Shown: piece by piece, positions 1 through 64,000 of the stretch
Numbering within the stretch: the stretch's first letter is position 1
Layout: every line of letters starts with the position of its first letter
NCBI GenBank assembly: GCA_041651115.1
Contig: JBAZJY010000001.1
Location: 5,165 to 69,164 of the forward strand
Source of the DNA: Candidatus Omnitrophota bacterium
GTDB taxonomy: Bacteria; Omnitrophota; Gorgyraeia; Gygaellales; Profunditerraquicolaceae
DNA: 64,000 bases
Direction of reading: 5' to 3'
Translations under genes and position numbers: made by a program
The notes under the pieces: model-generated
Seen by the model: the letters and a program-made list of their open reading frames with translations, nothing else
Database searches by the model: none
What the model was told of the DNA's origin: nothing

Positions 1-73
1 CGGCGGAATAAACCCGCAATAGAAAGAAATACTCGCCAGCGGGAAAACGGCTGTACTCCGGCTCATCCGGCTG

Positions 74-586
74 GTGAAGAATTTATTGGACATTTCCAAG
101 ATTGAAGCGGGAAAGATTGAATTGGAGCGCAAGGAAATAGACATCGCTTCGCTGATAAAAGAGACAATAAAAGACTACAAGGGTGAATTTTCTAAAAAAC
201 GGTTGTTTCTTGAAACAAGCATTCCCGATGACATCGGCCTGCTTTGGGGCGATAGGGATAAGATAGAGCAAATTATGATTAATCTTCTAAGCAACGCGGC
301 AAAGTATACGCAGGCCGGCGGGCTTGTGCTTGTTAGGCTTAGCGGGTCAGATAACGAAGTACGCTTTGAAATATCCGATACGGGGCCGGGCATTGCGAAA
401 GAAGATATACCCAGAGTGTTTGATAAGTTCGAGCGCCTTGTGGCTGATAGGGAAGACGGCGCCGGTTTGGGGCTTTCCATCGTAAAGGACATTGTTGAGC
501 TTCACCGGGGCAAGATCTGGATTGAGAGCAAGGTAGGTAAAGGCACCACATTCATTTTTGTTCTTCCAAGGGATTTGAGAAAATGA
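74..586 (+). pseudogene. Histidine kinase C-terminal fragment. It covers the second HisKA helix and the HATPase_c domain but lacks the H-box and any sensor or transmembrane part.
   Basis: The translation aligns with the C-terminal 170 aa of the complete kinase at 15497-18769 (LLDISKIESGK..., N/G boxes, GxGLGL, TxFxFxLP). An in-frame TAG lies at 20-22 and no SHELRTPL H-box is encoded upstream in any frame of the 73 nt available. The first start is a GTG at 74. Confidence 0.5.
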
Positions 587-697
587 CGGGATGCCGGCAG
601 AAAGAAAGTTTACATGTTTAAATTAAGCCGTTTTTTAACTTGAAAAGTGCCGGGAATATGTTATATTTTACCTAAATATAAGGCCGCATTATAGTTT

Positions 698-730
698 CGT
701 CCTGTCTTGGATGAGGCAGGTATTTTTTTG
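698..730 (+). terminator. Candidate rho-independent terminator: hairpin cctgtc/ggcagg followed by a T7 run.
   Basis: Imperfect 6-bp stem with an 8-nt loop, then tatttttttg. A TTGAAA-16-TATATT promoter-like pair lies at 640-667. Confidence 0.3.
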
Positions 731-795
731 TTGATTTAATAATAAGTTTTTCAAAGTCCTAATCAAAATCCCAAAAATTGAACAGGAGCAATGTG

Positions 796-3700
796 ATGCA
801 CGCTAAGACAACCAATAAAATCGTATCGTTATTTTTATCTCTTATTTTTTTATTTTCCCAGACCGGCATAGCACAGGCAGCAGCAGAGTTAAATTTAGCT
901 GCTTACCTGAGCCCGCCAAGTTATTCCTCCGCCGATAAATTGCGGCTGCCCAGCCTGCGTTATTTTTCCTACGATAACCTCACAAATAATCTCAAGATCG
1001 TTTTGGACAAGGGCGATTTAACGCAAATGAGCCAGGCTGAAGTGCAGGATTCCGCGCAGCAGGCCATGGCCTATTTCCTGATCGGCGTCACGCTTCCCGA
1101 TGAATGCTTTTGGGTGAACTTGCGGCCGGATTCCCCCGAGAATATGATTGATGATTATCTTGTCCAGACAGACGTAGGTAAGATCATGCTTGAGGCTGAC
1201 GTAGAGCTCAAAAAAGACACTGCCCGCTTTACCTCTCCGCAGACACCCGAAGGAAAACTTTATTGGGATAAGTTATATCAGAAAGCCGGAGAGATATTCG
1301 GCAGCGAGAATATCACTATTCCTACGCTTACCCGTCCCTGGATCGTGCCGGGCGAAGTAATTGTCCGCGAAAGCGCTGACAGTGCCTATATTTATAAGGC
1401 CGGCTTAAAGGTAATGCTTGAACAGGACCGCTTAAAAAATTCAAGCGTATATAATTTTTCTGATCCCCGGATGAAAACCCTCAATGAATATTCATCCCAG
1501 CTTATCCGCGAGTTGATTATTCCTAAGCTTACCAAAGAAGTAAATACCGGCCGCAAATACGCTTCATTAAGGCAGGCTTATTATTCTCTGATCCTGGCGC
1601 GCTGGTTCAAGACAAGGTTTTACGGCAAGGGCGGCACTTATGCTTCAGCGATCAATAAAAAGAACCTTAATGGCCTGACTTCTAAAGACGCCTGGTCAAA
1701 GCTGGCCTATTTTAATGCCTATCAGAAATCTTTTAAGCAGGGTGAATACAACCTGCAGGTGCCGGTAGCCACTTTGGCCGGCCAGAGTATTAGAAGCTAT
1801 TTCAGCGGCGGCGTTAGTTTAGTAAATGCGGATTTAAGCTTTCCGCAAGGCACAATGACCGTAAATTCAAGTCCGATCATCGGGCTTTCCAGCCCGAATG
1901 ATTTTTTTGGGAAATTCAGCGATGATCCGTCATTTGTTTCTTTTAGGGGGAGCAATGCCGATCCTGCCATGCTGATCCCTGAATTGCAAAACTCCTCTCC
2001 CATACGCCTTGAGAAAGTAGATCCCGAAGAAGCAAAATCGTTTGGGAAAGAGATGAATGAAATTTTTGAAATTGATCAATCTATTGCCGGGGTCGCAAAG
2101 AACCTAAAAGCAACGCGCGAATATGAAAATGCAGCCGAATACATACAGCAGGAAGCGGCGATTAAGAAATTGCTTGAAACCGAGCGGTATAAGATCCGGG
2201 TTGTGCTTAGCTCTGATTACGGCTCTCCGGTGTCGGTTATGATCCCCGACGATCTCACCGTGAAGAAGGAAATCTATGAAAAATATATCGCCAAAATTTA
2301 TGCCGAAGGCCAGGCTTTGCGGAACGGGCGTTCGCAGCATCTGTATGTAGAAGCATACAATGCCTCCGGCAGGCGCTTGCCGAAAGAAGAAAAGGCAATA
2401 TCCGAGGCAATAGATGCCTATTTTAAGACGCTCGGTTTCCGGTTATATGGCAAGGCCAATGCAGGCAACCCCGTGATAGTTGAAAGAAAACCGGATAAAT
2501 TTACCCCTGAAGCTACTGTTGGCCTGGATAACTGGCTTGAAAGCGCTTATCACGATAAATTGGTAACAAAAAGGGAAGGCGCGGTAACGCTTGGCATAGA
2601 TATCGGCGGCCAGGGGATGAAGGCAAGGATACGCAGGAATGGAAAAGATGTAACTGAGGAAGTGCTCGCGGGAATGCCGGACACAGAAGAAGCGCGCTCA
2701 TCCGACAAGTCGCTCCTCTACCGTTATTCTTACCTTGGCCGGAGCGACAGCGGCTTATTGTTTAAAGAAAGATTGGTGGAATATGCCGGAGAATTAAAAG
2801 ATGCCGTGGAGAACAAATACGGTAAGGGAATTATCGGAGGCGTATTCATCAATATGCCCGGCGCTCCTGATTACAAAGAAGGCAGGATGGGCAGCATAGG
2901 TGGGCTTTCTGCTAATTTCAATGAGGATTATATGGCGCAGGGCATCAGCGAAGTTAACCGCTTTATTCCTGAATTGATCGGTTTATTTGATAACGCCGTT
3001 GTCGGTTTTGGCAATGATATGACCGGTTGGGCTTATTCGCTGCTTGCCGCAGCGAAGTCCGCGCTTACTAAAGAGGATGCGGAAAGATTAAAAAATACCT
3101 TAATCGTATTTGACGGCACAGGCATTGGCACGCTGTTGATCAAAAACGGGAGCGAAGTGACCGGCGCAAATGAATGCGGGCACCTTATAGCAAACGTCAA
3201 TGCGCAAGAGAAAGACTCGCGGGCCCCTGATTCGCCTTTTGGTTCTTTTGAGGATATGGGCGGAAGCGTGAGAGGGATATTGGCTATGGCTAGGGAGCTG
3301 GGCTTAACTGAAAAGCTTGTTGCCCTGGGGTTGGAAGAAAAGAATATCACCCCTAAACATATAGGGTTGGCTGCCACAGGCATAAACCCCGTAACTAATG
3401 AGCCCTGGTCGCTGATGTCTAACGGAGGCATAGAGATCCAGGGTATTGCGCAGCAGGTTTGGGATCGTATTGAGCAGGTTGAGGCAGCGCAGATAATTTT
3501 GTTATATAGGTTGACCGGGGAAACCAATGTTGTTTTTGGCGGCGGCACGGCAGCCGGAAAAACAGGCGAGCTGAGAGTGGCGCATCTGCGCAGATATATT
3601 GAGCAATATAGCCGGATGCTGGGGATTACGGATAAAATTGAAGTCATCCTGGCTGACGGAGAAATAAATGCTGCGGATGGCGCGGCATTAAAAGCAGAAC

Positions 3701-4437
3701 AGTTGTATAATCGATATGCCCAGGCTTCGTCGACTTCCAGTCCGCTGAGCGTTGAAGAGCTGGATAGGATAATGAAGCAGGAGCTCACCCTGCGCGGGTA
3801 TGATTTGAAGAATAACAATGGGCAGATACTGATAAGCCGGCAATATTTAGAGAGGGCTCCGGAGGCAAGCCTCCATCCCGTGGGACAAGATACGAGCGCG
3901 TTTGATGTCCTTCGCCGCGGCGATGGGGAGAAAATTACGTTTTTTATAGATTATAAGCCGGAAGCCATTACGGTCCGTGCCTGGGATGAAGAATTAAGGA
4001 AGCCGCTCGATTTGTTTGATATAAACATTAAAGCCGGAACAGTAGTTAGCGTGTTTTCTTCAAAGCCAACCAGTTCGCCGATGAAAGCTGAAGATGCGAC
4101 AAAAGGGGGCATTGACTTCCGTAGTATCCCGCTGACCATCCAGCCGATCGGCAATTTCGGCAGCATTGTCCTTCAGGCGCCGCAGGCCGCAGTGCTGGAG
4201 AATATTAATCCCGACGCGGAGATGAAACAGCTCGCCCGGATGGTACAAAGCGGCATGCTGCCGTCCGGCCAAAGAGTAAAAGAGCTGATCTATGCCTGCT
4301 ATTATAAAAATGAATTGTCCCAGATGCAGGGTGGCCTGGTCAGCTGTCTTACGGATATCTGCCGACTGCAGGAAGAACAGGGAGTCTTTGCCGAACCGGA
4401 ATTAAAAGAAAGTCTGGTATTATTAGAATTTATATAG
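796..4437 (+). CDS. Large secreted protein of unknown function (about 1213 aa from this start; the ORF opens at 778).
   Basis: Long uninterrupted ORF. An AGGAG lies 9 nt before the ATG at 796. N-terminal signal peptide KIVSLFLSLIFLFSQTGIAQA. I recognise no catalytic motif; there is a Gly-rich stretch VVFGGGTAAGKTGE. Confidence 0.8.
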   Translation: MHAKTTNKIVSLFLSLIFLFSQTGIAQAAAELNLAAYLSPPSYSSADKLRLPSLRYFSYDNLTNNLKIVLDKGDLTQMSQAEVQDSAQQAMAYFLIGVTLPDECFWVNLRPDSPENMIDDYLVQTDVGKIMLEADVELKKDTARFTSPQTPEGKLYWDKLYQKAGEIFGSENITIPTLTRPWIVPGEVIVRESADSAYIYKAGLKVMLEQDRLKNSSVYNFSDPRMKTLNEYSSQLIRELIIPKLTKEVNTGRKYASLRQAYYSLILARWFKTRFYGKGGTYASAINKKNLNGLTSKDAWSKLAYFNAYQKSFKQGEYNLQVPVATLAGQSIRSYFSGGVSLVNADLSFPQGTMTVNSSPIIGLSSPNDFFGKFSDDPSFVSFRGSNADPAMLIPELQNSSPIRLEKVDPEEAKSFGKEMNEIFEIDQSIAGVAKNLKATREYENAAEYIQQEAAIKKLLETERYKIRVVLSSDYGSPVSVMIPDDLTVKKEIYEKYIAKIYAEGQALRNGRSQHLYVEAYNASGRRLPKEEKAISEAIDAYFKTLGFRLYGKANAGNPVIVERKPDKFTPEATVGLDNWLESAYHDKLVTKREGAVTLGIDIGGQGMKARIRRNGKDVTEEVLAGMPDTEEARSSDKSLLYRYSYLGRSDSGLLFKERLVEYAGELKDAVENKYGKGIIGGVFINMPGAPDYKEGRMGSIGGLSANFNEDYMAQGISEVNRFIPELIGLFDNAVVGFGNDMTGWAYSLLAAAKSALTKEDAERLKNTLIVFDGTGIGTLLIKNGSEVTGANECGHLIANVNAQEKDSRAPDSPFGSFEDMGGSVRGILAMARELGLTEKLVALGLEEKNITPKHIGLAATGINPVTNEPWSLMSNGGIEIQGIAQQVWDRIEQVEAAQIILLYRLTGETNVVFGGGTAAGKTGELRVAHLRRYIEQYSRMLGITDKIEVILADGEINAADGAALKAEQLYNRYAQASSTSSPLSVEELDRIMKQELTLRGYDLKNNNGQILISRQYLERAPEASLHPVGQDTSAFDVLRRGDGEKITFFIDYKPEAITVRAWDEELRKPLDLFDINIKAGTVVSVFSSKPTSSPMKAEDATKGGIDFRSIPLTIQPIGNFGSIVLQAPQAAVLENINPDAEMKQLARMVQSGMLPSGQRVKELIYACYYKNELSQMQGGLVSCLTDICRLQEEQGVFAEPELKESLVLLEFI

Positions 4438-4524
4438 TATAATAAAAATACATCCCACCTTAGTTTATCCAAATCAGACGCTTGGTTTTTCTCCAGTGTT
4501 ATTTTGAAAGAATAAGGAGAAAAA

Positions 4525-6795
4525 ATGACCGATCAAATCAGGTCAAGCAATGGTCTTTTGCGCCTCGCGTCATTTCCCGAATTAAACCCGAATCCCGTAG
4601 TTGAAATAGGCCTGGACGGTACGCTCTGCTATTCCAATCCTGCCGCACAAAAGAGGTTCCCTGATCTATGCGATTTAAAATTCAAGCATGCGTTCCTTTC
4701 CGGCATTAAACAGGAATTGCAGGCCGGCGTAAAAGACGGAAGGTTTTCTTTCAATCGCCAGGTCAATATCGGAGGCATCTGGTATGCCCAGAATATATTT
4801 TTCGTTGAGGAAACTAAAAACATCCGTATTTATGCTTATGATATAACGGTAAACAAGCAGGCGGAAGAGCGCTTAAAGGAATCTGAAGAAAAATACCGTA
4901 CCTTAATGGATGATGCCGGAGACGCAATATTGTTGGCAAATATTGAGGGGTACCTGGTAGAAGCCAATAAGAAAGCAGAGAAGCTTTTGGGTTATAAAAA
5001 AAGCGATTTATTGGGTATGCACTTTACCATGCTGCATCCCCAAGAGGAGATCAGGCGGGCTGTTCCCGCTTTTCAGAAAATCTACCGTAACGGTTCGGGA
5101 AACCTGCTTAACAGCCTGTTCAAACAAAAAGACGGAAAATTGGTCCCGGCAGATATAACCGGCAGCGTGATAAGCTACAGAGGCAAAAAAATAATGCAGG
5201 TGGTTATCCGCGATATCTCCGACCGCAAACGCGCGGAAGAGGCCAGGGAAAAGGCGCGTGAGGATTTGGAGATCCGCGTGCAAAAGCGCACTTCGGAACT
5301 GGCAAACGCGAACGTGATGCTGCAGGAGGAGGTTACCCAGCGTAAAAAAGCGGAAGAGATGCTGCGGCAGAGCGAAGAGCGCTACCACAGGATCATTTCT
5401 ACGATTACCGACTATATCTATACGGTGCGCATGGAAAAGGACGGCAGCGTAGCCACTATTCATAGTCCGTCGTGCGTGGCAGTGACCGGCTATACGGTAG
5501 AAGAATTTCAGTACGATCCGTTCTTATGGCTTAACATGGTGCATAAGGACGATAAAGAGCTGGTTTTTCAATGGTCAAAGCATATCCTTGATGGCCATGG
5601 GGTTGATCCTTTGGAACACCGCATAAAACGAAAAGACGGCCAGATCCGTTGGATCAGGAATACGGCTGTTTTTCATTTTGACGATAACGGCAAACTTGCT
5701 TCTTATGATGGGGTAGTACAGGATATTACTGACGCAAAGATCGCCGAAGATGAAAGGGCGCACGCCAATGCCTTGAAAACGATCATTGAAAATAGCCCGG
5801 ATGTGTTGCTGGTTACCGATATTTACGGCAGGATCATCCAATTCAACAAAGTACTGGTGGAAAACCTTGGATTTAATGAAGAGATCATTGGCCAGCCGCT
5901 GGCCGATCTTATTGCGGAGCCTGACCGCAAGAAGATTGCTCAAGGCATAAAAAAATGCTTAAACGAGGGCAGGGTGGGCGGCATAGAAGTAAAATGCTTG
6001 ACCGGGAATAGGGGGGAATTTTTTGCTTTAGTCAATATTTCCCTGCTTCAAGACGCGGGAGGTTTTCCCGCCGGCCTGATTGCCGTTATCACGGACATCA
6101 CCGAGCGGAAAAAAATGGAAGAAGCTAAAGACGAAAGCATTAATATAATTTCCCATGAATTGCGCAGCCCACTTGCCGCCGTAAAAGAAGGGGTTTTGAT
6201 CATCCTTGACGGTTTGGTCGGGGATGTCGGCGCCTTGCAGCAGGATGTCCTGGTTACCGTAAAAAACAATGTTGACCGGCTGGTATATTTTGTTAACAGC
6301 ATCCTTGACTATCAAAGGTTGAATTATCCGAAGATCGCGCTCGACATAACGGAAGCGGATATCAATAACGCGGCAATTGAGGCAAAAAACGGGATGAGTA
6401 TTCTGGCAAGAAGCAAAAATATTGAGTTTTTAATGGAGCTGGATAAAGGATTGCCTCCGGTAAAATTTGATTACAGCATGATCATACAGGTGCTCACAAA
6501 CCTGCTTAATAACGCGGTTAAATTTACCGATAAGGGTTGCATAAAGATCAAAACCGGCAGGCGCGGCGATACGATCGGCGTATGCGTGGAAGATACGGGC
6601 ATCGGGATCAAGCAAGAAGAGATCTCCGGCTTATTTAATATTTTCTGCCAGGCTTCTAACGGCAAAAAGGCGCGCAGCGGCAGCGGGCTGGGCCTGGCAA
6701 TATGCAAAAAAATCATTGAGCACCACGGCGGAGAGATCTGGGTGGAATCCGAATACGGTAAAGGCAGTAAATTCTATTTTACCCTGCCGGCATGA
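4525..6795 (+). CDS. Multi-PAS sensor histidine kinase (HisKA + HATPase_c), cytoplasmic.
   Basis: AAGGAG RBS. Several PAS-like blocks and coiled-coil linkers, H-box ISHELRSPLAAV, N/G boxes, and the C-terminal GSGLGLAICKKIIEHHGGEIWVESEYGKGSKFYFTLP. Confidence 0.9.
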   Translation: MTDQIRSSNGLLRLASFPELNPNPVVEIGLDGTLCYSNPAAQKRFPDLCDLKFKHAFLSGIKQELQAGVKDGRFSFNRQVNIGGIWYAQNIFFVEETKNIRIYAYDITVNKQAEERLKESEEKYRTLMDDAGDAILLANIEGYLVEANKKAEKLLGYKKSDLLGMHFTMLHPQEEIRRAVPAFQKIYRNGSGNLLNSLFKQKDGKLVPADITGSVISYRGKKIMQVVIRDISDRKRAEEAREKAREDLEIRVQKRTSELANANVMLQEEVTQRKKAEEMLRQSEERYHRIISTITDYIYTVRMEKDGSVATIHSPSCVAVTGYTVEEFQYDPFLWLNMVHKDDKELVFQWSKHILDGHGVDPLEHRIKRKDGQIRWIRNTAVFHFDDNGKLASYDGVVQDITDAKIAEDERAHANALKTIIENSPDVLLVTDIYGRIIQFNKVLVENLGFNEEIIGQPLADLIAEPDRKKIAQGIKKCLNEGRVGGIEVKCLTGNRGEFFALVNISLLQDAGGFPAGLIAVITDITERKKMEEAKDESINIISHELRSPLAAVKEGVLIILDGLVGDVGALQQDVLVTVKNNVDRLVYFVNSILDYQRLNYPKIALDITEADINNAAIEAKNGMSILARSKNIEFLMELDKGLPPVKFDYSMIIQVLTNLLNNAVKFTDKGCIKIKTGRRGDTIGVCVEDTGIGIKQEEISGLFNIFCQASNGKKARSGSGLGLAICKKIIEHHGGEIWVESEYGKGSKFYFTLPA

Positions 6796-6844
6796 TAAAT
6801 TTCTAATATAATTATTTATTTTACTGCATATTCTGGTATAATCC

Positions 6845-8095
6845 TTGCTGATGAAAAAGAGAAGGGTTGTGATAACCGCAGTAGGCGTTGTATCTTCCAT
6901 CGGCATCGGCAAGGATGATTTCTGGAAAGCCAACCTTGCAGGCAAGTCCGGCGTAAGCGCAATCACCCATTTTGATCCTTCCCTACTTGGCTCAAAAGTC
7001 TCCGGCCAAATAAGAAATTTTAATCCTGAAGATTATATGGATCGCGACACGGCAAAAAAGGCCGATAGGTTTGTGCACTTAGGCCTTGCCGCGTCAAAGC
7101 TGGCCTTTGATGACTGGAAGGGAGATCTTGACAAAGAGGATCGCGTGAGGATCGGCGTGATCTACGGGTCAGGGCTAGGCGGCGTTTTATTCCATGAAGA
7201 GCAGATGATCAGGGCTTATGATAAAGGCAGCCATAGGCTGCATCCTTTATGCGTGCCGCGGGTCAGCCCCAATGCCGTGGCTTCGCAGATCGCGATCTAT
7301 TTTAAATTATTAGGGCCGAATATGGTAATTTCCAATGCCTGCGCCTCCGGAACAAATGGCATTGGCGAAGCATACAGAAAAATTCAGAGCGGAGACGCGG
7401 ATATGGTGGTTACCGGAGGGGCAGAGGCGCCGCTTACGGAGTTTACTTTCGGGGCGTATGACGCGATGCGCGCGCTTTCAAAGCACAACGCAGAGCCGGA
7501 AAAAGCCAGCCGGCCGTTTGATGCCCAACGCGACGGTTTTGTCCTGGGAGAAGGCGCGGCAACTCTGGTCCTGGAAGACTTGGAGCATGCGCAAAAAAGA
7601 GGCAGCCATATTTACGCCGAGATCACGGGTTATTTTTCAAATTCCGGGGCTTATCATATGGCAATCCCCGAGCCGACGGCAAGCGATATCAGCCGGGCCA
7701 TGGCCGGGGCAATAAAAGACGCGGGCCTGACAATAAAGGACATTGACTACATCAATGCCCACGGCACATCCACAACGTTAAACGATAAAGTCGAGACAAA
7801 GGGGATAAAGGATGTTTTCGGCGAAACAGCCCGGAAGATCCCGATTTCTTCCACCAAATCCATGGTCGGCCATTCCATCGGCGCTGCCGGAGCGATTGAA
7901 GCAGTAGCCTGTTGCCTGGCAATAGAGGACCAGATCGCTCCCCCGACGATCAACTATGAGAATCCCGATCCCGAATGTGATTTGGATTATGTCCCTTGCC
8001 AGCCCCGGCAGGTAAAGATCAAAAATATCCTTTCTAATTCTTTTGGCTTTGGCTCAAACAACGCCTGTTTAATATTCAGTAAGTTTAAAGATTAA
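6845..8095 (+). CDS. fabF: 3-oxoacyl-ACP synthase II (KAS II).
   Basis: Collinear with E. coli FabF. Active-site motifs NACASG (Cys), NAHGTST (His) and GHSIGAAG are present. Confidence 0.93.
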   Translation: MLMKKRRVVITAVGVVSSIGIGKDDFWKANLAGKSGVSAITHFDPSLLGSKVSGQIRNFNPEDYMDRDTAKKADRFVHLGLAASKLAFDDWKGDLDKEDRVRIGVIYGSGLGGVLFHEEQMIRAYDKGSHRLHPLCVPRVSPNAVASQIAIYFKLLGPNMVISNACASGTNGIGEAYRKIQSGDADMVVTGGAEAPLTEFTFGAYDAMRALSKHNAEPEKASRPFDAQRDGFVLGEGAATLVLEDLEHAQKRGSHIYAEITGYFSNSGAYHMAIPEPTASDISRAMAGAIKDAGLTIKDIDYINAHGTSTTLNDKVETKGIKDVFGETARKIPISSTKSMVGHSIGAAGAIEAVACCLAIEDQIAPPTINYENPDPECDLDYVPCQPRQVKIKNILSNSFGFGSNNACLIFSKFKD

Positions 8096-8138
8096 AAAAA
8101 AGTTGACAAACAGGGCGTTTATATTACAATACCTTTTA

Positions 8139-8741
8139 ATGAATAAATTTACGAAAAAAAGTTTGTTCATTGCAATGTCATTGGCAATGCTCGTTCCTGC
8201 CGCAGTTTGCCGGGCAGAGGAACCGGAGCAGAAGAAATGCTTTACTGCCGTTGAATTTTTTACCGGTTTCGGGAAGTCAAAATTACACGCGCAAGGGAAT
8301 TATTTCCTTGCGCCTTTTATTTGCGCGCTGGACTTTGACATTAAGCCGAAAATAGAAAAGCTGGGTGCGAAATTCTTCCCCGGCCTGGTCCAGTTTCAGC
8401 TTGAGCCGTTCATTTCTGCCGCTTACAGCCCGCGCGCGAATATAGAAGTCGGCAATACCTTTATGTTTAAACTGGGAATTTTGCCGGAGACGGCAAAGTT
8501 TCAGCCATATATTAAAGCGGGCATCGGGTTCCTCTATATGAGCCAGCATACCCGCGAGCAGTCCACGCAGTTCAATTTTGAAGAGCAGGGGGGGATTGGC
8601 GCGCATTATTTTATCAAGAAGAACTTCGCGATCAACGCAGATTGCCGCATCCGCCATGTTTCCAACTCCGGGATTGACCAGCCCAACCACGGCATAAATA
8701 GCATGTTCTACCTCGTAGGCGTTACCTACCGGTTCGACTAA
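8139..8741 (+). CDS. Outer-membrane beta-barrel protein, PagL-like lipid A 3-O-deacylase family.
   Basis: Signal peptide MNKFTKKSLFIAMSLAMLVPAAVCRA. C-terminal HVSNSG (a His-x-Ser-N-x-Gly motif resembling the PagL catalytic motif) and a terminal ...TYRFD beta-barrel signature. A TTGACA-16-TACAAT promoter sits at 8103-8130, which is why I prefer this start over the track's 8103. Confidence 0.55.
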   Translation: MNKFTKKSLFIAMSLAMLVPAAVCRAEEPEQKKCFTAVEFFTGFGKSKLHAQGNYFLAPFICALDFDIKPKIEKLGAKFFPGLVQFQLEPFISAAYSPRANIEVGNTFMFKLGILPETAKFQPYIKAGIGFLYMSQHTREQSTQFNFEEQGGIGAHYFIKKNFAINADCRIRHVSNSGIDQPNHGINSMFYLVGVTYRFD

Positions 8742-8750
8742 TCATCCTGC

Positions 8751-9422
8751 ATGCATAACATACGTCTTTCCAGCTTATCGCAATGCCTTGTATTTTTTGA
8801 TTTTGACAATACAATCACGCATTTTGACGTGCTGGACGATATTATCAAGCGTTTTTCCGTGAATAAAGATTGGATGGAGATCGAAAAGGCGTGGTTAAAC
8901 GGAAAGATCGGCTCGCGTGCCTGCCTTGAAGGCCAACTGTCAGGGGTAAGGATAAATAAGCAAGAACTGCAGCGTTATCTTTCGGCCGTAAAGATAGACC
9001 CGCATTTCCATAAGATCTACGCTATACTTAAGCGCGAAGGAATAAGGCCGGTGATCTTAAGCGACAATTTCAGCCCGGTAATAAAATTCATCCTTAAGGC
9101 TAATGGCGTGGGCCAGATGAGGGTATTTGCCAATAGCCTGCGTATACGCGGGAAGCGGCTACTGCCGTCGTTTCCGCATACAAACAGCCGCTGCAGCAAA
9201 TGCGGCCACTGCAAAAAGAAAAACTTGCTAAAAAGAGGGGTTAAGGATAAAATAATCATGTATATCGGAGACGGGCTTTCGGATATCTGCCCGGCGGAAA
9301 ATTCCGATATCGTATTTGCCAAAGGCAGGCTCCTTAAGCACTTTAGAAAGAAAAAGAAGCTGTGCGTTGCGTTCAATAGCCTAAACGACATTTATAATTA
9401 TTTCAGGGGGTTGGAGAAATGA
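8751..9422 (+). CDS. HAD-superfamily phosphatase, MtnX-like (2-hydroxy-3-keto-5-methylthiopentenyl-1-phosphate phosphatase family).
   Basis: N-terminal FDFDNTIT HAD motif I. Cys cluster CSKCGHCKKK and IGDGLSDICPAENSDIVFAKGRLL align with B. subtilis MtnX (CSNQCGCCK...[24 protein letters not shown]). Confidence 0.6.
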   Translation: MHNIRLSSLSQCLVFFDFDNTITHFDVLDDIIKRFSVNKDWMEIEKAWLNGKIGSRACLEGQLSGVRINKQELQRYLSAVKIDPHFHKIYAILKREGIRPVILSDNFSPVIKFILKANGVGQMRVFANSLRIRGKRLLPSFPHTNSRCSKCGHCKKKNLLKRGVKDKIIMYIGDGLSDICPAENSDIVFAKGRLLKHFRKKKKLCVAFNSLNDIYNYFRGLEK

Positions 9423-10834
9423 ACCAGAAGCAGGCAGCAGCAAAAAAGGGCGCTTCAAAATCCCGCGACGCCGAATTATTGAAGCTGGAAGCGGAATATT
9501 GTTCCTGGGGCGATACCGTGCATTACGCGGAAAAGCTCAATATCTTTGACCGCTCTGAAGGCATATATCTTTACGACCGCGAAGGCACGCAGTTCCTTGA
9601 CCTGCAGATGTGGTATTCCGCGGCAAATTTCGGCTATAAGAATGAACGGCTCGATAATGCCCTGAAGAGGCAGATTGATAAGTTACCGCAGTTGGCCTGC
9701 CAGTACCTGCATGAAGAAAAGATCATGCTGGCAACCAAGCTCTCCCAGAGGGTCGGCAGGATTTTTGAAGAAAAGGGCAGGGTGCATTTTAATGTCGGCG
9801 GTTCGGCGGCAATAGAAGACTCCTTAAAGCTTGTGCGCAGCTATTCCGGCAGGAACCTGGTATTCGCGTTCATGGGCGGCTACCACGGCAGGACATTAGG
9901 CGCTTCGGCAATTACCTCCAGTTACAGGTACAGGGAAAAATTCGGGCATTTTGCCGACCGGGCCCTGTTCATACCGTATCCTTACTGTTTCCGCTGCCCC
10001 TATGAAAAAAAACGCGATTTCTGCGACTTGTATTGCCTGCGGCAATTCGAGCGGTTGTTTGAGACTGAATATCATTCGGTGCTGAATATCAAGACCGGCA
10101 AGTGTGAATTCGGGGCATTTTACATTGAACCTGTGCAGGGCACCGGCGGTTATATCGTGCCTCCCGTGGAATATTTTACCGGCCTGAAAGAGATCCTTGA
10201 GCGGTATAATATATTGCTTGTCGATGATGAAGTCCAGATGGGATTCTTTAGGACAGGGAAATTCTGGGCGATTGAACACTTTAACGTTGTCCCCGATGTC
10301 GTAGTTTTTGGTAAGGCGCTGACAAACGGCCTTAATCCGCTTTCCGGGATCTGGGCTAAAGAAAAATTGATCTCGCCGCAGGCATTTCCGCCCGGCTCAA
10401 CCCATTCAACCTTTTCTTCAAATACGCTGGGCACAGCGGTAGGCCTGGAAACGGTAAAATTGATCGAAGAGTCTAATTTCAGCGTTGATGTACCTAAAAA
10501 AGGCGAATATTTCATATCCCGGATGCGCAAGCTTACTAAAAAATATCCCCAGGTCGGCCATGTCGGCGGATTAGGCCTGGCAATACGCGTTGAAATTTGC
10601 CAGAAAGACGGCTTTACCCCGAACAAAGAATTGACTGACGCGATAACCAATATCGGCCTTTCCGGAAATTTAGACGTCGGAGATAAGAAGATGGGGCTTA
10701 TATTGGATGTCGGCGGCTATTATAAGAACGTCTTTACAATAGCTCCGTCGTTGTATATTACGGAAGAAGAAATTGACCTTGCGGTAGACCTTTTTGAGGA
10801 AGCGCTAAAAAAAGGCATTGCCAAGGTTTCTTAA
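9419..10834 (+). CDS. Class-III PLP-dependent aminotransferase; substrate unknown.
   Basis: ATGA start/stop overlap with the upstream gene. Class-III pattern YLYDREGTQFLDLQ...AANFGY, GGSAAIEDSLK, FYIEPVQGTGG, LLVDDEVQMGFFRTGKFWA, and FGKAL carrying the PLP Lys. Confidence 0.8.
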   Translation: MNQKQAAAKKGASKSRDAELLKLEAEYCSWGDTVHYAEKLNIFDRSEGIYLYDREGTQFLDLQMWYSAANFGYKNERLDNALKRQIDKLPQLACQYLHEEKIMLATKLSQRVGRIFEEKGRVHFNVGGSAAIEDSLKLVRSYSGRNLVFAFMGGYHGRTLGASAITSSYRYREKFGHFADRALFIPYPYCFRCPYEKKRDFCDLYCLRQFERLFETEYHSVLNIKTGKCEFGAFYIEPVQGTGGYIVPPVEYFTGLKEILERYNILLVDDEVQMGFFRTGKFWAIEHFNVVPDVVVFGKALTNGLNPLSGIWAKEKLISPQAFPPGSTHSTFSSNTLGTAVGLETVKLIEESNFSVDVPKKGEYFISRMRKLTKKYPQVGHVGGLGLAIRVEICQKDGFTPNKELTDAITNIGLSGNLDVGDKKMGLILDVGGYYKNVFTIAPSLYITEEEIDLAVDLFEEALKKGIAKVS

Positions 10835-10849
10835 CAAAGGAGGTACGAT

Positions 10850-11182
10850 ATGGGGCCTATGGGTCTGATGTTCATGCTAAAAACTATGGGGCTGGCGGCG
10901 TTTATTTCTACCGTATTGCTGTTGGCGGTAAGTTTCTTTGTGTTGGTTACGGCGCGTAAGGCTGAAGAGCAGTGGCTTAAGGTGTTTGGATATGTAGTGG
11001 CGATCTTACTATGGATTTCTGCGGCGATCGTATTTTCCGGCGTAATGTCCGCTATGGCTTCAAAAAAATGCCCGCGTTCTCCGATGAAAATGCAGGGGAT
11101 GATGAAAGACCGTAAGTTTATGAAGATGAGAGAAAAAATGCCGGAAGCTCCTATGCCGGCGCAACCCGAACCTGGGGAATAA
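10850..11182 (+). CDS. Small membrane protein with a Met-rich C-terminal tail.
   Basis: AAGGAGG RBS. Two predicted TM helices, then MKMQGMMKDRKFMKMREKMPEAPMP. Translationally coupled to the next gene. Confidence 0.55.
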   Translation: MGPMGLMFMLKTMGLAAFISTVLLLAVSFFVLVTARKAEEQWLKVFGYVVAILLWISAAIVFSGVMSAMASKKCPRSPMKMQGMMKDRKFMKMREKMPEAPMPAQPEPGE

Positions 11183-11454
11183 TGGACTGGAAAATATTTT
11201 TTGCGACTTTCGGAGCGATATTTTTCGCTGAACTGGCGGATAAAACTCAACTCGTGGGTATCGGGATGTCTGCGAAGACAGGCAAGGCTGTTAATGTCTG
11301 GATGGGTTCAGTGGCAGCCTATATGGTGGTAACCGCTATTTCAGTCATTATCGGCTTAATTGCCGGTAGCTTCCTTAAGCCGGAATTGATCAAGATCTGC
11401 GGCGGAACGCTGTTTATCGTAATGGGCATCTTAATGCTCGCAGGTAAGCTTTAA
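11182..11454 (+). CDS. Single-repeat UPF0016 (Gdt1/TMEM165/MneA-like) cation transporter half-protein.
   Basis: 90 aa with 3 TM helices. ELADKTQL matches the family E-x-G-D-(K/R)-(T/S) motif with A in place of G. Confidence 0.45.
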   Translation: MDWKIFFATFGAIFFAELADKTQLVGIGMSAKTGKAVNVWMGSVAAYMVVTAISVIIGLIAGSFLKPELIKICGGTLFIVMGILMLAGKL

Positions 11455-11456
11455 TA

Positions 11457-11522
11457 AATAGGGACAGAGACTACTTTTTTACGAAAGATAACTAAGAAAA
11501 AGTAGTCTCTGTCCCTATTTAT
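11457..11522. terminator. Bidirectional rho-independent terminator between convergent genes.
   Basis: Near-perfect 24-bp inverted repeat aaatagggacagagactacttttt / aaaaagtagtctctgtccctattt with A/T runs on both sides. It overlaps the stop of the minus-strand gene. Confidence 0.85.
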
Positions 11523-14275
11523 TTTAGGATTATTTCAATGCGGTTTAAAGGTTTGTTGGCGAGCCGGAGAAAATCCCTGCGCCGGATCACATAGCGTCCG
11601 GCGTTCAATCCTGCTGCAATAGTTTTTCCGTTAAAGCGGATGTTTTGGATCAAATGCTTTCCGCAATCTTTTTTCCCACGGTTTATGAATATCGCTTCAA
11701 TCTTTCTCGCGCAAAAATTTGTGGTTATGCCGGCAATGCCCTTTGCGCTGAATTGCGCCCTAGCCAATTTCGGCTCGATCAATAAGTCTCCGTATTCTCC
11801 CCGCAACCCAAAGGCCTGCGTAACCATTGTCAGGATAAACCAGCTGGCTGATCCGGTAAGATAACTGTACATGCCTCTGCCCTGGCTGTTGAAATATTCC
11901 GGCAAGCAGGGATAGATCTTGCTCTGCCGGGAATTTACTGCCATACGGTATATTGAATCCATAACTACGTATGCTTCGTTACTAAAGCCTCTTTTATACA
12001 GCGCGTAAGCGAACATCACGCACATATGGTTAAAGAACGCGCCGTTCTCCTTCTCTCCGTAAGCAAAAGAAAACGCCCTGCCCAAAGCATACTGCTCATC
12101 TTTAAAATCCGTATTCAGGCGGAATCCGCCGAGCTGTTTATGCTGAAGGTATTTACGGCAGCTCTTGAATAACGTTTTAACCTGTCCTGCCGCGGCAATG
12201 CCGCTCATCACTGCAAAAACCTGCCCGGTCAAGGTCATGCGCAGTCGCCCGCCCGTCGTTCCTTCTACCCGGCGTTTGTTGTTATCGTAATAGCCGTTGA
12301 AAAATCCTTCTTTCAGCCATTCGGTTTTTCTGATGTGGCTGGAGATCCAATCCGCTTTTCTCTTTAAGTCGTTCACCAGCTTGTCTGCGGGGACATTGAT
12401 CAATTTTCCGCTGACTTCTGTTTTAACGGCGCTAAAATATTTTTCAAGGAGAGAAAGCTTTTGTTTAATACTGGAATAATCAATGGGCTTGCGGCTTGTT
12501 GAATCAAGCAGGATGGCGATTTCTTTAAGCAGGGGAATATTCTTCAGCCCCGTTTTTTCTATTATTTCGCATAAGCTGTTCAAGTTTTGCGCGTACATCG
12601 CGCTGAAGGCCACGCTTTCGCCGTTTTCGCTTGCCATATCCAGGCCGTCGTTCCAGTCCGCGCCTTCCAGCCTGATGTGGTTATGCGGCCCGACGTTAAA
12701 AAACTGTACGAGGTTTTGCGCAAGGATATGTTCAAGCACTGTGCCGGAATAAATTTTTCCGGATTTAGTTTTCAGCTGTTTGCCGTAGTTTTCCGACCAC
12801 GCGGGGTCTTTTTCCCTGCCGCGGCTAAGCTGGCAATCACGGAAATAAGCGATTTTTTCAAAAAGAACTTTCAGGTCCGATGTTTGGTGGACGTATAAAA
12901 GCGTGGTGATCAGCGGCCAAACGCCGTGGTCCATCCATACGCGGGGGATATTATTGCGGTCGGCAATAAATTCTCCGGGTTTTGCGCCGATGATCGTGGC
13001 ATTAGAGCCGTCAATCCTGACGCCCCGGAAATTATTGATTAAAAGCGGCCGCACTTCTTTGGGGTCATGCAAAATAAGAGAAAGGCAATCCTGCCATAAG
13101 TCCCGCCAGCCCCTGCCGCCTTTGCCGTAATCAAAATCCGGCAGGAAAGAGCAGCCGTATATCTTGCGTAGCGTCGGCTGCGTATTTACCCAGCGGAACC
13201 AGTTGTTAAAATCAGCGTCGGAAAAAGCAATTGAATTGCTGCTGCTGATCTTTTGCCAATAAGCCTTGGTTTTATTCAAGGCAGCAATAGCCTTTTGCTC
13301 TGAATTGAATTTTTTAAATATTGTAAGCGCGCTGTTTTTTCCTTCGGTTATGCCCATGACAATGATATAGGAGCAGGTTTGGCCGGGCTTGAGCAGTTTA
13401 GTTTTAAACCTTAGCCCTGCCATCGGCTCTTTGCCTTGCGGATTAAGGTTTTTATCCGGGAGGAGATTTTTAAATACGGCGGCCGGCGCTTCCAGGTCAG
13501 AGCCTTCTCCGCAGAATTCTTCTTGCGTGGGATAAATATATTGCGGCGCAAGAGACCTGTCTTCCGCGCCGAAGACAAAATAAGAAGCCGCATTCTTCTT
13601 ATGGCCAGATTCGTCAAACAGCAGGGTGGGGGTTACGATTACGCCATTCTTAGCGATCGCTACCCGGCTTAAGAGCGAAGTTACGTGGCGGTGGTCATGC
13701 AAGTTGGCAGCTGACCTGCCGTAAATAGGGACTGCCGCCGTCGGCGTAAAAGTGATTTTTTTAGAAGAGGTGTTCGTTATTTTAACGAGCATGATTTCAA
13801 CCGGCTCTGCGCCTGACGGCACAAAAGAAGTGATCTGCGCCCTTAGCCCGGTTTGTTTGTTTTCCCGGGTAACTGCCTGCCAGAGCAGGCCTGCTTCCAA
13901 TTGGAAGTTATCACGTTCTAATGCGGCATTATCTTTTGACACGCCGCCGGCTGACCAGACTTTTTCGGGGCTTATGTATATCCAGAAATTGCGGCTGGAC
14001 CTTAAATTGCCCAGCCTTGCGCGTGAAGCAGGTTCCAGCAGGAAAGAATTAAAATTGACTTTTATGTCTCCGTGCAGGTCAGGGGTGATGGATGACATGA
14101 ATGGCAGGCTGTTGCAGAGGGGAAAGTAGAGGGTATTGATATCGCGGGCGTTTTCCGAGATAAATGACCCGTCGTTATCGGTAAAATTCCAAAGCGGCTT
14201 ATCCATAGGCTCTAAATTTATCACAGCCGTCTGCCTTTTGCAAGCCTTTTTCACCCATTGCCCGAAACGCTGCAC
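11519..14275 (-). CDS. GH94-family (cellobiose/chitobiose phosphorylase-like) glycoside phosphorylase.
   Basis: 918 aa. The conserved catalytic-acid region GADWNDGLDM matches the GH94 DWND motif, and the N-terminal region resembles a GH94 N-terminal beta-sandwich. Confidence 0.55.
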   Translation of the reverse strand: MQRFGQWVKKACKRQTAVINLEPMDKPLWNFTDNDGSFISENARDINTLYFPLCNSLPFMSSITPDLHGDIKVNFNSFLLEPASRARLGNLRSSRNFWIYISPEKVWSAGGVSKDNAALERDNFQLEAGLLWQAVTRENKQTGLRAQITSFVPSGAEPVEIMLVKITNTSSKKITFTPTAAVPIYGRSAANLHDHRHVTSLLSRVAIAKNGVIVTPTLLFDESGHKKNAASYFVFGAEDRSLAPQYIYPTQEEFCGEGSDLEAPAAVFKNLLPDKNLNPQGKEPMAGLRFKTKLLKPGQTCSYIIVMGITEGKNSALTIFKKFNSEQKAIAALNKTKAYWQKISSSNSIAFSDADFNNWFRWVNTQPTLRKIYGCSFLPDFDYGKGGRGWRDLWQDCLSLILHDPKEVRPLLINNFRGVRIDGSNATIIGAKPGEFIADRNNIPRVWMDHGVWPLITTLLYVHQTSDLKVLFEKIAYFRDCQLSRGREKDPAWSENYGKQLKTKSGKIYSGTVLEHILAQNLVQFFNVGPHNHIRLEGADWNDGLDMASENGESVAFSAMYAQNLNSLCEIIEKTGLKNIPLLKEIAILLDSTSRKPIDYSSIKQKLSLLEKYFSAVKTEVSGKLINVPADKLVNDLKRKADWISSHIRKTEWLKEGFFNGYYDNNKRRVEGTTGGRLRMTLTGQVFAVMSGIAAAGQVKTLFKSCRKYLQHKQLGGFRLNTDFKDEQYALGRAFSFAYGEKENGAFFNHMCVMFAYALYKRGFSNEAYVVMDSIYRMAVNSRQSKIYPCLPEYFNSQGRGMYSYLTGSASWFILTMVTQAFGLRGEYGDLLIEPKLARAQFSAKGIAGITTNFCARKIEAIFINRGKKDCGKHLIQNIRFNGKTIAAGLNAGRYVIRRRDFLRLANKPLNRIEIILK

Positions 14276-14284
14276 TTGTTAATT

Positions 14285-14724
14285 GAACCTGCCGGCTCTT
14301 TTCGCGTCGTGTGCCGTTTCCTTACCGTAGGCGGAGGACGCCAAAGGTCTTTCGTGAGCTCGGCGGCTGCGGAACTCGCCCGTCGGCGCTTACGCGCCAG
14401 GACGGGCTCAAACATCCTCGCCGTCCGAACCTTTTCACGTTCGGATTCCCTCGCTCCCGAAAGCTGCTTTGGCTAAACGGCACAAACTCCGCTTAAAGAG
14501 CGTCAGGTTCATTTACGAGCGGAACGCTATGCTTATGCGAAGGGCTTTGTGAGCGCGCATTGCAAACTTTTGCCAATTTCACTTTTAGAGATAGGCCGGC
14601 AAGGGCTTACGGCGAGCGGAAGCCCTAATGTTACGAAAGTATGCTTGAGAGCGAGCCGTAAACCGTAGCCGACGGCAAGATGTTTGCAGCGCGCGAGCAA
14701 AGCCCTGAAGCATAAAGCATAGCG
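14285..14724. repeat. GC-rich structured intergenic repeat: module A (14285-14520) plus a long imperfect hairpin (14525-14724).
   Basis: 14285-14520 is about 75% identical to 59342-59590 (gaacctg..ttcttttcgc..gtgtgccgttt, tctttcg..cggcgg..gaactcgc, cggattccc..gctttggctaaacggc.caaac..cgct.aaaga..c..cag.ttcattta). 14525-14558 pairs with 14689-14724. Local GC exceeds 55%. Confidence 0.7.
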
Positions 14725-14822
14725 ATTCATTAAGTTGGTAAATGAAAAAATACGATTGCCTGGCGGGTTTCTGTGATATAATAATGCATTATTTCCTCAC
14801 GGTTGCTTCCGGTTAACTTATT

Positions 14823-15500
14823 ATGAAGAAAAGGCTTAAGTTCAATTATAAAGCGATAATTTTTGACATGGACGGCGTAATTACCAACACTATGCCGTAT
14901 CATTTTGATGCCTGGCTGAGCGTATTTAAAAGCGCGGGAATTAAGGTAAGCTGTTATGATGTTTACGAGCGGGAAGGCCAGGACGGCTTTACGACGATAA
15001 AAGAGCTTTTCCGCAAGCATAAGATAGCTTTTAGCGTAGATAAAGCAAAGCGCCTGCTGCGGCGTAAAGAAGAGTTATTTAAAAAAACCGTAAAGATAAG
15101 GTTTATCAAGGGCAGCAGGCCGTTTATAAGGAAGCTAAAGAGCCGCGGATTGAGGCTGGGTTTAGTTACCGGCACATCGCGGCATGAGATGGAAAAGATC
15201 CTGCCGCTATCATTGCGCAGGTTTTTTGAGGTGATCGTTACCGGCGATGAAGTCTGGAAAGGAAAGCCGCATCCCGAGCCGTTCTTAAAAGCGGTAAAAG
15301 CGCTGCGGCTGAAGCCGCAAGAGATCATGGTCATTGAGAACGCGCCGTTTGGCATCCGCTCGGCAAAAAATGCCGGCTTGTTTTGCGCCGCGCTTGAGAC
15401 CTCTCTGCCCAAAAAATATCTTTTGGCGGCAGACATAATTTTTAGTTCTTTTAAAGAATTAGGCAAGGCAGTTTTTGAAGAAAGAGAGCAGGCAGGATGA
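14823..15500 (+). CDS. HAD-superfamily hydrolase, beta-phosphoglucomutase-like.
   Basis: IIFDMDGVITNT (motif I), LVTGTSR (motif II) and the ENAPFGIRSAKNAG region (motifs III/IV). Confidence 0.8.
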   Translation: MKKRLKFNYKAIIFDMDGVITNTMPYHFDAWLSVFKSAGIKVSCYDVYEREGQDGFTTIKELFRKHKIAFSVDKAKRLLRRKEELFKKTVKIRFIKGSRPFIRKLKSRGLRLGLVTGTSRHEMEKILPLSLRRFFEVIVTGDEVWKGKPHPEPFLKAVKALRLKPQEIMVIENAPFGIRSAKNAGLFCAALETSLPKKYLLAADIIFSSFKELGKAVFEEREQAG

Positions 15501-18500
15501 TGATGTTACGTAAGCAAGCTATCGCGCCACTGGCAGTATTTTTGATCGGCGCGGTATTTTCTTTGCTTGCGTTTTTTTATGTATATGACCACGAAAGGCA
15601 GCGCCTTGAATATAATTTTATTCAACGCAGCCATGACCGCAGCGAAAGGTTCATACATGAAGTTAATATGCACGTGGAGGTACTTTATTTTTTAAAGGCC
15701 CTCTATGCCGCGAACTCCAGCGTTAACCGCGAACAATTCCATAAATATACCGAAACCATCCTGCTGCATCACCCCGACATCCTTTCTCTAAGCTGGATAC
15801 CCCGCGTTGCCGGCGTGCAGCGCGAAGACTTTGAAGCTGCCGGCCGCAGGGAAGGCTACGCGGATTTTCAGCTTACGCAGCTTGACAAAGATAATAACCT
15901 GGAAGGAGTTTCCGGGCGCCGCGAATATTTCCCCGTTTATTTTGTTGAGCCATTTAACGAGAATAAGATAATTTTCGGTTTTGACCTTGCCTCTGATCCC
16001 AACCGTAAAGCAACGATGGAACGCGCAGCGCTTACAGAATCCGCAGCTGCTACTGCCCGCGTTAAGCTGATAAGGGGATCCGCTAATTTTGGCTGCCGCC
16101 TGTTCTTGCCGGTATATTTTAATTTCTCGGAACATAATACTCCCCAAGACCGCATTAATGATATCCGCGGGTTCGTTTCCGTATTGTTTGATATCGGCAG
16201 GTTAATGGATGAATCTTTTACCGGCTTAAGCCCGGCAGGCATTGATGCCTATCTGTTTGATTCAACCGACGCGGGCAAGGCCGCAGAATTCCTTTATTTT
16301 CATCCTTCGCGCATGCGCACAGCTCCCATCAGCCTTGAGTCGGCACAAGCAGCGTCAAAGGGCCTGCCGCAATGGAGCGCGGAATTCGGCGTTGCCGGGC
16401 GCAGGTGGCGCCTTGTCTGCCGGCCGTTGCCTGAATTATTCGCCCCCGGTAAATTCCGGCAGGCGTGGCTGGTCTTTGCGGCATGTATGGCCCTGGCGTT
16501 CCTTTTATATTTCTATGTCCGTGAACTTATCGGCCGTTCCGCCAAGGTCAACGCGCTGGTTGAGCAGCGCGCCGCAGCGCTTAAAGAAAGCGAAGAGAAA
16601 TATAAGACCCTCGTGGAAAATGCCAACAGCATAATCATGCGTATGGACAGCGCAGGCAAGATAACTTTCTTTAACGAATTCGCGCAGGAATTTTTTGGCT
16701 ACAGCCGGGATGAGGTCATCGGCAAAAACGTCGTCGGCACGATCGTCCCGGAAAACAGCGCCGAGGGAAACAGTTTAGCTACGATGGTCCGGGATATCAC
16801 CGCGCAGCCGGAAAAATACATCAACAATGAGAATGAGAACATGCGCCGCAGCGGAGAGCGGGTGTGGATCGCCTGGACGAATAAAGCGGATTACGATAGG
16901 AACGGCAGGATTTCCGGCGTATTGTGTATCGGCAACGATATTACCAGGATTAAAGAAGCGCAGCAGGCATTAAAGCAGGAAAAAGAAATGGCGGAGCTGC
17001 TTTATAAGATCGTGCCGAGCGCGATCTTTACCGTTGATAAAGAATGCCGCGTTACCAGTTGGAATAATAAGGCCGCGGAATTGACCGGCTATACTGCCGA
17101 AGAGATCATGGGAAAGCCGTGTTCGGTCTTCAGTGACCTGCCGTGTAAAGATGAATGCGTATTCGTGCCGTTTGCCGTTACCGGCCCGGTAACCAGCAGG
17201 GAATGCACCATCGTCAGAAAAGACGGCGCGGTGCGCGCGATATTGAAGAATATTGACGTGATTAAAGATAAAGACGGGAAGATAACCGGCGCGATTGAGA
17301 GCTTTGAAGATATCACTGAGCGCAAGGGCACGGAAGAAGAACTGCGTAAGCGGCTGCGGGCGATCGAGCAGAGCCCAAGCGTAGTAGTGATCACCGACAT
17401 AAAAGGCAATATAGAATACGTTAACCCGAAATTCACCCAGCTTACAGGTTATGCCCCGGCAGACGTGATCGGCAGCAACGTGCGGATATTAAAATCCGGA
17501 AAAATGCCGTCCGATAACTACAGCCAGCTCTGGAACACCCTGCTTGGGGGAAAAGAATGGCGGGGAGAACTGCTTAACCGCAAGAAAGACGGGGAACTTT
17601 ACTGGGAGTCCGCTTCAATATCGGCGATCAAGAGCCCCGAGGGCCAGGTTGAGCATTACCTGAAAGTCAGCGAAGATATCACCGAGCGCAAACACATTGA
17701 AGAACAGCTTAACCGCGCTTACCAGATGACCTGGGATATCCTGGCCAATGCGCCGTTCGGCATATACCTGGTAAACAGCGAAGGAAACGTTGATTTTGTC
17801 AACCCGGCGATGCTGGCAATTTCCGGCGCGACATACGAGCAGTTCCGCCGCTTAAACGTATTAGACCTGCCGACATACAGGCAGATCGGCATTGATGAAA
17901 AGATCAGGGGGTGCCTGAAAGGCGAGCGGTTCTTAATGGAAGCCGTGGAATATACTTCTTATCTTTCTCATCGCATCAGCGTCAGGAACTTTATCGGTAT
18001 CCCGCTTGTAGAGTCCAACCAGCGCAAGGCGCTGATCATCGTTGAAGATATCAGCGAGCGCAAACGGCTGGAAAAGCTTAAAGACGAATTCGTCAGCAAC
18101 GTTTCCCATGAATTGAGAACCCCGCTTTCCATAATTAAGGAAGGTATCAGCCTTGTCTTAGACGGGATTCTGGGCGAGGTAAACCCCAGGCAGGACAATG
18201 TGCTGATCACCGCCAAAGACAATATTGATCGGCTCTCCCGCATCATTGACGAGCTGCTTGATATATCCAAGATTGAATCCGGCAAGCTTCAGCTTAAGCG
18301 CTCAAGGATCAATCTCGTAGATTTAATAAAAAGGACAGCCGCGGGTTTTGAGATTAAAATCAAAGAAAAGCGGCTGGACCTGCGGATGAATTTTTCCGGG
18401 GAAGAGATCTTTGTCTATGCCGACGTAGATAAGATTACCGAAGTATTTATTAACCTGCTGGGCAACGCCGTAAAATTTACCGAGCGGGGCTATATTGAGA

Positions 18501-18769
18501 TTTCCGTCCAGGACAGGAAAGACGACGTGGAGTGTTATGTTAAAGATTCCGGGATGGGCATTGCGGAAGAGAACCTTCCGAAATTATTTGATAAATTTCA
18601 GCAATTCAGCAGGGTCAGCGGCCCGGGCGAAAGAGGTACCGGCCTGGGGCTGTCGATCGTTAAAGGCCTTATAAAGATGCACGGTGGAACGATCAGGGCA
18701 GAGAGCAGGGTGGCCGAAGGGACAAAATTTATTTTCACCCTGCCTAAGTCCGAAGAGATCGTTCTATAG
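15497..18769 (+). CDS. Membrane sensor histidine kinase: periplasmic CHASE domain, multiple PAS domains, HisKA and HATPase_c.
   Basis: N-terminal TM helix, CHASE-like block (…HPDILSLSWIPRV…FGFDLASDP…), a second TM helix, at least 4 PAS repeats, H-box VSHELRTPLSII, G-box GTGLGLSIVKGLIKMHGG. Confidence 0.9.
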   Translation: MMMLRKQAIAPLAVFLIGAVFSLLAFFYVYDHERQRLEYNFIQRSHDRSERFIHEVNMHVEVLYFLKALYAANSSVNREQFHKYTETILLHHPDILSLSWIPRVAGVQREDFEAAGRREGYADFQLTQLDKDNNLEGVSGRREYFPVYFVEPFNENKIIFGFDLASDPNRKATMERAALTESAAATARVKLIRGSANFGCRLFLPVYFNFSEHNTPQDRINDIRGFVSVLFDIGRLMDESFTGLSPAGIDAYLFDSTDAGKAAEFLYFHPSRMRTAPISLESAQAASKGLPQWSAEFGVAGRRWRLVCRPLPELFAPGKFRQAWLVFAACMALAFLLYFYVRELIGRSAKVNALVEQRAAALKESEEKYKTLVENANSIIMRMDSAGKITFFNEFAQEFFGYSRDEVIGKNVVGTIVPENSAEGNSLATMVRDITAQPEKYINNENENMRRSGERVWIAWTNKADYDRNGRISGVLCIGNDITRIKEAQQALKQEKEMAELLYKIVPSAIFTVDKECRVTSWNNKAAELTGYTAEEIMGKPCSVFSDLPCKDECVFVPFAVTGPVTSRECTIVRKDGAVRAILKNIDVIKDKDGKITGAIESFEDITERKGTEEELRKRLRAIEQSPSVVVITDIKGNIEYVNPKFTQLTGYAPADVIGSNVRILKSGKMPSDNYSQLWNTLLGGKEWRGELLNRKKDGELYWESASISAIKSPEGQVEHYLKVSEDITERKHIEEQLNRAYQMTWDILANAPFGIYLVNSEGNVDFVNPAMLAISGATYEQFRRLNVLDLPTYRQIGIDEKIRGCLKGERFLMEAVEYTSYLSHRISVRNFIGIPLVESNQRKALIIVEDISERKRLEKLKDEFVSNVSHELRTPLSIIKEGISLVLDGILGEVNPRQDNVLITAKDNIDRLSRIIDELLDISKIESGKLQLKRSRINLVDLIKRTAAGFEIKIKEKRLDLRMNFSGEEIFVYADVDKITEVFINLLGNAVKFTERGYIEISVQDRKDDVECYVKDSGMGIAEENLPKLFDKFQQFSRVSGPGERGTGLGLSIVKGLIKMHGGTIRAESRVAEGTKFIFTLPKSEEIVL

Positions 18770-18780
18770 AAGGAGGAGAG

Positions 18781-19167
18781 ATGGAAAAGAAGAAGATCCT
18801 TGTAGTGGACGATGAGCCCGATTTCTTGAAGATCATCAAGATACGGCTTGAGTCCGACGGCTATGAAACATTGCTTTGCGACAATGGCAAAGACGCCCTC
18901 AACATCATAAAAAAAGACAAGCCGGATGCGGTGCTGCTGGACATATTGATGCCGGAGCTAGACGGGCTTGAGGTTTTAAGGACGATCAGGAAACAGGATA
19001 AGAACCTGCCGGTGTTTATTATTACCGCTTTTTCTAATAATGAGCGGTTTGAGCTGGCAAAAAAATTCAACGCCTCCGGTTTTATCGTCAAGACAAGCGA
19101 TCTTGGGGAAGAAATCGGCAACATCAATAGTTTTTTAAGGCTGGCGGACAATTATAAAAAGAAATAG
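18781..19167 (+). CDS. Stand-alone response-regulator receiver domain (CheY-like).
   Basis: ILVVDDEPD, phospho-acceptor LDILMP, FIITA and K in FIVK. AGGAGG RBS. Confidence 0.9.
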   Translation: MEKKKILVVDDEPDFLKIIKIRLESDGYETLLCDNGKDALNIIKKDKPDAVLLDILMPELDGLEVLRTIRKQDKNLPVFIITAFSNNERFELAKKFNASGFIVKTSDLGEEIGNINSFLRLADNYKKK

Positions 19168-19233
19168 TTGAAATTTCCCGCTGTCCTGCTTATACTGCTC
19201 ATAAGGCAATAACCGACTGGAGGGTAGTTTTAA

Positions 19234-19722
19234 ATGTGCCCGGAAAACAAAAACGGAATAAAGATATCAGGCCTGCTTAAGGAGAAATTCATCAGCTTGG
19301 ATTTGGAGGCCCGGACAAAGAACGAGGCGATTGCCGAGCTGGCCGGCCTGATCGCCCAATCCAAAAAACTGAAAAATAAAAAGGCCTTTTTTGAAGCGAT
19401 CATGGAGCGCGAGGCGCTTGGCTCAACCGGGATCGGAGACGGCATTGCCATCCCGCATGCCAAAACAAAAGTTACCAAGGGCTTTATCCTCGCGTTTGCC
19501 CGTTCAGCCGCGGGTATAGACTTCGGCGCGTTAGACGGAGAAATGACTTATCTTTTTTTCATCCTCGCTTCCCCCAAAGAAGAAGTGGGCACTCACCTGA
19601 AGATCCTGGCTGATATTTCCCATTTGGTAAAAGATAAGTTCATTATCGGCCTGCTTAAAAAAGCCAGGGATAAAAAAGAAATATTGAAGATCATCTTCAA
19701 TGCTGAAAAACAACGCGGCTGA
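19234..19722 (+). CDS. ptsN: PTS EIIA(Ntr)-type nitrogen regulatory protein.
   Basis: PTS EIIA type-2 fold with the active-site region GIGDGIAIPHAK. Confidence 0.8.
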   Translation: MCPENKNGIKISGLLKEKFISLDLEARTKNEAIAELAGLIAQSKKLKNKKAFFEAIMEREALGSTGIGDGIAIPHAKTKVTKGFILAFARSAAGIDFGALDGEMTYLFFILASPKEEVGTHLKILADISHLVKDKFIIGLLKKARDKKEILKIIFNAEKQRG

Positions 19723-19726
19723 TAAC

Positions 19727-20902
19727 ATGCGGATAATAAAGGGCGTATTTTTATTCGCGGTCTTGGCGTTTTCCTGTTTCCTGCCGGAAGCCTCCTGCCA
19801 ACCGGAAAGCCAGCGCACGCTTTACGTTTTCCATTCTCCCGGATGCCATAAATGCCTCAAAGCAAAAAACGAGACCATCCCCGCGGTAGAAAAAAAATTC
19901 AAAGGCGTATTCTCCGTAGAATACTTTGACATCAGCGAAATGGCCGGTTATGAAATGATGCTTGGGCTTCGGGATAAGTTCAGCCCGGGGTTAAAGATAG
20001 AGGTCCCGGTATTTTTCATGAACGGGAAAATGCTCAGCGGCGCTAACCTTACGCAGCTGTCGCTTGAGGATTTTATCGTATCTGCCGTAGCCGTGCCGGC
20101 CACCCCCGCAGGCCCGCTTATGCAAACCAGCCTGATGGAGCGCTTTAAGGGGATAAAGCTGGCCACGATCGTTAGCCTCGGGCTTGTCGACGGAATAAAT
20201 CCCTGCGCCTTCACGGTGATCGTGTTTTTTATTTCTTTCCTGGCCCTGCAGGGCTACGTTAAAAGGGAACTGGCTGTCATCGGGTCTTGTTTTATACTGG
20301 CCGTATTCATTACGTATATATTGATCGGGCTGGGCGCGTTCACTTTCCTTTACCGTTTAAGGGAGTTTTGGCTTATTTCCCGGCTGATAAATTACAGCGT
20401 CGGCTCATTCAGCATTGCCGTAGGTTGCCTGGCGCTGTATGACTATTTTAAATTTAAAAAGACCGGGCAGACCGAAGGCCTTAAGCTTCAACTGCCCAAA
20501 GCCGTTAAGGATCAGATACATAAAGTGATCGCCGGGACTTACCGGGTGAATAAAAATTCGCCTTCCGGCATTAACAAGCGCCGCATTGGCGCGTTGATCA
20601 TCAGCGCCCTTGCCACCGGATTTTTGGTCACCTTGCTTGAAGCGGTCTGCACCGGCCAGACTTATCTTCCGACGCTAACCTTCATTTTAAAGACCACTTC
20701 CCTCAAAGCCCATGCCCTGGCTTATTTGTTGATCTATAATCTGATGTTTATCCTGCCGCTGGCAGTAATACTTATTCTCGCTTTATTGGGAGCAACTTCA
20801 GAGCAATTCGCAGGTTTCCTTAAAAAACATCTCTTGAAGATAAAGTTCCTGATGGCAGCCTTATTTTTTGCCTTAGGCATCTTTTTATTCTGGAGGGCTT
20901 GA
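19727..20902 (+). CDS. Thiol:disulfide interchange membrane protein: N-terminal thioredoxin-like CxxC domain fused to a CcdA/DsbD-type transmembrane domain.
   Basis: Signal peptide, then FHSPGCHKC. TM core with VDGINPCAF and CTGQTY Cys motifs typical of CcdA/DsbD. I prefer the internal ATG at 19727 over the track's 19700. Confidence 0.75.
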   Translation: MRIIKGVFLFAVLAFSCFLPEASCQPESQRTLYVFHSPGCHKCLKAKNETIPAVEKKFKGVFSVEYFDISEMAGYEMMLGLRDKFSPGLKIEVPVFFMNGKMLSGANLTQLSLEDFIVSAVAVPATPAGPLMQTSLMERFKGIKLATIVSLGLVDGINPCAFTVIVFFISFLALQGYVKRELAVIGSCFILAVFITYILIGLGAFTFLYRLREFWLISRLINYSVGSFSIAVGCLALYDYFKFKKTGQTEGLKLQLPKAVKDQIHKVIAGTYRVNKNSPSGINKRRIGALIISALATGFLVTLLEAVCTGQTYLPTLTFILKTTSLKAHALAYLLIYNLMFILPLAVILILALLGATSEQFAGFLKKHLLKIKFLMAALFFALGIFLFWRA

Positions 20903-21330
20903 TGGTAAAACGTCCGGCTGCTTTTTTATTCCTATTTTTATTTTTGGCATGTTGTTGTACGGCAGTTGCTGATTCCGGCGGAGAAAATGAAACAACCTGG
21001 GATTTTGGCAAGGTCAAGGCAGGCGATGTTGTCAAACATGACTTTGTGATCAAGAATGATTCGGCCGATATTTTGCGGATAAAAGAGATCAATAGTTCCT
21101 GCGGCTGTACGGTATCGCGGATAAAAAAAATGGTCATTAAGCCCGGAGAATCCACGGTCATTGAAGTAAAGCTTAACAGCAAGGGTTATAGCGGCAAGAT
21201 AAAACAGTTTATTTATGTGTCTACCGATAATCTTGACAAGCCGGTGATCCGGTATATAATAGAAGCGGAAGTCATAGACAGGCTTGAAAATCCCAAATTA
21301 CAAACCCCTAATCCTAGAAAATCCCGCTAA
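20899..21330 (+). CDS. DUF1573-domain secreted protein.
   Basis: WDFGKVKAGDVVKHDFVIKNDSADILRI...SCGCT... fits the DUF1573 pattern. ATGA overlap with the upstream gene. Confidence 0.7.
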   Translation: MMVKRPAAFLFLFLFLACCCTAVADSGGENETTWDFGKVKAGDVVKHDFVIKNDSADILRIKEINSSCGCTVSRIKKMVIKPGESTVIEVKLNSKGYSGKIKQFIYVSTDNLDKPVIRYIIEAEVIDRLENPKLQTPNPRKSR

Positions 21331-21354
21331 TTTATCGTAACGGAGGTAAATAAA

Positions 21355-22332
21355 ATGTTCTTCCTGAACTTACGCATGTGGTTTCTGGTCGCGGTGCTCT
21401 TTAGCATAGTTTACGCGGTCATTGTTATGGCCGGCACGTACCTGGGCATCGGCAATTTCTATTTTTATCTTGGCGTATCGCTGGCAATGATGCTTATCCA
21501 GTATTTTATCGGCCCGAAGATCGTGGAATGGTCAATGCGCGTGCGCTACATCAAAAAAGAAGAGCATCCGGAATTATTCCGCATGGTCCAGGATCTGTCC
21601 CGGCGCGCAAATATCCCCATGCCCAGGATCGGAGTAGCGCAGATCGCCCTTCCGAACGCTTTCGCGTTTGGAAGAAGCATCCGCGACGGCAGGGTGTGCG
21701 TTACCGAAGGCATACTGCGGCTGTTGAATGAAGAAGAACTTAGGGCGGTGCTCGGGCATGAATTGACCCATCTAAAAAACCGCGATGTCCTGACGATTAC
21801 CGTCCTTTCGGTGATCCCGATGATCCTATACCGCGTTGCCTGGCATTTTCTTTTTTATGGCCGCAGGCGCGATGATCGCGGTGGTAATACCGTATTGATC
21901 GGCTTGGCGGCGTTCATTTTTTATTTCATCACTAATCTGCTCGTGCTTTATGCTTCGCGGATCAGGGAATATTTTGCCGATCGCGGTTCTGTAGCTTTAG
22001 GCAATAAGCCCCAGGCTTTGGCATCTAGTCTCTACAAGCTCGTTTACGGGGCTGCGCGCATGGATAAAGAATCCCTGCGGGAGTCGGAAGGGCTAAAGGC
22101 ATTTTTCGTCAATGACCCTTCGCGGGCAATGAAAGAGATCAGGGACCTGCGGCAGCTAGACATTGACAAGAGCGGCACGATTGATACCGCGGAGCTGGAA
22201 ACCTTAAGGAACAAAGCCGTAAAATTGGGCGCAGGGGACAGGATAATGGAATTGCTCAGTACGCATCCCAATATGTTAAAGCGGATCAAGCGGCTTTCCG
22301 AATATAGGAGCGGGCAGGGTCAAGAAATGTAA
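21355..22332 (+). CDS. htpX: M48-family zinc metalloprotease, HtpX-like.
   Basis: Multiple TM helices, HELTHLKNRD (HExxH), downstream E for the third ligand, and C-terminal NMLKRIKRL. Confidence 0.85.
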   Translation: MFFLNLRMWFLVAVLFSIVYAVIVMAGTYLGIGNFYFYLGVSLAMMLIQYFIGPKIVEWSMRVRYIKKEEHPELFRMVQDLSRRANIPMPRIGVAQIALPNAFAFGRSIRDGRVCVTEGILRLLNEEELRAVLGHELTHLKNRDVLTITVLSVIPMILYRVAWHFLFYGRRRDDRGGNTVLIGLAAFIFYFITNLLVLYASRIREYFADRGSVALGNKPQALASSLYKLVYGAARMDKESLRESEGLKAFFVNDPSRAMKEIRDLRQLDIDKSGTIDTAELETLRNKAVKLGAGDRIMELLSTHPNMLKRIKRLSEYRSGQGQEM

Positions 22333-22364
22333 GTCTCTGTTTTTCAATGAGTTATATTCCAGCC

Positions 22365-22393
22365 TTGACAAAGTCCATATCTTGGTGTATACT
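22365..22393 (+). promoter_or_regulatory. Sigma70-type promoter: TTGACA, 17-nt spacer, TATACT.
   Basis: Consensus -35 at 22365-22370 and -10 at 22388-22393. Confidence 0.6.
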
Positions 22394-22407
22394 TAATACA
22401 CTCATAT

Positions 22408-22500
22408 TCCGAAAAGGCAAACCTACTGAAAGGTAGGGACCCCGCCAGTTACAAGCGCGGTTGGTGGGTCCCTCGAAGCCCATAGTATAAGGTGGCTGGC
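22408..22500 (+). ncRNA. Candidate c-di-GMP-I (GEMM-like) riboswitch aptamer in the 5' leader of the HD-GYP gene.
   Basis: AAAGGCAAACC-UACU-GAAA-GGUAG-GGAC closely matches the GEMM-I 5' half (GGCAAACC, GAAA-capped P1 hairpin, GGGAC). A second hairpin follows, GGGACCCCGCC...GGUGGGUCCC. The conserved ACGCAAAGCC segment is absent. Confidence 0.4.
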
Positions 22501-22604
22501 TTTGAGGGAGCAAAGCTACGGATCTAAAGAAAAGAGGAAAATCTTTTGATCGCCGGGCTACCGAAGACAAATCTCTAGTTGATTGAACCGGACTTAACCG
22601 GATA

Positions 22605-22656
22605 AAACCGGAAGGCCCGGTTTTTACTTTAGCGGCCCTAAAGCAGCCGCTAAAGT
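22605..22656 (+). terminator. Leader terminator/expression platform: hairpin aaaccgg-aaggc-ccggttt plus a T run, then a second hairpin ctttagcggc/gccgctaaag.
   Basis: 7-bp GC stem followed by TTTTT at 22620-22625. A perfect 10-bp inverted repeat lies at 22627-22655. Both sit upstream of the gene starting at 22719. Confidence 0.55.
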
Positions 22657-22718
22657 ATTTCGCTGGACATAATTTACGTTAGGCTGGTGCTCAATTTTTA
22701 CAACAAGAGGATGGCAAC

Positions 22719-24374
22719 GTGGTCGCAGGAAAAATCAACTCTCTGGACATCATCAAGGGCATAGGCGCGGGGCTCTGCCTCCTGGATAAGAACCTGCGCA
22801 TTGTTTGGGTCAATAAATGCCAGGCAGAATGGTTTGGCGAGCTTGATGATATCCGCGGCAAGCACTGCTATAAGTTATTTGAACACCGTAATCATCCCTG
22901 CCGGGGCTGCCCGGCCTTAAAGGTTTTTAAGGATGGAAAAGTGCATAAAGCCGTAAGGATCGGCAAAAAGATCGACGGGACCAGCCAACACGCGCAATTG
23001 ACTGTCAGCCCGATCAAAGATAACCGTAATCGCGTAGAATACGCGCTTGAGGTCATACAGGATATCAGCGAGCAGGTCGAACGGGAAAGAAAGAGCAACC
23101 GGATGACGCGTAAATTACAGCGCATCCAGCACCGCTTGTCCGGGGCAAACCGCAGGCTGCATAACAGCATCTTGCGCCTCAAGGAGATCACCAGGGACGA
23201 GCTGCAGCATAATCACCTCCTGCATAAAAAATACCTGCAGAGTAAAGACAGACTGGATACCGTAAAGAAAGAGCTGCAGGATATTTTTAAAGTTAACCGC
23301 ACGATTTCCGCTTCAGCCGACGCCGAAAAGACCTTTTCCATGATCACGCGTTCAATCTGCGAGCTGATGAATACGGATTGCTGCGTGCTGCGCATTATTG
23401 ATGAAGAAAAAAAAGCGCTGACCGCGGCTGCCAGTTACGGCATACACAACGGCCTCAAAAGAAATCTCTTGGACGTCAAACTCGGAGACGGGATAAGCGG
23501 CAGGGCGGCGTTGGCGCGCAAGCCCGTAGTGATCAATGACCTGGGCAGGAAATCCGGGGTAAAATATCGCGACAAGAACGCGCGCGCTAAATACCGGGAA
23601 TTGGCGCAAAGCTTAGGCTTGCAGTCAATGATTTCCGTGCCGGTGATCTTTGACGGAAAAATGCTCGGCGTGATCTCAACCTATTCGCGCCGGAACCGCT
23701 GTTTTGAAGATGACGAAGTCAGGGTTTTGAGCATCTTCGCTTCGCAGATCGCCATCGCCATGCATGAATCAAAGCATTTTGAAGAGATCCATCAGAATTA
23801 TTTCAATACCATACATGCGCTGGTGCGCGCCATTGAAGCGCGCGACCCTTATACGCGCGGCCACACCGAAAGGGTAACAAAATACGCGGTTGAATTCGGC
23901 CGCAGCCTTAAATTGCCGGAATCCCAGATCGAGATCCTGCGCTATGCCAGCGAAGTGCACGACGTGGGAAAGATCAGCATCCCGGATTTTATCCTGAACA
24001 AACCCGGTAAGCTTACTCCTTCGGAAAGGGCAATGATCGAGCTGCATCCGGTAAAGGGCGCGGAAATGCTTGAGCCGTTGGAATTCCTTAACCCGGCAAT
24101 ACCGATCGTGCGCCACCATCATGAGCGCTACGACGGCACCGGCTATCCGGATGGATTGGAAAAAGACGATATCCCGCTTTTATCGCGCATCCTTGCCTGC
24201 GCAGATTCTTTTGACGCGATGACTTCCGAACGCCCGTACCGCAGGAGAAAGCTCAATATTGAGCAGGCGATCATGGAAATCAAGAATAACTTCGGCTCGC
24301 AATTTGACCCACGCATTGCCCAGCGTTTTATCAGGACGCTGCGCGCTCACCCCGTTTTCAAAGCCCTTAATTAA
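22719..24374 (+). CDS. PAS/GAF-domain HD-GYP c-di-GMP phosphodiesterase.
   Basis: GTG start with AAGAGG RBS. Coiled coil, GAF-like region, HD domain (...HDVGKI...) and the HHERYDGTGYPDGL (HD-GYP) motif. Confidence 0.85.
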   Translation: MVAGKINSLDIIKGIGAGLCLLDKNLRIVWVNKCQAEWFGELDDIRGKHCYKLFEHRNHPCRGCPALKVFKDGKVHKAVRIGKKIDGTSQHAQLTVSPIKDNRNRVEYALEVIQDISEQVERERKSNRMTRKLQRIQHRLSGANRRLHNSILRLKEITRDELQHNHLLHKKYLQSKDRLDTVKKELQDIFKVNRTISASADAEKTFSMITRSICELMNTDCCVLRIIDEEKKALTAAASYGIHNGLKRNLLDVKLGDGISGRAALARKPVVINDLGRKSGVKYRDKNARAKYRELAQSLGLQSMISVPVIFDGKMLGVISTYSRRNRCFEDDEVRVLSIFASQIAIAMHESKHFEEIHQNYFNTIHALVRAIEARDPYTRGHTERVTKYAVEFGRSLKLPESQIEILRYASEVHDVGKISIPDFILNKPGKLTPSERAMIELHPVKGAEMLEPLEFLNPAIPIVRHHHERYDGTGYPDGLEKDDIPLLSRILACADSFDAMTSERPYRRRKLNIEQAIMEIKNNFGSQFDPRIAQRFIRTLRAHPVFKALN

Positions 24375-24468
24375 CGCCAAATACCCCTCTTTAAAAAGTT
24401 TGACAGCCTCTGAATTCTCGTATATAATTGACAGATTGAATGGTTACGTTAATTAATAGGATAACCCT

Positions 24469-25911
24469 ATGGAATTAAACGAGATTATACAACAAAAGCA
24501 GGAAAAACTTGCTTCTTTAGAAGCCAAGGGCGTGCCGGTTTATGGCGCTGCCCCGGCAGGCAGAAGCGACATCGCCGCTATATTGGCGGATTTTAAAGAA
24601 GGGGCAAATGTAACTGTCTGCGGCAGGCTGATGGCAAAGCGCTTGCACGGCAAGGTCATTTTCTGCGACTTAAGGGATTCTACCGGAAGGATCCAGCTTT
24701 ATATCAAGGCTGACATTGTAGGTAAGGAATTATTTTCTTTGCTTGATGATGTGGAAGTCGCCGATATTGCCAGCGTAAAGGGAGAGTTGTTTAAGACCCA
24801 TACCGGAGAGCCTACGGTCAAAGTAGTAGAATTTGTCCTGTTGTCTAAGGCGCTGCGGCCTTTACCGGAGAAATGGCACGGCCTTAAGGACGTAGAGGTG
24901 CGTTACCGGCAGCGTTATCTTGATTTGATCTCAAACGAAGAAGTTAAAAAAGTATTCTTGACGCGCTCAAAGATCATCCGCGCGATCAGGAATTTCCTTG
25001 ATACAAAAGGGTTCATTGAAGTTGAGACTCCGATGATGCATTCGGTGCCAGGCGGCGCGGCAGGCAGGCCGTTTGTCACGCACCATAATGAATACGATAT
25101 GGACCTCTACCTGCGCATTGCTCCGGAATTATACCTTAAGCGCTTAGTCGTCGGCGGTATGGACAGGGTCTATGAAATAAACCGCAGTTTCCGCAATGAA
25201 GGGGTTTCTACAAGGCATAATCCGGAATTTACCATGCTGGAAGTTTATGAGGCGTATTCCGATTATCAGGGAATGATGCGGCTCTGCGAAGAGTTATTCA
25301 CGCATGTGGCAAAAGAAGTATTGGGCCAGGCAAGTTTTGAATATCAGGGCAGGACAGTGGATCTGGCAATTCCCTGGCAAAAACGTTCGTTCTTTGAGAT
25401 CGTCAGGGATAAATTCGGCATACTTCCTTCGGATACTGCCGAGGCAATGTTGAAAAAGTTACACGACAAGGGCTTTGCCAAAGACGCGAACCGGCTCACC
25501 CGCTCGCAGATCGCCAAGATCATTGAGGATTTGCTTGAGCAGGAGATGAGCGCGGGCCCGACTTTTGTCACTGATTATTTCGCGAGCATGTGCCCGCTGG
25601 CAAAGAACCGTCCGGATAACCCGCTGATTTCCGAAAGGTTTGAATTATACGTCGCAGGCATGGAAGTCGGAAATGCCTATTCGGAGCTGAATAATCCGAT
25701 TGAGCAGAAGAAGCGTTTTGAAGAAGAAATAAAAGAGATCAAGCCGGAAGAGAAAAAAGCAGTGGACGAAGATTACGTGCTGGCGCTGGAGCACGCCATG
25801 CCTCCTGCCGGGGGGCTGGGTATAGGCATAGACCGACTGGTAATGCTTTTTACCAATCAGCCTTCGATCAGGGACGTGATCTTGTTCCCGCTCTTAAGGA
25901 ATATTGAGTAG
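24469..25911 (+). CDS. lysS: Lysyl-tRNA synthetase, class II.
   Basis: OB-fold N-terminus, class II motifs (FRNEG...NPEFTMLE, GGLGIGIDRLVM). TTGACA/TATATAAT promoter-like elements at 24398-24430. Confidence 0.93.
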   Translation: MELNEIIQQKQEKLASLEAKGVPVYGAAPAGRSDIAAILADFKEGANVTVCGRLMAKRLHGKVIFCDLRDSTGRIQLYIKADIVGKELFSLLDDVEVADIASVKGELFKTHTGEPTVKVVEFVLLSKALRPLPEKWHGLKDVEVRYRQRYLDLISNEEVKKVFLTRSKIIRAIRNFLDTKGFIEVETPMMHSVPGGAAGRPFVTHHNEYDMDLYLRIAPELYLKRLVVGGMDRVYEINRSFRNEGVSTRHNPEFTMLEVYEAYSDYQGMMRLCEELFTHVAKEVLGQASFEYQGRTVDLAIPWQKRSFFEIVRDKFGILPSDTAEAMLKKLHDKGFAKDANRLTRSQIAKIIEDLLEQEMSAGPTFVTDYFASMCPLAKNRPDNPLISERFELYVAGMEVGNAYSELNNPIEQKKRFEEEIKEIKPEEKKAVDEDYVLALEHAMPPAGGLGIGIDRLVMLFTNQPSIRDVILFPLLRNIE

Positions 25912-27102
25912 ATGCGCGCGGAATTATTCATCAGCTGGCGGTATCTTGTTACCAAACGCAAAGAAAAATTTATTTCCCTGATCAGTTTTATATCGGTGGC
26001 AGGCATTGCCATCGGCGTAACCGCGCTGATCGTAGTAATCGCGGTAATGACCGGTTTTGACCGCGACCTACGCGATAAGATCGTGGGGAATTTTTCGCAT
26101 ATCACGATCACCGGCTTTAAGGGCATCAATGAGCCGGAATACGACGGCCTGCTAAAAAAAATTGCGCCTAATTCTCACGTGAAAGGCGTCAGCCCGAGCG
26201 TGCAGGGCCAGGTGCTCTTAAAAGAAGGGAACAGGTTTTTTGCCGTAGCCTTAAAAGGCATTGAGCCTTATACCGAGCCGCAGGTTACAAAGATTGACAA
26301 GTATATTACTGCCGGTTCCCTTGATGCGCTGGGCAAAGAAGGCATTATCATCGGCAGCGAACTTGCCGCGTACCTGGGGATAAAACTTGGTTCGGCGATC
26401 ACGGTCTATTCGCCCACGGGCAAGCAGTTCAAATTGAATGTCGCGGGGATCTTCAATTCCGGGATGTACGACTACGATTTGAACCTTACTTTTGTGCAGA
26501 TAAAGACCGCGCAGGAATTACTGGGCATGGCAGGCCAGTTTACCGCCGTATCCGTTAAGCTGGATGACCTTTACCTGGCGGATAAGGTCAGGGATGAGCT
26601 GGTTTCCGTTTTAAGCTATGATTACAGCCTGAAGACCTGGACGGAAACAAACCAGAATTTTTTTGCCGCGCTCAAGCTTGAAAAATTGGCGATGTTCGTT
26701 ATCCTGACGCTGGTCATCCTTGTGGCGTCGTTTAACATTATCAGCACGCTGATCGTGCTGGTGGTGGACAAGACCAAGGATATCGGTATTTTGAAATCCA
26801 TCGGCATGTCGAGCAGCCAGATCAGGAATATTTTTACTTTAGAAGGATTTATCATCGGCGGCTTGGGTACGTTCTTGGGCGCAGCAGGAGGGATTGGCCT
26901 CTGCAGTTTGCTTAAGAAATACCAGTTCATCAAACTGCCGCAGGATATTTATTATATTGACCGGCTGCCCGTAGCCATAGAGCTTTGGCCGGATATCGCG
27001 CTGATTGTTTTGGCGGCGATGGTAATCACAATGATCTCTACGATCTATCCGGCTGCCAAGGCAGCGGGATTAAAACCCGTAGAGGCATTAAGGTACGAAT
27101 AG
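25912..27102 (+). CDS. lolE: Lipoprotein-release ABC permease (LolC/LolE family, FtsX-like).
   Basis: TM helix 1, large periplasmic loop, 3 C-terminal TM helices, and an ALRYE tail typical of LolC/E. Confidence 0.85.
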   Translation: MRAELFISWRYLVTKRKEKFISLISFISVAGIAIGVTALIVVIAVMTGFDRDLRDKIVGNFSHITITGFKGINEPEYDGLLKKIAPNSHVKGVSPSVQGQVLLKEGNRFFAVALKGIEPYTEPQVTKIDKYITAGSLDALGKEGIIIGSELAAYLGIKLGSAITVYSPTGKQFKLNVAGIFNSGMYDYDLNLTFVQIKTAQELLGMAGQFTAVSVKLDDLYLADKVRDELVSVLSYDYSLKTWTETNQNFFAALKLEKLAMFVILTLVILVASFNIISTLIVLVVDKTKDIGILKSIGMSSSQIRNIFTLEGFIIGGLGTFLGAAGGIGLCSLLKKYQFIKLPQDIYYIDRLPVAIELWPDIALIVLAAMVITMISTIYPAAKAAGLKPVEALRYE

Positions 27103-27108
27103 GCCATA

Positions 27109-27786
27109 ATGATCTTAGAAGCAAAGGACATTCATAAGGTTTATAACGACGGCAGCAAAGTTGTGCCGGTGCTTAGGGGAGTAACCTTAAGCGTTAAAAA
27201 AGGCGGCTTTGTCGCGGTTACCGGGCCTTCGGGCGCGGGTAAATCTACCTTGCTGCATATTTTGGGCGGATTGGATTCTCCGACCAGCGGCAGCATCGCG
27301 TTTGAGGGAAAAGACCTTGCCAGGATAAGCGATAGCCGGCTCTGCCGGATAAGGAACAAGCAGATTGGTTTTGTGTTCCAATTCTATCACTTGCTGCCGG
27401 AGTTTACGGTTTTAGAGAATGTGTTGATGCCGGCATTGATCAGCCAGCAGCATGCATCTGCCGGCAGGCAGTTAAAAAAAGAGGCGCTAGGGCTTTTAGA
27501 AGGCGTAGGATTGAGCGAAAGGATTGCGCATTTTCCTTCCCAGCTTTCCGGAGGGGAAAAACAGCGCGTAGCGATCGCGCGCGCCTTGATCAATAAACCG
27601 GAGCTGCTTTTTTGCGATGAGCCGACAGGAAATCTTGATTCGGAATCCGGCAGCGGCATTGCCGCGTTGATCAAAAAGGTAAACCTGGAAAATAAAACAG
27701 CGGTTGTCCTGGTTACGCATAACCTTGAGCTGGCAAAATCAGCTGAGCGGGTGTATCATTTAAAAGACGGCGTGTTGGTCAATTAA
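27109..27786 (+). CDS. lolD: Lipoprotein-release ABC ATPase.
   Basis: Walker A GPSGAGKST, ABC signature LSGGEKQRVAIARAL, Walker B LLFCDEPTGNLD. Confidence 0.9.
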   Translation: MILEAKDIHKVYNDGSKVVPVLRGVTLSVKKGGFVAVTGPSGAGKSTLLHILGGLDSPTSGSIAFEGKDLARISDSRLCRIRNKQIGFVFQFYHLLPEFTVLENVLMPALISQQHASAGRQLKKEALGLLEGVGLSERIAHFPSQLSGGEKQRVAIARALINKPELLFCDEPTGNLDSESGSGIAALIKKVNLENKTAVVLVTHNLELAKSAERVYHLKDGVLVN

Positions 27787-27805
27787 CGTTAACGCGGGAG
27801 TAACT

Positions 27806-28675
27806 ATGAAGATCTATATCAACGGAAAATTCTATGAAAAACAGGACGCTAAGATATCCGTGTTTGACCACGGCCTTTTATACGGCGACGGGGTATTTGA
27901 GGGTATCCGTTCTTATGACCGTCTGGTATTCAAATTAAAAGAGCACATTGACCGGCTGTACGAGTCAGCGCATTCAATCATGCTCAAAGTCCCGTTGACC
28001 AAGGAGCAGATGATTAAAGCAGTGGTGGCTACGTTGAAAGCCAACGGCCTGGATGACGCTTATATCCGGCTGATCGTGACCCGCGGCGAAGGCGACCTGG
28101 GGCTTGACCCGCGCAAATGCACGGGGGGCCCGTCACTGATCATTATCGCCGATAAGATTAAGCTTTACCCGGAAAAACTCTATAAAGAAGGCCTGGAGAT
28201 CATGACCGTGCCGACGATCAGGAACCTGCCTGAGGCAGTGAACCCGCAGATCAAATCCCTGAATTACCTGAACAATATTCTGGCAAAGATCGAAGCGACA
28301 AATTCCGGATGCGAAGAAGCGATCATGCTGGATTCCCTCGGTTACGTTGCCGAATGCACGGGAGATAATATTTTCATCGTAAAAGACAGCCATCTTTATA
28401 CGCCGCCGCAATGCATGGGCAGCCTGCGCGGGATCACTCGCGACGCGGTGATTGAGATCGGCCGCAAGAGCAAGAACCCGGTGCATGAACACGTGCTTAC
28501 GCGCCATGAGCTTTTTATTTCCGATGAATGTTTCCTTACCGGCACAGCCGCGGAGATCATCCCGGTGGTAAAAGTTGACGGCCGCGTGATCGGTTCGGGC
28601 AAGCCCGGCAAGCTCACGCTCAGCCTGATGAAAAAATTTAAAGAAATGACCAGGCGGGAAGGAGTAAGGTATTAA
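27806..28675 (+). CDS. ilvE: Class-IV aminotransferase (branched-chain amino acid / D-amino acid aminotransferase).
   Basis: 289 aa. FDHGLLYGDGVFEGIRSY and the E..T..N.F motif typical of fold-type IV. Confidence 0.8.
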   Translation: MKIYINGKFYEKQDAKISVFDHGLLYGDGVFEGIRSYDRLVFKLKEHIDRLYESAHSIMLKVPLTKEQMIKAVVATLKANGLDDAYIRLIVTRGEGDLGLDPRKCTGGPSLIIIADKIKLYPEKLYKEGLEIMTVPTIRNLPEAVNPQIKSLNYLNNILAKIEATNSGCEEAIMLDSLGYVAECTGDNIFIVKDSHLYTPPQCMGSLRGITRDAVIEIGRKSKNPVHEHVLTRHELFISDECFLTGTAAEIIPVVKVDGRVIGSGKPGKLTLSLMKKFKEMTRREGVRY

Positions 28676-29196
28676 TGCTTTGCGATATCTGCAATAAAAA
28701 CCAGGCTACTGTCCATTTGACCGAGATCGTTGACGACCAGATGACCGAGCTGCATCTTTGCGAAGAATGCGCGCGCCAGAAAAGCGAGCAAATGGAGCAG
28801 CAGTTCGGCTTAAGCGATCTTTTGGCCGGCATGGCGGAATTCACCAATAAGCCGGTGCAGGATAAAGAGGTAATGACCGCCAAATGCAAAAAATGCGGGC
28901 TTACCTTTGCCGATTTTAAAAAGATCGGCAGGCTCGGCTGCAGCGAATGCTACAGCGCGTTCCGGCAATACCTCGCGCCCCTTTTAAAAAGGATCCACGG
29001 CTCAAGCAGCCACGTAGGCAAGAGCCCGATAATGATGGCGCAGAAAGTTACGGCGCCGAAAAAGGATAAAGAAACCGGCGTTATTGATGACCTTGCCGGC
29101 CTGCGGCAAAAGCTGCAGAAGGCAATTGAGGCGGAGGAATTTGAAGAGGCGGCAAAGCTGCGCGATCAAATCAGGAACCTGGAAAAAAAGGAATAG
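28675..29196 (+). CDS. mcsA: McsA, activator of protein-arginine kinase.
   Basis: N-terminal CxxC zinc fingers (CDICNKNQA...CEEC, CKKCG...CSEC) and a C-terminal UVR motif EEFEEAAKLRDQIRNLE. Confidence 0.85.
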   Translation: MLCDICNKNQATVHLTEIVDDQMTELHLCEECARQKSEQMEQQFGLSDLLAGMAEFTNKPVQDKEVMTAKCKKCGLTFADFKKIGRLGCSECYSAFRQYLAPLLKRIHGSSSHVGKSPIMMAQKVTAPKKDKETGVIDDLAGLRQKLQKAIEAEEFEEAAKLRDQIRNLEKKE

Positions 29197-29199
29197 ATT

Positions 29200-30249
29200 A
29201 TGAAACTAGACGATTTGATGAACCATACAAGCGAATGGCTTAAGGGCACCGGCCCGAATTCCGACATTGTTATCTCCAGCCGCATCCGGCTGGCGCGCAA
29301 CCTTGATAAATTCCCCTTTCCGCACTGGGCGAGCAAGAAAGATTCGCAAGACATATTCCTGACGGTAGAGGACGCGAGGGCAAAGATAGATTTTTTAAAA
29401 AGCACGACCACTTTCCGGCTGGCAGAACTTGACGCCGTGGACAAGCAGTTCCTCGTTGAGCGACATTTGATGTCTTATGAGCACGCGCAGCGCACCGACA
29501 GCAAGGCAGTGATCATTGACGATGAGGAAATAATTTCTATCATGGTCAATGAAGAAGACCATATGCGCATACAAGTCATGCAGTCCGGTTTTAATATCTT
29601 TGAGGCATGGAATATTATCAACCGTATTGATGATGCCTTAAGCGAGAAGTTGGCCTACGCGTTTTCTCCCGAATGGGGATATCTGACCTGCTGCCCGACC
29701 AATACCGGCACAGGCATGCGCGGTTCGGTAATGCTGCATTTGCCGGCGCTGGTAATGACGCGGCACATTAACCGGGTCCTGGCTGCGATCGCCAAATTAA
29801 GTTTTACCACGCGCGGGCTTTACGGCGAAGGCACGCAGGCAAGCGGCAACTTCTTCCAGATCTCCAATCAGGTGGCTTTAGGCCACAGCGAAGAAGAGAT
29901 CATTGATAATATCAACGGCCTGATCCGCCAGATCATTGAGCAGGAACAACAGGGAAGGGAATCGCTCCTGCAAACCAATAAGGCGATGCTTGAGGACCGG
30001 GTCAACCGTTCATTCGGGATTTTAAAAAGCGCTTATATCATCTCAAGCCAGGAGACCGTAGAGCTTTTGTCAATGGTCAGGCTTGGCTCTGACCTGGGGA
30101 TGATCAAGAATATTGACCGCAGGACGATCAATGAATTATTTATCATCACGCAGCCGGCGCATTTGCAAAAGCTGGAGAGCAAGAAGCTCACCCAGCAGGA
30201 AAGGGACGTGCGCAGGGCTTCGTTGATCAGGGAAAGATTAAAAATATAA
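29200..30249 (+). CDS. mcsB: McsB protein-arginine kinase (ATP:guanido phosphotransferase).
   Basis: CPTNTGTGMRGSVMLHLPAL phosphagen-kinase active-site region, collinear with B. subtilis McsB. Confidence 0.9.
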   Translation: MKLDDLMNHTSEWLKGTGPNSDIVISSRIRLARNLDKFPFPHWASKKDSQDIFLTVEDARAKIDFLKSTTTFRLAELDAVDKQFLVERHLMSYEHAQRTDSKAVIIDDEEIISIMVNEEDHMRIQVMQSGFNIFEAWNIINRIDDALSEKLAYAFSPEWGYLTCCPTNTGTGMRGSVMLHLPALVMTRHINRVLAAIAKLSFTTRGLYGEGTQASGNFFQISNQVALGHSEEEIIDNINGLIRQIIEQEQQGRESLLQTNKAMLEDRVNRSFGILKSAYIISSQETVELLSMVRLGSDLGMIKNIDRRTINELFIITQPAHLQKLESKKLTQQERDVRRASLIRERLKI

Positions 30250-30273
30250 CCGGAACATTCGCATATCAGGAGG

Positions 30274-32703
30274 TTGGCAATGTTTAACAGGTTCACGGAA
30301 CGCGCAAGAAAAGTGATTATTCTGGCAAAAGAAGAAGCAAGGCGTTTTAACCACGATTATATCGGCACAGAGCATATACTTCTCGGCCTGATCCGCGAAG
30401 GCGAAGGCGTTGCCGCGGCAGTGCTGCAGAAACTCGGGGTGTCGCTTGAAAATATCCGGCTGGAGATAGAAAAACTCGTGCAGCCCGGCCCGACCACGCA
30501 GATCATCGGCGATATTCCTTTTACTCCCCGCGCCAAAAAAGCGCTTGAGCTGGCTGCCGAAGAAGCGCGTTCTCTCGGGCATAATTATATCGGCACAGAG
30601 CATATACTTCTCGGTCTGATCCGCGAAGGCGAAGGCGTTGCCTCGCAGGTGCTTTTAAATCTCGGCCTTGACTTAAACCGCGTGCGCAGCGAAGTAATGG
30701 AACTTTTAGGTTCTGCGCTTCCCGGCATGTCAGGCGGAGCAGCCCAGCAGGCAAAATCAAAGACTCCCGCGTTAGATGCTTTTGGCAGGGACTTGATCGT
30801 CCTGGCAAGGGACAATAAGCTTGATCCGGTAATTGACCGTAAGCCGGAGATTGAACGCGTGATCCAGATATTAAGCCGCAGGACAAAAAACAATCCCGTG
30901 CTTTTAGGCGAAGCCGGCGTGGGAAAAACCGCGATAGTTGAAGGCCTGGCGCAGGCAATCATTGCCGGAAATGTCCCGGAGTTATTAAGGAACAAGCGCA
31001 TCGTTGTCTTAGACTTGGCGCTGATGGTTGCCGGGACCAAATACCGCGGCCAGTTTGAAGAGCGCATCAAGGCAGTAATGGAGGAGATTAAACGTTCGCA
31101 GGACGTGATCATTTTTATTGATGAGTTGCATACCCTCGTGGGAGCGGGTGCGGCAGAAGGCGCCATAGATGCCTCCAATATTTTAAAACCGTCGCTTTCA
31201 CGCGGAGAAATGCAGTGCATCGGCGCGACTACGCTTGACGAATACAGGAAATATATTGAGAAAGACGCGGCTTTGGAGCGCCGTTTCCAGACGATCATGG
31301 TTGAGCCGCCTTCGGTCAGCCAGACTGTAGAAATACTTAAAGGCCTGCGCGATAAATACGAGGCGCATCACCGCGTAACTTTTAAGGATGAAGCGCTTGA
31401 GGCAGCGGCAAAGCTTTCCGACCGCTACATTTCCGGCAGGTTCCTGCCGGATAAGGCGATTGACATTATTGACGAAGCGGGCTCGCGCGCGCGCCTGAAC
31501 GTTTTGATCGTGCCGCCGGAGATCAAACAGCTGGAAGAAAAGGTTGAAGGCATCAGGAAAGAAAAAGAATCGTTCATCAAGAGCCAGGATTTTGAAAAAG
31601 CCGCTTCCCTGCGCGACCAGGAAAGGGTAGCGCGCCAGGAACTGGAAAAACTGAATAAAGAATGGTCGCAGGCAAAAGATAAAATGCGGCCGGAAGTAAA
31701 TGAAGAGGACATTGCCAAGATCATCGCGCAATGGACCGGCATCCCGATTTTCCGCTTGGAAGAAAAAGAAGGCGAAAAACTCTTAAAGATAGAAGACGAG
31801 CTGCATAAGCGCGTCATCGGCCAGGACGAAGCGATTGATACGATCGCCCACGCGATCCGGCGTTCGCGCGCCGGGATCAAGGATCCCCGCCGGCCTATCG
31901 GCTCATTTGTTTTTCTCGGGCCAACAGGCGTAGGAAAGACCCTGCTTGCGCGCGCCTTGGCGGAATTTATGTTCGGCGATGAGGACGCGTTGATCCAATT
32001 GGACATGTCGGAGTATATGGAGAAATTCAATGTTTCCCGTCTTGTCGGCGCTCCTCCGGGATATGTCGGCTATGAAGAAGGCGGCCAGCTCACGGAAAAA
32101 GTCAGGCGCCGGCCGTATTCGGTGATCCTCCTGGATGAGATTGAAAAAGCGCATCCGGACGTATTTAACCTTCTGCTTCAGGTATTTGAAGACGGCAGGC
32201 TCACGGATAGTTTCGGCAGGAAAGTGGACTTTCGTAATACCGTGATGATCATGACCTCTAACGTCGGGGCTGAAACCATCCGTAAAACCAGTTCACTTGG
32301 TTTTAAGGCCCAGAAAGAAGAGATCACTTATCAGGAAATGAAAGAGAAGCTTCTGGAAGAGGTCAAGCGCACGTTTAAGCCGGAATTCTTAAACCGTCTT
32401 GACGACATCATCGTATTCCGGCCGCTGGTAAAAGAAGATTTGCAAAAGATCGTGGAGATCGAGATCAACCACGTTGCCTTGCGGCTTAAGGAGCAGGGCA
32501 TTGGCCTTGAGGTTTCCCAGGAAGCAAAAGACTTTTTAATTGAGAAGGGTTTTGACCCGGTTTTCGGGGCAAGGCCGCTGAAGCGCACTATCCAGAGGTA
32601 CCTGGAAGATCCCCTGGCATCCGAGATCATCTCAAAGAAATTCAAGGATGGCTCAAATGTAAGGGTCTCGCGTAAATACGAGGAGCTGGTGTTTGAGCAA
32701 TGA
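30274..32703 (+). CDS. clpC: ATP-dependent Clp protease ATPase subunit ClpC.
   Basis: Duplicated Clp_N repeats, two AAA+ modules (GEAGVGKT, GPTGVGKT), a UVR motif between them and a ClpB_D2-small C-terminus. Confidence 0.95.
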   Translation: MAMFNRFTERARKVIILAKEEARRFNHDYIGTEHILLGLIREGEGVAAAVLQKLGVSLENIRLEIEKLVQPGPTTQIIGDIPFTPRAKKALELAAEEARSLGHNYIGTEHILLGLIREGEGVASQVLLNLGLDLNRVRSEVMELLGSALPGMSGGAAQQAKSKTPALDAFGRDLIVLARDNKLDPVIDRKPEIERVIQILSRRTKNNPVLLGEAGVGKTAIVEGLAQAIIAGNVPELLRNKRIVVLDLALMVAGTKYRGQFEERIKAVMEEIKRSQDVIIFIDELHTLVGAGAAEGAIDASNILKPSLSRGEMQCIGATTLDEYRKYIEKDAALERRFQTIMVEPPSVSQTVEILKGLRDKYEAHHRVTFKDEALEAAAKLSDRYISGRFLPDKAIDIIDEAGSRARLNVLIVPPEIKQLEEKVEGIRKEKESFIKSQDFEKAASLRDQERVARQELEKLNKEWSQAKDKMRPEVNEEDIAKIIAQWTGIPIFRLEEKEGEKLLKIEDELHKRVIGQDEAIDTIAHAIRRSRAGIKDPRRPIGSFVFLGPTGVGKTLLARALAEFMFGDEDALIQLDMSEYMEKFNVSRLVGAPPGYVGYEEGGQLTEKVRRRPYSVILLDEIEKAHPDVFNLLLQVFEDGRLTDSFGRKVDFRNTVMIMTSNVGAETIRKTSSLGFKAQKEEITYQEMKEKLLEEVKRTFKPEFLNRLDDIIVFRPLVKEDLQKIVEIEINHVALRLKEQGIGLEVSQEAKDFLIEKGFDPVFGARPLKRTIQRYLEDPLASEIISKKFKDGSNVRVSRKYEELVFEQ

Positions 32704-33485
32704 TCAATAAATTCTTTATCAGTATCGGCAGGAACGTGATTTCGCTGATGCACTTTATCGGCGGATTAAGCAACCTGGCAGCGCAGACTTTTTACTGGAT
32801 GTTCATCCCGCCGTTTAAACGGATGCGCATGATCGACCAGATGAAGCGCACGGGCTTTGACAGCCTGCCGATAGTTTCCATGATCGGCTTGTTCATCGGT
32901 ATGATCCTCGCCCTGCAGACCGCGGTATTGATGCAGCGCTTGGGCTCGGAGATGTACATTGCCAGCATTGTCGCGCTTTCCCTGGTCAGAGAATTAGGGC
33001 CGGTAATTACCGCTTTAATCGTTGCCGGCCGCGTGGGCGCTGCGATCACCGCGGAGATCGGCTCAATGCAGGTTACCGAGCAGATAGACGCGCTTGAGGC
33101 ATTCGCCACTAACCCCATTCAATACCTGGTAGTGCCGCGTTTTCTGGCCTTAAGCTTGATGCTTCCCATACTTACGCTATACGCCAACCTCGTCGGCATA
33201 TTCGGCGGGTACGTGCTTTGCGTTTATAAGCTGGGCATATCCTCCAGCTTATATATCAAGATCACTACCGAAGCGCTGCTCTATAAGGACCTTTTTACCG
33301 GCTTGGCAAAAACGGTATTTTTCGGGATGATCATCGCGTTTGTCAGCTGTTATGAAGGCTTTAACGTTGAAGGCGGGGCAGAAGGCGTAGGCAGCGCCAC
33401 GCGCCAGGCAGTTGTCGCTTCGTTTATTTTGATCATTGCCGCGGACTGCTTCTTTACCGCGCTGTTTTATTTTATTTTCCCGTAA
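32700..33485 (+). CDS. mlaE: Mla phospholipid ABC transporter permease.
   Basis: MlaE/YrbE-family TM protein. ATGA overlap with clpC. Confidence 0.85.
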   Translation: MINKFFISIGRNVISLMHFIGGLSNLAAQTFYWMFIPPFKRMRMIDQMKRTGFDSLPIVSMIGLFIGMILALQTAVLMQRLGSEMYIASIVALSLVRELGPVITALIVAGRVGAAITAEIGSMQVTEQIDALEAFATNPIQYLVVPRFLALSLMLPILTLYANLVGIFGGYVLCVYKLGISSSLYIKITTEALLYKDLFTGLAKTVFFGMIIAFVSCYEGFNVEGGAEGVGSATRQAVVASFILIIAADCFFTALFYFIFP

Positions 33486-33486
33486 A

Positions 33487-34254
33487 ATGATAGAGATAAA
33501 AGGCGTCTATAAAAATTTCAATTCGCATAAGGTGCTGGACGGGGCAACGCTTACCATTCCCGACGGAAAGACCTATGTGATCATCGGCCGCTCGGGCTGC
33601 GGCAAAAGCGTCCTCTTAAAGCATATCGTCGGCATATTAAAGCCGGAAAAAGGCCAGGTGATCGTTAACGGCCTGGATATGGATAAAATAACCGAAGCTG
33701 AATTGAATGCCTTACGCATGAAGATCGGCCTGGTCTTTCAGGGAGGCGCGCTTTTTGATTCGCTTACCGTCGGCGAAAACGTAGGCTTCGGCCTGATCGA
33801 ACACGACCACTTAGAGAGGAAGGAATTATTGGAACGGGTGGAAGAATCGCTTTGCCTTGTCGGCCTCTGTGGTATTGAGAATATCATGCCTTCGCAGCTT
33901 TCAGGCGGCATGAAAAAGCGCGTGGCGCTGGCGCGGGCGATCTGTATTAAACCGGAGATCATCCTTTATGATGAGCCGACTACCGGCGTTGACCCGATTA
34001 CCGCCGACAGCATCAATGACCTGATAAAAAACCTGCACGATAAATTAAAGGTCACTTCTATCGTTGTTACGCATGACATGAAAAGCGCTTATAAGGTCGC
34101 CGACAGGATCGCCATGCTCTATCAGGGTAAGGTGATTGCCGAAGGTACTCCCGAAGAGATACAGGCAAGCGATCACCCGGTAGTGCACCAGTTTATCAAC
34201 GGCCTGGCGCAAGGGCCGATAACCGAAACTATAGACCAGTTTAAAGCAGTTTGA
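33487..34254 (+). CDS. mlaF: Mla ABC transporter ATPase.
   Basis: Begins MIEIKGVYKNF. GRSGCGKS Walker A, LSGGMKKRVALARA signature, ILYDEPTTGVD Walker B. I prefer the ATG at 33487 over the track's overlapping 33436. Confidence 0.88.
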   Translation: MIEIKGVYKNFNSHKVLDGATLTIPDGKTYVIIGRSGCGKSVLLKHIVGILKPEKGQVIVNGLDMDKITEAELNALRMKIGLVFQGGALFDSLTVGENVGFGLIEHDHLERKELLERVEESLCLVGLCGIENIMPSQLSGGMKKRVALARAICIKPEIILYDEPTTGVDPITADSINDLIKNLHDKLKVTSIVVTHDMKSAYKVADRIAMLYQGKVIAEGTPEEIQASDHPVVHQFINGLAQGPITETIDQFKAV

Positions 34255-34285
34255 TGTGCATATAATATTGTCCCCCGCCCAATCG

Positions 34286-34378
34286 CTTAAAGATTTTGTT
34301 AGAAATCTTTAAGCAGGCGTGGGATTAATTCGGCCCAACAATACTTTGCCGAATTCGGCAAAGTATTGTGGTTTTAAT
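34286..34378. promoter_or_regulatory. Two consecutive inverted repeats between mlaF and mlaD.
   Basis: cttaaagatttt/aaaatctttaag hairpin at 34286-34313. A perfect 30-bp palindrome caatactttgccGAATTCggcaaagtattg at 34338-34367 is followed by gttttaattt and sits directly before the AAGGAGG RBS. Confidence 0.5.
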
Positions 34379-34394
34379 TTAAGGAGGCACTAAG

Positions 34395-35000
34395 ATGCTC
34401 TTTGGCAAGACAAAACTTGAGTTTAAGGTAGGGATATTCGTATTCTGCGGCCTGGTGATCCTGACAGTGTTTGTTTTGTCTATTGGCGGGTTCAAGACTT
34501 GGGCTTCTGGATACCGCGTTAAATTCACTTTTAATTTTATTAACGGCGTTAAGCTGGGCGCTCCTGTGCGCTTTGCCGGGCTTGATGTAGGCCAGGTCAA
34601 AGACATAAAGCTTATTCCCATAAACGGGAAAAAGACGCAGGTAGAGGTGCTTGTCTGGGTAAAAAATGACGTGCGTATCCCGGTTGACTCAACTATCTGG
34701 GTCAATACCCTCGGCCTTTTGGGCGAGAAATACATTGAGATCATGCCCGGCAAGGAAGCCGAAAATATCCTGCCCGCAGGCGGCCTTATTATCGGAGAAG
34801 ATCCGCTTGCCATGCACGAAGTAGGCGAATTGGCAAAGAAGATCGCCGATGACATTGACGCGCTGATCGTCAAGATCAAGAGCGGGGAAGGCACGTTAGG
34901 AAAACTCTTTACCGATGACGCGCTTTATACGGAAGTAGAATCGCTGGTCCTTGATTTAAGGAAACATCCGTGGAAGCTCCTCTGGAAAACCAACGAATAG
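34395..35000 (+). CDS. mlaD: Mla substrate-binding MCE-domain protein.
   Basis: N-terminal TM anchor plus an MCE domain. Confidence 0.85.
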   Translation: MLFGKTKLEFKVGIFVFCGLVILTVFVLSIGGFKTWASGYRVKFTFNFINGVKLGAPVRFAGLDVGQVKDIKLIPINGKKTQVEVLVWVKNDVRIPVDSTIWVNTLGLLGEKYIEIMPGKEAENILPAGGLIIGEDPLAMHEVGELAKKIADDIDALIVKIKSGEGTLGKLFTDDALYTEVESLVLDLRKHPWKLLWKTNE

Positions 35001-35006
35001 TTTTTC

Positions 35007-36377
35007 ATGAAGACCAAAACCGTATTCAGCTGCCAAAGCTGCGGGTTCCAGTCGCCAAAATGGCTGGGTAAATGCCCGGATTGCAACAGCTGGAATTCTT
35101 TTGTAGAAGAAGATTATTCCGCTCCTTCGGGTAAGGCAGGAGAAAAGGTTGCCTTATATAAGGACGAACCGGTCTTATTAAAAGACGTAGAAATATCCGA
35201 GGCCGCGCGGATCAAGACGCGGATCGCGGAATTGGACCGTGTGCTCGGCGGAGGCATTGTCCGGGGCTCGGTCATCCTTATCGGCGGCGACCCCGGGGTC
35301 GGCAAATCCACTATTTCGCTGCAGTTGTCCAATCAGGTTACCGAAGCAGGCCATAAAGTGCTTTATGTCAGCGGCGAAGAATCGGTAGCGCAGACAAAAT
35401 TGCGCGCCGAGCGCCTGGGCAAGGCCGGTAACGATAAATTATACATCGTTAACCAGACTGACCTGTCTTTTATCGTCGGCCATATAAAAAAGCTTAAGCC
35501 TGACATTGTGGTCATTGATTCCATACAAGTGATCTTTGACCCGCAGATAAGCTCATCAGCCGGAAGCGTCAGCCAGGTCAGGGAGAGCGCGGGTATATTG
35601 ACCCAGCTTGCCAAGACCGGCGGCATATCCATTTTTATCATCGGCCATGTTACCAAGGAAGGCACGCTTGCCGGGCCGCGCGTTTTAGAGCATATTGTTG
35701 ATACCGTGCTTTATTTTGAGGGCGACCGGTTTTCCACGCACCGCATCCTGCGCGCGGTAAAAAACCGTTTCGGGTCCACGAATGAAATCGGCGTATTTGA
35801 AATGGATTCCGAAGGCCTGAAGGAAGTTAAGAACCCTTCGGAGATATTTTTATCCGAGCGGCCAAAGGACGTCTCGGGTTCAGTGGTGGCAACAGTACTG
35901 GAAGGAACAAGGCCGCTTTTAGTTGAGATCCAGGCATTGGTCAGTAAGTCCAGCTTTGGCTATGCTGCGCGTAGGGCGCAGGGTTTTGATTTTAACCGGC
36001 TCAATCTTTTGATCGCGGTTTTGGAAAAGCGGCTTGGCCTGCATCTTGAAGCAGAGGATGTTTTCGTGAATGCTGCCGGCGGGATCAAGGTTGAGGATCC
36101 GGCCGTAGATCTGGCAGTAGCGATTGCGATTACTTCGGCGTTTCGCGAACAGCTGGTCATGGCTGATACCGTGGTCTTAGGCGAAGTGGGCCTGGCCGGT
36201 GAGGTCAGGAGCATTACGCATGTTTCAGCAAGGATAAATGAGGCGCAAAAGTTAGGTTTTAGGCATTGCGTGCTGCCGGAAAATAATTTTAAAGGCCGCG
36301 GCATGAAAATACCCGGCATAGAGCTTTTGCCGGTTTCCACGCTTAAACAAGCGATGGATGTCATATTGAATAAATGA
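35007..36377 (+). CDS. radA: DNA repair protein RadA/Sms.
   Basis: CQSCGFQSPKWLGKCPDCNSW zinc finger, Walker A GDPGVGKST, KNRFG motif, and a Lon-like C-terminal domain. Confidence 0.93.
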   Translation: MKTKTVFSCQSCGFQSPKWLGKCPDCNSWNSFVEEDYSAPSGKAGEKVALYKDEPVLLKDVEISEAARIKTRIAELDRVLGGGIVRGSVILIGGDPGVGKSTISLQLSNQVTEAGHKVLYVSGEESVAQTKLRAERLGKAGNDKLYIVNQTDLSFIVGHIKKLKPDIVVIDSIQVIFDPQISSSAGSVSQVRESAGILTQLAKTGGISIFIIGHVTKEGTLAGPRVLEHIVDTVLYFEGDRFSTHRILRAVKNRFGSTNEIGVFEMDSEGLKEVKNPSEIFLSERPKDVSGSVVATVLEGTRPLLVEIQALVSKSSFGYAARRAQGFDFNRLNLLIAVLEKRLGLHLEAEDVFVNAAGGIKVEDPAVDLAVAIAITSAFREQLVMADTVVLGEVGLAGEVRSITHVSARINEAQKLGFRHCVLPENNFKGRGMKIPGIELLPVSTLKQAMDVILNK

Positions 36378-36427
36378 CCCTCCGGAACTTTTCCGTTAAG
36401 GAGGGTCATCCTGAGGCCCGCAGGGCC
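36375..36427 (+). terminator. Stem-loops after radA: a 10-bp perfect stem atgaccctcc/ggagggtcat and ggccc-gca-gggcc. There is no T tract.
   Basis: Inverted repeats read directly from the sequence. Function (terminator or RNA processing site) is uncertain. Confidence 0.3.
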
Positions 36428-36450
36428 GAAGGATCTAAGGAGGTTGCACC

Positions 36451-37431
36451 ATGAACATATTATTAGTCCGTATTCTTTTTGCTTTCGGCAATATGCTGAT
36501 CGGTTATCAGACAATGATGAACCAAGGCAGGGGCATTATCGGCGCGCTTCTGGGTTTGGCAGCAGCGCTGGTAATCATTTTCCTTGAGATCGGGATGCGC
36601 AAAGTTTCCGTGCGCGGGCTTTCCAGCGCGGTGTTCGGCCTGATCCTCGGGCTTATCATGGCAAAACTGGTTACTGACGCGTTTAGCCTGGCGCCGATCT
36701 CACCCGATCAACTTACCGGCATCCGCGTTACATTAACGCTGGTATTTTGCTATTTAGGCATGGTGATCGCCCTGCGCGGGAAAGATGAATTCAATATTAT
36801 CATACCTTACGTCCGGCTGCGCAAACAGAATCAGGCTGAAGAAGCCGTGCTTTTGGACACCAGCGTGATCATTGACGGAAGGATACTTGATATCTTTAAA
36901 ACCAAATTCCTGGAAGGAAAGATCATTATCCCGAAATTCGTTTTAAAGGAATTACAGCAGATCGCCGACTCTACCGACCCGATGAAGCGCCAGCGCGGCC
37001 GCCGCGGGCTTGAGATCCTGCATACTTTTCAGAAAGAGGCAGCGCAGGACATTGCCGTCAACGAAGAAGATTTTCCGGAGATCGCGGAAGTGGACGCGAA
37101 ACTGGTCAAGCTGGCAAAACTTTTGGATGCCAAGATCATGACCGTAGATTTTAATTTGAACCGGGTGGCTACTTTTCAGGGCGTGAAGGTATTGAACATT
37201 AATGAGCTGGCAAACGTCTTGAAACCGGCGGTATTCCCCGGCGAGCAAATGCACATCAAGCTGATCAAGGAAGGCAAGGAGCATAACCAGGCTGTGGGCT
37301 ATCTTGAAGACGGCACAATGGTAGTCGTGGAAGACGCGCGCCGGATGATCGGCCAGGACGTGAAAGTCGTAGTTTCTTCCGTGCTGCAGACCCAGGCAGG
37401 CAGGATGATCTTTACAAAGATAGAGAGGTAA
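36451..37431 (+). CDS. yacL: Membrane-anchored PIN- and TRAM-domain protein (YacL-like).
   Basis: N-terminal TM helices, a PIN-like core ([12 protein letters not shown]...) and a C-terminal TRAM-like beta domain ([22 protein letters not shown]). It sits between radA and ispD as in Bacillus. Confidence 0.7.
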
Positions 37432-37434
37432 GGT

Positions 37435-38136
37435 TTGGTTTCCGCGATTGTAGTTGCCGCCGGTAAAGGCAAGCGGCTTAAGTCAAGGATACCCAAGCCT
37501 TTGATAAAGCTTGGCAGCAAGCCGCTGATAATTTATTCGCTTCAGGCTTTAAGCCGGAACCGGGCAGTAAAAGAGATCATCGTCGTTGCCAATCCCTTAA
37601 ACGTTAAAGCGATTGCTAACGCGATAAAAAAATACCGGATTAAAAAAATAAGCAGCGTGGTATTAGGCGGCCGCAGGCGCCAGGACTCGGTTTATAACGG
37701 TTTAAGAAAAACATCCCCGGCAGCAAGCCTTGTGCTTGTGCATGACGCGGCAAGGCCGTTTATTAACCGGGCAGTTATTTCCGCGTCTTTAAAGCAGGCA
37801 GCATCATGCGCAGCGGCAATTGCAGCTGTGCCGGTTAAGGCAACGATAAAACAGGTTACAGGTTACAGGTCACAGGGCACAGGTAAAATATTTGTAAAAA
37901 AGACGATTGACCGGCGGGATATTTGGGAAATCCAGACCCCGCAGGTTTTTAAGAAGGAGCTGCTTTTAAAGGCATTCAGGAAATTCGGCAAGGCTGATGT
38001 TACGGATGAGGCAATGCTGGTTGAGAAAACGGGTAATAAAGTGGCGGTTGTGTTAGGAACTTATAGCAATATTAAAGTTACCGGCCCCGAAGACCTGATC
38101 ATCGCAGAGGCGATCATAAAAAATGGAAGAATATAG
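37435..38136 (+). CDS. ispD: 2-C-methyl-D-erythritol 4-phosphate cytidylyltransferase.
   Basis: N-terminal AIVVAAGKGKRL nucleotide-binding motif and IspD length. Confidence 0.88.
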   Translation: MVSAIVVAAGKGKRLKSRIPKPLIKLGSKPLIIYSLQALSRNRAVKEIIVVANPLNVKAIANAIKKYRIKKISSVVLGGRRRQDSVYNGLRKTSPAASLVLVHDAARPFINRAVISASLKQAASCAAAIAAVPVKATIKQVTGYRSQGTGKIFVKKTIDRRDIWEIQTPQVFKKELLLKAFRKFGKADVTDEAMLVEKTGNKVAVVLGTYSNIKVTGPEDLIIAEAIIKNGRI

Positions 38137-38611
38137 GACAGGCATAGGTTATGACATCCATCGTTTAGCCGAAGGAAGAAAACTTATCCTCGGCGGCATT
38201 GAAATACCTTATCCCAAGGGGCTTTTGGGCCATTCCGACGGAGATACGCTTTTGCATGCGATTGCCGACGCGCTCTTAGGCGCTACGGCAGAAGGCGATA
38301 TCGGCGAGCATTTCCCCAACACCGACCCCAAATACCGCGATATTGACAGCGTGATCATCTTAAAGAACGTGCTTGACCTGATCAGCAGGAAAGGCTTCAG
38401 GATAAATAACGTGGATACGGTAATTGTGGCGCAGGAACCCGCTCTTAGCCCGTTTAAGAAAGATATACGCAAACGGATTGCTGCGATATTGGGCATTGCC
38501 GAAGATGCTGTTGGCATTAAGGCAAAGACCAATGAAGAATTAGGCGAGCTCGGCAGAAAAGAAGCAATTGCCGCATACGCAGTAGTAAACTTAAGTAGGG
38601 GGGAGAGATGA
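38123..38611 (+). CDS. ispF: 2-C-methyl-D-erythritol 2,4-cyclodiphosphate synthase.
   Basis: [27 protein letters not shown]. Confidence 0.92.
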
Positions 38612-39294
38612 CGCTATTAATAAACATAATCTCCATTTTGATCGTGTTAATAACGCTTAAACTGATCATTATTTCTATATTCTTCTTTGGAGATATCAGG
38701 AGCGCGCAAAAAAGAGACCCGGCAGCAAAGGGTTTTCTTGAGGTCCTACTTTTATATCAGGGCTTGCATGCCTTGGTTGCTTACCGCGTGTCGCATGTTC
38801 TATATAAGCTGCACCTGTTCTTTATTGCCCGCTTGATCAGCCAGATGGCGCGCTTTACTACCGGCATTGAAATACATCCCGGAGCAAAGATCGGCAAAAA
38901 CTTCTTTGTTGACCATGGTATGGGAGTGGTAGTAGGCGAAACGTCAATTATCGGCGATAATGTGCTTTTATATCAGGGTGTTACCCTGGGAGGCACGGGC
39001 CTTGAAAAAGGCAAGCGCCACCCGACTATCGGCAATAACGTAGTCATCGGAACAGGCGCAAAAGTCCTCGGCAATATCACAGTCGGGGATAATTCTTATA
39101 TCGGAGCTAATGCCGTGGTGATCAAAGATGTGCCTGCGAATTCCACGGTAGTAGGCGTACCCGGAAGGATCACTAAGCAAGAAGGTAAAAAAATAGAGAT
39201 CAGCCTTGACCATATACATGTACTTGACCCGATCATGCAGAATATAGAAGAACTGGAAAAAAGGGTCAAAGAGCTGGAAGCCAGGAATAAATAA
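38608..39294 (+). CDS. cysE: Serine O-acetyltransferase.
   Basis: SAT N-terminal helices plus left-handed beta-helix hexapeptide repeats ([44 protein letters not shown]). Confidence 0.85.
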
Positions 39295-39305
39295 TAAGGA
39301 CTAGC

Positions 39306-40691
39306 GTGCCTATATATATACAAAATTCCCTTACCCGCAAAAAAGAAGAATTTTCTCCTCTAAAGCCTCCGGCAGTAAATATGTACACCTGCGGAGTAAC
39401 TGTTTACGACGACTGCCATATTGGCCACGCCCGCAGCCTCTACATTTTTGACGTGATCCGTAAATATCTTAAATACCGTGGGTACAACGTTAAATTCGTC
39501 CGCAACATTACCGATATTGACGACAAGATCATTAACCGCGCCAATGAGCTCAAAGAAAATTGGCAGGAATTGGTAAAAAAATACATCAGCCGTTATTATG
39601 AGGACTTGGCCAGCCTGGGAGTGGAAAAGGCGGATTTTGAGCCGCGCGCCACGGAAAACATCAAGGCAATGATCAATCATATCACCGGCCTGATCGAGCT
39701 GGGGTTTGCATATGAAGCAGGCGGTGACGTATATTTTAGCGTGCGTAAATTTTCCGAATACGGCAAGCTATCCGGCCAGAGCATTGATCAGATGGAATCC
39801 GGAACGCGGATTGATCCTTCAGATTTTAAAAAGGACCCGCTTGATTTTGCGCTTTGGAAAAAATCAAAGCCGGGAGAGCCGTTTTGGCCAAGCCCATGGG
39901 GCGAAGGCAGGCCGGGCTGGCATATTGAATGTTCGGTAATGAGCGTAAAATATTTACAGGTGGATACTTTGGATATCCATGCCGGCGGCAGGGACCTGAT
40001 CTTCCCACACCACGAAAATGAAATTGCCCAGGCAGAGGCGCTTTCCAACAAGCCGTTTGCCAAATACTGGATCCATCATGGCCTCTTAACGATCAACGGA
40101 CAAAAGATGTCCAAGTCTTTGGGTAATTTTGTAACGATCAAAGACTTTATGGATAAATATAAGAATGCCGATCTTCTAAAATTATTTTTCTTGACCGCGC
40201 ACTATTCTCATCCGATTGATTATACGCAAGAGAAAATAGAAGAAGCAAGAAAGGCGTTGGAGCGGATCGTTATATTGATGAATAAGATCGCAGACAGCAA
40301 ATTACAATCCAAAAGTAAAAAATTTGAAGAGATAGATAAGATCAAGGCAAGGTTTATTGAGGCAATGGATGATGATTTTAATACGCCGCAAGGCTTGGCA
40401 GCGATATTTGACTTAGTAAACCTGACGAATAAGCAAATCAATAATGCGGATTTTGTCATTGTGGCAAAAGATACGCTTAATGAGTTATTGGGTATTCTTG
40501 GGATTTCGCTTTTTGCCGCGCCTGCATCCGGGCTGGATGACAAAAACATAGAAGCAAAGATCGCTGAACGTAACCGGCTCAAGAATGAAAAAAAGTATAG
40601 CGAGGCAGATGGCATCAGAAAAGAGCTTGAAGCACAGGGCATCATTTTAGAAGACACAAAATCCGGCACTGCCTGGAGAAGGAAATTATAG
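39306..40691 (+). CDS. cysS: Cysteinyl-tRNA synthetase.
   Basis: CGVTVYDDCHIGHARS (HIGH) and KMSKSLGN motifs; zinc-binding Cys. Confidence 0.95.
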   Translation: MPIYIQNSLTRKKEEFSPLKPPAVNMYTCGVTVYDDCHIGHARSLYIFDVIRKYLKYRGYNVKFVRNITDIDDKIINRANELKENWQELVKKYISRYYEDLASLGVEKADFEPRATENIKAMINHITGLIELGFAYEAGGDVYFSVRKFSEYGKLSGQSIDQMESGTRIDPSDFKKDPLDFALWKKSKPGEPFWPSPWGEGRPGWHIECSVMSVKYLQVDTLDIHAGGRDLIFPHHENEIAQAEALSNKPFAKYWIHHGLLTINGQKMSKSLGNFVTIKDFMDKYKNADLLKLFFLTAHYSHPIDYTQEKIEEARKALERIVILMNKIADSKLQSKSKKFEEIDKIKARFIEAMDDDFNTPQGLAAIFDLVNLTNKQINNADFVIVAKDTLNELLGILGISLFAAPASGLDDKNIEAKIAERNRLKNEKKYSEADGIRKELEAQGIILEDTKSGTAWRRKL

Positions 40692-40734
40692 GTAATAGTA
40701 GGAACCGTCCCTAACGTTTTGAAAGGAGCATGCT

Positions 40735-41361
40735 ATGGGAGCTTTAATACCGTTAATATTCTTACTCATTATCGCCGGTTTCTATTCTTTCATTGCTTTG
40801 ATCTGGTGGAAGATCTTTAAGAAAACCGGGTTCCATCCGGCGCTGGGAATTTTAATGCTCGTTCCTTTCCTTAATCTTGTTATGCTGGCATTCCTGGCAT
40901 TCAGGGAATGGCCGGTGCGCGAAAAATTATCGCATTACAGCGCTAGCGGAGTTATCCCTCAAAAGTCGCTGGCTATGCCGCTGATTGTGGCGATCGTTTT
41001 TGCTGCGGTTATACCGGTAACGCTCTTATTTATTGCGATCGCGGTGCCGAATTTTATGCGCGCCAAGTTAATCGCGAATGAAGCTATGGCGCAGGCCGTG
41101 GTAAAAAACGTATCTCAGGCAGTAGAAGATTATGCTTCCGCAAATAACGGTGTTTATCCGACGAATGAAGTTACCTTGAAATATCCGGTTGGGTCTGAAG
41201 TGTCGTATGACGATAAGACGATTGAAGGGTACAGCTATTCGGTGAATTTGCGCCAGGATGGTTATGAAGTGGCGGCAAGCCCTGAAAAATGCGGGGTTAC
41301 CGGTTTTAACGTGTTTTTGGCGGAAACAGGCGGCAAGTTAGCAGCCAAAGACTGCCGGTAG
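40735..41361 (+). CDS. Membrane protein with a C-terminal type IV pilin-like domain fused to an N-terminal 2-TM domain; no prepilin cleavage motif.
   Basis: Two N-terminal TM helices; an internal hydrophobic helix AIAVPNFMRAKLIANEAMAQ... resembling the pilin N-terminal helix; a C-terminal Cys pair (EKCG...KDC). Flanked by direct repeats tagg.a.cGTCCCTAACGTT at 40698-40717 and 41370-41389. Homology is untested. Confidence 0.6.
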   Translation: MGALIPLIFLLIIAGFYSFIALIWWKIFKKTGFHPALGILMLVPFLNLVMLAFLAFREWPVREKLSHYSASGVIPQKSLAMPLIVAIVFAAVIPVTLLFIAIAVPNFMRAKLIANEAMAQAVVKNVSQAVEDYASANNGVYPTNEVTLKYPVGSEVSYDDKTIEGYSYSVNLRQDGYEVAASPEKCGVTGFNVFLAETGGKLAAKDCR

Positions 41362-41400
41362 GGCTTTGTAGGGACTGTCCCTAACGTTCTTTCATAATTT

Positions 41401-41545
41401 TGCGTCTGTCTTGTGTGGTTTCTCGCGGGGACGCTCGCTCCGCCCCTGCGAGGCGGAGCATCGCTCGTGAGTCGGCTTTCGCTCTGCCCTAACGTAAGTG
41501 AGGGCATCCTTGCCCGCTCAAGCCTCCTACGCCCCGCTCAAAACC
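41401..41545 (-). repeat. GC-rich structured intergenic repeat, module B (inverted copy of 59628-59766).
   Basis: The reverse complement aligns at about 85% with 59628-59766. It includes a GCTCCGCC-n7-GGCGGAGC hairpin that in the other copy reads GTCCCGCC-n7-GGCGGGAC (compensatory changes). Confidence 0.75.
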
Positions 41546-41650
41546 ACCACAAGCCTACCGCAAAATTGATAAACGTGCGCTTCGAACAAAAACCGTAAAT
41601 TTTAAATAATATGCGCTTCCGAAATTATTCGTAAACTTGTAGTTGAAATT

Positions 41651-42205
41651 ATGAAAAATCCAGATTTTAATGTAGAAAACGATAAGATATTCAAATATTT
41701 TGTAGAGCAAATGGGCCCAGCTAATTATGAAATATTTAATTCTGAAGAACCAATGCCATTTGTAGTGGCACAGCCTCCTTATAGAGGATTCTATACTTGT
41801 ATTTCGACTAGTGCGACTATTGACATTAAAACAGTTTCCTATCGGAATCTCGAACTTGCCCCTGATGCTCCCGTAGTTGTAATGCGCAATATGAGATATT
41901 GCGATCACAACGACAAGCCACATCTTAATTCAGATGATACCGTATTTTTTGCGCATAAAAGTGGTCGAATCGGAAGAGTGGTAAGAAAAGACGCAGAAGA
42001 TCACTATAAAGAAATTGCTAAAATTGGGGGGCTAGAACATATTGCAGAGGCGTTTCATTTACCTAAAGAAACGAGTGGGCCAATAAGCCAATATGTTGAA
42101 AATGGAGCCTCAGTTCCTATCAGAATTGATTGTCCACCTAAAGATAAAATTGCTTTTATAGTAGATTTAACAAAGAAAAGTTTTAAGGTGGTGCGAAAAG
42201 AGTAG
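41651..42205 (+). CDS. Hypothetical protein in an AT-rich, compositionally foreign islet.
   Basis: 184-aa ORF with GC near 36% against about 50% for the surrounding genes, and A/T-ending codon usage. No domain I recognise. Confidence 0.6.
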   Translation: MKNPDFNVENDKIFKYFVEQMGPANYEIFNSEEPMPFVVAQPPYRGFYTCISTSATIDIKTVSYRNLELAPDAPVVVMRNMRYCDHNDKPHLNSDDTVFFAHKSGRIGRVVRKDAEDHYKEIAKIGGLEHIAEAFHLPKETSGPISQYVENGASVPIRIDCPPKDKIAFIVDLTKKSFKVVRKE

Positions 42206-42307
42206 CTTTTTTTGGAATTTCGGGGACGTAATACTTAATTATCGTTTAAGCGGATGGGTTGGGTTGGTTTTTTGAGCAACACAAGCCAGCCGCTTTAGGG
42301 GAAAAAT

Positions 42308-42856
42308 ATGAAAAAGATTGCAGCGTTTTTATGCGTAGTTTTATTAGCAGGGACTGCGTTTGCGGCAGATTTTGTGCTGAAGAGTCCGCAGCTTCAGGAA
42401 GGCGGCCAGCTTGGCATGGAACAGGTATTTGCCGGTTATGGCTGCACCGGTGAGAATATCTCTCCCGCTTTATCGTGGGAAGGCGCGCCTGGCGAAACAA
42501 AAAGTTTTGCCGTTACAGTCTATGACCCGGATGCCCGCAAAGGAAACGGATGGTGGCATTGGGTGATCTTTAATATCCCGGCGGATGTTAACAGTCTCTT
42601 GCAGAATGCCGGTGATCTTGCTTCCGCTTTGGCGCCTAAAGGAAGCGCGCAGGTTAAAAGCGATTCCGGCAAGCCCGGCTATAGCGGAGCATGCCCGCCG
42701 GCAGGGGATAAGCCGCACCGTTATATATTTACCGTCTATGCTTTAGATGTTGAAAAAATGCCTATGGATGAAAATACTTCAGGAGCCGAAGCAGGCCCCA
42801 ATTTAGATCAGCACGCGATCGCAAGGGCAGCGATAACCGTAACTTATTCCAGATGA
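42308..42856 (+). CDS. YbhB/YbcL-family (PEBP/RKIP-like) periplasmic protein.
   Basis: Signal peptide; conserved YDPDAR...WHW...CPP...HRY motifs of the bacterial PEBP family. Confidence 0.8.
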   Translation: MKKIAAFLCVVLLAGTAFAADFVLKSPQLQEGGQLGMEQVFAGYGCTGENISPALSWEGAPGETKSFAVTVYDPDARKGNGWWHWVIFNIPADVNSLLQNAGDLASALAPKGSAQVKSDSGKPGYSGACPPAGDKPHRYIFTVYALDVEKMPMDENTSGAEAGPNLDQHAIARAAITVTYSR

Positions 42857-42888
42857 GAGTAAAATATATCGCGATAGCATTATTGGAC

Positions 42889-42999
42889 GGAATTGGGGAC
42901 GTCCCAAAAGCGGAATTGGGGACGTCCCAAAAGGGGACACCCTAGTTATATTTTAATAGGGTGGTACCTTAAAGGACGTCCCCAGTGACGTCCCCAGTG
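42889..42999. promoter_or_regulatory. Array of palindromic GGGGACGTCCCC motifs with a central CACCCT/AGGGTG inverted repeat.
   Basis: ggaattggggacgtcccaaaag appears twice in tandem (42889-42933). caccct-n14(AT-rich)-agggtg follows, then gacgtccccagt twice (42976-42999), immediately before the ATG at 43001. A half-site cggggacgt is also present at 42224-42233. Confidence 0.55.
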
Positions 43000-43000
43000 A

Positions 43001-43579
43001 ATGAAGCTTATGAAAAGATTAAGGTCGGTTTTATTTATCGCGGTGTTCGGGATTATCGGATTGTGGGCGCAGACTGCTTACGCAAGGGTCTCTTACATGC
43101 CCAGAATATCCAAAGCCGCCGCAGCGTATCCTAATGACAAGTTTGCCGTAGTCGGAAGCCGGATAATGTTTTATGGCGGTATTAGCATACTAGTTCTACT
43201 GTGCATAGGCTTGGCCGTGTTTGCCTATAAACTAATACCCAAAACAGAAAAAATCAGGACCTGTCCGGTAGAAGAATTTGTTCACGCCAGGCAGATAGCT
43301 ATTTATTTGCCGCGCAGCAATGATATTATCCTGAAACCGGGCTCTAAGTATTTTACTGAACTGATCAATAATTTTACCGGCGATAAAAAGGCAGCTTCCG
43401 ACGATGACAGGTACAGCGATAAGCTTTTTCTAAAAATAAAAAACAGGCGTTACGCAATTGAGGCATCTCTGGACGGCTGGAATTTTGAAGGAGAACTGCG
43501 GAATTCCCGCGTCTTAAGCAACCCTTTAGAGGTAAGAAAAATCATTGATTCCCTCAAAGAAGAGTATTTAAAGAAATAG
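43001..43579 (+). CDS. Hypothetical membrane-anchored protein.
   Basis: ORF with an N-terminal signal/anchor and a second TM helix; no recognisable domain. The ATG at 43010 is an alternative start. Confidence 0.6.
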   Translation: MKLMKRLRSVLFIAVFGIIGLWAQTAYARVSYMPRISKAAAAYPNDKFAVVGSRIMFYGGISILVLLCIGLAVFAYKLIPKTEKIRTCPVEEFVHARQIAIYLPRSNDIILKPGSKYFTELINNFTGDKKAASDDDRYSDKLFLKIKNRRYAIEASLDGWNFEGELRNSRVLSNPLEVRKIIDSLKEEYLKK

Positions 43580-43599
43580 GAAGATCGTTAGAATAAAAA

Positions 43600-44115
43600 A
43601 TGAAAGCGAAGTATTTAGGAATAACGTTATTAATAAGCGTAATGCTTTTACCGGCTGCTGCCTTGGCGATTGATACGGCTGACTGGCAAATATATAAGAA
43701 TGAAGTTTACGGATACGAGATCAAGTATCCGCTTATTCACGCTTACCTGCCGCTGGAACTTCGCCCGGTTGGCGGTGAAAAAGACGGCCGGGAAATCAAG
43801 GTATGCTTTGCAGAAACCTCTGTTCACCACGGCATAGTTGTTAAGGTGTATCCCGGCAAAAAAATAAGCAAGATCGCTTCAATAGAAGGGATCAAGGCGC
43901 CTTCTTTTAGGGATATAAAAGACGGCCTTCCAATAGCGCATAACTGGAGCATCACGAAAGTTAACTCACGGGATGCCATAAAGCATCGAGGAGATGTTGT
44001 TATTACCATTATTACCAACGGCGCCGTATTTTATATCTATCCGTGGTATAATTTCAGCGAGTTCTTTGCCGAGGACGTAATTTCTACGTTTAAATTCAAT
44101 GATTTATATGCGTAA
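43600..44115 (+). CDS. Hypothetical secreted protein; paralog of the next gene.
   Basis: Signal peptide. Shares ...YKNEVYGYEIKYP... and the C-terminal FSEFFAEDVISTFKFN with 44099-44665. Confidence 0.65.
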   Translation: MKAKYLGITLLISVMLLPAAALAIDTADWQIYKNEVYGYEIKYPLIHAYLPLELRPVGGEKDGREIKVCFAETSVHHGIVVKVYPGKKISKIASIEGIKAPSFRDIKDGLPIAHNWSITKVNSRDAIKHRGDVVITIITNGAVFYIYPWYNFSEFFAEDVISTFKFNDLYA

Positions 44116-44665
44116 AAAGTATATTACGATAACCTTATTGATCTGCGCGATAGCTTTACCGGCTGCTGCTTTTGCGCAGATCAGCGATGATGTTTCAACC
44201 TGGATAACGTATACGAATGAAGCCTATGGGTATGAGATTAAATATCCCCCTGAAATGGAGCTTATACTTGGCGGCACAGAGTTGGAAATAAACGACCGGG
44301 AATTTGTCATCCGCGTCAAGGAAAGCGATGATGACAGCGGCATATCCGCGCAGCTTTATCCGGGAAAAGATTTAAGCGCGATTGACCCCGGCGGCTTAAC
44401 TCTGCCGTCTTTGATAGATTTAAGAGTAGGTGCGGTGGAATACAAGAAAAAAATAGATAAAGTCGGGGTCTATGCCTATAAATGGAACCTGGTAATGATC
44501 AATGGCCAGGAAGCCATAAAAGGAGAAGTATATTTTGAATCTACGGCTGAAAGAATGGGTATGTTTTTTATAATTGATGAGGCATTCTTCAGCATTGAGC
44601 CGTGGACTGACTTCAGCGAAACACTCGCAGAAGAAATAATCTCAACTTTTAGGTTTAATAGATGA
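44099..44665 (+). CDS. Hypothetical secreted protein; paralog of the previous gene.
   Basis: Signal peptide. ...YTNEAYGYEIKYPPEMEL... and FSETLAEEIISTFRFN. Overlaps its neighbours by 17 nt and 4 nt. Confidence 0.65.
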   Translation: MIYMRKKYITITLLICAIALPAAAFAQISDDVSTWITYTNEAYGYEIKYPPEMELILGGTELEINDREFVIRVKESDDDSGISAQLYPGKDLSAIDPGGLTLPSLIDLRVGAVEYKKKIDKVGVYAYKWNLVMINGQEAIKGEVYFESTAERMGMFFIIDEAFFSIEPWTDFSETLAEEIISTFRFNR

Positions 44666-45276
44666 AAGGTAAATTCATTACATTTGAAGGCTCGGAAGGC
44701 TGCGGCAAGAGCACGCAGTCTAAATTGCTTTGCGAATACCTACAAACAAAAGGCCACAGGGTAACTTTTTTGCGCGAGCCCGGAGCAACTAAGATCAGCG
44801 AGAAGATCCGCGATATCCTGCTGGATGCCAAAAACGACGGCATGTCCGTTCCGTGCGAAATGCTGCTTTATATGGCTGCGCGCGCGCAAATCGTAGAGGA
44901 GATCATTAAGCCGGAACTGGCAAAAGGAAGGATCGTGATTTGCGACCGTTATCTTGATTCTACGCTTGCCTATCAGGGCTATGGCTTAGGAGTTGACGTT
45001 GGCTTGATCAGGAGCGTGGGAAAATTTGCCACACAAGGTATTATGCCGGACCTGACCATTCTTTTGGATGTTCCGGTTAAAAAGGGCCTTAATTATCGTA
45101 ATGGCGCCAAGGACCGCATTGAGCAAAGGTCTTTAGCGTATCATAATCGCGTAAGGCGCGGGTATTTCAAATTAGTAAAAGCAGAGCCGGCAAGAATAAG
45201 GGTGGTTAAGGTAGATAAAGATAAAGAAATTACCCAAAGCAGGATCAGGGCATTGATAGATAAATATGTCATTTAA
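44662..45276 (+). CDS. tmk: Thymidylate kinase.
   Basis: FITFEGSEGCGKST P-loop, DRY motif, LID region. Confidence 0.92.
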   Translation: MKGKFITFEGSEGCGKSTQSKLLCEYLQTKGHRVTFLREPGATKISEKIRDILLDAKNDGMSVPCEMLLYMAARAQIVEEIIKPELAKGRIVICDRYLDSTLAYQGYGLGVDVGLIRSVGKFATQGIMPDLTILLDVPVKKGLNYRNGAKDRIEQRSLAYHNRVRRGYFKLVKAEPARIRVVKVDKDKEITQSRIRALIDKYVI

Positions 45277-46219
45277 TCATATCCGCGGCATTGCACAGCC
45301 GCTGGCAATTATCCGGCAATACTTAAACGATACGGAGAAATCCTCAAGCCGCAGTTTTCTTTTTTGCGGGCCGGAGGCAGTAGGGAAGCGGGTTATGGCA
45401 TTAACGCTTGCCAAGGCAATCAATTGCCAGGACCAGTCCGGCGATGCCTGCGGGAGCTGTCCGTCCTGCCTGAAAATAGAGCAAGGCAACCACCCGGATA
45501 TCCATCTTATAGACGATAGCGGCACCGGCTCAATAAAGATAGAGGATATCCGCCAGCTGCAAAAAGACATTGGCTTGCGGCCGTATGAAGCGCTGAAAAA
45601 AGTCTTTATCATTGATAACGCGCATAACCTTACTGCCGAGGCAGCAAACGCGCTTTTAAAAGTTTTGGAAGAGCCGCCCAAAGACAGCCTGATCATACTG
45701 ATCACTTCTAAAACAGCGCTTTTGTTTAAGACCATTATTTCCCGCTGCCAAACCATAAAGTTTTCTCCGATGCAAAGGCAAGCCTTAAAAGAAATACTCA
45801 TGCGCGAGCATGGCTTGGAAAGCGCCAAGGCGCATTTTATCGCCTATTTTTCCGAAGGCAGGATCGGCCAGGCATTGGAGTTAAAAGATTCCGCGATATT
45901 TGAGGATAAAAATAAGATCATTAATGAATTTTGTTTTAAAACAGGCCGTAGCAGCCCGCGCATTGCGGATAAACAGGAACTCCGCGCTGCGCTAAATACG
46001 CTGGCAGTCTGGTTCAGGGACCTGTATCTTTTAAAAAGCGGACTGGCACACGCGCAGCTAGTCAACGTTGACCGTAAGGAAGACCTGCTTAAGGTAGCGC
46101 GCGCACGGTCTTTCGCGGAGCTGGACGCAGGGCTGGCAAGTATTTCCGACGCCCTGCTGCGATTGGAACAGAACATCAATATAAAACTGTTGCTGGCTAA
46201 TCTTCAGTTAGCCGGCTAA
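45266..46219 (+). CDS. holB: DNA polymerase III delta-prime subunit.
   Basis: AAA+ clamp-loader fold: GPEAVGKR P-loop variant, CxxC zinc module (CGSCPSC), SRC motif. Confidence 0.85.
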   Translation: MSFNHIRGIAQPLAIIRQYLNDTEKSSSRSFLFCGPEAVGKRVMALTLAKAINCQDQSGDACGSCPSCLKIEQGNHPDIHLIDDSGTGSIKIEDIRQLQKDIGLRPYEALKKVFIIDNAHNLTAEAANALLKVLEEPPKDSLIILITSKTALLFKTIISRCQTIKFSPMQRQALKEILMREHGLESAKAHFIAYFSEGRIGQALELKDSAIFEDKNKIINEFCFKTGRSSPRIADKQELRAALNTLAVWFRDLYLLKSGLAHAQLVNVDRKEDLLKVARARSFAELDAGLASISDALLRLEQNINIKLLLANLQLAG

Positions 46220-46234
46220 AATTTAGAGGAACCT

Positions 46235-47017
46235 ATGGATAAGACAGTCTTGGTGAGGTTAAGGGATTTCGGCCAGGCGTATTTTTATAACGCCGGCGAA
46301 ATGGCAGTGAAAGAAGGCGATTTTGTGATCGTAGAGCATGACCGCGGCCTTGATTACGGACAGATTGTTTCTCCGAAAGAGGCAGCGGCAGATAAAGAGT
46401 CCAAGGAACCGCCGAAAAAGATCATCCGTCAGGCAACTCCCGCGGATATGAAGCAGGTTGACGATAACCGCACAAAGGCAAAGGACGCTTTTGCCACTTG
46501 CCTTAAAAAGATTGCCGAGCATAAGCTGGATATGAAACTGGTGCGGGCGGAGTATTCCTTTGACCGCACAAAGATCGTGTTTTATTTTACCGCTTCAGGC
46601 AGGGTTGATTTCCGCAACCTCGTTAAAGACCTGGCAAAGATATTCAAGGCACGCATTGAGCTGCGCCAGATCGGGGTCAGGGATGAAGCAAAGATATTCG
46701 GCGGGTTTGGCCCCTGCGGCAGGGAACTTTGCTGCGCGCGTTTCCTAAAAGATTTTGAGCCGGTAACCATCAAAATGGCAAAAGAAGAGGGGTTGCCGCT
46801 TAATCCCCCGAAGATCTCCGGGCTTTGTGGCAGGCTGATGTGCTGCCTTTCTTTTGAATACGAAACCTATAAAATATTAGCCAAGGGCCTTCCGCACGAA
46901 GGCGAGCGCGTGCACATCCAGCAGGGTAAAGGAAAAGTGCTTAGCGTCAATGTTTTTAAGCGCTCTGCCATGATCGAGCTGGAAGACGGCACCGTAGTTG
47001 AGAACAAATACAAATGA
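46235..47017 (+). CDS. ricT: PSP1-domain protein (RicT/YaaT-like).
   Basis: PSP1 C-terminal domain with the conserved Cys pattern (GPCGRELCCARF...GLCGRLMCCLSFE). It sits between holB and metG as in Bacillus. Confidence 0.8.
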   Translation: MDKTVLVRLRDFGQAYFYNAGEMAVKEGDFVIVEHDRGLDYGQIVSPKEAAADKESKEPPKKIIRQATPADMKQVDDNRTKAKDAFATCLKKIAEHKLDMKLVRAEYSFDRTKIVFYFTASGRVDFRNLVKDLAKIFKARIELRQIGVRDEAKIFGGFGPCGRELCCARFLKDFEPVTIKMAKEEGLPLNPPKISGLCGRLMCCLSFEYETYKILAKGLPHEGERVHIQQGKGKVLSVNVFKRSAMIELEDGTVVENKYK

Positions 47018-48576
47018 AAAATAATTTTAAGAAATTCTATATCACTACTCCGATCTATTACGTGAATGCCGCCCCGCACATCGGCCATTCCTATACTACG
47101 ATTGCCGCGGACGCCCTGACGCGCTATATGCGCGGCAAGCTGAATCCGGGAAGCGTCAGGTTCTTGACCGGCAGCGACGAGCATGGCCAGAAGATCCAGA
47201 AAGCAGCGGATGAGGCAGGCTTAAAGCCGCAGGAATTCGTGGATAAGGTCGTGGTGCAATTTAAAGACCTTTGGAAAAAACTGAATATTTCCAATGACGA
47301 TTTTATCCGCACTACTGAACACCGGCACATCCGCACTGTCCAGATAATATTGGATATCCTGCGTAAAAAAGGCGATATTTATCAGGCGGAATACGAAGGC
47401 TGGTATTGCCAGCCTTGCGAAACTTTCTGGCCGCAAACCCAGGTTACTGACCAGCTTTGCCCGGATTGCCAGCGGCCGGTGGAAAAGATTAAAGAACAGA
47501 ATTTCTTTTTTAAATTATCCAATTACCAGGACAGGCTCATAGAGCATATTACGAAAAACGAAGACTTTGTCCGGCCGGAAAGCCGCAGAAATGAAGTATT
47601 AAAATTTTTAGAGCAGCCGCTGACCGATCTTTGTATTTCCCGGCCAAAAGAGCGCTTGAGCTGGGGTATTCCTTTACCGTTTAGCCCGGATCACGTGACA
47701 TATGTTTGGTTTGACGCTTTGGTGAATTATCTTAGCGCCGTAGGTTCTTTTGACGACAAAGGTAATTACACTTCAGACTGGTGGCAGCCGGATTGCCGGG
47801 TGGTGCATTTTATGGCCAAGGATATTTTGCGGCAGCACGCGGTTTATTGGCCGGCAATGCTTATGGCTTTGCGCACAGCAGGGGTTTCCGGGATCAGGCT
47901 TCCGGATACGGTGTTTGCCCATGGCTGGTGGCTGATGGCGGATATGAAAATGTCCAAATCCCGGGGCAACGTGGTTTCGCCGTTTGAAATGATCAATAAA
48001 TACGGCCTGGATACTTACCGTTATTTCTTATTGCGCGACGTGCCGTTCGGCTCAGACGGGAATTTTTCCGAAGAGGCGATCGTTAAGCGGTTTAACAGCG
48101 ACCTTGCCAATGATTTAGGTAACCTTATTTATCGCACGCTGACAATGGTGGAAAAATATTATCAGGGAGAAGTCCCGCGCGTGAATATTCTAAGCACGGC
48201 CTATGACGCAAAAGGCGAGGCGATCAAGGCCCGCTTAAAAAAGCCGCTGAGCGATGAAATAGACGCGATCTTTCAGCCGGGGCAAAATTTTAATTTTTCC
48301 CAGGTGCTGGAAAAGGTCTGGGAACTGGTCAATATGGCTAACAAATACGTGGAAGAAACCAAGCCGTGGAATCTTGCCAAAGAAGGCAAGGCGGACCAGT
48401 TAAAGGCCTTTATCCGTTTGCTGGTAGAAGTCATACGCGACGTTACTATGCATCTTTATCCTTTTATGCCCCAAACCGTGGACATCATAGAAGAGCAATT
48501 GGGAACGGATATAATCAAGAAAGGTGATCCATTATTCCCTCGTATAGATACCAAACGGCCGTCACCTAATACCTGA
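47014..48576 (+). CDS. metG: Methionyl-tRNA synthetase (short form).
   Basis: PIYYVNAAPHIGH (HIGH), KMSKS, and a zinc-knuckle Cys cluster (CQPC...CPDC). Confidence 0.93.
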   Translation: MKNNFKKFYITTPIYYVNAAPHIGHSYTTIAADALTRYMRGKLNPGSVRFLTGSDEHGQKIQKAADEAGLKPQEFVDKVVVQFKDLWKKLNISNDDFIRTTEHRHIRTVQIILDILRKKGDIYQAEYEGWYCQPCETFWPQTQVTDQLCPDCQRPVEKIKEQNFFFKLSNYQDRLIEHITKNEDFVRPESRRNEVLKFLEQPLTDLCISRPKERLSWGIPLPFSPDHVTYVWFDALVNYLSAVGSFDDKGNYTSDWWQPDCRVVHFMAKDILRQHAVYWPAMLMALRTAGVSGIRLPDTVFAHGWWLMADMKMSKSRGNVVSPFEMINKYGLDTYRYFLLRDVPFGSDGNFSEEAIVKRFNSDLANDLGNLIYRTLTMVEKYYQGEVPRVNILSTAYDAKGEAIKARLKKPLSDEIDAIFQPGQNFNFSQVLEKVWELVNMANKYVEETKPWNLAKEGKADQLKAFIRLLVEVIRDVTMHLYPFMPQTVDIIEEQLGTDIIKKGDPLFPRIDTKRPSPNT

Positions 48577-48595
48577 CACCTACCACCTAACACCT

Positions 48596-49363
48596 ATGTT
48601 AATAGATACGCACTGCCATCTTGATTTTCCGGAGTTTGACAGTGACAGGGATGAAGTCCTAAAGCGCGCAAATCTTTCCGGCATTGGTTATGTCATCAAC
48701 GTTGGCTCAAGCATTGAAGGTTCGCGCAAGTCGCTTGAACTGGCAAATAAATATGGCTGCGTTTACGCGGTAGCCGGCATACACCCGCATGAGGCAGATA
48801 ACCCCGGCAAGGAAGCGATCGCGGAGATCAGGAAAATCGCTTTAAGCAGCAATAAAGTTGTGGCAATCGGCGAGATCGGCCTTGATTATTACAGGAATTT
48901 TTCAAAGGCCGAAAACCAGCAGCCACTTTTTGTTTCCCTGATTGAACTGGCCAAAGAATTAAATTTGCCGCTGGTCCTGCACAGCCGGCAGGCAGAGGCG
49001 GATACTTTAAGCATCCTTAAAAAATATCTGCCGCTTAAGGCAGTGGTGCATTGTTTTTCCGGGGGAGAAGAATTTTTAAAAGATTGCCTGGGCTTAGGAT
49101 TTTTCGTTTCGTTTACCTGCAATATCACTTATAAAAAAGCGGAAAATCTAAGGGCAGTAGCCAAGCTGGCGGCGCTGGAAAGAATAATGCTGGAAACCGA
49201 CTGCCCTTATTTGTCGCCGGAAGGCATGCGCGGCAAGAGGAATGAGCCATCGTCGGTTAAGCTGCTGGCGGAAGAGATGGCGAGAATAAAAGGCATCAGC
49301 CCGGAACAAGTTGCCGAGGCTACGACTGCCAATGCCGTACATTTTTTTAAACTAGAGACATAG
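48596..49363 (+). CDS. tatD: TatD-family metal-dependent DNase/hydrolase.
   Basis: IDTHCHLD, GEIGLDY, HSR, and HCFSG motifs. Confidence 0.9.
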   Translation: MLIDTHCHLDFPEFDSDRDEVLKRANLSGIGYVINVGSSIEGSRKSLELANKYGCVYAVAGIHPHEADNPGKEAIAEIRKIALSSNKVVAIGEIGLDYYRNFSKAENQQPLFVSLIELAKELNLPLVLHSRQAEADTLSILKKYLPLKAVVHCFSGGEEFLKDCLGLGFFVSFTCNITYKKAENLRAVAKLAALERIMLETDCPYLSPEGMRGKRNEPSSVKLLAEEMARIKGISPEQVAEATTANAVHFFKLET

Positions 49364-49466
49364 GTTAAGGTTAGGGCCAGGAAGCCGGTATGGCCTAATG
49401 GTTAAGGTTAGGTTGTTGCTACTTAACCATAACCTATTTACCATACTGGCCTCTTAACCTTAACCC
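49362..49466. repeat. Nested inverted-repeat element (about 105 nt) built from ggttaagg/ccttaacc units.
   Basis: aggttaaggttagggccag (49362-49380) pairs with ctggcctcttaaccttaacc (49446-49465). Inner arms ggtatgg/ccatac and ggttaaggttagg/taaccataacc also pair. Confidence 0.5.
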
Positions 49467-49486
49467 AATAACTTAACCAAGGAACT

Positions 49487-50611
49487 ATGAATACTAAGGT
49501 TGCTATAGTAAAGTGCGATACCTATGAGCAGCAAACGGTCTCAAGCCGGGTAAAAGAAGTTATTGATCTAGCCGGCGGGATCATCTCTTTTGTCAGGCCG
49601 CAATCCCGCGTCCTTGTTAAACCCAATCTCCTGATGCCGATCGGGCCGTCAGCCGGAATAAATACGCATCCGGAAGTTGTCCGCGCGGTGATCAGGGTAT
49701 TAAAAAGCATTGACTGCAAAGTTTTCCTCGGAGACGGGCCGTGCGCCTTAAAAGATATCCCGGACAAAATGGATGAAGTTTACGAAACATCCGGGATGAC
49801 GCGGGTTTGCTGGGAAGAAGGCGTTGAATTGCTCAAGTTTGAGCAGAAGCGCTGGCGGAAAAGATTCCCGCTTGCCGCCTTTTTGGATGAATGCGACCAC
49901 GTGGTCAATGTGCCGAAATTTAAAACCCATAATATGATGGTTTTGACCGGAGCGATCAAAAACCTCTTTGGCCTGGTTTGGCGCATGCATAAGATCGAAA
50001 TGCATAAAAAATATTTTTACCCTCCTGAATTTGCCGGGATCCTTGTGGATATTTACGAAGAAGTAAAGCCGGCTTTGACGGTAGTAGACGGCATCGTGGC
50101 AATGGAAGGAGACGGCCCGGCAACCAGCGGTAAGCTGCGCAAACAGAATATTATTGTAGCCGGAAAAGACTGCGTTGCTATAGACAGCGTGCTGGCTTCC
50201 ATTATGGGCCTTGAGCCGAAGGATATTTTAACTACCAAAGAAGCTGCTGAAAGGGGTTTGGGCGAGGCAGATATAAGATCCATTATCATTGAAGGAGAGC
50301 GGCTAAAGGACATCATTACTTCGCCTTTTGTCCTGCCTGCTTCGTCTTCCTTATTAAAAAAGATCCTGCCTAAGCCGATCCTGGACATGGCCAGGAAAAT
50401 GATCAAGTTCTATCCCTGCGTTGACCGGAAAAGATGCATCCGTTGCGCTGCATGCGTCAAAGGCTGCCCGAACAAAGCGATCAGCATGGGAGAGAAGGGG
50501 ATTGCTTTTGATTACACGAAATGTATTTCCTGTTTCTGCTGCCAGGAATTTTGCCCGGAGGCGGCAATTAAGGTAAGGAAGAACTGGTTTATGAAGATAG
50601 CTGGACTATAG
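49487..50611 (+). CDS. DUF362-domain protein with a C-terminal 2x[4Fe-4S] ferredoxin domain.
   Basis: N-terminal VAIVKCDTYE...VLVKPNLL...HPEVVRAV is the DUF362 signature. C-terminal CIRCAACVKGCP and CISCFCCQEFCP clusters. Confidence 0.75.
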   Translation: MNTKVAIVKCDTYEQQTVSSRVKEVIDLAGGIISFVRPQSRVLVKPNLLMPIGPSAGINTHPEVVRAVIRVLKSIDCKVFLGDGPCALKDIPDKMDEVYETSGMTRVCWEEGVELLKFEQKRWRKRFPLAAFLDECDHVVNVPKFKTHNMMVLTGAIKNLFGLVWRMHKIEMHKKYFYPPEFAGILVDIYEEVKPALTVVDGIVAMEGDGPATSGKLRKQNIIVAGKDCVAIDSVLASIMGLEPKDILTTKEAAERGLGEADIRSIIIEGERLKDIITSPFVLPASSSLLKKILPKPILDMARKMIKFYPCVDRKRCIRCAACVKGCPNKAISMGEKGIAFDYTKCISCFCCQEFCPEAAIKVRKNWFMKIAGL

Positions 50612-50657
50612 CAGCGGGTCCTGCCTGCCGATTCATCCCGCTGTGCATTGACACTTA

Positions 50658-50686
50658 TCTTCTTTTACCATATAATAGAAGTCTAA
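50658..50686 (+). promoter_or_regulatory. Sigma70-type promoter: TTGACA, 17-nt spacer, TATAAT, upstream of trpB.
   Basis: ttgacacttatcttcttttaccatataat, preceded by a cagcggg/cccgctg hairpin at 50612-50644. Confidence 0.55.
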
Positions 50687-50700
50687 AAAAAGGATAAGCG

Positions 50701-51879
50701 ATGTTACCGGATAAATTGGGGCATTTTGACGGTTTTGGAGGCAGGTTTGTTCCGGAAACCCTGATGTATGCCCTTGATGAGCTGGAAAAGGAATACCGCA
50801 AAGCAAAAAAAGACGCTTCTTTTCTCCGCGACTTTAATTATTACCTGCGTGAATACGCAGGCAGGCCCACCCCGCTTTTTTTCGCGAAAAAATTAAGCCA
50901 ATACCTCGGTTTTAAAGTCTATCTTAAGCGCGAAGACCTTTTGCATACCGGCGCGCATAAAATAAACAATACCATCGGCCAGGCCTTGCTTTGCCTAAGG
51001 ATGAAGAAGCAGCGCGTGATCGCGGAAACCGGCGCAGGCCAGCACGGGGTTGCCACTGCCACGGTTGCCGCGTTATTCGGCTTAAAGTGCGACGTGTATA
51101 TGGGCGAAGAAGACATCAGCCGCCAGGCCCTGAATGTTTACCGGATGAAATTATTAGGCGCCTCTGTCGTGCCGGTAAAAAGCGGTTCAAAGACGCTCAA
51201 AGACGCGATGACCGAGGCCTTGCGCGACTGGGTAACCAATGTGCGCCAGACCCATTATGTTATCGGCACAGTTGCCGGGCCGCATCCTTATCCTGAATTA
51301 GTCAGGGATTTTCAGTCGGTGATCGGAGCCGAGGCAAAAAAGCAGATCTTAGAAAAAGAAGGAAAGCTGCCGGACTACCTTGTTGCCTGCGTAGGCGGAG
51401 GCAGCAATGCCATGGGCTTGTTCCATACGTTCTTTAATGATAAAAAGGTCAAATTTATCGGAGTTGAAGCAGGCGGCAGGAGTAATAAGCCCGGCGAGCA
51501 CGCAGCCACCCTTGTTACCGCTTCTATCGGCGTGCTGCACGGCGCAAAATCCAACCTCCTGGAAGATAAATACGGGCAAGTCCTGCCTACACATTCAATC
51601 TCTGCCGGCTTGGATTATCCGGGAGTAGGGCCGGAACATGCCTATTACAAGAAGATCGGCCGGGCAACTTATGTTGCGGTAAACGACAAGGAAGCATTGG
51701 AAGGTTTTCAGCTGCTCTCGGAAAAAGAAGGGATCATTCCTGCCTTGGAATCGGCGCACGCGGTCTTTTACCTTACAAAATTGCGTAAGAAATTTAAAAA
51801 GAATTCCGTGGTGATCGTTTGCGTCTCCGGAAGGGGCGATAAGGACATGGGTATTGTCACGGAGAAATTAAGGATATAG
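50701..51879 (+). CDS. trpB: Tryptophan synthase beta chain.
   Basis: PLP-Lys region [17 protein letters not shown], collinear with TrpB1. Confidence 0.93.
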
Positions 51880-52668
51880 ATGGCGCGCATAGAGCGAAAA
51901 TTTGTTGAATTAAAAAAATATAAGAAAAAGGCGTTTATCGCCTTTATCACCGCAGGTTACCCCAGCCTTTCAGCCACCGAAAAGCTTGTCGTTGAATTTG
52001 ACCGTATCGGCGTGGATATCGTGGAATTAGGAGTGCCGTTCTCCGACCCGATGGCTGACGGCCCAATGATACAGGAAGCGTCAAAGGCCGCGCTGGATAA
52101 AAAAGTCAATCTTCCGGATATTTTACGGCTGGTAAAAAAGATCAGGGGGCAGGCTTCCATACCTCTCTGCCTGATGACCTATTATAATCCCGTATTTTGC
52201 TACGGGCAGGAAAAATTTGCCAAAGATGCCGTAGCAGCCGGGGTTGACGGCGTAATTATTCCGGACCTTCCGCCTGATGAGGCAGGGGATTTTATCAAGC
52301 AGGCAAAGGCAAGCGGATTGGATACGATATTTTTAGCCGCGCCCACTTCCACGCCGGAGCGCATAAAGCTGATCGCAAAGGCCTCCCGCGGTTTTATTTA
52401 TTATGTGTCTTTGACCGGCGTTACCGGAGCGCGCAAGCAGCTTCCGCAGGATATTTCCCGCCAGATAAAAATTATCAAGAAATTTACCGCTAAGCCGGTA
52501 TGCGTGGGTTTTGGCGTTTCCAGCCGCAGCCAGGTGCAGGGGATCAGTAAGATCTCTGACGGCGCGATCGTCGGCAGCGCGATCGTAAAGAAGATCAAAG
52601 AGAATCTCAGCCGGCCGGATATGGTAAAAAGAGTAAGCAGCTTTGTTTCCAGTCTAAAAGGCAGATAA
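51880..52668 (+). CDS. trpA: Tryptophan synthase alpha chain.
   Basis: TIM-barrel TrpA motifs (ELGVPFSDPMADGP, YYVSLTGVTG). Confidence 0.9.
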   Translation: MARIERKFVELKKYKKKAFIAFITAGYPSLSATEKLVVEFDRIGVDIVELGVPFSDPMADGPMIQEASKAALDKKVNLPDILRLVKKIRGQASIPLCLMTYYNPVFCYGQEKFAKDAVAAGVDGVIIPDLPPDEAGDFIKQAKASGLDTIFLAAPTSTPERIKLIAKASRGFIYYVSLTGVTGARKQLPQDISRQIKIIKKFTAKPVCVGFGVSSRSQVQGISKISDGAIVGSAIVKKIKENLSRPDMVKRVSSFVSSLKGR

Positions 52669-52674
52669 GTAAAA

Positions 52675-53940
52675 ATGTATAAAAAAGATAAGTTAGCTAA
52701 CGGCTTAAGGGTGATTACCAATAATATGCCCGGCAGGGAGTCGGTATCCGTGGGTATCTGGATAAAAACCGGCGGCAGATATGAAACCGTGGTAAATAAA
52801 GGCATCAGCCACTATCTGGAGCATCTTTTATTCAAGGGCACAAAAAAATATTCCTGCCGCAAACTCAAAGAATCCATAGAAGGCGTAGGCGGTTCCCTGA
52901 ACGGCTTTACTTCCGAGGAGCTTACCTGTTATCTGGTAAAACTGCCGCGGCAGTACCTAGGGCAGGGCCTGGATATACTCTCCGATATGGTGATTAACCC
53001 GCTTCTGCCTGAAGCAGAAGTGGAGAAAGAGCGGACAGTGATCCTTGAAGAGCTGAAAATGTACCGCGACCTGCCGCAGAGCTATGTATATGACCTTTTA
53101 GATGAATTATTATGGCCGAAGCAGATCCTCGGGATGAGCGTTATCGGTTCTGTTGAGTCGGTAAATGCCATTAAGCGCGATGACCTGCGGCAGTACCTAA
53201 GCCTGCACTACACGCCGGCGAATATCGTAGTCAGCGCGGCCGGGGCGCTGTCCCACGATAAAGTCGTCAGGATGGCAAGAAAAGATTTTTCGCATCTTAA
53301 GCAGGGCAGTGTAAATACTTTTGTCGCGGCGCAAGAAGCGCAGGCCCAACCGCAATTAAAGCTGCTGCATAAAGATACCGAGCAGACGCATATTGCCATG
53401 GGGTTCCATAGTTTTAAACGGGAAGACCCGCTTAAATACGCGCAGGCGCTCCTGCATATAATATTGGGGGCAAATATGTCCAGCCGCCTCTTTAATGAGG
53501 TGCGCGAGAAAAAAGGCCTTGCCTATGAGATCGGCACCCAGGTCAAGCGTTTTGACGATACCGGGGCATTTCTTGTGCACGCCGGAATTGACAATCATAA
53601 AGTAAGCAAAGCCCTGAGGGTAATCTTAAAAGAGCTGAAGAAAATAACTGTCGGGCAAGTGTCCGCGGATGAATTTAAACGGGCAAAGGAATTTTACCTT
53701 GGCCAGCTTGAGCTTGCACTGGAAGATACAATGGACCATATGCTTTGGATCGGTGAAAGCACTGCCGCGTTAGATAGAGTCCATACCTTAAAAGAGGTGA
53801 TTAAAAAGGTAAATCAGGTCAGGCGCGAAGATATACGCCATACCAGCCGGATTATCTTTCAGGAAAATAAGATCAACCTGGCAATGATCGGGCCGCTTAA
53901 GGAGGAAAAGAGCATTATTAAAGAATTGAGGTTGGGTTAG
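52675..53940 (+). CDS. M16-family zinc peptidase (insulinase/pitrilysin-like).
   Basis: Inverted zinc motif HYLEHLLFKGT (HxxEH) plus a downstream E. Confidence 0.85.
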   Translation: MYKKDKLANGLRVITNNMPGRESVSVGIWIKTGGRYETVVNKGISHYLEHLLFKGTKKYSCRKLKESIEGVGGSLNGFTSEELTCYLVKLPRQYLGQGLDILSDMVINPLLPEAEVEKERTVILEELKMYRDLPQSYVYDLLDELLWPKQILGMSVIGSVESVNAIKRDDLRQYLSLHYTPANIVVSAAGALSHDKVVRMARKDFSHLKQGSVNTFVAAQEAQAQPQLKLLHKDTEQTHIAMGFHSFKREDPLKYAQALLHIILGANMSSRLFNEVREKKGLAYEIGTQVKRFDDTGAFLVHAGIDNHKVSKALRVILKELKKITVGQVSADEFKRAKEFYLGQLELALEDTMDHMLWIGESTAALDRVHTLKEVIKKVNQVRREDIRHTSRIIFQENKINLAMIGPLKEEKSIIKELRLG

Positions 53941-53941
53941 T

Positions 53942-54952
53942 ATGCTGTCTGTGCCGGTCATAGTAATCTCTCTTTTTATAATTACGTTGCTCTCATTTTT
54001 TATTTCCGCTTCGGAAACCGCTATCATTGGCTTAAGCAGGATACGGCTGCGCCACATGATCCTTAAAGGCGTTAAGCGCGCGCAGAGCATCCAGCGGCTT
54101 AATGCCAAGATGGACAGTTTTATTACCGCGATACTCGTCGTTAATAACTTCGTGAATATCGCGATGTCGGCGATGATCACCGCGATATGCGTGCAGGCGT
54201 TCGGTTTCAAGTGGGGGGTGCTCATTGCTACTTTGGCTTCCGGGCTTCTTATTGTTACGCTTTGCGAAATAACGCCAAAGATCCTTGCCATAAAGCATAC
54301 CGAAAAAGTCGCGGTTTTTGTCGCGCCGATCTGGGATGTATTTGTTGACGTATCCCGCCCGGTGATCGGATTTTTTACCGTGATCAGTAACTTTATCTTG
54401 AAAATATTCAGGATCGGGACGGGAAAACGGTCTCCGCTGATTACCGAAGAAGAACTGCGGATGATGATCGAGATCGGCAAGGAAGAAGGCGTTTTAAGCG
54501 ATGAAGAGCGCAAGATGCTGCATCGCATCTTTGAATTCGGCGATATCAAGGTAAAAGACGTGATGGTGGCGAGGGAAAAGATGATTGCCGTGGCGGCAAA
54601 TACCACTTCTGACCAGCTGTTGGATATCTTTGTGGAAGAGGGCCATGCGCGGCTGCCGGTTTATGAAGGTTCCAAAGCCAATATCATCGGAGTAATTTAC
54701 GCCCGCGACCTGCTTTATATCTTAAGGGATAAAGGCTTATTCCTGCTGCAGGACCTGCTGCATAAGCCTTATTTTGTGCGTGGATCTTTGAGGGTAAACG
54801 AGCTCCTGCGCACATTCCAGAAAGATAATGTCCAGATCGCGATAGTGGTGGATGAGCATAATAACGCGCTTGGCCTGGTAACCCTTGAGGATTTGCTTGA
54901 AGAGATCGTAGGTGAAATAGAAGAGAAGGTGCATCATAACGGCCGTAAATAA
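53942..54952 (+). CDS. CNNM/DUF21 plus CBS-pair transporter (HlyC/CorC family).
   Basis: N-terminal 4-TM DUF21 domain, then tandem CBS domains. No CorC_HlyC C-terminal domain. Confidence 0.8.
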   Translation: MLSVPVIVISLFIITLLSFFISASETAIIGLSRIRLRHMILKGVKRAQSIQRLNAKMDSFITAILVVNNFVNIAMSAMITAICVQAFGFKWGVLIATLASGLLIVTLCEITPKILAIKHTEKVAVFVAPIWDVFVDVSRPVIGFFTVISNFILKIFRIGTGKRSPLITEEELRMMIEIGKEEGVLSDEERKMLHRIFEFGDIKVKDVMVAREKMIAVAANTTSDQLLDIFVEEGHARLPVYEGSKANIIGVIYARDLLYILRDKGLFLLQDLLHKPYFVRGSLRVNELLRTFQKDNVQIAIVVDEHNNALGLVTLEDLLEEIVGEIEEKVHHNGRK

Positions 54953-54963
54953 AGCGGCAAATA

Positions 54964-54992
54964 TTGACACATCGGTTAAGCTATGGTATAGT
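54964..54992 (+). promoter_or_regulatory. Sigma70-type promoter: TTGACA, 17-nt spacer, TATAGT.
   Basis: ttgacacatcggttaagctatggtatagt, upstream of the small ORF. Confidence 0.55.
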
Positions 54993-55047
54993 AACAAAAA
55001 ATGCAAAGGCAACTAAGCGATTTGCCTGCTACTAAAGGAGGAGTAAG

Positions 55048-55197
55048 ATGGCGGAAAAAGGATATTGCGTAAAGTGCAAAGCTAGCAAAGAGATGAAGGA
55101 TGAGCAGAAGGTCACGATGAAGAACGGCCGCGCAGCAGTAAAAGGAAAATGCCCCGATTGCGGCACCGGCATGTATAGAATAATGGGTAAAAAATAA
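55048..55197 (+). CDS. Small (49-aa) zinc-ribbon protein; missed by the ORF track because it is under 60 aa.
   Basis: MAEKGYCVKCKASKEMKDEQKVTMKNGRAAVKGKCPDCGTGMYRIMGKK, with CxxC...CxxC. Strong RBS AAGGAGGAG and its own consensus promoter. Confidence 0.6.
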   Translation: MAEKGYCVKCKASKEMKDEQKVTMKNGRAAVKGKCPDCGTGMYRIMGKK

Positions 55198-55281
55198 CCT
55201 CTTTAGGGGGTAAGCAACATAGAAGCGAAGAAATTAGCACTGCGTATTGCAGCCGTCGCGAAATCAAAAAAGGCTCAAAAA

Positions 55282-55578
55282 GTGCATGTCCTTGACATGC
55301 GCGCTGTCTGCGGTTTCTGCGATTATTTCGTTATTGCCAGCGGCACTTCACTGCGGCATACAGGCGCGATAACTCAGGCCATAGATGAAGCAATGGATAA
55401 GGAGGGGGTAAGGTCCCTTTCCCGGGTTTCCTATAATGACGAATCCGGATGGATGGCGCTGGATTATTCCAGCGTTGTCGTTCATGTCTTCTACAAGCCG
55501 GTAAGGGAGTTCTACGCCCTTGAGCGGCTCTGGTCTGATGCCAAGAAGGTAAGAGTGCCTGCAAGCGCGGCAATATAG
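55282..55578 (+). CDS. rsfS: Ribosomal silencing factor RsfS (Iojap family). Translation probably begins upstream at a non-canonical codon (ATA at about 55219).
   Basis: DUF143/Iojap core. The conserved N-terminal helix (IEAKKLALRIAAVAKSKKAQKVHVLD) is encoded in frame upstream of the first canonical start, a GTG at 55282. An in-frame stop lies at 55204. AGGGGG sits 8 nt before the ATA. Confidence 0.75.
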   Translation: MHVLDMRAVCGFCDYFVIASGTSLRHTGAITQAIDEAMDKEGVRSLSRVSYNDESGWMALDYSSVVVHVFYKPVREFYALERLWSDAKKVRVPASAAI

Positions 55579-55602
55579 CCCACCCACCGGTCGGTAAGTA
55601 AA

Positions 55603-57237
55603 ATGATTAATACCCAGAACGATCTGCAGGCGCTGATACGGTCTTGCCTTAAGGAATTAGGCGAGTTCACGGCGGAGCCTGTGATCTATCTGGATATACC
55701 TCAAGACAGCCGTTTCGGGGACTTGACCACAAACGTTGCCATGCAATTGTCCCGGCAGCTGAAAAAATCCCCGCGGGAGATCGCCGCTGCCTTGATCAGC
55801 TGCATTCAAAAACACCTGCCTGCAAGCCCGTTAAAAGATCACATCAAAGAAATAAAGGTTGAAGGAGCCGGCTTTATTAATTTTTATTTTAATGACGGCT
55901 ATTTTTATCGTGAGCTTAAAGAGATCATTGCAAAGGGGAGTTCTGCCTTTAAACTGGATTTCGGCAAGGGCAAAAAAGTCCTTATTGAATTTGTCAGCGC
56001 CAATCCCACAGGGCCTCTTTCCGTAGCCCACGCGCGGCAGGCAGCAGTAGGCGATGCCTTGGCCAATGTCTTTAATTTTCTCGGATATAAAACTAAAAAG
56101 GAGTATTACCTTAATGACGAAGGCAACCAGATCAATATCCTCGGCCGTTCCGTAGGTTTGCGTATTAAGGAATTAAGGGGAGAAAAAATAGAATTTCCCG
56201 AAGACCATTATCAGGGCGATTATATCTATGATATTGCCCGCGAGGCGATCGCCAAAAATATAGAGGCTGATAAGCTGTCGGATTACGCGGCAAATTATAT
56301 CCTTGAGATCATTAAAAAAGAACTGGATGATTTCGGGGTGAAGTTTGATACCTGGTTCAGCCAGAAAGCGCTGGGCAAAAGCGGAAAAGTGGAAGCTGCC
56401 TTAGAAAATTTAAAAAAGCGGGGTTTTATCTACGAAGAAGAAGGCGCAGTCTGGTTTAAATCCACGGCTTTTGGCGATGATAAGGACCGTGTGGTGATAA
56501 AGAGCGACAAGTCTTATACCTACCTTACGCCCGATATCGCTTATCATCAGGAAAAATATCTCCGGGGGTTTGAGCAATTAATAAATCTCTGGGGCCCGGA
56601 TCATCACGGTTATATCAACCGGCTGAAAGCCTCGGTTGCCGCCTTTGGTAAGGACCCGGGATCTCTATCCATAATCATTGTGCAGCTGGCAACTATCTTC
56701 CGGGATGGAAAGCCCGTGCATATGTCCACGCGCCGCGGCCAGTATATTACCTTGCGCGAAGTGCTTGACGAAGTCGGCTGCGACGCGGCAAGGTATTTTT
56801 TCATTATGCGCCGGACCTCAAGCCATCTTGATTTTGACCTTGATGTCGCCAAGAATCAATCTTCGGAAAACCCGGTTTATTATGTCCAGTATGCCTACGC
56901 GCGCATCTCAAGCATCTTGCGCGAAGCAAAAGAGAATGCGGCCAAAACAGAGCCTGATTTGAGCCTGCTTAAAGAAAAAGAAGAAAAGGAATTGATCAGA
57001 AAATTATGCCAGTTTCCCTGCATGCTTAATATTTGTTTGAGCACCGAAGACCCCTATATGGTCACGGTTTATTTGCAGGCCCTGGCAGAAGCCTTCCATA
57101 AATTTTACGACTTGCACCGCGTGTTGGGCGAAGACAAGCAGTTGACCGCGGCGCGGCTGGCCTTGCTTTCTGCAACACGGATCGTGATCGCAACAGGCCT
57201 TGAGCTGCTCGGCGTATCAAGGCCGGAAAAGATGTAG
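55603..57237 (+). CDS. argS: Arginyl-tRNA synthetase.
   Basis: N-terminal Arg_tRNA_synt_N, a HIGH-like SANPTGPLSVAHAR region, and a DALR anticodon-binding C-terminus. Confidence 0.93.
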   Translation: MINTQNDLQALIRSCLKELGEFTAEPVIYLDIPQDSRFGDLTTNVAMQLSRQLKKSPREIAAALISCIQKHLPASPLKDHIKEIKVEGAGFINFYFNDGYFYRELKEIIAKGSSAFKLDFGKGKKVLIEFVSANPTGPLSVAHARQAAVGDALANVFNFLGYKTKKEYYLNDEGNQINILGRSVGLRIKELRGEKIEFPEDHYQGDYIYDIAREAIAKNIEADKLSDYAANYILEIIKKELDDFGVKFDTWFSQKALGKSGKVEAALENLKKRGFIYEEEGAVWFKSTAFGDDKDRVVIKSDKSYTYLTPDIAYHQEKYLRGFEQLINLWGPDHHGYINRLKASVAAFGKDPGSLSIIIVQLATIFRDGKPVHMSTRRGQYITLREVLDEVGCDAARYFFIMRRTSSHLDFDLDVAKNQSSENPVYYVQYAYARISSILREAKENAAKTEPDLSLLKEKEEKELIRKLCQFPCMLNICLSTEDPYMVTVYLQALAEAFHKFYDLHRVLGEDKQLTAARLALLSATRIVIATGLELLGVSRPEKM

Positions 57238-57246
57238 GCTTAGTCA

Positions 57247-58938
57247 ATGCATGCTGCCAAAAAGCTAAATCTGCTCACTGCCAATGCCCATGTCCAGGCT
57301 ATTTTATGCAAAGAGATGGGCATTTCCCGCGTCCTGGCCCAGCTTTTGGTAAACCGCGGCATTTCCTCCTGCCATGAAGCGGAAAAATTCCTCAATATAA
57401 AATTAAGCGATTTACGCGACCCTTATTCATTCGGCGATATGCGCCGCGCCGTAGAAATCATCCGTCAGGCAGCGAAAAATAAGGACAAGACAATGGTTTT
57501 TGGCGACTATGATGTTGACGGCATAACTTCCGTTGCCCTGCTTAAGAATACGCTCGCTAAAATCGGGATCAATGCTTTGCATTACATCCCGCACCGCATT
57601 AAAGAAGGTTATGGCCTGACTAAAAATATCCTGCATACTGCCAAAGAAAAAGGGGTTAAGCTTTTGATCACTGCCGATTGCGGCACTTCAGGCATTCAAC
57701 AGGTCGGGGAATTGCGTAACGCGGGCATTGAAGTGATCATTACCGACCATCATGAGCCTTCAGGCGTACACCTGCCCCCAGCCTCGGCGATGATTAATCC
57801 CAAAATAAAAGATTGCAGTTATGGATTTCGCGAGCTTGCCGGGGTGGGAGTCGCCTATAAATTATGCCAGGCGCTTTCAGGCAGCGACCTTATTGACGAT
57901 TTGGACATTGTTTCTTTGGGCACGATCGCCGATGTTGTGCCGCTCAAGGATGAGAACCGGGTGATCGCCAAATTCGGCCTGGCGCGACTTTCCGGGACCA
58001 GGCGGCCCGGGCTTAAAGCCCTGATTGAAACCAGCAGGATGCGGAATAAGAAAATGAATTCTACTTTTGTCGCTTATATTTTGGGGCCGCGCATAAACGC
58101 AAGCGGCAGGATGGACACCAGCGACGCGGCTTTAAGGCTCCTGACTACGCTTGAAGAGAATGAAGCCGGCGAATTGGCAAAATTCCTGGAAAAATTAAAC
58201 CGCGACCGCCAGAAAATAGAAGCGGAGATCTTAGGCGAGGCTTTCAGTCTGATCGAAAAAGAAGTCAATTTTAAGGACCATAAAATAATCGTCGTTGCCG
58301 GGGAAGGGTGGCACCAGGGAGTTTTGGGCATTGTGGCGTCAAAAGTCGCGGACAAATTTTACCGCCCGACGATCGTTATTTCGCTTTCCGACGGCTTATG
58401 CAAGGGTTCAGGCCGCTCAATAAAGAATTTCCATTTGTTTGAGGCGCTATTGGAATGCCGGGAGCTTTTGAATAATTTCGGCGGGCATTCCCATGCCGTG
58501 GGCTTGAATATCCACCGGGATAAATTGCACGGATTTAAGCAAAAGATCAATGATTTTGCAAAAGAGACTTTAAAGTTGGAAGATTTGCTGCCCAGCATGG
58601 AAATTGATATGGAATTAGCTTTAAGTGACTTAACCGATGAAATGGTTGCGGAGCTTGAAATGCTTGAGCCGTTTGGGACAGGTAATGCGCAGCCGCTGTT
58701 TATCAGCCGCAACCTTACGCTCAAGGGCATTCCGCAGATATTGGGCAAGGATACGATAAAATTCTGGGTCAGCGACGGCAGCCATACGTATCAAGCAATC
58801 GGTTTTGGCAAGGCGGCCTTAAGAGAAAGTATGGTTAACTCTGCGTCTTTTGACCTGGTTTATACTCCCCGGTTTGACACTTGGCAGGATTCAACCAGCA
58901 TACTGCTTGAAGTAGAAGATATATTCTGCAGGGGTTAA
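57247..58938 (+). CDS. recJ: Single-stranded-DNA-specific exonuclease RecJ.
   Basis: DHH (VFGDYDVDGITS, ITDHH) and DHHA1 motifs plus a C-terminal OB fold. Confidence 0.92.
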   Translation: MHAAKKLNLLTANAHVQAILCKEMGISRVLAQLLVNRGISSCHEAEKFLNIKLSDLRDPYSFGDMRRAVEIIRQAAKNKDKTMVFGDYDVDGITSVALLKNTLAKIGINALHYIPHRIKEGYGLTKNILHTAKEKGVKLLITADCGTSGIQQVGELRNAGIEVIITDHHEPSGVHLPPASAMINPKIKDCSYGFRELAGVGVAYKLCQALSGSDLIDDLDIVSLGTIADVVPLKDENRVIAKFGLARLSGTRRPGLKALIETSRMRNKKMNSTFVAYILGPRINASGRMDTSDAALRLLTTLEENEAGELAKFLEKLNRDRQKIEAEILGEAFSLIEKEVNFKDHKIIVVAGEGWHQGVLGIVASKVADKFYRPTIVISLSDGLCKGSGRSIKNFHLFEALLECRELLNNFGGHSHAVGLNIHRDKLHGFKQKINDFAKETLKLEDLLPSMEIDMELALSDLTDEMVAELEMLEPFGTGNAQPLFISRNLTLKGIPQILGKDTIKFWVSDGSHTYQAIGFGKAALRESMVNSASFDLVYTPRFDTWQDSTSILLEVEDIFCRG

Positions 58939-58941
58939 GCT

Positions 58942-59169
58942 TTAAGCTTTGATCAAAGCGCCTTTTTTAATGCACCTGGTGCAGACGTATACTTTGCGCG
59001 GATGGCCCTTGATCAGGATGCGCATTTTTTGCAGATTAGGCAGAAATTTACGCTTGTTGGCGCGGCTGACCTTAGAGCCGGTGCCGCCTTTTTTCTTGGC
59101 TAAGCCTTTGCGTACAAGAACTTTACCTGCCATGGCACCTTTGCCGCATAACGCACATGCTTTTTTCAT
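58942..59169 (-). CDS. rpmB: 50S ribosomal protein L28.
   Basis: MKKACALCGKG...RKFLPNLQK...C..C matches the L28 pattern. GGAG RBS. I prefer this internal ATG over the longer ORF in the track. Confidence 0.85.
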   Translation of the reverse strand: MKKACALCGKGAMAGKVLVRKGLAKKKGGTGSKVSRANKRKFLPNLQKMRILIKGHPRKVYVCTRCIKKGALIKA

Positions 59170-59246
59170 GAGATTACTCCTTTTAAATATATTAGCGTTG
59201 ATCCCCGGCATCTACTTAAACAAAAAATTCTTGAATATGCCGAGGA

Positions 59247-59330
59247 TAATTCAATCAATAACGTAAGCTAAATAAAGTTATTGATTGAATTAGTATACTT
59301 GAAAATAGGCTATTGTCAAGATACAATAGA
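59247..59330. promoter_or_regulatory. Two palindromes in the rpmB / helicase divergent intergenic region.
   Basis: Perfect 15-bp inverted repeat aattcaatcaataac-n14-gttattgattgaatt (59247-59291). ctattgt-caagat-acaatag palindrome at 59311-59330. Confidence 0.45.
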
Positions 59331-59341
59331 GATAGGTTTAA

Positions 59342-59766
59342 ATGAACCTGTCAGTTCTTTTCGCTCAGTGTGCCGTTTGCCCTAAGATAAATAATGGGCC
59401 GCCAATGATCTTTCGCATTTCGGCGGCGGTGAACTCGCGCCTTTTGCTCTAGCAAAAGTCGCTCGGACATACACCGCCGTCCCGATATTGCCGCCTATTC
59501 AGGCGGCATCGGGATTCCCGAAAGTGCTCAAGCTCCATTGGCTAAACGGCCCAAACTTCGCTCAAAGAATCGACAGATTCATTTATAAGTTAATCGTTAT
59601 GATTTTGCGGCTAACTTGGCTTGCTTTGAGCGGCACGTAGGAGGCTTGAGCGGGCATGGTTGCCCTTACTTACGTTAGGGCAGAGCGAAAGCTGACTTCC
59701 GAGCGAAGTCCCGCCTCGCATGGGCGGGACGAGCGTTGCTGCGAGAAGCAAGGCAAGGCAGACGCA
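59342..59766 (+). repeat. Composite GC-rich structured repeat: module A (59342-59590, similar to 14285-14520) plus module B (59628-59766, similar to the reverse complement of 41401-41545).
   Basis: Direct alignments as described for the other copies. The ORF track reads through it (59656 start), but stop-free translation of a GC-rich repeat is not evidence of coding. Confidence 0.75.
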
Positions 59767-59781
59767 AAATCTCTACTAATA

Positions 59782-62688
59782 ATGGATAAAATATTAGAAG
59801 GATTGAATAAAGAACAAATTGAGGCGGTTACGCATAAGCAGGGGCCGCTTTTGATCATTGCGGGCGCCGGCACCGGAAAAACCACGGTGATCACGCAGCG
59901 TATTGCCTGGTTATTATCCGAAGGCCTGGCCAAGACCGATGAGATCCTGGCGCTTACCTTTACAGATAAGGCAGCCAAAGAAATGCAGGAGCGCGTGGAT
60001 ATCCTTATGCCTTACGGCTATACGGATATCTGGATCTCAACCTTTCATGCCTTTGGCGACCGCATGCTCAGGGAAAACGCCTTAATTGCCGGGCTTAACC
60101 CGGATTTTAAAGTCCTGACCCGTCCTGAAGCAGCGGTATTTTTCCGCGAGCATCTTTTTGAATTTGATCTGTCTTATTTCCGGCCGCTGGCTGACCCCAC
60201 GCGTTTTATTGAAGCGTTAATCTCTTTATTCAGCCGGGCAAAAGACGAAGATATTTCCGCCGAGGAATATGTAAAATACAGCCAGGACCTTTTACTGAAG
60301 GCAAAAGAGCAGCCTGAAGATAAGGCCTTGGAAGAAGAAGCGATTAGCCAGATGGAAATAGCGTCTGCCTACGCAAAATATCAGAGCCTGCTTGCCGCGG
60401 GCGGCCTGGTTGATTTCGGAAACCAGTTTTATCTGGCATTAAACCTTTTGCGCGGGCACCCTTTAGTATTAAAAAATTACCAAAAGCAGTTTAAATATAT
60501 CCTGGTTGATGAATTTCAGGATACCAACTTTGCGCAATTCCAGTTAGTTAAGCTTTTGGCAGGAGAGAACAGGAATATTACGGTTGTTGCCGATGATGAC
60601 CAATGCATCTATCGTTGGAGGGGCGCGGCATACAGCAACGTGCTGAATTTTATTGACGGTTATCCTGATGCCAAAAAGGTAAGTTTGATCCGCAACTACC
60701 GTTCCAGCCAGGCCATTCTTGACAGCGCGTATAAGTTGATCCAGCAGAATAATCCCGAACGTTTTGAAGTTAAGGCAAAGATCAATAAGCAGCTGGTTTC
60801 TTTATCTGGGTCGGGAGCTGCGCCGCAGCATTTGCATTTTGACGCGCATTCTGCCGAAGCTGATAATGTCACCCGGATAATAAAGGGAAAAGTCAAATCG
60901 GGAAAATTCAAATACCGCGATTTCGCGATACTCGTGCGTTCCAATTCCGACAGCCAGCCTTTCTTGCAGGCGCTGAATATGCAGGATATCCCCTGGCAGT
61001 TCAGCGGCAACCAGGGCCTTTATTCGCGCGAAGAAGTAAAACTCTGTATTAATTTCCTGCGCGTAGCGGCAAATCCCTCGGATTCATTAAGCCTGTATTA
61101 TCTGGTAAGTTCAGAGGTGTATCCGCTTGGCCTTTCTGATTTAAGCCTGTGCAGCCATTATGCCAGGCGCAGGAACCTGCCGCTCTACATTATTTTTAGC
61201 AGGCTGACGGAAATCCCGGAATTGGAAAATGTCAGTGAAGAATTCAAGGAAAAAGTAAAGGCAATACTGGCGGATTTAGACAAATTCATGAAGACTGCCC
61301 GCGAAGAAACCACCGGAAGGCTGCTTTATTCATTTCTTACCGATACAGGTTACCTCAAGAAGCTTACCAAGAACCCTAATTTGGAAAATGAAGCCAAGAT
61401 CCAGAACCTGGCCAAATTTTTTAATATTGTGCGCGACTTTGAGCTGGTGGCAAAAGAAGACCGCGTGATCAGTTTTATAAATTACCTCAACCTTTTGATT
61501 GAAGCAGGGGATGACCCGCCGACAGTAGAGGCTGACCTTGACTCTGACGCGGTAAATGTCCTGACCATCCATAGAGCAAAAGGCCTTGAGTTCCGGGTGG
61601 TGTTTTTAGTCAGCCTTGTTGCCGGCCGCTTTCCGCTGCCGCGGCGCAGGCAAACCATTGAGTTGCCGGACAGCCTGATAAAAGAGGTATTACCTTCCGG
61701 GGATTTCCAAACGCAGGAGGAGAGAAGGCTTTTTTACGTAGGTATGACGCGCGCCAAGGAAGAATTATATTTGACCAGCGCCGTGGATTACGGCGGAAAA
61801 CGGATGCGCAAGATAAGCCAGTTTGTGGTTGAAGCGCTGGGGGAAGAAGCTGCTCAACCGCAAAAAAATAAATCAAGCGCCGTGGAAACAATTGAACGCT
61901 TTGCCCCGGTCAAAGAATCCCTGCGCCAGCAAGAGCCAACGGCGGAAGATAAGCTGATAAATTTAAGCTATTACCATATTGATGATTATCTGACCTGCCC
62001 GCTGAAATATAAATACGTGAACGTTCTGCGCGTGCCGATCATGGAGCACCATACGGTAATTTACGGCCGGGCAATGCACGAGGCAGTAAGCAGGTATTTT
62101 CAGTTTAAAATGGCAGGCAGGAAAATAGAGCAGGCAGATGTTTTAAATGCGTTCAGGGAAAGCTTTGATCCGCAGGGGTTTCTTGATAAAAAGCACGAAG
62201 AGGAGCGCTTGCGCGTAGGCAGGGAGGCGCTGGCGCAATTTTTCCAACGGGAAGAGAAACATGGATCTTTGCCGCTATTCATCGAAAAGGAATTTTCTTT
62301 TGTCCTGGAATCTAATAAAATCACCGGCCGCTTTGACCGCGTTGATAAAGAGGAAGACGGCGTGGTGATCATGGATTTCAAGACCTCGGCGATCAAAAAC
62401 CAGAAAGACGCGGATAAGCGGGTTAAAGAAAGCATGCAGCTAAAGCTTTACGCCCTGGCTTACCTGAACATATTCGGCCAGCTGCCTATAAGGCTGGAGC
62501 TTTATTTCCTTGAATCCGGGATCATCGGCAGTACCCGGGTAAAAGACGATGACTTGGAGGAAGTAAAAGAAAGGATCAGAGAGGTTGCCGGCGGCATACG
62601 TAAGCGTAATTTTACGGCAACACCCGCATATATGGCCTGCGCCTATTGCGCCTATAACCAGATCTGTCCGTCTGCGGTAATGAAATGA
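59782..62688 (+). CDS. UvrD/PcrA-family helicase fused to a C-terminal RecB/AddB-like PD-(D/E)xK nuclease with a Cys cluster.
   Basis: Begins MDKILEGLNKEQ. GAGTGKT Walker A, DEFQDTN (motif II), helicase motifs III-VI. The C-terminus carries CPLKYKY...DFK (nuclease core) and CAYCAYNQICP. I chose this start to exclude the upstream repeat. Confidence 0.85.
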   Translation: MDKILEGLNKEQIEAVTHKQGPLLIIAGAGTGKTTVITQRIAWLLSEGLAKTDEILALTFTDKAAKEMQERVDILMPYGYTDIWISTFHAFGDRMLRENALIAGLNPDFKVLTRPEAAVFFREHLFEFDLSYFRPLADPTRFIEALISLFSRAKDEDISAEEYVKYSQDLLLKAKEQPEDKALEEEAISQMEIASAYAKYQSLLAAGGLVDFGNQFYLALNLLRGHPLVLKNYQKQFKYILVDEFQDTNFAQFQLVKLLAGENRNITVVADDDQCIYRWRGAAYSNVLNFIDGYPDAKKVSLIRNYRSSQAILDSAYKLIQQNNPERFEVKAKINKQLVSLSGSGAAPQHLHFDAHSAEADNVTRIIKGKVKSGKFKYRDFAILVRSNSDSQPFLQALNMQDIPWQFSGNQGLYSREEVKLCINFLRVAANPSDSLSLYYLVSSEVYPLGLSDLSLCSHYARRRNLPLYIIFSRLTEIPELENVSEEFKEKVKAILADLDKFMKTAREETTGRLLYSFLTDTGYLKKLTKNPNLENEAKIQNLAKFFNIVRDFELVAKEDRVISFINYLNLLIEAGDDPPTVEADLDSDAVNVLTIHRAKGLEFRVVFLVSLVAGRFPLPRRRQTIELPDSLIKEVLPSGDFQTQEERRLFYVGMTRAKEELYLTSAVDYGGKRMRKISQFVVEALGEEAAQPQKNKSSAVETIERFAPVKESLRQQEPTAEDKLINLSYYHIDDYLTCPLKYKYVNVLRVPIMEHHTVIYGRAMHEAVSRYFQFKMAGRKIEQADVLNAFRESFDPQGFLDKKHEEERLRVGREALAQFFQREEKHGSLPLFIEKEFSFVLESNKITGRFDRVDKEEDGVVIMDFKTSAIKNQKDADKRVKESMQLKLYALAYLNIFGQLPIRLELYFLESGIIGSTRVKDDDLEEVKERIREVAGGIRKRNFTATPAYMACAYCAYNQICPSAVMK

Positions 62689-64000
62689 TGCTTTTTCTAA
62701 TTTGCCTCTTAGGAGCGGTTTTACGCCTTTACCACTGGAATAGCTATGGCTTTTGGTATGATGAAGCGCAGTGGATGCTTATAGTCGCCAGAGGCTTATC
62801 CAGGGCAGTTACAGAAACTGTCTTACTGACTAAGCCGCCGCTATTTGCGATCATTCTGTATTTTTGGAAACAGTTCTTTACTACGGAATTCATGTTAAGG
62901 TTGGTCCCGGTCATCTTCGGCATTGTCTCGGTCATAATAATATATAAAGCCGGAGAAACGGCATCCGGCCGCAAGGCAGGCTTGATTTCCGCATTTATCC
63001 TTGCCCTTTCGCCTTTCCATATCTACTATTCACAGGAGCTTACCCACTATAGCCTGACATTATTCTGCGCGGTTTGCTCGTTTTACCATTTGCTCAAAGG
63101 CCTGAAGGAAAACAGGTGGGGAAATTGGCTGCAATTCGCCCTGTATAATCTCCTTGGTTTATATACGAATTTTGTTTATGTATTTTTTTTGTTTTCTTTA
63201 AATACGGCAGCTTTGTTTTATTGCCTGCCCCGCCGAAAAGACGTCCTGAAGAAATGGCTGGTCAGCCAGGCCGTTATCTTATTGTTTGTCTCATACTGGG
63301 TTGCGCTTTTTTTGGGCGCATTTTTTCATTATTCCTACCCTTTCGCCACTTCCTGGATTCCCAAGGGGTCTTTATTGCGCATGTTTCAGGTATTCAGATT
63401 ATTTAACGCGGGGTATAATGCTGCGTCCCTGGCCAGCCATTTCCTTGTTTTTTTATTTTTTCCGCTCTTTTTTGCCGGGATAGCCCGCATCTTTAAAAAT
63501 AACAGAAAGATGGCGGGGGTTTTTCTGGCCACGATTTTTATGCCGGTAGTTTTGGCGATACTGTTTTCCCGCACAGCGGCGACGTTTACTTATCGCAACT
63601 TCATTTTTATCATGCCGGTTTATTATGTATGCGTAAGTATCGGCATAGCCGGATTGCGCAGGTTATGGTTGCCCGCATTGATTTCGTATTTATTGTTTGC
63701 CGGCTCAAGCCTTATAAATTATTATCATAATGTTTTTCCTTACTACGAGAATGATAGATTCTATCAACCCGGCGTCCATCCCAGGAAAGACAGCCGGGCG
63801 GCCGCGTTATACGTCATCGGTAATTTTAAGAAAGGCGATGCCGTAGCCCATGTTTGCACTTCTACTCTCGTGCCTTATATGTATTATGCTTCTGTTTCAG
63901 GGATAGATGAATTGCGCGAGGCTAACAAAGATGTCTTTGCCAATGGGCTCACCTTGGTTGCCTGGCAGAAAGATAAAATCGCCAGGTTGGCCAAAAACAA
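62685..64000 (+). CDS. GT39/ArnT-like (PMT_2) membrane glycosyltransferase; partial, runs off the window.
   Basis: ATGA overlap with the helicase stop. More than 10 TM helices. A first-loop WYDEAQW (DE motif) is typical of GT-C mannosyl/arabinosyl transferases. Absent from the ORF track because there is no stop in the window. Confidence 0.65.
   Translation, partial: MMLFLICLLGAVLRLYHWNSYGFWYDEAQWMLIVARGLSRAVTETVLLTKPPLFAIILYFWKQFFTTEFMLRLVPVIFGIVSVIIIYKAGETASGRKAGLISAFILALSPFHIYYSQELTHYSLTLFCAVCSFYHLLKGLKENRWGNWLQFALYNLLGLYTNFVYVFFLFSLNTAALFYCLPRRKDVLKKWLVSQAVILLFVSYWVALFLGAFFHYSYPFATSWIPKGSLLRMFQVFRLFNAGYNAASLASHFLVFLFFPLFFAGIARIFKNNRKMAGVFLATIFMPVVLAILFSRTAATFTYRNFIFIMPVYYVCVSIGIAGLRRLWLPALISYLLFAGSSLINYYHNVFPYYENDRFYQPGVHPRKDSRAAALYVIGNFKKGDAVAHVCTSTLVPYMYYASVSGIDELREANKDVFANGLTLVAWQKDKIARLAKN

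Follow-up and report, generated by a model that had tools for sequence, protein, structure and literature searches.

Large structured non-coding repeats, probably mobile and moved in trans, in intergenic spacers of an Omnitrophota genome

The DNA analysed here (the window) is a stretch of 64,000 nucleotides from a member of the Omnitrophota, an uncultured phylum. Nearly all of its genes lie on the plus strand. At one place a GH94 "cellobiose phosphorylase" gene on the minus strand is divergent from a plus-strand operon encoding a HAD hydrolase and a CHASE-PAS histidine kinase, and at another the L28 gene (minus) is divergent from a helicase gene (plus). The GH94/HAD spacer is 547 nt long when delimited by the longest ORFs, which is the length given in an earlier note on this DNA; gene calls from the ENA contig put it at 643 nt. 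Both spacers hold a unit of two parts, a repeat called module A (copies A1 and A2) and a long hairpin (H1 and H2); a further hairpin, H3, is placed between two unrelated plus-strand genes and is antisense to both (Table 1). By Pfam the neighbours of these elements are GH94, HAD, histidine kinase, RecJ, L28 and UvrD/PD-(D/E)XK helicase proteins, with no function in common. The 74 kb of the source genome contain two A and three H copies, no further ones being present in the 5.2 kb to the left and the 5.2 kb to the right of the window. The raised local GC content noticed earlier is real: A1 has 58% and H1 51% (about 55% together) as against 48% for the window, and the elements as a group have 50–60% where the rest of those spacers has 30–33%.

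Table 1. Coordinates of the repeat elements and of the adjoining promoter block (window positions unless another sequence is named; the strand of module A is its inferred preferred strand)
Feature	Position	Strand	Remarks
Module A, copy 1 (A1)	14279..14520	-	242 nt
Module A, copy 2 (A2)	59338..59590	-	253 nt
Hairpin H1	14521..14730	+	long imperfect hairpin with nested stems; z -8.4
Hairpin H2	59596..59776	+	82-85% identity to H3; covariation
H2 core element	59602-59770		runs ATTTTGCGG...GACGCAAAAT; stops about 14 nt short of the helicase ATG (59785)
Hairpin H3	41391..41572	-	solo H copy without module A; 221 bits with the H model
Hairpin H4	L013 21473-21656		GCA_043823435.1, another Omnitrophota genome; 72.7 bits, E about 5e-19
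Whole inserted block A1+H1	14284..14730	.	447 nt; TTAAT on the left, TAAGT on the right
Divergent promoter block	59293..59327		AGTATACTTGAAAATA-N5-TTGTCAAG-N-TACAAT; promoter scan; context, not part of the element

The recurrence of 14285-14520 at 59342-59590, which the earlier note had pointed out, was confirmed with slightly wider bounds, and in a MAFFT alignment A1 and A2 have a column identity of 78–79%. With BLAST just the two ends align, 41 nt on the 5' side (83%) and 56 nt on the 3' side (84%); in the interior, divergence is too high. The architecture of A1 is branched: internal loops interrupt its long closing stem, and it also has a three-way junction and a single side hairpin. Terminal inverted repeats are present, the ends of the module sitting inside a closing stem of approximately 45 bp; the outer 40 bp or so are its best-conserved part and form the inverted repeat TGAACCTG...CAGGTTCA. 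A TA occurs on each side of both copies.

A covariance model (R1) built from A2 alone, with its minimum free energy (MFE) structure, recovers A1 over its full length with 109.5 bits (E 7e-35); on A2, its own source, it scores 317 bits. Ninety A2 pairs could be followed into A1 in a structure-fitted alignment: 59 are identical, 15 are changed on both sides yet still paired, two are changed on one side, seven are broken and seven fall in gaps. The sub-hairpin said to be preserved by different sequence (UCCGAAC/GUUCGGA in one copy, UCCCGAU/AUCGGGA in the other) is thus one instance of a behaviour that is general across the pairs of module A. Against dinucleotide shuffles the folding z-scores are -6.5 (plus) and -6.8 (minus) for A1 and -9.2 and -9.8 on the two strands of A2. 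Conservation is higher in paired than in unpaired columns (74% vs 61%), and G-U pairs are almost lacking, with none among the 84 MFE pairs of A1 and two among the 90 of A2, whereas shuffled sequences have about 12%.

The very long nested hairpin that had been described at 14525-14724 corresponds to H1 (MFE -104.6 kcal/mol). Hairpins of this kind form a repeated family separate from module A and able to occur without it. H2 and H3, which are inverted relative to each other, share perfect 8-bp ends (ATTTTGCG/CGCAAAAT), and in a plain MAFFT alignment all 56 of their pairs are intact, eight of them through double changes, with none broken; partners slid by one to three columns as a control give zero to two double changes. 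A covariance model made from H2 and H3 detects a fourth member, H4, in GCA_043823435.1, the helicase of which is 77% identical to that of the window. With H4 placed by the covariance model in a three-sequence alignment, 20 of the 56 pairs are changed on both sides and 98% of cells pair, while none of 500 shuffles reaches 20 double changes and slid partners give one to four. U·G pairs are kept in three of three aligned H members. It should be noted that the covariation tests of A and H alike involve two to three sequences in alignments that are partly model-fitted.

H1 has no BLAST-level similarity to the other H copies and shares with them the outer stems, a 5'-GA/5'-GA internal loop and the pattern of motifs; the outer stems and this loop align to model R2. 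With the three-sequence model R3 and the filters off, H1 scores 17.2 bits (E 0.007 over the window) on the plus strand only and is the only full-size match among the weak R3 matches. It is probably a distant member of the H family.

The earlier description of the region as structured is borne out by the fact that both families covary and each favours one strand. GAGC(G) motifs number five in sense and none in antisense in H1 and in H2, with corresponding counts of 6/1 in H3 and 4/0 in H4; in A2 the count is 6/0, sense being the minus strand of the window, and in A1 it is nearly even (4/3). These motifs are located at symmetric 5'-GA/5'-GA internal loops beside GCG/CGC stems, and C(GAAA)G loops are also found on the preferred strand. 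In all six elements, with the proviso that the strand assignments of homologous copies depend on one another, the sense strand folds more stably, by 9–18 kcal/mol with RNA parameters and 5–11 with DNA parameters. The minus strand of A1 is the more stable by 9.1 (RNA) or 9.7 kcal/mol (DNA parameters) and that of A2 by 13 kcal/mol.

The preferred strand of module A is opposite to that of the hairpin, so that the unit is a head-to-head pair in both copies. The modules joined in this way are unlike but kindred: GAGCG-containing 8-mers common to A (minus) and H (sense) number 21 in the same sense and two in the opposite one, and the H model fails to align to module A as a whole, which places the kinship at the level of motifs only. 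The junctions between A and H are 5–12 nt long and have no conserved -10 or -35 elements. Folded with DNA parameters, the 452-nt A+H units form two separate domains (z -8.6 and -10.8).

Comparison of the sites of A1+H1, A2+H2 and H4 with relatives (about 80 kb of DNA from five of them) indicates that the elements at these sites are insertions, since relatives carry short intergenic spacers at the same places; these are empty sites between species, not between strains. The divergent GH94/HAD pair is kept in three relatives (GH94 72–74% identical) with spacers of 150, 135 and 15 nt, as against 547 nt. One of them, L006, has the empty site ccgTTAATTAAGTatt where the window has ttgTTAAT[447 nt, 14284-14730]TAAGTtgg. 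This block, delimited against the empty site, corrects the extent originally assigned to the element (14285-14724), and the hairpin is not unique to this site. The block may alternatively be read as TTAA, 14283-14729, TTAA. The bases that flank module A (TA) and A1+H1 (TTAA) also extend the palindrome, which makes TA or TTAA ambiguous as a target duplication; around module A the left and right TA/TTAA flanks pair, and so may be element sequence. Matching direct repeats were not found at the ends of H2, H3 and H4, nor was a clean target-site duplication.

The spacer between L28 and the helicase measures 228 (L012), 117 (L013) and 61 nt (L038) in relatives vs 615 nt in the window, and the promoter block is conserved in all three. 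A2+H2 is situated between this block and the helicase ATG, some 14 nt downstream of the plus-strand -10 element and hence within the predicted helicase mRNA leader, such that the helicase transcript would read H2 in sense and A2 in antisense. Copy 1, by comparison, appears to lie upstream of both divergent promoters, these being assigned from blocks conserved with L006. H4 fills a 183-nt gap between the co-directional genes for CinA and a LigT-like protein, in sense; in another relative (L012) this gap is 2 nt. Neither A nor H is present in the orthologous spacers of L006, L007, L012, L013 and L038 or in two gene maps without DNA, and 45 kb of two other relatives, together with small loci, yielded no copy of either.

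The L28/helicase spacer is variable in other ways as well. The closest relatives, L007 and the gene map of ERZ1426832 (helicase 84% identical), have RNase II (RNB) and HAD genes between L28 and the helicase which are missing in the window, L012, L013 and L038, so that gene content varies at this junction. At window positions 59193-59292 the L28 leader contains about 96 nt of extra sequence that L013 and L038 lack, with a perfect 16-bp AT-rich hairpin (59247-59262/59277-59292) in it; it represents another lineage-specific insertion into this spacer, unrelated to A2+H2. L012 has a different, hairpin-rich insertion of about 136 nt there (9825-10016; GGGGACAGCGACTA...TAGCTGTCCC and GGGGGTCAGAATTTAAATTCTGACCCC), flanked by a 28-bp direct repeat, ATTGTCAAGCCCTATGAATAAAGTTCTG, which duplicates the helicase start.

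An undescribed ncRNA family was one of the two options in the earlier note, and a search of Rfam gave no relevant family. At gathering level Rfam 15 returned for the whole window only a c-di-GMP-I riboswitch, located elsewhere, and at an E-value threshold the two units gave chance matches only. The 6S, SRP and RNase P RNAs, group II intron fragments, Y-RNA-like RNAs and omega or bridge RNAs were rejected on having no Rfam match, and these named classes are also without a partner gene nearby (reverse transcriptase, TnpB/IscB, IS110 recombinase, Rsr). No tRNA or tmRNA was found, and no ORF is common to the copies, which speaks against protein coding. A retron msr-msd was discounted for want of an adjacent reverse transcriptase, an integron attC site for want of an integrase and because the hairpin ends, judged by eye, misfit the R'/R'' boxes, and a single-stranded DNA plasmid origin for want of plasmid genes.

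Neither a transposase nor a HUH/Y1 gene appears in the gene lists and Pfam results for the 74 kb of source genome, and the elements have no reverse transcriptase, integrase, TnpB/IscB or recombinase gene near them. Scans found no promoter or terminator common to the copies, and BLAST against plasmid and phage collections produced no match. Exact-pattern scans for the conserved A blocks, which require 19–20 identical bases, gave three matches in GTDB genomes and one in JGI metagenomes, all ascribed to chance since only the pattern itself matched, and so no further module A; viral contigs scanned in this way gave none. A gapped H pattern matched 24 times in viral contigs, no H member being confirmed by the covariance model, and the single covariance-model match among these contigs (L030; 12.8 bits, E 0.21) is at chance level. 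No parent IS bearing these ends was found in the 74 kb, nor any paper describing repeats or non-coding elements in the literature on Omnitrophota. The elements are new as a family and outside every described family.

What these elements are can be answered with graded confidence. We think it probable, though by a measured rather than a strong conviction, that A and H are lineage-specific, non-coding, non-autonomous mobile repeats of the MITE or REPIN type which depend on their structure and are moved in trans. Of the two possibilities raised by the earlier note, a structured ncRNA family or a MITE-like element, the mobile element is upheld by the empty sites in relatives; the idea of a conserved ncRNA gene passed on vertically at these loci is not supported. 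Mobility is suggested by those empty sites, by the occurrence of elements singly and in pairs, in either orientation, and by their foreign base composition; fold dependence is suggested by covariation among copies at unrelated sites and by the constant loop motifs. The repeats would be mobilised by an enzyme encoded elsewhere in the genome. Its target would be one folded strand, most likely of DNA, rather than a terminal repeat in double-stranded form. Single-stranded DNA is favoured because few G-U pairs occur although G·A loops have been retained, because the paired columns of module A are the better conserved ones, and because the transcription context is inconsistent between copies. The H elements would also move alone, and they occur in at least one other genus. 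If the copies descend from lineages that kept the fold, this would explain why the stems covary whereas the sequences at the base of the stem, like the GAGC(G)/tandem G·A loops, are constant.

Several observations count against this reading: the want of a transposase or HUH/Y1 gene within 74 kb, the presence there of only two A and three H copies, the want of a clean target-site duplication, a size two to three times larger and a structure more branched than those of REPINs and typical bacterial MITEs, and the failure of the GTDB/JGI exact-pattern scans to reveal further module A copies. In addition, template-switch correction of quasipalindromes can yield covariation between arms without selection (PMC7202029); it leaves unexplained the conserved U·G pairs, the conserved asymmetric side hairpins and the motifs confined to one strand.

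Structure-dependent mobilisation in trans would follow the logic of REPIN/RAYT and IS200/IS605 systems (PMC3116915). REPINs and IS200/IS605 hairpin ends resemble A and H in being non-coding and intergenic, with a GC content above that of their spacers, and in having strand-specific features and no obvious target duplication. A REPIN has two related units in inverted arrangement, as A+H may have, and, like A+H, a fold predicted in single-stranded DNA or RNA; REPIN clusters arise by insertion beside existing copies (PMC3116915). The differences are in size (about 20–40 nt for a REP unit and 70–120 nt for a REPIN, as against branched modules of 170–253 nt), in the lack of a REP-like conserved head sequence and of a RAYT/Y1 gene in 74 kb, and in the relationship of the two halves, A and H sharing short motifs only and no full-length homology, unlike REPIN halves. 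BIME and BOX mosaic repeats likewise combine modular palindromic units in fixed relative orientation at one intergenic site, but the units of A+H are far larger and form no tandem arrays; the sequence comparison with these repeats consists of the Rfam and BLAST negatives.

Were these elements mobile repeats in this sense, they would represent an unusually large, branched, structure-constrained family persisting across genera and inserting into promoter-proximal spacers and mRNA leaders, with some 450 nt of very stable structure placed before a DNA-repair helicase gene. The REPIN/MITE idea would be extended to much larger folded units, and a concrete substrate would be at hand for seeking the mobilising enzyme. 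Such elements also break short-read assemblies and are mistakable for ncRNA genes in structure-based screens.

Alternatively, A and H may be structured ncRNAs or cis-acting RNA modules that act once transcribed together with adjacent genes, for example on mRNA stability, processing or the start of translation, their genomic spread being secondary; we hold this to be unlikely, yet credible enough to be weighed in full. The strong covariation suits it, and so does the occurrence on one strand of RNA-typical features: internal loops with tandem G·A, loops of the C(GAAA)G kind and U·G pairs that are conserved. Of the four H copies, two are sense-oriented within transcribed leaders or operon spacers and end just short of a start codon: A2+H2 is downstream of the conserved helicase promoter, so that H2 would be transcribed in sense, H4 is in sense between co-directional genes, and H2 and H4 end 14 and 2 nt, respectively, before real start codons. 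An RNA-level role of this kind is compatible with mobility, and for the ERIC and Correia repeats effects on mRNA stability and the carriage of promoters have been reported (PMC3184786). However, the elements are absent at orthologous sites in all relatives checked, copy 1 lies between divergent promoters with no plus-strand promoter before it, A2 would be antisense in the helicase transcript, the genes on both sides of H3 run antisense to it, the neighbouring genes have no common function, module A is nearly without G-U pairs and there is no Rfam match. Large Rfam ncRNA motifs resemble A and H in their 170–250 nt, multiple stems, covariation and GNRA-like loops; A and H differ from them in matching no family, in not being conserved at orthologous loci, in having neither a promoter or terminator of their own nor an associated gene class and, for module A, in the scarcity of G-U.

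More speculatively, and in our estimation improbably, A and H could make up a hitherto undescribed class of structured nucleic acids in Omnitrophota, large and self-propagating, in which the fold itself is the functional unit. One form would be RNA: a novel structured family, dispersed through genomes, with a cis effect on adjacent mRNAs (H2 and H4 stop just before start codons). The other would be an element moving by way of a folded single-stranded intermediate, served by a type of enzyme not yet linked to such large branched substrates.

Quite improbable, as we see it, is that the elements are classical cut-and-paste MITEs, in which a transposase (IS630- or IS5-like, with a TA or TTAA target) reads double-stranded terminal inverted repeats and the internal hairpins are kept solely by arm-to-arm DNA correction, the fold itself not being required. 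Whole-length palindromic MITEs possess terminal inverted repeats with TA at both ends, their transcripts fold into a long hairpin, and some share a transcript with genes (PMC3184786); ERIC/IRU, Correia/NEMIS, RUP and Nezha are, like A and H, small, non-coding, repeated and intergenic near promoters. The conserved outer 40 bp of module A, which form an inverted repeat, the perfect 8-bp ends of H2 and H3 and the almost purely Watson-Crick stems would all fit, and so would the TA that bounds both A copies, with copy 1 readable as TTAA/element/TTAA, since ERIC-type MITEs have TA flanks (PMC3184786). Recognition of double-stranded DNA would not, however, lead one to expect the asymmetry between strands in motifs and stability seen in all six elements, nor the U·G pairs and asymmetric side hairpins of H conserved across genera. 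ERIC, Correia, RUP and Nezha are simple hairpins of 100–170 bp with defined TA duplications and known IS relatives, whereas A+H is a 450-nt composite with stems that covary across genera and strand-specific G·A loop motifs. Neither a target-site duplication nor a parent IS with these ends is demonstrable for it: the ends of H2, H3 and H4 have no matching direct repeats, and the TA/TTAA flanks of module A pair mutually and may belong to the element.

That the similarity and folds are due to chance or to an assembly artefact has practically no probability left and is already refuted. Breaks within A2 and H1 do occur in Logan contigs assembled from short reads of the same organism; yet the ENA assembly ERZ27247363 (146-kb contig k141_400606), which is independent, is 100% identical over both units, a member exists in another genome, and the z-scores of -6.5 to -10.8 (0 of 100–200 shuffles fold as well), the covariance-model E-values for A1 and H4 and the double-changed pairs show the observation to be real.

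In the Logan contigs of SRR8542065, L009 ends at window position 59383, which is 46 nt into A2 and at the end of its conserved 5' block, and L004 starts at 14667, inside H1. These breaks fit repeats or hairpins that break the assembly graph, and hint at further copies or variants in the sample.

Past the 3' end of every H copy there is an ATG within 2–14 nt, which could be due to chance in AT-rich DNA or to a target preference. It is the real start codon for H2 (14 nt) and H4 (2 nt; L013 21474); after H1 it opens an ORF of 24 codons (14743-14817) and after H3 one of four codons (41566-41549, minus strand).

Some other features of the window deserve mention. The c-di-GMP-I riboswitch aptamer (RF01051; 39.7 bits vs a gathering score of 35) is at 22406-22565 on the plus strand, upstream of the gene at 22719-24374, and its first hairpin is enlarged by an insertion of some 80 nt. 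Between convergent genes, at 11453-11523, there is a perfect inverted repeat of 27 bp (AATAAATAGGGACAGAGACTACTTTTT); its theme, GGGAC(A/T)G...C(A/T)GTCCC, recurs before H3 (41366-41380) and in the L012 insertion, and may be that of a common terminator or small-hairpin family in these genomes. The perfect 32-bp palindrome ACAATACTTTGCCGAATTCGGCAAAGTATTGT at 34338-34369, just upstream of the gene at 34395-35000, is operator-like. Lastly, a cluster of inverted repeats containing GGACGTCCCC is found at 42885-42993, between small paralogous genes of unknown function (42308-42856 and 43001-43579).

Follow-up and report, generated by a model that had tools for sequence, protein, structure and literature searches.

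On the forward strand of the window, the 64-kb stretch of Omnitrophota DNA analysed here, a promoter, an RNA leader with a GEMM-I aptamer and a terminator, and a gene for a c-di-GMP phosphodiesterase follow one another (Table 1). The promoter, TTGACA-17-TATACT, matches consensus at 11 of 12 positions, in agreement with the first-pass annotation, and TTGACAAA and TATAYT are invariant across four orthologous leaders (alignment A1). Transcription is expected to start near 22400, and the leader from there to the GTG start at 22719 measures approximately 320 nt, close to the 300 nt estimated previously. The HHERYDGTGYP motif that had been picked out in the downstream protein is present, the gene call in public assemblies gives the same 551-aa protein, and the gene has syntenic orthologues in Omnitrophota. 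The 3' end of the aptamer lies 152 nt upstream of this gene, and c-di-GMP-I aptamers are well known before HD-GYP genes. The perfect hairpin described earlier between the terminator and the gene is real and has 12 bp rather than 10. The orthologous leaders lack a stretch of about 67 nt around it (22627-22693) that has TTTTT at either side, and the hairpin probably does not belong to the switch.

Table 1. Features of the leader and of the gene that it precedes
Feature	Position	Strand	Details and basis
Sigma-70-type promoter	22365..22393	+	-35 TTGACA 22365-22370, 17-nt spacer, -10 TATACT 22388-22393
Complete c-di-GMP-I (GEMM-I) aptamer including insertion	22406..22566	+	RF01051; R1 model
5' pocket half and first hairpin	22416..22440	+	Sequence, Rfam alignment, Vc2 numbering (PMC11705072)
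Inserted hairpin H2	22441..22468	+	CCCGCCAGUU / loop ACAAGCGC / GGUUGGUGGG, 10 bp including G-U; fold
Inserted hairpin H3	22469..22509	+	12-bp stem, UCCCUCGAAGCC 22469-22480 with GGCUUUGAGGGA 22498-22509; fold, inverted repeat
G45-C46 (22510-22511), A47 (22512), junction	22510..22513	+	Rfam alignment
Second aptamer (receptor) hairpin	22514..22559	+	AGCU-A-CGGAUC ... GAU-CG-CCG-GGCU; Rfam alignment, helix 5 covariation
C92 equivalent (22561) and P1 3' strand	22560..22566	+	A-C-CGAAG; Rfam alignments
Intrinsic terminator	about 22585..22625	+	Long imperfect hairpin and U run 22621-22625; folds, direct repeats
Perfect 12-bp hairpin	22625..22657	+	Stem 22625-22636 with 22646-22657
Ribosome-binding site and start codon	22705..22721	+	AAGAGGA 22705-22711, GTG 22719-22721; sequence, ORF list
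Putatively regulated gene, PAS-GAF-HD-GYP c-di-GMP phosphodiesterase	22719..24374	+	551 aa, HHERYDGTGYP

When the 64-kb window was compared with all of Rfam, the aptamer matched RF01051 at 22406-22565 with 39.7 bits (gathering score 35; E = 2.9e-4), well beyond chance, with model positions 1-87 all covered and an 80-nt insertion in the alignment. A GEMM-I c-di-GMP riboswitch before a GAF/HD-GYP gene had been proposed in the first-pass annotation, with the lack of any cmsearch match above threshold named as part of what would refute it; the RF01051 match is above threshold and the gene encodes a PAS-GAF-HD-GYP protein. An insert-type model, R1, built from 32 insert-bearing sequences with the window among them, gave 70.0 bits at 22408-22566. 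The window yields a single Rfam or R1 match, the insert is without a second GGCAAAC core, and just one aptamer is present.

The 5' GEMM-I core, also recognized previously, reads AAAGGCAAACC-UACU-GAAA-GGUA-GGGAC at 22413-22440. In Vc2 numbering (PMC11705072), G20 is 22416, G21 and C22 are 22417-22418 and C44 is 22440. The first hairpin of GEMM RNAs, called ‘highly conserved in structure’, consists of stems of 2 bp and 6 bp separated by a conserved 3-nt internal loop (PMC1950547), and its parts are all present: the 2-bp stem, the AAA/GAC internal loop (22419-22421 and 22438-22440), the 6-bp stem CCUACU/GGUAGG (22422-22427 with 22432-22437) and a GNRA tetraloop, GAAA (22428-22431). The linker between the two GEMM hairpins, ‘virtually always AAA’ (PMC1950547), is AAA here too, within the conserved GCAAAGC junction (GC-AAA-GC) at 22510-22516. 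In Vc2, G21 pairs with C46 and C22 with G45, and the partner of C44 is G83, a bulged nucleotide in the other helix (PMC11705072). The corresponding 2-bp helix would form across the insert, where G45-C46 can pair with C22 and G21, and the G83 equivalent that would partner C44 is the bulged G at 22552. The second hairpin also includes the tetraloop-receptor sequence CUAA...UUGA, which aligns to the receptor of the RF01051 model. The partner sequences of both the C44-G83 and the tetraloop-receptor contacts are present, and these contacts may form with the insert in place. The closing helix P1, read from sequence, is weak, and its 5' partner is UUC at 22407-22409. In the Rfam alignment, G 22416, A 22512 and C 22561 occupy the pocket positions G20, A47 and C92. 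These three nucleotides reportedly contact the ligand in the Vc2 crystal structures that Smith et al. and Kulshina et al. described in 2009, and we take A47 (22512) to be the ligand-intercalating adenine. Judged by its sequence, 22406-22566 is a genuine aptamer of the c-di-GMP-I (GEMM-I) class, which presumably senses c-di-GMP.

The conserved ACGCAAAGCC junction, previously listed as missing, is found as GGGA-GCAAAGCUACGG at 22505-22521. It has been shifted 69 nt downstream because two hairpins, H2 and H3, are inserted in the first hairpin. The 69-nt insertion is exactly between C44 (22440) and G45 (22510), in the 3' strand; H2 begins immediately 3' of C44, and H3 adjoins H2 at one end and G45 at the other. 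This flush two-hairpin split was matched by none of 200 shuffles of the insert (p = 0 of 200). The uninterrupted first hairpin and three-helix junction of GEMM-I are therefore not found here, and the insertion makes the first hairpin a four-way junction in the predicted fold. Comparison with 50 related elements revealed that the second hairpin proposed earlier (GGGACCCCGCC...GGUGGGUCCC) had been wrongly bounded: its GGGAC is part of the first, conserved hairpin, H2 consists of CCCGCCAGUU/GGUUGGUGGG and UCCC opens H3. No Rfam family matched the insert in a permissive cmscan (E <= 10). As candidates for a second known RNA family in the insert or the leader, only snoRNA, miRNA and Collinsella-1 fragments were returned at E <= 10, and these were dismissed as noise.

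GEMM-Ib aptamers, the c-AMP-GMP (3'3'-cGAMP) type of Geobacter and relatives, share the fold and the Rfam clan and have A instead of G at position 20. The window differs in keeping G at 22416, and is thus of the c-di-GMP type; the earlier suggestion of a c-GAMP-type GEMM-Ib was rejected on this basis, as position 20 of the pocket is altered in cGAMP variants, and the nucleotide there directly contacts a ligand base (PMC9481103). The c-di-GMP-I-GGC variant (RF03167) reached 36.1 bits against a gathering score of 59, and c-di-GMP-II (RF01786), the other family that had been put forward for checking, gave zero matches at E <= 10 in 22300-22760.

With GEMM-I, represented by Vc2 of Vibrio cholerae, the window shares AAAGGCAAACC, the GNRA-capped first hairpin, the AAA/GAC loop, GCAAAGC and the bulged-G receptor hairpin, as well as targets in c-di-GMP turnover, pili and surface proteins. 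It differs in the interruption of the first hairpin at C44/G45 by two flush hairpins, and so in its four-way junction. Modular stems, of which TPP P3a and the peripheral extensions of cobalamin riboswitches are examples, resemble the insert in that each is a lineage-restricted helix that is absent in close relatives and conserves pairing while its sequence is free. The term has been defined in this general sense (PMC1950547), and what sets the window apart is a linkerless hairpin pair in the most conserved helix rather than a distal-loop extension. Tandem c-di-GMP-I doublets and triplets (PMC9481103, PMC4759541) likewise have several helices and repeated GEMM-like GGGAC ... GGGA-GCAAAGC in one leader. 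Though this repeat in the window could pass for two partial aptamers, only one aptamer is present.

Pattern scans returned 39 genome loci (roughly 0.5 expected, by our own arithmetic) and 40 metagenome loci, and 51 non-redundant GEMM-I aptamers with an insert at the same C44/G45 position were obtained, nearly all from Candidatus Omnitrophota. Because AGGCAAACC, GGGRC and GCAAAGCNACGG were set in advance in the search patterns, the 51 sequences conserve these bases partly by construction; only three extra matches, found with the model, are free of pattern bias. The half of the genome-scan matches that came from Bipolaricaulota and others were nested aptamers and were left out of the family. The inserts are 34-83 nt long and their sequences are unrelated between aptamers. 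All 51 comprise two hairpins, with zero unpaired bases at the C44/H2, H2/H3 and H3/G45 boundaries, and for 39 of them the two-hairpin split had p <= 0.005 relative to shuffled inserts.

Pairing in H2 and H3 was examined in A3, a gap-free alignment with the H2, H3 and distal second-hairpin loops trimmed to 4 nt. All 12 modelled pairs (6/6 in H2 and 6/6 in H3) show changes in both partners, and pairing holds in 94-98% of cells. Covariation scored 0.66, compared with 0.21 for shuffles, the control for H2/H3 boundaries that were picked for maximal pairing, and <= 0.14 for slid partners. The picture was as in A3 when the untrimmed sequences were re-aligned with the model derived from it (A4). A MAFFT alignment with unmodified short-insert aptamers (A2) misaligned H2/H3, and A3 was used instead. 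Elsewhere in the aptamer, helix 5, in the second hairpin, shows covariation, and C22-G45 is replaced by U-A in an insert carrier (L022:7738-7863), which is covariation across the insert. Junction-proximal pairs show a preference, with C-G at the first H3 pair in 28/32 and at the third H2 pair in 26/32. Three paralogues in one genome (L008, L013 and L029) have an H3 based on CCUGGC with a GCCAGG or GCCGGG 3' strand, and L038 contains two related insert copies; L038:3992-4118 is an insert-type paralogue with A at position 20. The genes downstream of insert-type aptamers encode pilins, a T2SSE/MshEN (MshE-type) ATPase, GAF-HD-GYP, TPS, RHS and Ig-repeat surface proteins (adhesins), which favours continued c-di-GMP sensing by the insert-type aptamers. 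We conclude that the insert type is inherited, that its two flush hairpins are kept by compensatory change and that it is found almost only in Omnitrophota. In the openly searchable literature, we found no published description of a C44/G45 insert variant.

A GEMM-I aptamer is present in the leader of the HD-GYP gene at eight of nine syntenic orthologous loci. In L087 (59% identical), no aptamer was detected in the leader, and GEMM-I is found only before the adjacent paralogue. Among the nine leaders, the insert is confined to the window and L004 (76% identical), where it is at the same position and has the UCGAAGCC stretch of H3 in common. A standard aptamer without the insert is found in L003 (80% identical) and in five orthologs of 51-60% identity. 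As close orthologs do without it, the insert is probably dispensable. Loss of the insert from L003 by simple slippage between direct repeats was considered and rejected, as the junction sequences do not fit.

The terminator recognized earlier (aaaccgg-aaggc-ccggttt) is indeed a terminator, although that sequence covers just the upper part of an imperfect hairpin that is longer and spans approximately 22585-22623. Three 10-nt repeats GAnnnAACCGGA (22581-22612) pair with GGCCCGGUUU, and the loop is AUAAAA at 22602-22607. A relay of 4-bp CCGG hairpins acting as the switch was rejected, because the three AACCGG repeats are the two arms of this one long hairpin. The architecture is matched in L003 and L004, with compensatory changes. 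The 5' arm of the terminator repeats the aptamer 3' half in degenerate form, and in L005 (1408-1431 and 1438-1461) and L090 (GAUUGCCGGGCUGCCGAAG and GAUCGCCGAGUUGCCGAAG) it is a near-exact second copy. This agrees with GEMM-I elements in general, which lie in 5' leaders where the 3' portion of the second hairpin is overlapped or imitated by an intrinsic terminator (PMC1950547). The terminator 3' arm can pair alternatively with GCCGGGCU (22552-22559). Because both of its partners abut the U run, minimum-energy folds of growing transcripts do not separate ON from OFF. In the model towards which we lean, at roughly even confidence, the riboswitch would be an OFF switch rather than an ON switch: without ligand, the terminator 5' arm would displace the aptamer 3' half from the second hairpin and termination would be prevented, and with ligand the aptamer would be locked and the terminator would form.

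The Rfam score is barely above threshold and the insert is two nucleotides from the intercalating A47, as might be expected if insertion had broken the aptamer and left a decaying pseudo-riboswitch, with the gene under the control of the promoter and terminator only. We consider this very unlikely. All of the core nucleotides are intact, the architecture has been maintained in 51 aptamers via compensatory changes, and flush hairpins would not persist in broken copies. The low score reflects the insertion penalty, as R1 (32 sequences including the window) gives 70 bits. It is scarcely credible that the insert is instead a small palindrome of a mobile or repetitive kind (REP- or MITE-like) which landed in the aptamer by chance, even if it is made of hairpins and is patchily present among orthologs. 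Both halves of the insert are unique in the 64-kb window, allowing up to 3 mismatches, and such an origin was rejected. Moreover, inserts that are unrelated in sequence are always at the same phosphodiester bond, and paralogues and orthologs have related inserts that came to differ through compensatory changes, indicating that these inserts were inherited together with the riboswitch.

A strictly flush geometry in 51/51 inserts, the sequence preferences at junction-proximal H2 and H3 pairs and the retention of the insert structure over deep divergence are what would be seen if the insert altered aptamer function, by adding a second ligand or protein site or by changing specificity or capture kinetics, and so defined a functionally distinct subclass. 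It might, for example, clamp the G21-C46/C22-G45 helix, which in Vc2 is formed only with ligand. Imino signals of G20, G21, G42 and G45 of Vc2 appear in the holo state only (PMC11705072), and a helix stacked on G45 could therefore matter. However, the loops and stem lengths of the insert are unconstrained (34-83 nt), which speaks against an additional, specific binding site, the insert matches nothing in Rfam at E <= 10, the gene contexts are those of ordinary GEMM-I and close orthologs of the HD-GYP gene work with or without the insert. An altered function thus appears improbable.

Very probably, then, the locus contains a GEMM-I riboswitch that is built on a two-hairpin variant aptamer and would control the HD-GYP gene through a terminator. 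Transcripts from the promoter would pass through a conserved intrinsic terminator that controls expression of the gene. Despite the insert, G20, A47, C92, the G21-C46/C22-G45 helix, C44/G83 and the tetraloop and its receptor would all be retained. H2 may stack on H3, the two together supplying the second arm of a stacked four-way junction and, lacking linker bases, the two extra helices must on this predicted geometry leave the core at the C44-G83 interface. They would be attached to the backbone at the point at which C44 has already departed from the helix, and we infer from this that the ligand pocket is intact and that c-di-GMP is still sensed. In that case the insert would be a dispensable peripheral expansion that at most tunes how the marginal 2-bp helix beneath the pocket folds or how stable it is. 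We regard it as unlikely that the two-hairpin module is a functional add-on that pre-forms the pocket floor by stacking on C22-G45 or recruits a partner. If it were, Omnitrophota would have a GEMM-I subclass with a different affinity, kinetics or specificity, and this would include the A20 (cGAMP-like) L038:3992-4118.

What we describe is ordinary riboswitch function on a new structural variant. The most conserved GEMM-I helix can accommodate two inserted helices just two nucleotides away from the adenine that stacks on the ligand, and compensatory evolution has preserved this insertion in no fewer than 51 aptamers of a single uncultivated phylum that has been little studied. As Rfam at threshold recovers only 17 of 38 insert-type aptamers (at 35-50 bits), the c-di-GMP regulons of Omnitrophota are under-annotated, and an insert-aware model such as R1 remedies this. 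Close orthologs that differ in whether they carry the insert form natural matched pairs for the effect of a peripheral four-way junction on the folding, affinity and kinetics of a well-understood aptamer.

When the entire window was compared with Rfam, the only match above its gathering score was to RF01051 (c-di-GMP-I, GEMM-I), at 22406-22565 in the leader of the PAS-GAF-HD-GYP gene (39.7 bits against a gathering score of 35; E = 2.9e-4). The GEMM-type c-di-GMP riboswitch that the first-pass annotation had placed before this HD-GYP gene is therefore real, and its interpretation was mostly correct. The conserved junction, which had been thought absent, lies at 22505-22521 (GGGA-GCAAAGCUACGG), and the RF01051 alignment covers all 87 model positions, with 80 nt where approximately 10 are expected. 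A cGAMP-type element had also been suggested, but position 20, which separates the two types (PMC9481103), is a G and hence indicates the c-di-GMP type. A permissive Rfam scan returned no other credible RNA family and no match to c-di-GMP-II, which was rejected as an identity.

In Vc2, the Vibrio cholerae aptamer whose numbering is used here, the pairs G21-C46 and C22-G45 are part of a helix, and C44 has the bulged G83 as its tertiary partner (PMC11705072). The window element carries an insertion of 69 nt, made up of two hairpins (H2 and H3), located exactly between C44 and G45. It belongs to c-di-GMP-I but departs from the class in one defining respect, since its first hairpin is interrupted.

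Features of the c-di-GMP-I aptamer in the window (forward strand, Vc2 numbering)
Feature	Position
G20	22416
G21, C22	22417-22418
AAA	22419-22421
6-bp stem and GAAA tetraloop	22422-22437
GAC (C44 = 22440)	22438-22440
H2, 10 bp	22441-22468
H3, 12 bp	22469-22509
G45, C46	22510-22511
A47	22512
Receptor hairpin	22514-22559
Bulged G (G83 equivalent)	22552
C92 equivalent	22561
Weak P1, 3' strand	22562-22566

When one genome per GTDB species was scanned with the pattern AGGCAAACC-N10-16-GGGRC-N55-85-GCAAAGCNACGG, 39 loci were returned, against approximately 0.5 chance matches expected by our own arithmetic. Eighteen are true inserts from 13 MAGs (no more than three per genome), 12 of them bearing the name Omnitrophota or Omnitrophica and the other labelled 'uncultured Planctomycetia'. 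A Novosphingobium locus was discarded as a chance match, and the remaining loci have a different arrangement, with one GEMM-I nested in another. A metagenome scan allowing inserts of 26-86 nt added 40 loci with inserts of 34-79 nt, and the non-redundant set contains 51 insert-type aptamers. Further examples beyond the reach of the scan patterns (L022:7738-7863, in which U-A replaces C22-G45 across the insert, L054:12526-12688 and L038:3992-4118) were found with R1, a covariance model of the insert-bearing form. R1 scores insert-type aptamers at 33-82 bits, 32 of these sequences being its training set. RF01051 at its gathering score recovers only 17/38, all at 35-50 bits, and several of its matches have truncated spans.

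All 51 inserts can be divided into two hairpins whose stems start at the outermost bases of each half, leaving zero unpaired bases at the C44/H2, H2/H3 and H3/G45 junctions. Taking the shorter flush stem of each insert, the median length is 5 bp, and for 39 of the inserts at most 1/200 shuffles of the same insert, treated identically, equalled the split. Pairing aside, insert sequences are unrelated between aptamers. Thirty-two members were aligned without gaps after their loops had been cut to 4 nt, with the H2/H3 boundaries picked to maximise pairing. In this alignment both-sided changes occur in 6/6 H2 and 6/6 H3 pairs, 94% (H2) and 98% (H3) of cells are paired, and the covariation score is 0.66; shuffles reach 0.21 and slid partners no more than 0.14. 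Because of this boundary choice, R1 was built and the untrimmed sequences were aligned to it; in that alignment, which leans towards the model, 95% (H2) and 98% (H3) are paired and every pair covaries. As related inserts in same-genome paralogues (L008/L013/L029 and the two L038 copies) differ by compensatory changes, the sequences indicate that the insert is inherited together with the riboswitch and that its pairing is under selection.

The two L038 aptamers, in one Omnitrophota MAG, are paralogous insert-type copies with related inserts (3992-4118 and 6212-6338, both on the minus strand). The former reads GAGCAAAUC, with A at position 20, a change typical of cGAMP-sensing GEMM-Ib. A mixed tandem is present in a single leader in L058 (+), where a standard GEMM-I lacking the insert (6578-6661) is followed 55 nt on by an insert-type aptamer (6716-6871). 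L036, from an Omnitrophica WOR_2 MAG, contains an nhaA-I Na+ riboswitch candidate (RF03057) at 5395-5452 (+), with 47.2 bits against a gathering score of 37.

The gene order M48 peptidase, leader, PAS-GAF-HD-GYP, Asn/Asp-tRNA synthetase is kept in relatives, and the PAS-GAF-HD-GYP leader contains a GEMM-I aptamer in 8/9 syntenic loci. In L087 (59% protein identity) the 380-nt leader of the PAS-GAF-HD-GYP gene yielded no aptamer, and the only match, a standard GEMM-I (2902-2990, +), precedes a paralogous GAF-HD-GYP gene that comes next. The aptamer is standard in L003 (80%) and in L005, L088, L089, L090 and L091 (51-60%); only the window and L004 (76%) have the insert type. The L004 insert (82 nt) lies at the identical bond, and its H3 has UCGAAGCC in common with that of the window. 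Protein identities of 80% for window-L003, 76% for window-L004, 73% for L003-L004 and approximately 58-60% for the outgroups suggest that the insert was gained once and then cleanly lost in L003.

All pocket and tertiary-contact nucleotides are retained, and we infer that the insert-type element still senses c-di-GMP. Genes following insert-type aptamers encode N-methyl pilins, a T2SSE/MshEN ATPase, a GAF-HD-GYP protein, a TPS-domain protein, Ig-repeat surface proteins, RHS, and a dockerin-bearing C25 peptidase; this is the usual GEMM regulon. As C44 already departs the helix to pair with G83, the C44/G45 backbone would be a natural exit point. Four helices without linkers would fit a stacked four-way junction, with the canonical first hairpin continuous on the 5' strand and H2 stacked on H3 as the second arm. 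The insert might confer a real functional difference, for example by clamping the 2-bp helix, which in Vc2 forms only with ligand (PMC11705072). We consider this improbable, and because close orthologs lack the insert we regard it as a dispensable peripheral expansion.

The leader is preceded by a promoter, TTGACA-17-TATACT (22365-22393), that matches 11/12 consensus positions. The gene starts at a GTG (22719) preceded by AAGAGGA, and its 551-aa PAS-GAF-HD-GYP product contains HHERYDGTGYP. Gene and leader are identical on contigs of two public assemblies, and named homologues are assigned to Candidatus Omnitrophota. A stretch of approximately 67 nt (22627-22693), which separates the terminator U run from the conserved TTTTTACAACAAGAGG ribosome-binding region, is found in the window only and is absent from L003 and L004. 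It has TTTTT on either flank, no second copy within the window and a perfect 12-bp hairpin (22625-22636 with 22646-22657), and may represent either a small insertion or an additional stem affecting read-through.

Together, three direct 10-nt repeats of GAnnnAACCGGA (22581-22612, period 10 nt) and GGCCCGGUUU fold into a single long, imperfect hairpin, with U5 (22621-22625) after it. This terminator architecture recurs in L003 and L004, where the differences are compensatory. In more distant orthologs the 5' arm of the terminator repeats the aptamer 3' half almost exactly, as in L005 (1408-1431 and 1438-1461) and L090 (GAUUGCCGGGCUGCCGAAG and GAUCGCCGAGUUGCCGAAG); such a copy also lies between aptamer and start codon in L088, L089 and L091, and UCUAUUGACCGCCGGGCUGCCAAAC and UCUAUUGACUGCCGAGCUGCCGAAG are one such pair from these orthologous leaders. 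The window repeat arm is a degenerate version of it (CCGGACUUAACCGGAU versus CCGGGCUACCGAAG), and the repeats were rejected as a separate repeat element, being terminator-hairpin arms and this degenerate copy.

This layout points to strand exchange, the aptamer having two alternative 3' halves. Without ligand, the copy would take the place of the true 3' half in the second hairpin and so be unavailable to the terminator; with ligand, the aptamer would be locked and the terminator would form, so that c-di-GMP would repress its own phosphodiesterase. Such an OFF switch by strand exchange is the simplest reading, to which we give an even chance. The reverse may equally hold, either through a copy-completed aptamer that binds ligand and blocks the terminator or through pairing of the terminator 3' arm with GCCGGGCU (22552-22559), which appears in the minimum-energy fold.

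The other half of the genome-scan matches came from Bipolaricaulota, 'uncultured Thermotogae' and Neomarinimicrobiota MAGs, and have a whole GEMM-I aptamer inside the second hairpin of another. One example is L010 (minus strand, approximately 1690-1880), and L012, L014, L015, L016, L018, L019, L021, L023, L026, L028, L031, L032, L033, L035, L039, L041, L042, L043 and L046 are likewise nested. The outer P1 encloses both aptamers and covaries (GCAUCUA/UAGAUGC versus GCACCUA/UAGGUGC, the latter in L014, L035 and L043); its 5' strand also complements the GGAGGUGCUU ribosome-binding region lying downstream. Rfam reports a nested pair as two adjacent matches, the outer one forced. The word 'nested' is absent from the tandem riboswitch review PMC9481103.

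The original GEMM description (PMC1950547) describes the first hairpin as two stems, of 2 bp and 6 bp, flanking a conserved 3-nt loop, and as structurally highly conserved; in the window element, by contrast, this hairpin is interrupted. Neither that paper nor PMC9481103 mentions an insertion there, and we found nothing in the open-access literature on an insert variant or on Omnitrophota riboswitches. Given the interrupted first hairpin, this absence from the open-access literature and the recovery by RF01051 of fewer than half of the insert-type aptamers searched, we classify the element as a new structural variant of c-di-GMP-I. Judged against that literature, the variant is new and lineage-restricted; its riboswitch function is ordinary, and it is the architecture that is a variant form.

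Follow-up and report, generated by a model that had tools for sequence, protein, structure and literature searches.

Morons are self-contained extra genes of prophages and integrated elements. They are inserted between conserved genes, often have a deviant composition, and frequently encode exclusion or defence functions. A second point of comparison is ImmA, the anti-repressor protease of the immR-immA-int operons of ICEBs1 and phi105-type elements. A third is provided by the recombination directionality factors (RDFs) of large serine integrases, whose sequences and predicted structures vary widely and which have the integrase as their only binding partner (10.1101/2025.01.03.631226).

The gene described here lies in a 64-kb stretch of a Candidatus Omnitrophota MAG, the whole of which was analysed and is called the window below. 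It is a 184-aa ORF at 41651..42205 on the + strand, with a product that starts MKNPDFNVENDKIFKYFVEQMGPANYEIF / MKNPDFNVENDK and is annotated in the source genome as hypothetical protein WC532_00225. It resembles a moron in being a single ORF of unlike composition with precise insertion borders, and the members of its family resemble morons in lying at the edges of elements, by att sites or integrases, in being dispensable in relatives, and in being kept by selection. It differs from morons in that the window copy stands alone in the chromosome and not within a recognisable prophage, that no promoter or terminator of its own was detected in a consensus scan, and that the family is present in no deposited phage or IMG/VR contig. 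Accessory genes of foreign composition in variable slots are familiar; the protein family to which this one belongs is undescribed.

A foreign single-gene cassette in a variable slot

The sequence-only reading described an AT-rich islet with a switch to A/T-ending codons, located between a structured repeat (module B) and a YbhB gene, and this description holds. The GC content is 35.4% at 41586-42240 and 36.8% in the 184-aa ORF, against 48.0% for the window overall. Among the 52 long ORFs of the window, which have a mean GC of 47.7% and a mean GC3 of 55.5% (sd 6.8), this ORF is the lowest in both (z = -3.6 for GC; 25.5% and z = -4.4 for GC3). Its codon usage also fits the window worst (log-likelihood z = -4.1, rank 1/52 in deviance), and in a 4-mer comparison the 641-nt segment that carries it tops all sliding windows in deviance (z = +5.3). 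By every measure it is the most extreme in the window, and both k-mer and codon-usage profiling place it far beyond the gene-to-gene variance found there.

An ordinary native gene might have a low GC content because of its amino-acid content or expression level, with no horizontal transfer. The arrangement is stable, as would be expected of such a gene: it is found, 100% identical, in two more assemblies from other samples (L027, L028), making three assemblies of the same strain in total, and ruling out an assembly artefact. Against this, GC1 (0.505) and GC2 (0.342) of the ORF are ordinary and GC3 is 0.255, so that the shift in base composition is synonymous. In addition, the syntenic site in relatives is without the gene, its homologues are found in unrelated contexts, and relatives occur in only 2 of 185,579 species-representative genomes, both Omnitrophota. 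The native-gene explanation is effectively refuted.

The borders can be described in order from the left. Module B (41397..41566, unstranded) is a GC-rich, hairpin-forming repeat that is the left neighbour of the slot and lies outside the foreign DNA. It has an inverted copy 18 kb away, at 59602-59770 (82-85% identity over 146-170 nt), and the DNA fold of 41390-41605 has an energy of -44.8 kcal/mol (z = -4.85). The left landmark GAACAAAAACCGTAAATTT (41584..41602, +) forms the end of a palindromic repeat element. It occurs nowhere else in the window and is conserved in a relative without the gene (L029), where its counterpart GAACAAAAGCCGTAAATTT at 866-884 is the right arm of a 171-nt hairpin element (z = -7.57). 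There follows an AT-rich leader (41603..41650, +), with 23-28% GC in a fine GC profile and neither a Shine-Dalgarno sequence nor a sigma-70-like promoter on the + strand, and then the gene itself, which is supported by the ORF, the family profile search, conservation, dN/dS and an AlphaFold2 (AF2) model. The 3' flank of the cassette (42206..42243, +) contains GGAATTTCGGGGACGT at 42214-42229. Homology to other loci stops at 42205-42213, and the true right border of the foreign DNA is somewhere within this flank. The right landmark GTTTAAGCGGATGGGTTGGGTTG (42244..42266, +) is host sequence, unique in the window and with 0 matches in 100 shuffles. The scan for sigma-70-like promoters on the + strand and for a terminator after the ORF used consensus sequences that leave out Omnitrophota promoter types, and found neither for the window copy. 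An Rfam search of 40600-43100 gave a single chance miRNA match.

The downstream neighbour of the gene is of the PEBP/YbhB type (PF01161, E = 1.6e-41). The motif GGAATT(N0-2)GGGGACGT occurs only three times in the 64 kb, at 42214-42229, 42889-42904 and 42912-42927, which is once upstream and twice downstream of this PEBP gene, with ACGTCCCC half-sites afterwards at 42976 and 42988. It may be an operator or a repeat that frames the PEBP gene.

The comparison with relatives shows what the slot can hold. In L029/L030, a relative whose pilin-like gene is 69% identical to the pilin-like gene upstream in the window, both landmarks are kept (the right one 96% identical, at 1054-1079), and between them there are 169 nt of unrelated AT-rich filler, where the window has 641 nt with 35.7% GC (41603-42243). 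The idea that this filler is a deletion remnant of the cassette was rejected (local alignment z ~0). Beyond the filler, L029 has a RelB/ParE toxin-antitoxin pair and then a homologue of the 188-aa gene of the window; the syntenic site of L029/L030 has no family gene, no PEBP gene and no 192-aa gene. A more distant relative (L031) has the order cysS, pilin-like gene, an unrelated 179-aa gene, tmk, holB, again with no family gene. In the window the housekeeping order is cysS, pilin-like gene, slot, tmk, holB, with the slot (40735-44665) occupied by the family gene, the PEBP gene, the 192-aa gene and tandem 171/188-aa paralogues. These differing contents mark the region from the pilin-like gene to tmk as a hypervariable accessory slot, of which the 184-aa gene is one occupant, in agreement with the earlier suggestion of an accessory neighbourhood. 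None of the homologues shares the synteny of the window. The observations show that 41603-42243 is a horizontally acquired single-gene cassette, placed between genes at a variable site, in a stretch that otherwise holds housekeeping genes.

Two other descriptions of the cassette were tried and rejected. A TTTAA target duplication at its ends, seen by eye only, is a 5-mer that is common in AT-rich DNA and is missing from the left junction of L029. An integron gene cassette is not indicated either: the window has no tyrosine recombinase, the hairpin repeat that flanks the ORF is on its upstream side, and the termini of that repeat, read by eye, are GTT...AAC and not the RYYYAAC...GTTRRRY of attC.

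It is worth adding that the window has a secondary 4-mer outlier, an intergenic region with repeats at 14342-14424 and 14599-14704 that are also found in other Omnitrophota loci. They match L005 at 6220-6308 (80%) and the palindromic element of L029 at 728-832 (78.5%), and on sequence they look like a dispersed MITE-like family.

A previously undescribed protein family

The protein had been taken for an orphan, and this is only partly right. A word-indexed search found four relatives with 67-83% identity, giving four to five close homologues, and with an exhaustive profile search the family extends to 56 cluster representatives at E <= 1e-3, 35 of them at E <= 1e-10. Nearly all are 160-185 aa long. 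The named members are mostly from Omnitrophota, with one from a MAG labelled Deltaproteobacteria, and the clusters hold only one or two sequences each. The part of the claim that stands is the lack of annotation. The window protein has no match in Pfam or PADLOC (both at E <= 1), NCBIfam, PHROGs or the PDB sequences. For 43 family members, PADLOC-DB 2.0 defence HMMs give 0/43 at E <= 0.01, PHROGs give nothing, and Pfam gives nothing meaningful (one member has a single marginal match, E = 0.0094). The family profile also has no match among PDB sequences. Deposited phages and plasmids (tblastn) and IMG/VR contigs (scan) gave no match to the family and so give no sign of a link to phage biology.

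The close copies all have a GC content of 37-38%, whatever their flanks. Four full-length close copies have dN/dS of 0.12-0.21 with dS of 0.65-1.1, which indicates a functional gene under purifying selection, in copies that diverged long ago. The closest sampled copy is 83% identical in DNA, with dS ~0.8. This has a consequence for the sequence-only reading, which spoke of a recent horizontal acquisition: the gene is foreign, as judged by its composition and by its syntenic absence in two relatives, while the word recent cannot be given a date when the nearest copy is this far away.

Alignment of 43 sequences places the conserved core at residues 75-160 (mean column identity 32%). The conserved positions are R79, R82, H86, H91, N93, D95, D96, G105, D114, D117, H118, Y119, L137, P138, G143, Y148 and G152. 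H118, P138 and G143 are invariant, followed by H91 (98%), N93 (95%), R82 and D117 (91%), D95/D96 (84-86%) and R79 (84%). The window copy retains all of the conserved residues. Its pI is 6.6, close to the family median of 6.4, and inspection of the 184-aa protein by eye reveals neither a signal peptide nor a membrane segment. One family member, P0041 (221 aa), departs from this pattern: by eye, the N-terminal half gives way to what looks like a lipoprotein-type signal peptide and a coiled coil, to which the conserved core is fused. Either this is a genuine extracytoplasmic variant, or the assembly has produced a chimera.

AF2 run with only four close sequences gave a pLDDT of 33.6, and the alignment of 43 sequences was used instead, giving a usable model (pLDDT 78.6, pTM 0.73). 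In the model an N-terminal helix precedes a sheet that is mainly antiparallel, and the conserved H-x-N-x-D-D lies at a long hairpin. A Foldseek search of this model against PDB and BFVD returned noise only (CapZ, FabA and ketosteroid-isomerase-like alpha+beta sheets, TM <= 0.30). HEXXH is not conserved in the family alignment, and Peptidase_M78 (PF06114) matches neither the window protein nor any of the 43 members. No HNH-type model match or beta-beta-alpha-Me fold was found for the family. By the tests run, the family lies outside the PADLOC families, Peptidase_M78/ImmA, HNH and the integron cassettes. Taken together, the results show a rare and previously undescribed family of ~20-kDa cytoplasmic alpha/beta proteins that carry no annotation.

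Contexts at island edges and beside integrases

The survey of genomic contexts covers 16 independent loci, the window included, and 11 of these have a mobile or defence context. Five contexts (L001, L002, L015, L018, L019) have recognised defence genes nearby, a fraction whose denominator is unreliable because many of the contigs are 1-3 kb long. In another five (L005-10, L014/L021, L017, L020, L022) the family gene is translationally coupled upstream of a large serine recombinase. One (L011-13) has the order tRNA-Ser, family gene, three small genes, tyrosine integrase. The remaining contexts, which are unknown or other, are those of the window, L003, L004, L016 and L025/L026.

The defence contexts put the family gene beside restriction-modification or GmrSD genes. 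L018 has an Eco57I-type methylase, a PstI-type endonuclease, an HNH gene, two unknowns, a GmrSD_N protein, and then, after 51 nt, the family gene. L002 has a GmrSD_C protein followed by the family gene, L015 a methylase followed by the family gene, and L019 the order family gene, N4/N6 methylase, 380-aa gene, TdeIII. PADLOC was run on ten unannotated neighbour genes and gave one marginal LmuB match only. The family gene is always the outermost gene in its AT-rich DNA. In L001-L003 the GC content climbs to 48-50% directly after it, and it comes first after a boundary landmark in L019 and after the tRNA gene in L011. Three different restriction/defence islands have in common a landmark of ~80 nt at the left edge, opposite the family gene (L019 ~516-635, L018 ~480-558, L001 1-61). 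It is 82-92% identical, has a sigma-70-like promoter and an intrinsic terminator, and may be a small RNA; considered as a tRNA or known RNA (60-80 nt), it is neither, with no Rfam match. A non-coding remnant in L001 (9419-9641) corresponds to a 181-aa gene found ahead of the family gene in L003 (615-870), and implies that this pairing predates the island arrangement of L001.

This repeated juxtaposition with restriction genes, which includes two unrelated GmrSD-family genes, is what would be expected of an anti-defence protein, for example an anti-restriction protein, that helps mobile elements to enter new hosts and is left behind in the chromosome. The family is also small and fast-evolving, with its low mean column identity and clusters of one or two members, and it is always on mobile or foreign DNA, adjoining integrases. 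We nevertheless consider this explanation improbable. The protein is not acidic or DNA-mimic-like, given the pI values above, and it lies on the same strand as the restriction gene arrays, at their ends, and not in leading regions of transfer. The deposited phages and plasmids contain no copy, and the gene is kept alone in the chromosome under purifying selection, where such a protein would have no obvious benefit.

The borders of homology between loci coincide with those of the ORF. L018 and L002 are 92.7% identical starting 2 nt ahead of the start codon, while their upstream GmrSD-family genes have no detectable similarity, and homology between the window and other loci is limited to the ORF +/- ~8 nt. 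No conserved target sequence was found at the junctions. These comparisons show a family gene that travels as a unit with ORF-precise borders. Purifying selection maintains it even where it stands alone. A selfish homing-type nuclease gene that copies itself between genes would explain such borders, where homology begins 2-8 nt from the start codon, stops at the stop codon and has unrelated flanks. It would also suit a gene that is AT-rich relative to its hosts and has a conserved His/Asn/Asp/His set. A further point in its favour comes from L014, where a recombinase 5' end has left a 68-nt remnant immediately upstream of the gene, and this remnant duplicates the downstream sequence. We give the homing explanation only a small chance. 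Models for HNH, GIY-YIG, LAGLIDADG and other nucleases give no match, the fold search hit no beta-beta-alpha-Me fold, and no conserved target sequence was found at the junctions. In the recombinase-linked clade the gene has kept a stable position through deep divergence, consistent with vertical descent inside the element.

In one locus, L004 (180-820), the family gene breaks off at about codon 127 and runs into the final 51 codons of an S26 signal peptidase gene, with a PyrR-like gene next. Either a deletion created this junction or the contig is chimeric.

The recombinase-linked clade has family proteins that are 35-45% identical to the window protein. A MerR/excisionase-like HTH gene of 60-74 aa comes first in these loci, followed by the family gene and then the recombinase (Resolvase + Recombinase + Zn_ribbon_recom), and the loci are integrative elements. 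The stop codon of the family gene overlaps the start of the recombinase by 1-4 nt in five independent loci, and in three of the five the AGGAG ribosome-binding site of the recombinase falls within the last codons of the family gene. The coupling holds even where the recombinases are only 42-43% identical. Identities of the two genes are incongruent: for L014-L020 they are 67% (family gene) and 43% (recombinase), and for L005-L014 they are 60% and 67%.

On the basis of this clade, the main rival to a defence function is that the family gene encodes an accessory factor of the integrase module, either an RDF-like recombinase partner or a regulator positioned like ImmA, with the window copy being a remnant of a decayed integrative element. 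The overlapping stop and start, the AGGAG inside the gene and the small HTH gene ahead of the pair all favour this, as does the survival of the linkage through recombinase divergence. The comparison with RDFs such as phiC31 gp3 and Bxb1 gp47 is apt in so far as the family gene of this distant clade shares an element with a large serine recombinase, and the sequence and predicted fold of the family are unlike those of known families, with no DNA-binding domain detected in the protein; the high variability of RDFs (10.1101/2025.01.03.631226) is consistent with this. The comparison fails in other respects. A tblastn search found no recombinase in the 64-kb window, neither serine nor tyrosine, so that only the distant clade has a cognate integrase in the same element. 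No recombinase adjoins the gene in the window clade or in L019, yet there the gene is intact and under purifying selection. The incongruent identities, with no co-divergence of gene and recombinase, argue against cognate co-evolution. Unlike an RDF, the family protein is translationally coupled and so made whenever the integrase is, and an RDF obligatorily co-translated with its integrase would block integration. Finally, a strongly conserved His/Asn/Asp cluster is unexpected in a pure binding factor.

The resemblance to ImmA operons is one of arrangement: an HTH protein, a protein of ~170 aa and an integrase, in this order, in one operon at the end of the element. The HTH protein is of the 60-74-aa MerR/excisionase type and not an Xre-type repressor, the integrase is a serine and not a tyrosine recombinase, and unlike ImmA the family has neither HEXXH nor a Peptidase_M78 match. 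Overall, an integrase accessory factor appears unlikely.

Several features of the integrative elements were noted in passing. L020 carries a DnaG-type primase, and the elements of L005, L014 and L020 all adjoin miaB. Specifically, L005 973-4490, L014 8501-11274 and L020 8486-11223 are serine-recombinase elements (recombinases 42-67% identical) lying directly upstream of miaB, with the 3' end of the recombinase overlapping the annotated miaB start. The presence of three divergent elements at this gene suggests a conserved attachment site at the 5' end of miaB. In L014 a perfect 177-nt inverted repeat (5432-5608 / 9966-10142) surrounds a 4.4-kb module that consists of the HTH gene, a 609-aa gene, the family gene and the large serine recombinase. 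The same module (100% identical proteins) is found in L021 (231-6885), flipped relative to the flanking 282- and 286-aa genes, and the C-terminus of the recombinase differs between the two orientations (549 vs 566 aa). From its sequence the module looks like an invertible segment. Module B of the window was compared with these inverted repeats and is unrelated to them. The recombinase remnant upstream of the L014 family gene is one copy of a 68-nt direct repeat (7863-7930 vs 8514-8581, 72% identity), and in L022 (1-243) a minus-strand fragment of a serine-recombinase 5' end adjoins the family gene. These remnants hint at nested or tandem insertions of related elements.

The contexts show that the family travels with mobile DNA, either at the edges of islands beside restriction-modification or type IV restriction cargo, or directly upstream of the integrase of small elements.

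Possible function and significance

The explanation that we favour, tentatively, is that the 184-aa gene is a moron-like accessory gene of mobile and defence islands, encoding a His/Asn/Asp enzyme with a stand-alone role in defence or exclusion. As a moron-like gene, it would be a self-contained addition to mobile elements. The conserved H91-x-N93-x-D95-D96 and D117-H118 are predicted to form an active or metal-binding site, and the enzyme may act on incoming nucleic acid or on a nucleotide-type substrate. It would be expressed in the integrated state, to the benefit of whichever island or chromosome carries it. Such a role would explain why the gene is retained when solitary, why it has repeatedly and independently come to lie next to restriction genes, why it is co-expressed with integrases in the integrated state, and why its distribution is patchy and fast-diverging.

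The sequence-only reading had offered an immunity, defence or anti-defence gene. No family member matches a known defence or anti-defence family. Since no member has a library match and the model has no fold match, it is the neighbourhood that speaks for defence. Unlike single-gene candidates put forward by guilt by association, the family has no PADLOC hit in any of its 43 members, and recognised defence genes are found in only five of the 16 contexts, many of them on short contigs. In one clade the tightest link, and the most conserved partner, is the serine integrase and not a defence gene. The conserved His/Asp residues could also be structural.

Omnitrophota are documented to exchange restriction-modification and toxin-antitoxin cargo heavily (10.64898/2026.05.20.726742). 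A more specific version of the favoured explanation would make the protein an enzyme of new fold and its gene a stand-alone defence (or exclusion) gene against phages or plasmids in the mobile islands of Omnitrophota, placed at the edges of islands as a cassette with ORF-precise borders and expressed together with serine integrases. In this detailed form we regard it as rather doubtful.

The family has a clear catalytic-looking signature and is found consistently where restriction islands and integrative elements have their borders; it carries no annotation, and neither PDB nor BFVD holds a detectable relative of its fold. Should it turn out to act in defence or as a co-factor of integrases, one of those toolkits would gain a new protein family, and accessory factors of large serine integrases have practical interest for genome engineering as well. 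The hypervariable slot, set in a housekeeping region, can serve strain typing and the study of how slots of this kind fill up. To our knowledge, the mobile elements and immune systems of the Omnitrophota, which are uncultured, are almost unexplored. If the specific version above is true, the gene would be a previously unrecognised single-gene immune module from an uncultured phylum of ultra-small cells.

Follow-up and report, generated by a model that had tools for sequence, protein, structure and literature searches.

The rpmB-helicase intergenic region

The window, a 64-kb stretch of DNA from Candidatus Omnitrophota that was analyzed as a whole, contains a divergent gene pair made up of rpmB and a gene for a UvrD/PcrA-type helicase. 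The locus considered here is the ~430-base stretch located 5′ of the helicase gene. It consists of two repeat modules, A and B, that lie on opposite strands on either side of a short spacer (Table 1). Two palindromes that the first-pass annotation had placed next to the repeats were found as described. The longer one lies in the rpmB 5′ leader, outside the A/B element, and the shorter one (59311-59330) overlaps both the −35 box of rpmB and a plus-strand hexamer resembling a −10 box. The rpmB leader is long in the window, and those of two relatives (loci L004 and L133) measure only ~20 to 30 nt.

Table 1. Positions (window numbering) and strands of the features discussed in the text
Feature	Position	Strand	Description
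rpmB	58942..59169	-	ribosomal protein L28, 75 aa, Pfam PF00830; left host gene
palindrome	59247..59291	-	15-bp arms; in the long rpmB 5′ leader
rpmB promoter-like site	59292..59319	-	TTGACA-16-TATACT, 11/12 matches; same motif in L004, L006 and L133
candidate promoter	59299..59327	+	TTGAAA-17-TACAAT, 10/12 matches; from a consensus scan only
module A	59340..59586	-	~245 nt; multi-helix junction with long P1 closing helix; minus strand folds better
A-B spacer	59587..59600	.	AT-rich, between the 5′ ends of A and B; cargo position in other copies
module B	59601..59771	+	~170 nt; three-way junction with long P1/P2 closing stem; plus strand folds better
spurious extension	59656..59781	+	42 codons; ATG 59656 is 11 nt after GGAGG inside module B
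helicase	59782..62688	+	UvrD/PcrA-type with C-terminal PD-(D/E)XK nuclease domain, 968 aa; start placed at MDKILEGLNKEQ
second A copy	14281..14514	-	short-P6 subtype; adjoins the start of a 918-aa minus-strand gene
module X	14522..14727	+	long branched hairpin, 206 nt; 5′-to-5′ with A, in B's place
second B copy	41396..41567	-	5′ end toward the orphan ORF on its right
orphan ORF	41651..42205	+	184 aa; GC 0.37 versus 0.48 for the window; candidate cargo gene
mini-B	42243..42297	+	internally deleted B, 55 nt; 5′ end toward the orphan ORF; assigned by eye

As had been pointed out earlier, the ORF list fuses positions 59656-59781 to the helicase gene, giving an ORF of 1010 aa (59656..62688). The gene call on the ENA contig matched by the L28 protein (ERZ27247363 k141_400606) does the same, whereas the NCBI protein with a 100% match (P0001, from an Omnitrophota MAG) is annotated as 968 aa. 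Alignments with PcrA, UvrD and Rep start at query residues 43 to 50, which correspond to residues 3 to 16 of the solved chains, placing the beginning of the homology at M43. The LxGLNxxQ motif begins at residue 5 to 9 in 107 of 120 helicase homologues; a start at 59782 puts it at residue 5, like in PcrA (1QHH/1PJR), with the conserved core (L..LN..Q, then the GxGKT Walker A motif) close to the start. None of the 120 homologues carries an extension matching 59656-59781. Three of them have unrelated extensions of 15 to 20 residues, and in these a Met inside the sequence occupies the consensus position. The added stretch is the repeat itself: an ATG and a GGAGG sequence inside module B cause gene callers to add 42 false residues, and the reading frame is not conserved between the two B copies of the window, the second being frame-shifted. 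The in-frame ATG, the GGAGG 11 nt upstream and the ENA annotation speak for a genuine lineage-specific extension of the helicase, a reading to which we give next to no probability. As judged from these alignments, the helicase start is at 59782 and the 42-residue extension is spurious, in agreement with the initial proposal.

Comparison with relatives revealed that the insert is absent from their rpmB-helicase spacer. In L004 and L005, whose helicases are 78% identical to that of the window, this spacer is 63 nt long, versus 612 nt in the window, with 5 nt between the helicase ATG and the rpmB −35 box. In the window, the rpmB promoter and the ATG are ~450 nt apart, an interval made up of 20 nt, A, the spacer, B and 10 nt. 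At this level of divergence the empty sites do not define the exact insertion junction. The −10 box of the candidate plus-strand promoter lies in DNA that is absent from L004; judging from its sequence, this site could drive transcription through antisense A, B and then the helicase gene. In L006 the same point is occupied by a different insert, ~165 nt long and rich in hairpins, with a duplication of 27 nt. The rpmB locus of yet another genome, L133, harbors X and A; as in the window, 20 nt separate the rpmB −35 box from the 3′ end of A. In its L28 protein, L133 is nearer to L004 and L006, both of which are devoid of the element.

Three families of structured repeats

Module A (59340-59586) was matched to 14281-14514 on the same strand, with 66% identity including gaps, and module B (59601-59771) was matched to 41396-41567 in inverted orientation, with 82% identity. 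Both pairs were recovered by a repeat search and by gapped blastn, and a three-block pattern taken from A had exactly 2 matches in the window versus 0 in 100 shuffles, confirming that the repeats reported in the first-pass annotation are real. Two of its details were corrected. The A-B spacing, given as ~35 bp, is ~14 to 16 nt according to boundaries set by the predicted structure and the HMM, and the B copy at 41.4 kb, although present, lies on the strand opposite to that of the 59.6-kb copy. The two modules had also been described as occurring separately at 14.3 and 41.4 kb. The copies are indeed found there, but the 14.3-kb A is followed ~8 nt further by another module, X. We add to the earlier description that the family is widespread, that A and B fold on opposite strands and that X is a third module.

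All modules are predicted to fold more stably than shuffled sequences, with z scores ranging from −5.5 to −10.6 (−9.25 for X). Comparison of the two window copies of each module, i.e., of only two sequences, showed compensating differences at 8 of 56 pairs for B and at 9 of 52 for A. The minimum free energy of module A is −120.2 for the minus strand and −107.7 for the plus strand. X and B have basal motifs in common (..GGCTT..TGAGCG / GCGAG..AAGCC..), and their sequences differ otherwise. The three longest non-riboswitch intergenic gaps of the window (14276-14822, 41362-41650 and 59170-59781) all hold modules. The “structured gap” at 11251-11518 corresponds mainly to the 3′ end of a membrane-protein gene and a terminator.

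The second B copy is part of a larger arrangement. An orphan ORF (41651-42205) without a Pfam match is flanked by B on the minus strand and by mini-B on the plus strand, both with their 5′ ends inward. By direct reading, mini-B has its 5′ P1/P2 arm fused straight to the 3′ arm (TTTAAGCGGATGGGTTGG..TTGAGCAACACAAGCCAGCCGCTTTA); its match to the B profile by nhmmer is weak (B positions 2 to 36, E = 0.16).

We searched metagenomes with a pattern built from three junction blocks of A that the two window copies share despite their divergence (GGGAATCC..GGACGGCG..GCGAGTTC, minus strand). At least 115 loci were found. Approximately two-thirds of the loci listed are full-length homologues, and the remaining third are chance matches in GC-rich coding DNA. 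Together with the window, the metagenome loci listed yielded at least 61 distinct full-length A sequences. Module A at 59340-59586 is homologous to the 14.3-kb copy and to 59 metagenome copies, and is matched by nhmmer with E = 3e-53. For some loci, a link to Omnitrophota is provided by flanking genes, with CysS homologues that are 81 to 82% identical beside B in L240 and beside A in L242.

The consensus structure of A, derived from 54 sequences, comprises 74 pairs in 11 helices. In this alignment, 91.8% of cells are paired, versus 38 to 47% when the partners are slid, and double changes occur at 48 of the 74 pairs. The covariation score is 0.287, versus 0.05 to 0.07, and the observed values were reached in 0 of 500 shuffles, demonstrating that the structure is conserved by covariation. 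The junction sequences are near-invariant, and the peripheral hairpins P6, P8 and P9 are wholly different between subfamilies. The two window A copies belong to different subfamilies. Both have an atypical P3 helix, GCCGTTT/AAACGGC, where the family norm is NNNNNTTTT/AAAANNNNN. By eye, the loops stay within GNRA space (GGAA, GAGA, GTGA, GAAA and GCAA), and UGAGC/GCGAG tandem G.A motifs recur. The better-folding strand corresponds to the minus strand of the window in 60 of the 61 copies listed, with mean values of −114.8 versus −102.4 kcal/mol for the opposite strand.

Profile searches of the loci selected for A gave at least 19 matches for B and at least 10 for X. In B, 30 of 44 consensus pairs are compensatory among 13 sequences, and the strand that corresponds to plus at 59.6 kb folds better in all 13. 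The X family comprises at least 8 to 10 copies, with a consistent better-folding strand in 6 of 8; X adjoins A in L215, L133, L191, L158, L183 and L230. Spurious ORFs translated from B were also used as probes, and no further B copies were obtained in this manner.

The helices are almost purely Watson-Crick, and their mismatches look strand-neutral. G.U and A.C combinations occupy 97 and 83 cells, respectively, in the helices of A, and 29 and 15 cells in those of B. Such near-equality suggests that individual copies are not purged in a strand-specific manner, unlike usual functional RNAs. The strand assignment thus rests on the loops, the G.A motifs and the folding energies rather than on wobble pairs.

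Searches of known families and of other replicons returned no relative of the modules. At the gathering threshold, Rfam 15 detected only a c-di-GMP-I riboswitch at 22.4 kb in the whole window. With E ≤ 10, the regions 59150-59850 and 14200-14830 gave chance-level matches, none of them on A, B or X, and ten homologous loci (27 kb) gave no match with E ≤ 0.1. These searches and the covariation support A, B and X as three un-annotated families that are absent from Rfam. A 16-base A pattern had only chance matches in genome contigs, with no locus aligned to A or B, and the P3-region block TTGGCTAAACGGCNCAAACTNCGCT had 0 matches in metagenomes. The A+B composite had no blastn match in plasmids and phages, and scans of viral contigs gave 0 matches; a phage or plasmid origin was rejected on these searches. 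In the literature searched, nothing relevant was found on RNA motifs or repeats of Omnitrophota, and the core sequences were not found as text.

Head-to-head arrangement and turnover of the modules

The architecture was determined from loci chosen solely for containing A, with both window composites included. Among the loci listed, B or X is arranged 5′-to-5′ with A in 21 of 23 pairs; the two others, in L154 and L207, are arranged differently. These counts bear out the suggestion that A and B are parts of one modular element. In 16 loci listed the partner is adjacent, i.e., on the opposite strand and 3 to 75 nt from the 5′ end of A. In five more (L237, L184/L221, L157, L155 and L156), the orientation is the same and 347 to 756 nt separate the two modules. 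Each of these intervening stretches contains one ORF of 98 to 235 aa. The ORFs are mutually unrelated, have no Pfam match and have a GC content of 0.28 to 0.33, versus 0.41 to 0.46 for the loci. A 4.7-kb “cargo” in L168 turned out to consist of housekeeping genes and was left out of the counts.

The 33 A copies that lack an adjacent partner are more AT-rich on their 5′ side, with a GC content of 0.383 in the 5′ flank versus 0.445 in the 3′ flank (Wilcoxon p = 9e-5), and module 3′ ends abut ordinary housekeeping genes. The right-hand end varies between B, X and a second B. The general layout can be written as host gene, 3′-module-5′, nothing or an AT-rich orphan gene, 5′-module-3′, host gene, with interchangeable ends. 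Among the metagenome loci listed, the modules are antisense-tandem with respect to the flanking genes in 24 cases, sense-tandem in 13, divergent in 5 and convergent in 3, and the window adds two divergent cases. We considered an orientation bias with respect to the flanking genes and rejected it, since 24 versus 13 is not significant.

Occupancy of a given site differs between genomes. Between the genes for a 249-aa protein and an amidohydrolase, A+X is found in L158, A+ORF235+B in L156 and A+ORF98+B in L237. Upstream of ttcA, A lies one way in three genomes and is reversed in a fourth. Downstream of cysS, B is present in L240 and L241, A in L242 and degenerate 3′-end remnants in L243, and in the window this position is taken by a 4-kb islet that contains B. 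At orthologous sites, A copies are 78 to 92% identical, and the genes beside them have reached saturation, at 28 to 55%, at four-fold degenerate positions. This level of identity fits purifying selection at each locus, as expected for a host function, as well as repeated re-insertion.

We then considered the gene neighborhoods of 59 copies. Within 3.5 kb, no protein family recurs beyond syntenic neighbors, in keeping with a non-autonomous element. Genes for a transposase, a recombinase or a reverse transcriptase were found next to none of the 59 copies within this distance, and no autonomous partner emerged from these neighborhoods. Translated repeat fragments make up the largest “protein clusters” of the neighbors.

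The outer ends of the modules differ, with ..CAGrTTCATTT for A and ..CCGCTAAA / ..CGCAAAAT for B. Each module separately has an internal inverted repeat, P1. A terminal inverted repeat common to both ends was not seen by eye, apart from a loose GCGAGAAA..GACA near both 3′ ends. No direct repeat indicative of a target-site duplication was evident at 16 composite copies, whose boundaries are placed to within a few nt. The TA dinucleotides on either side of both window A copies prolong the P1 helix as well and hence carry no information on target-site duplication. No promoter was found at a fixed distance upstream of A.

Interpretation and relation to known elements

Taken together, the dispersed non-coding copies, the inverted ends, the empty and cargo-bearing forms, the presence or absence of the element at given sites, the hot spots and the swapping of partners favor a mobile cassette. 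We interpret 59340-59771 as a copy, devoid of cargo, of a modular mobile cassette that is non-autonomous and common in Omnitrophota, a reading to which we assign a probability of about 0.5. The present copy would thus stand to the cargo-bearing forms as a MITE does to a mobile insertion cassette. The cassette has two unrelated end modules, each self-folding, structure-conserved and closed by its own long terminal helix. A and B are joined 5′-to-5′ through ~15 nt, with each 3′ end pointing outward into host DNA, and each end folds best on the strand whose 3′ end points outward. We infer that the whole cassette is moved in trans: an enzyme whose gene lies at another place of the genome would recognize the folded single-stranded ends and mobilize it. 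The present copy separates the rpmB promoter from the start codon of the helicase gene, where the closest relatives examined have no insert. It places the helicase gene ~450 nt from the shared promoter region, and the gene is probably transcribed through antisense A and sense B, which would form a long structured leader. More tentatively, an undescribed cassette-mobilizing system of Omnitrophota may have A, B and X as its folded ends facing outward, each of them a three-dimensional RNA or single-stranded DNA domain of 170 to 245 nt instead of a short repeat bound by protein. If so, any two 5′-to-5′ ends would delimit a unit for the capture and movement of individual AT-rich orphan genes.

The main rival reading, a serious one though we consider it less likely, is that A and B/X are instead structured RNAs with a host function, such as protein-binding scaffolds, transcript insulators or stabilizers, or regulators, selected at each locus. 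On this account, the head-to-head pairing at the edges of AT-rich orphan genes would serve to handle transcripts that leave or enter acquired genes. The elaborate conserved folds, with their near-invariant junctions, GNRA-type loops and tandem G.A motifs, are what one would expect of such RNAs, as are the consistency of the better-folding strand (60/61 A copies listed, 13/13 for B) and the 78 to 92% identity of A at orthologous sites despite saturated synonymous sites. Moreover, 6 of the 8 cargo-bearing cases have an orphan ORF that leads in sense orientation into a module, in the manner of a 3′-UTR element. In contrast, the 5′ end of A has no promoter at a fixed distance, and the 5′ ends of adjacent pairs, 3 to 20 nt apart, are too close to each other to accommodate divergent promoters. 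The modules also occur in either orientation relative to the flanking genes, show presence or absence and partner swapping at the same site, and have similar numbers of G.U and A.C combinations in their helices, which is atypical of selected RNAs. Far less probable is a dedicated cis-regulatory leader of the helicase gene or rpmB, i.e., a riboswitch or a site for ribosomal-protein autoregulation. The location in the divergent rpmB/helicase region, with each module sense toward its nearest gene, and the identical 20-nt distance between A and the rpmB −35 box in L133 would fit a leader. This reading is, however, contradicted by the survey of gene neighborhoods, in which the same modules lie beside dozens of unrelated genes in both orientations. 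Furthermore, close relatives have only the 63-nt spacer, A lies upstream of the rpmB promoter and hence outside the rpmB transcript, and no Rfam match was obtained.

Folded recombination sites represent another way to account for a cassette-like organization. The modules would then be single-stranded sites for integron-like or other site-specific cassette capture, and the orphan ORFs captured genes. Peripheral hairpins that conserve structure more than sequence, small AT-rich orphan cargo genes and the repeated use of the same intergenic hot spots agree with this proposal, and the order at 41 kb, ORF208-B (folding on the bottom strand)-ORF184, resembles an ORF-attC-ORF succession. We nevertheless consider it unlikely. 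The modules are multi-branched and 170 to 245 nt long, versus simple imperfect hairpins of 57 to 141 nt, and by eye their ends have no GTTRRRY/RYYYAAC core sites. They are dispersed as single copies among housekeeping genes rather than gathered in co-oriented arrays, no integrase gene was found in the neighborhoods examined, and in L155, L156, L157 and L237 the ORF adjoins the module on its 5′ rather than its 3′ side.

Omnitrophota are uncultured, very small bacteria with compact genomes. Whether the modules belong to a novel kind of mobile cassette or are large noncoding RNAs of a novel kind, they would bear on how reduced genomes gain and control accessory genes. By extrapolation from two A and two B copies in 64 kb, a genome would contain tens of module copies; if the ends act as RNAs, they would represent two new classes of large structured noncoding RNA with tens of copies per genome. 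The covariation of these 170- to 245-nt families equals in strength what is seen in established ribozymes and riboswitches, and their defined sequence cores make them searchable in existing metagenomes and metatranscriptomes. The repeat also generates false start codons and false small ORFs, the 1010-aa helicase of ENA being an example, and covariance models of A, B and X would clear such errors from Omnitrophota annotation.

Several known systems were compared with the modules and rejected as identities. In IS200/IS605 ends and PATEs, both end hairpins are on the same (top) strand, unlike A and B, which fold best on opposite strands. The omega-RNA of these elements overlaps or follows tnpB, and the ORFs of 300 to 420 aa that end beside A code for an M48 peptidase, RuvB, MurA, ACR3, IMDH and others, which dismisses a TnpB omega-RNA. 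Retrons have an adjacent reverse transcriptase, and the 3′ ends of the RNA and cDNA-template parts of their msr-msd region overlap. The modules have no neighboring reverse transcriptase and are joined 5′-to-5′, not 3′-to-3′. A group II intron was rejected on the features tested. Integron attC sites are imperfect palindromes of 57 to 141 bp with R''/L''-L'/R' core sites (RYYYAAC ... GTTRRRY) and organized in co-oriented arrays beside intI. They resemble the modules in conserving structure more than sequence, in strand-specific folding and in their association with small AT-rich, mostly orphan genes. The identity was rejected on size, branching, the ends devoid of core sites by eye, the dispersed single copies and the lack of a neighboring integrase.

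Large “ornate” noncoding RNAs of unknown function, such as GOLLD, ROOL, HEARO and raiA, are all in Rfam, and HEARO is found in a mobile element. The modules have in common with them a complex multi-helix fold supported by covariation, GNRA loops and the lack of a known function. They differ by having no Rfam 15 match and no associated ORF, by the tens of copies inferred per genome, and by being paired on opposite strands. The BOX repeats of Streptococcus pneumoniae are modular too, in the form boxA-boxB-boxC. Like the modules, they comprise distinct sub-units with strong predicted structure, are intergenic and present in many copies, and have possible effects on neighboring genes. In contrast, BOX modules are 45 to 59 nt long, lie on one strand, jointly form one hairpin and have no cargo, and they come from another phylum and have no sequence relation to A, B or X.

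REP, REPIN and BIME elements of proteobacteria are interspersed extragenic palindromes whose units form inverted pairs, BIMEs joining two different REP types head-to-head. Long persistence, compensatory stems and a mobilizing gene located away from most copies add to the likeness. REP hairpins, GC-rich units that also flank the RAYT gene, are nevertheless simple and 20 to 40 nt long and REPINs ~100 nt, versus 170 to 245 nt and three- to five-way junctions for the modules. No RAYT (Y1 HUH) gene was found near any module copy examined, and the modules have cargo ORFs between paired units. A RAYT-mobilized REP or REPIN was rejected on these long, multi-branched units and because no gene family recurs in their neighborhood.

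MITEs and mobile insertion cassettes (MICs) are non-autonomous DNA elements that consist of a pair of IS ends and may or may not enclose a passenger gene. Unlike their 15- to 40-bp terminal inverted repeats, the module ends are multi-helix units of 170 to 245 nt, and the two ends mostly belong to different families, A with B or X. Common terminal inverted repeats, a hallmark of these elements, were not found. No target-site duplication was evident at module boundaries placed to within a few nt, and no related transposase-bearing IS was found for the modules, in which the whole fold, and not the tips alone, is maintained by compensatory change. The modules nevertheless share with MITEs and MICs their dispersed copies and the lack of a transposase of their own. 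They are similarly short, non-coding, multi-copy and intergenic, their presence or absence at a given site differs between relatives, and the same inverted ends delimit both empty and cargo-bearing forms.

Insertions and remnants at the two module sites

The ~4-kb islet of small ORFs between cysS and tmk contains B41, the second copy of module B in the window, an AT-rich orphan ORF and mini-B, an internally deleted B. In the relative represented by locus L243, the cysS-tmk spacer is only 257 nt long. This spacer (L243:6390-6645) carries short remnants that resemble the 3' end of module A (GTGAGAAAATGCGGCAGATTTATTAG) and the 3' end of module B (CCCGAGAAAATACAGACAAGACAAATGCGTAA), which suggests that the modules decay by internal deletion.

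At the rpmB/helicase site, the rpmB leader is ~120 nt long in the window, compared with ~20-30 nt at the rpmB loci L004 and L133. The long leader is a second lineage-specific addition within this intergenic region. Between rpmB and the helicase, the relative with rpmB locus L006 carries a different, hairpin-rich insert of ~165 nt (L006:3830-3990). A direct duplication of 27 nt borders this insert, and the start codon of the helicase lies within the duplicated sequence.

Features located in the window
Feature	Position	Strand	Details
c-di-GMP-I riboswitch (RF01051)	22406-22565	+	39.7 bits (gathering score 35)
Islet of small ORFs	40735-44665		~4 kb, flanked by cysS and tmk
Orphan ORF	41651-42205		AT-rich
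rpmB 5' leader	59170-59291	-	~120 nt, two hairpins including 59247-59291
GGGGACGTCCCC nested hairpins	42857-43000
TAGGGACnGTCCCTA hairpins	40689, 41359, 11459-11517		downstream of several genes

A second A-like element type

Higher-GC contigs harbor a second A-like type (metagenome loci L139, L142, L166, L187, L188, L195, L205, L211 and L219), which has the same junction core as module A but a different periphery and is bordered by TTTTGTGTGG...CCACACAAAA. Several of its copies are near-identical and come from different samples. One copy of module A lies 286 nt from an rve-type (DDE) transposase gene (L151:839-2143), located past its 3' end with a further structured segment in between; we did not count this single case as linkage.

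Riboswitch, inteins and short palindromes

The c-di-GMP-I riboswitch is located upstream of an ORF starting at 22719. Some orthologous helicases (P0032, P0047, P0048 and others of ~1333 aa) contain an intein (PF14890), in some cases with Hint domains; the helicase copy in the window has none. Nested hairpins of GGGGACGTCCCC units, also present in L243 (6390-6430), and hairpins of the TAGGGACnGTCCCTA type appear to form a family of their own, made up of short palindromes that resemble REP elements or terminators.
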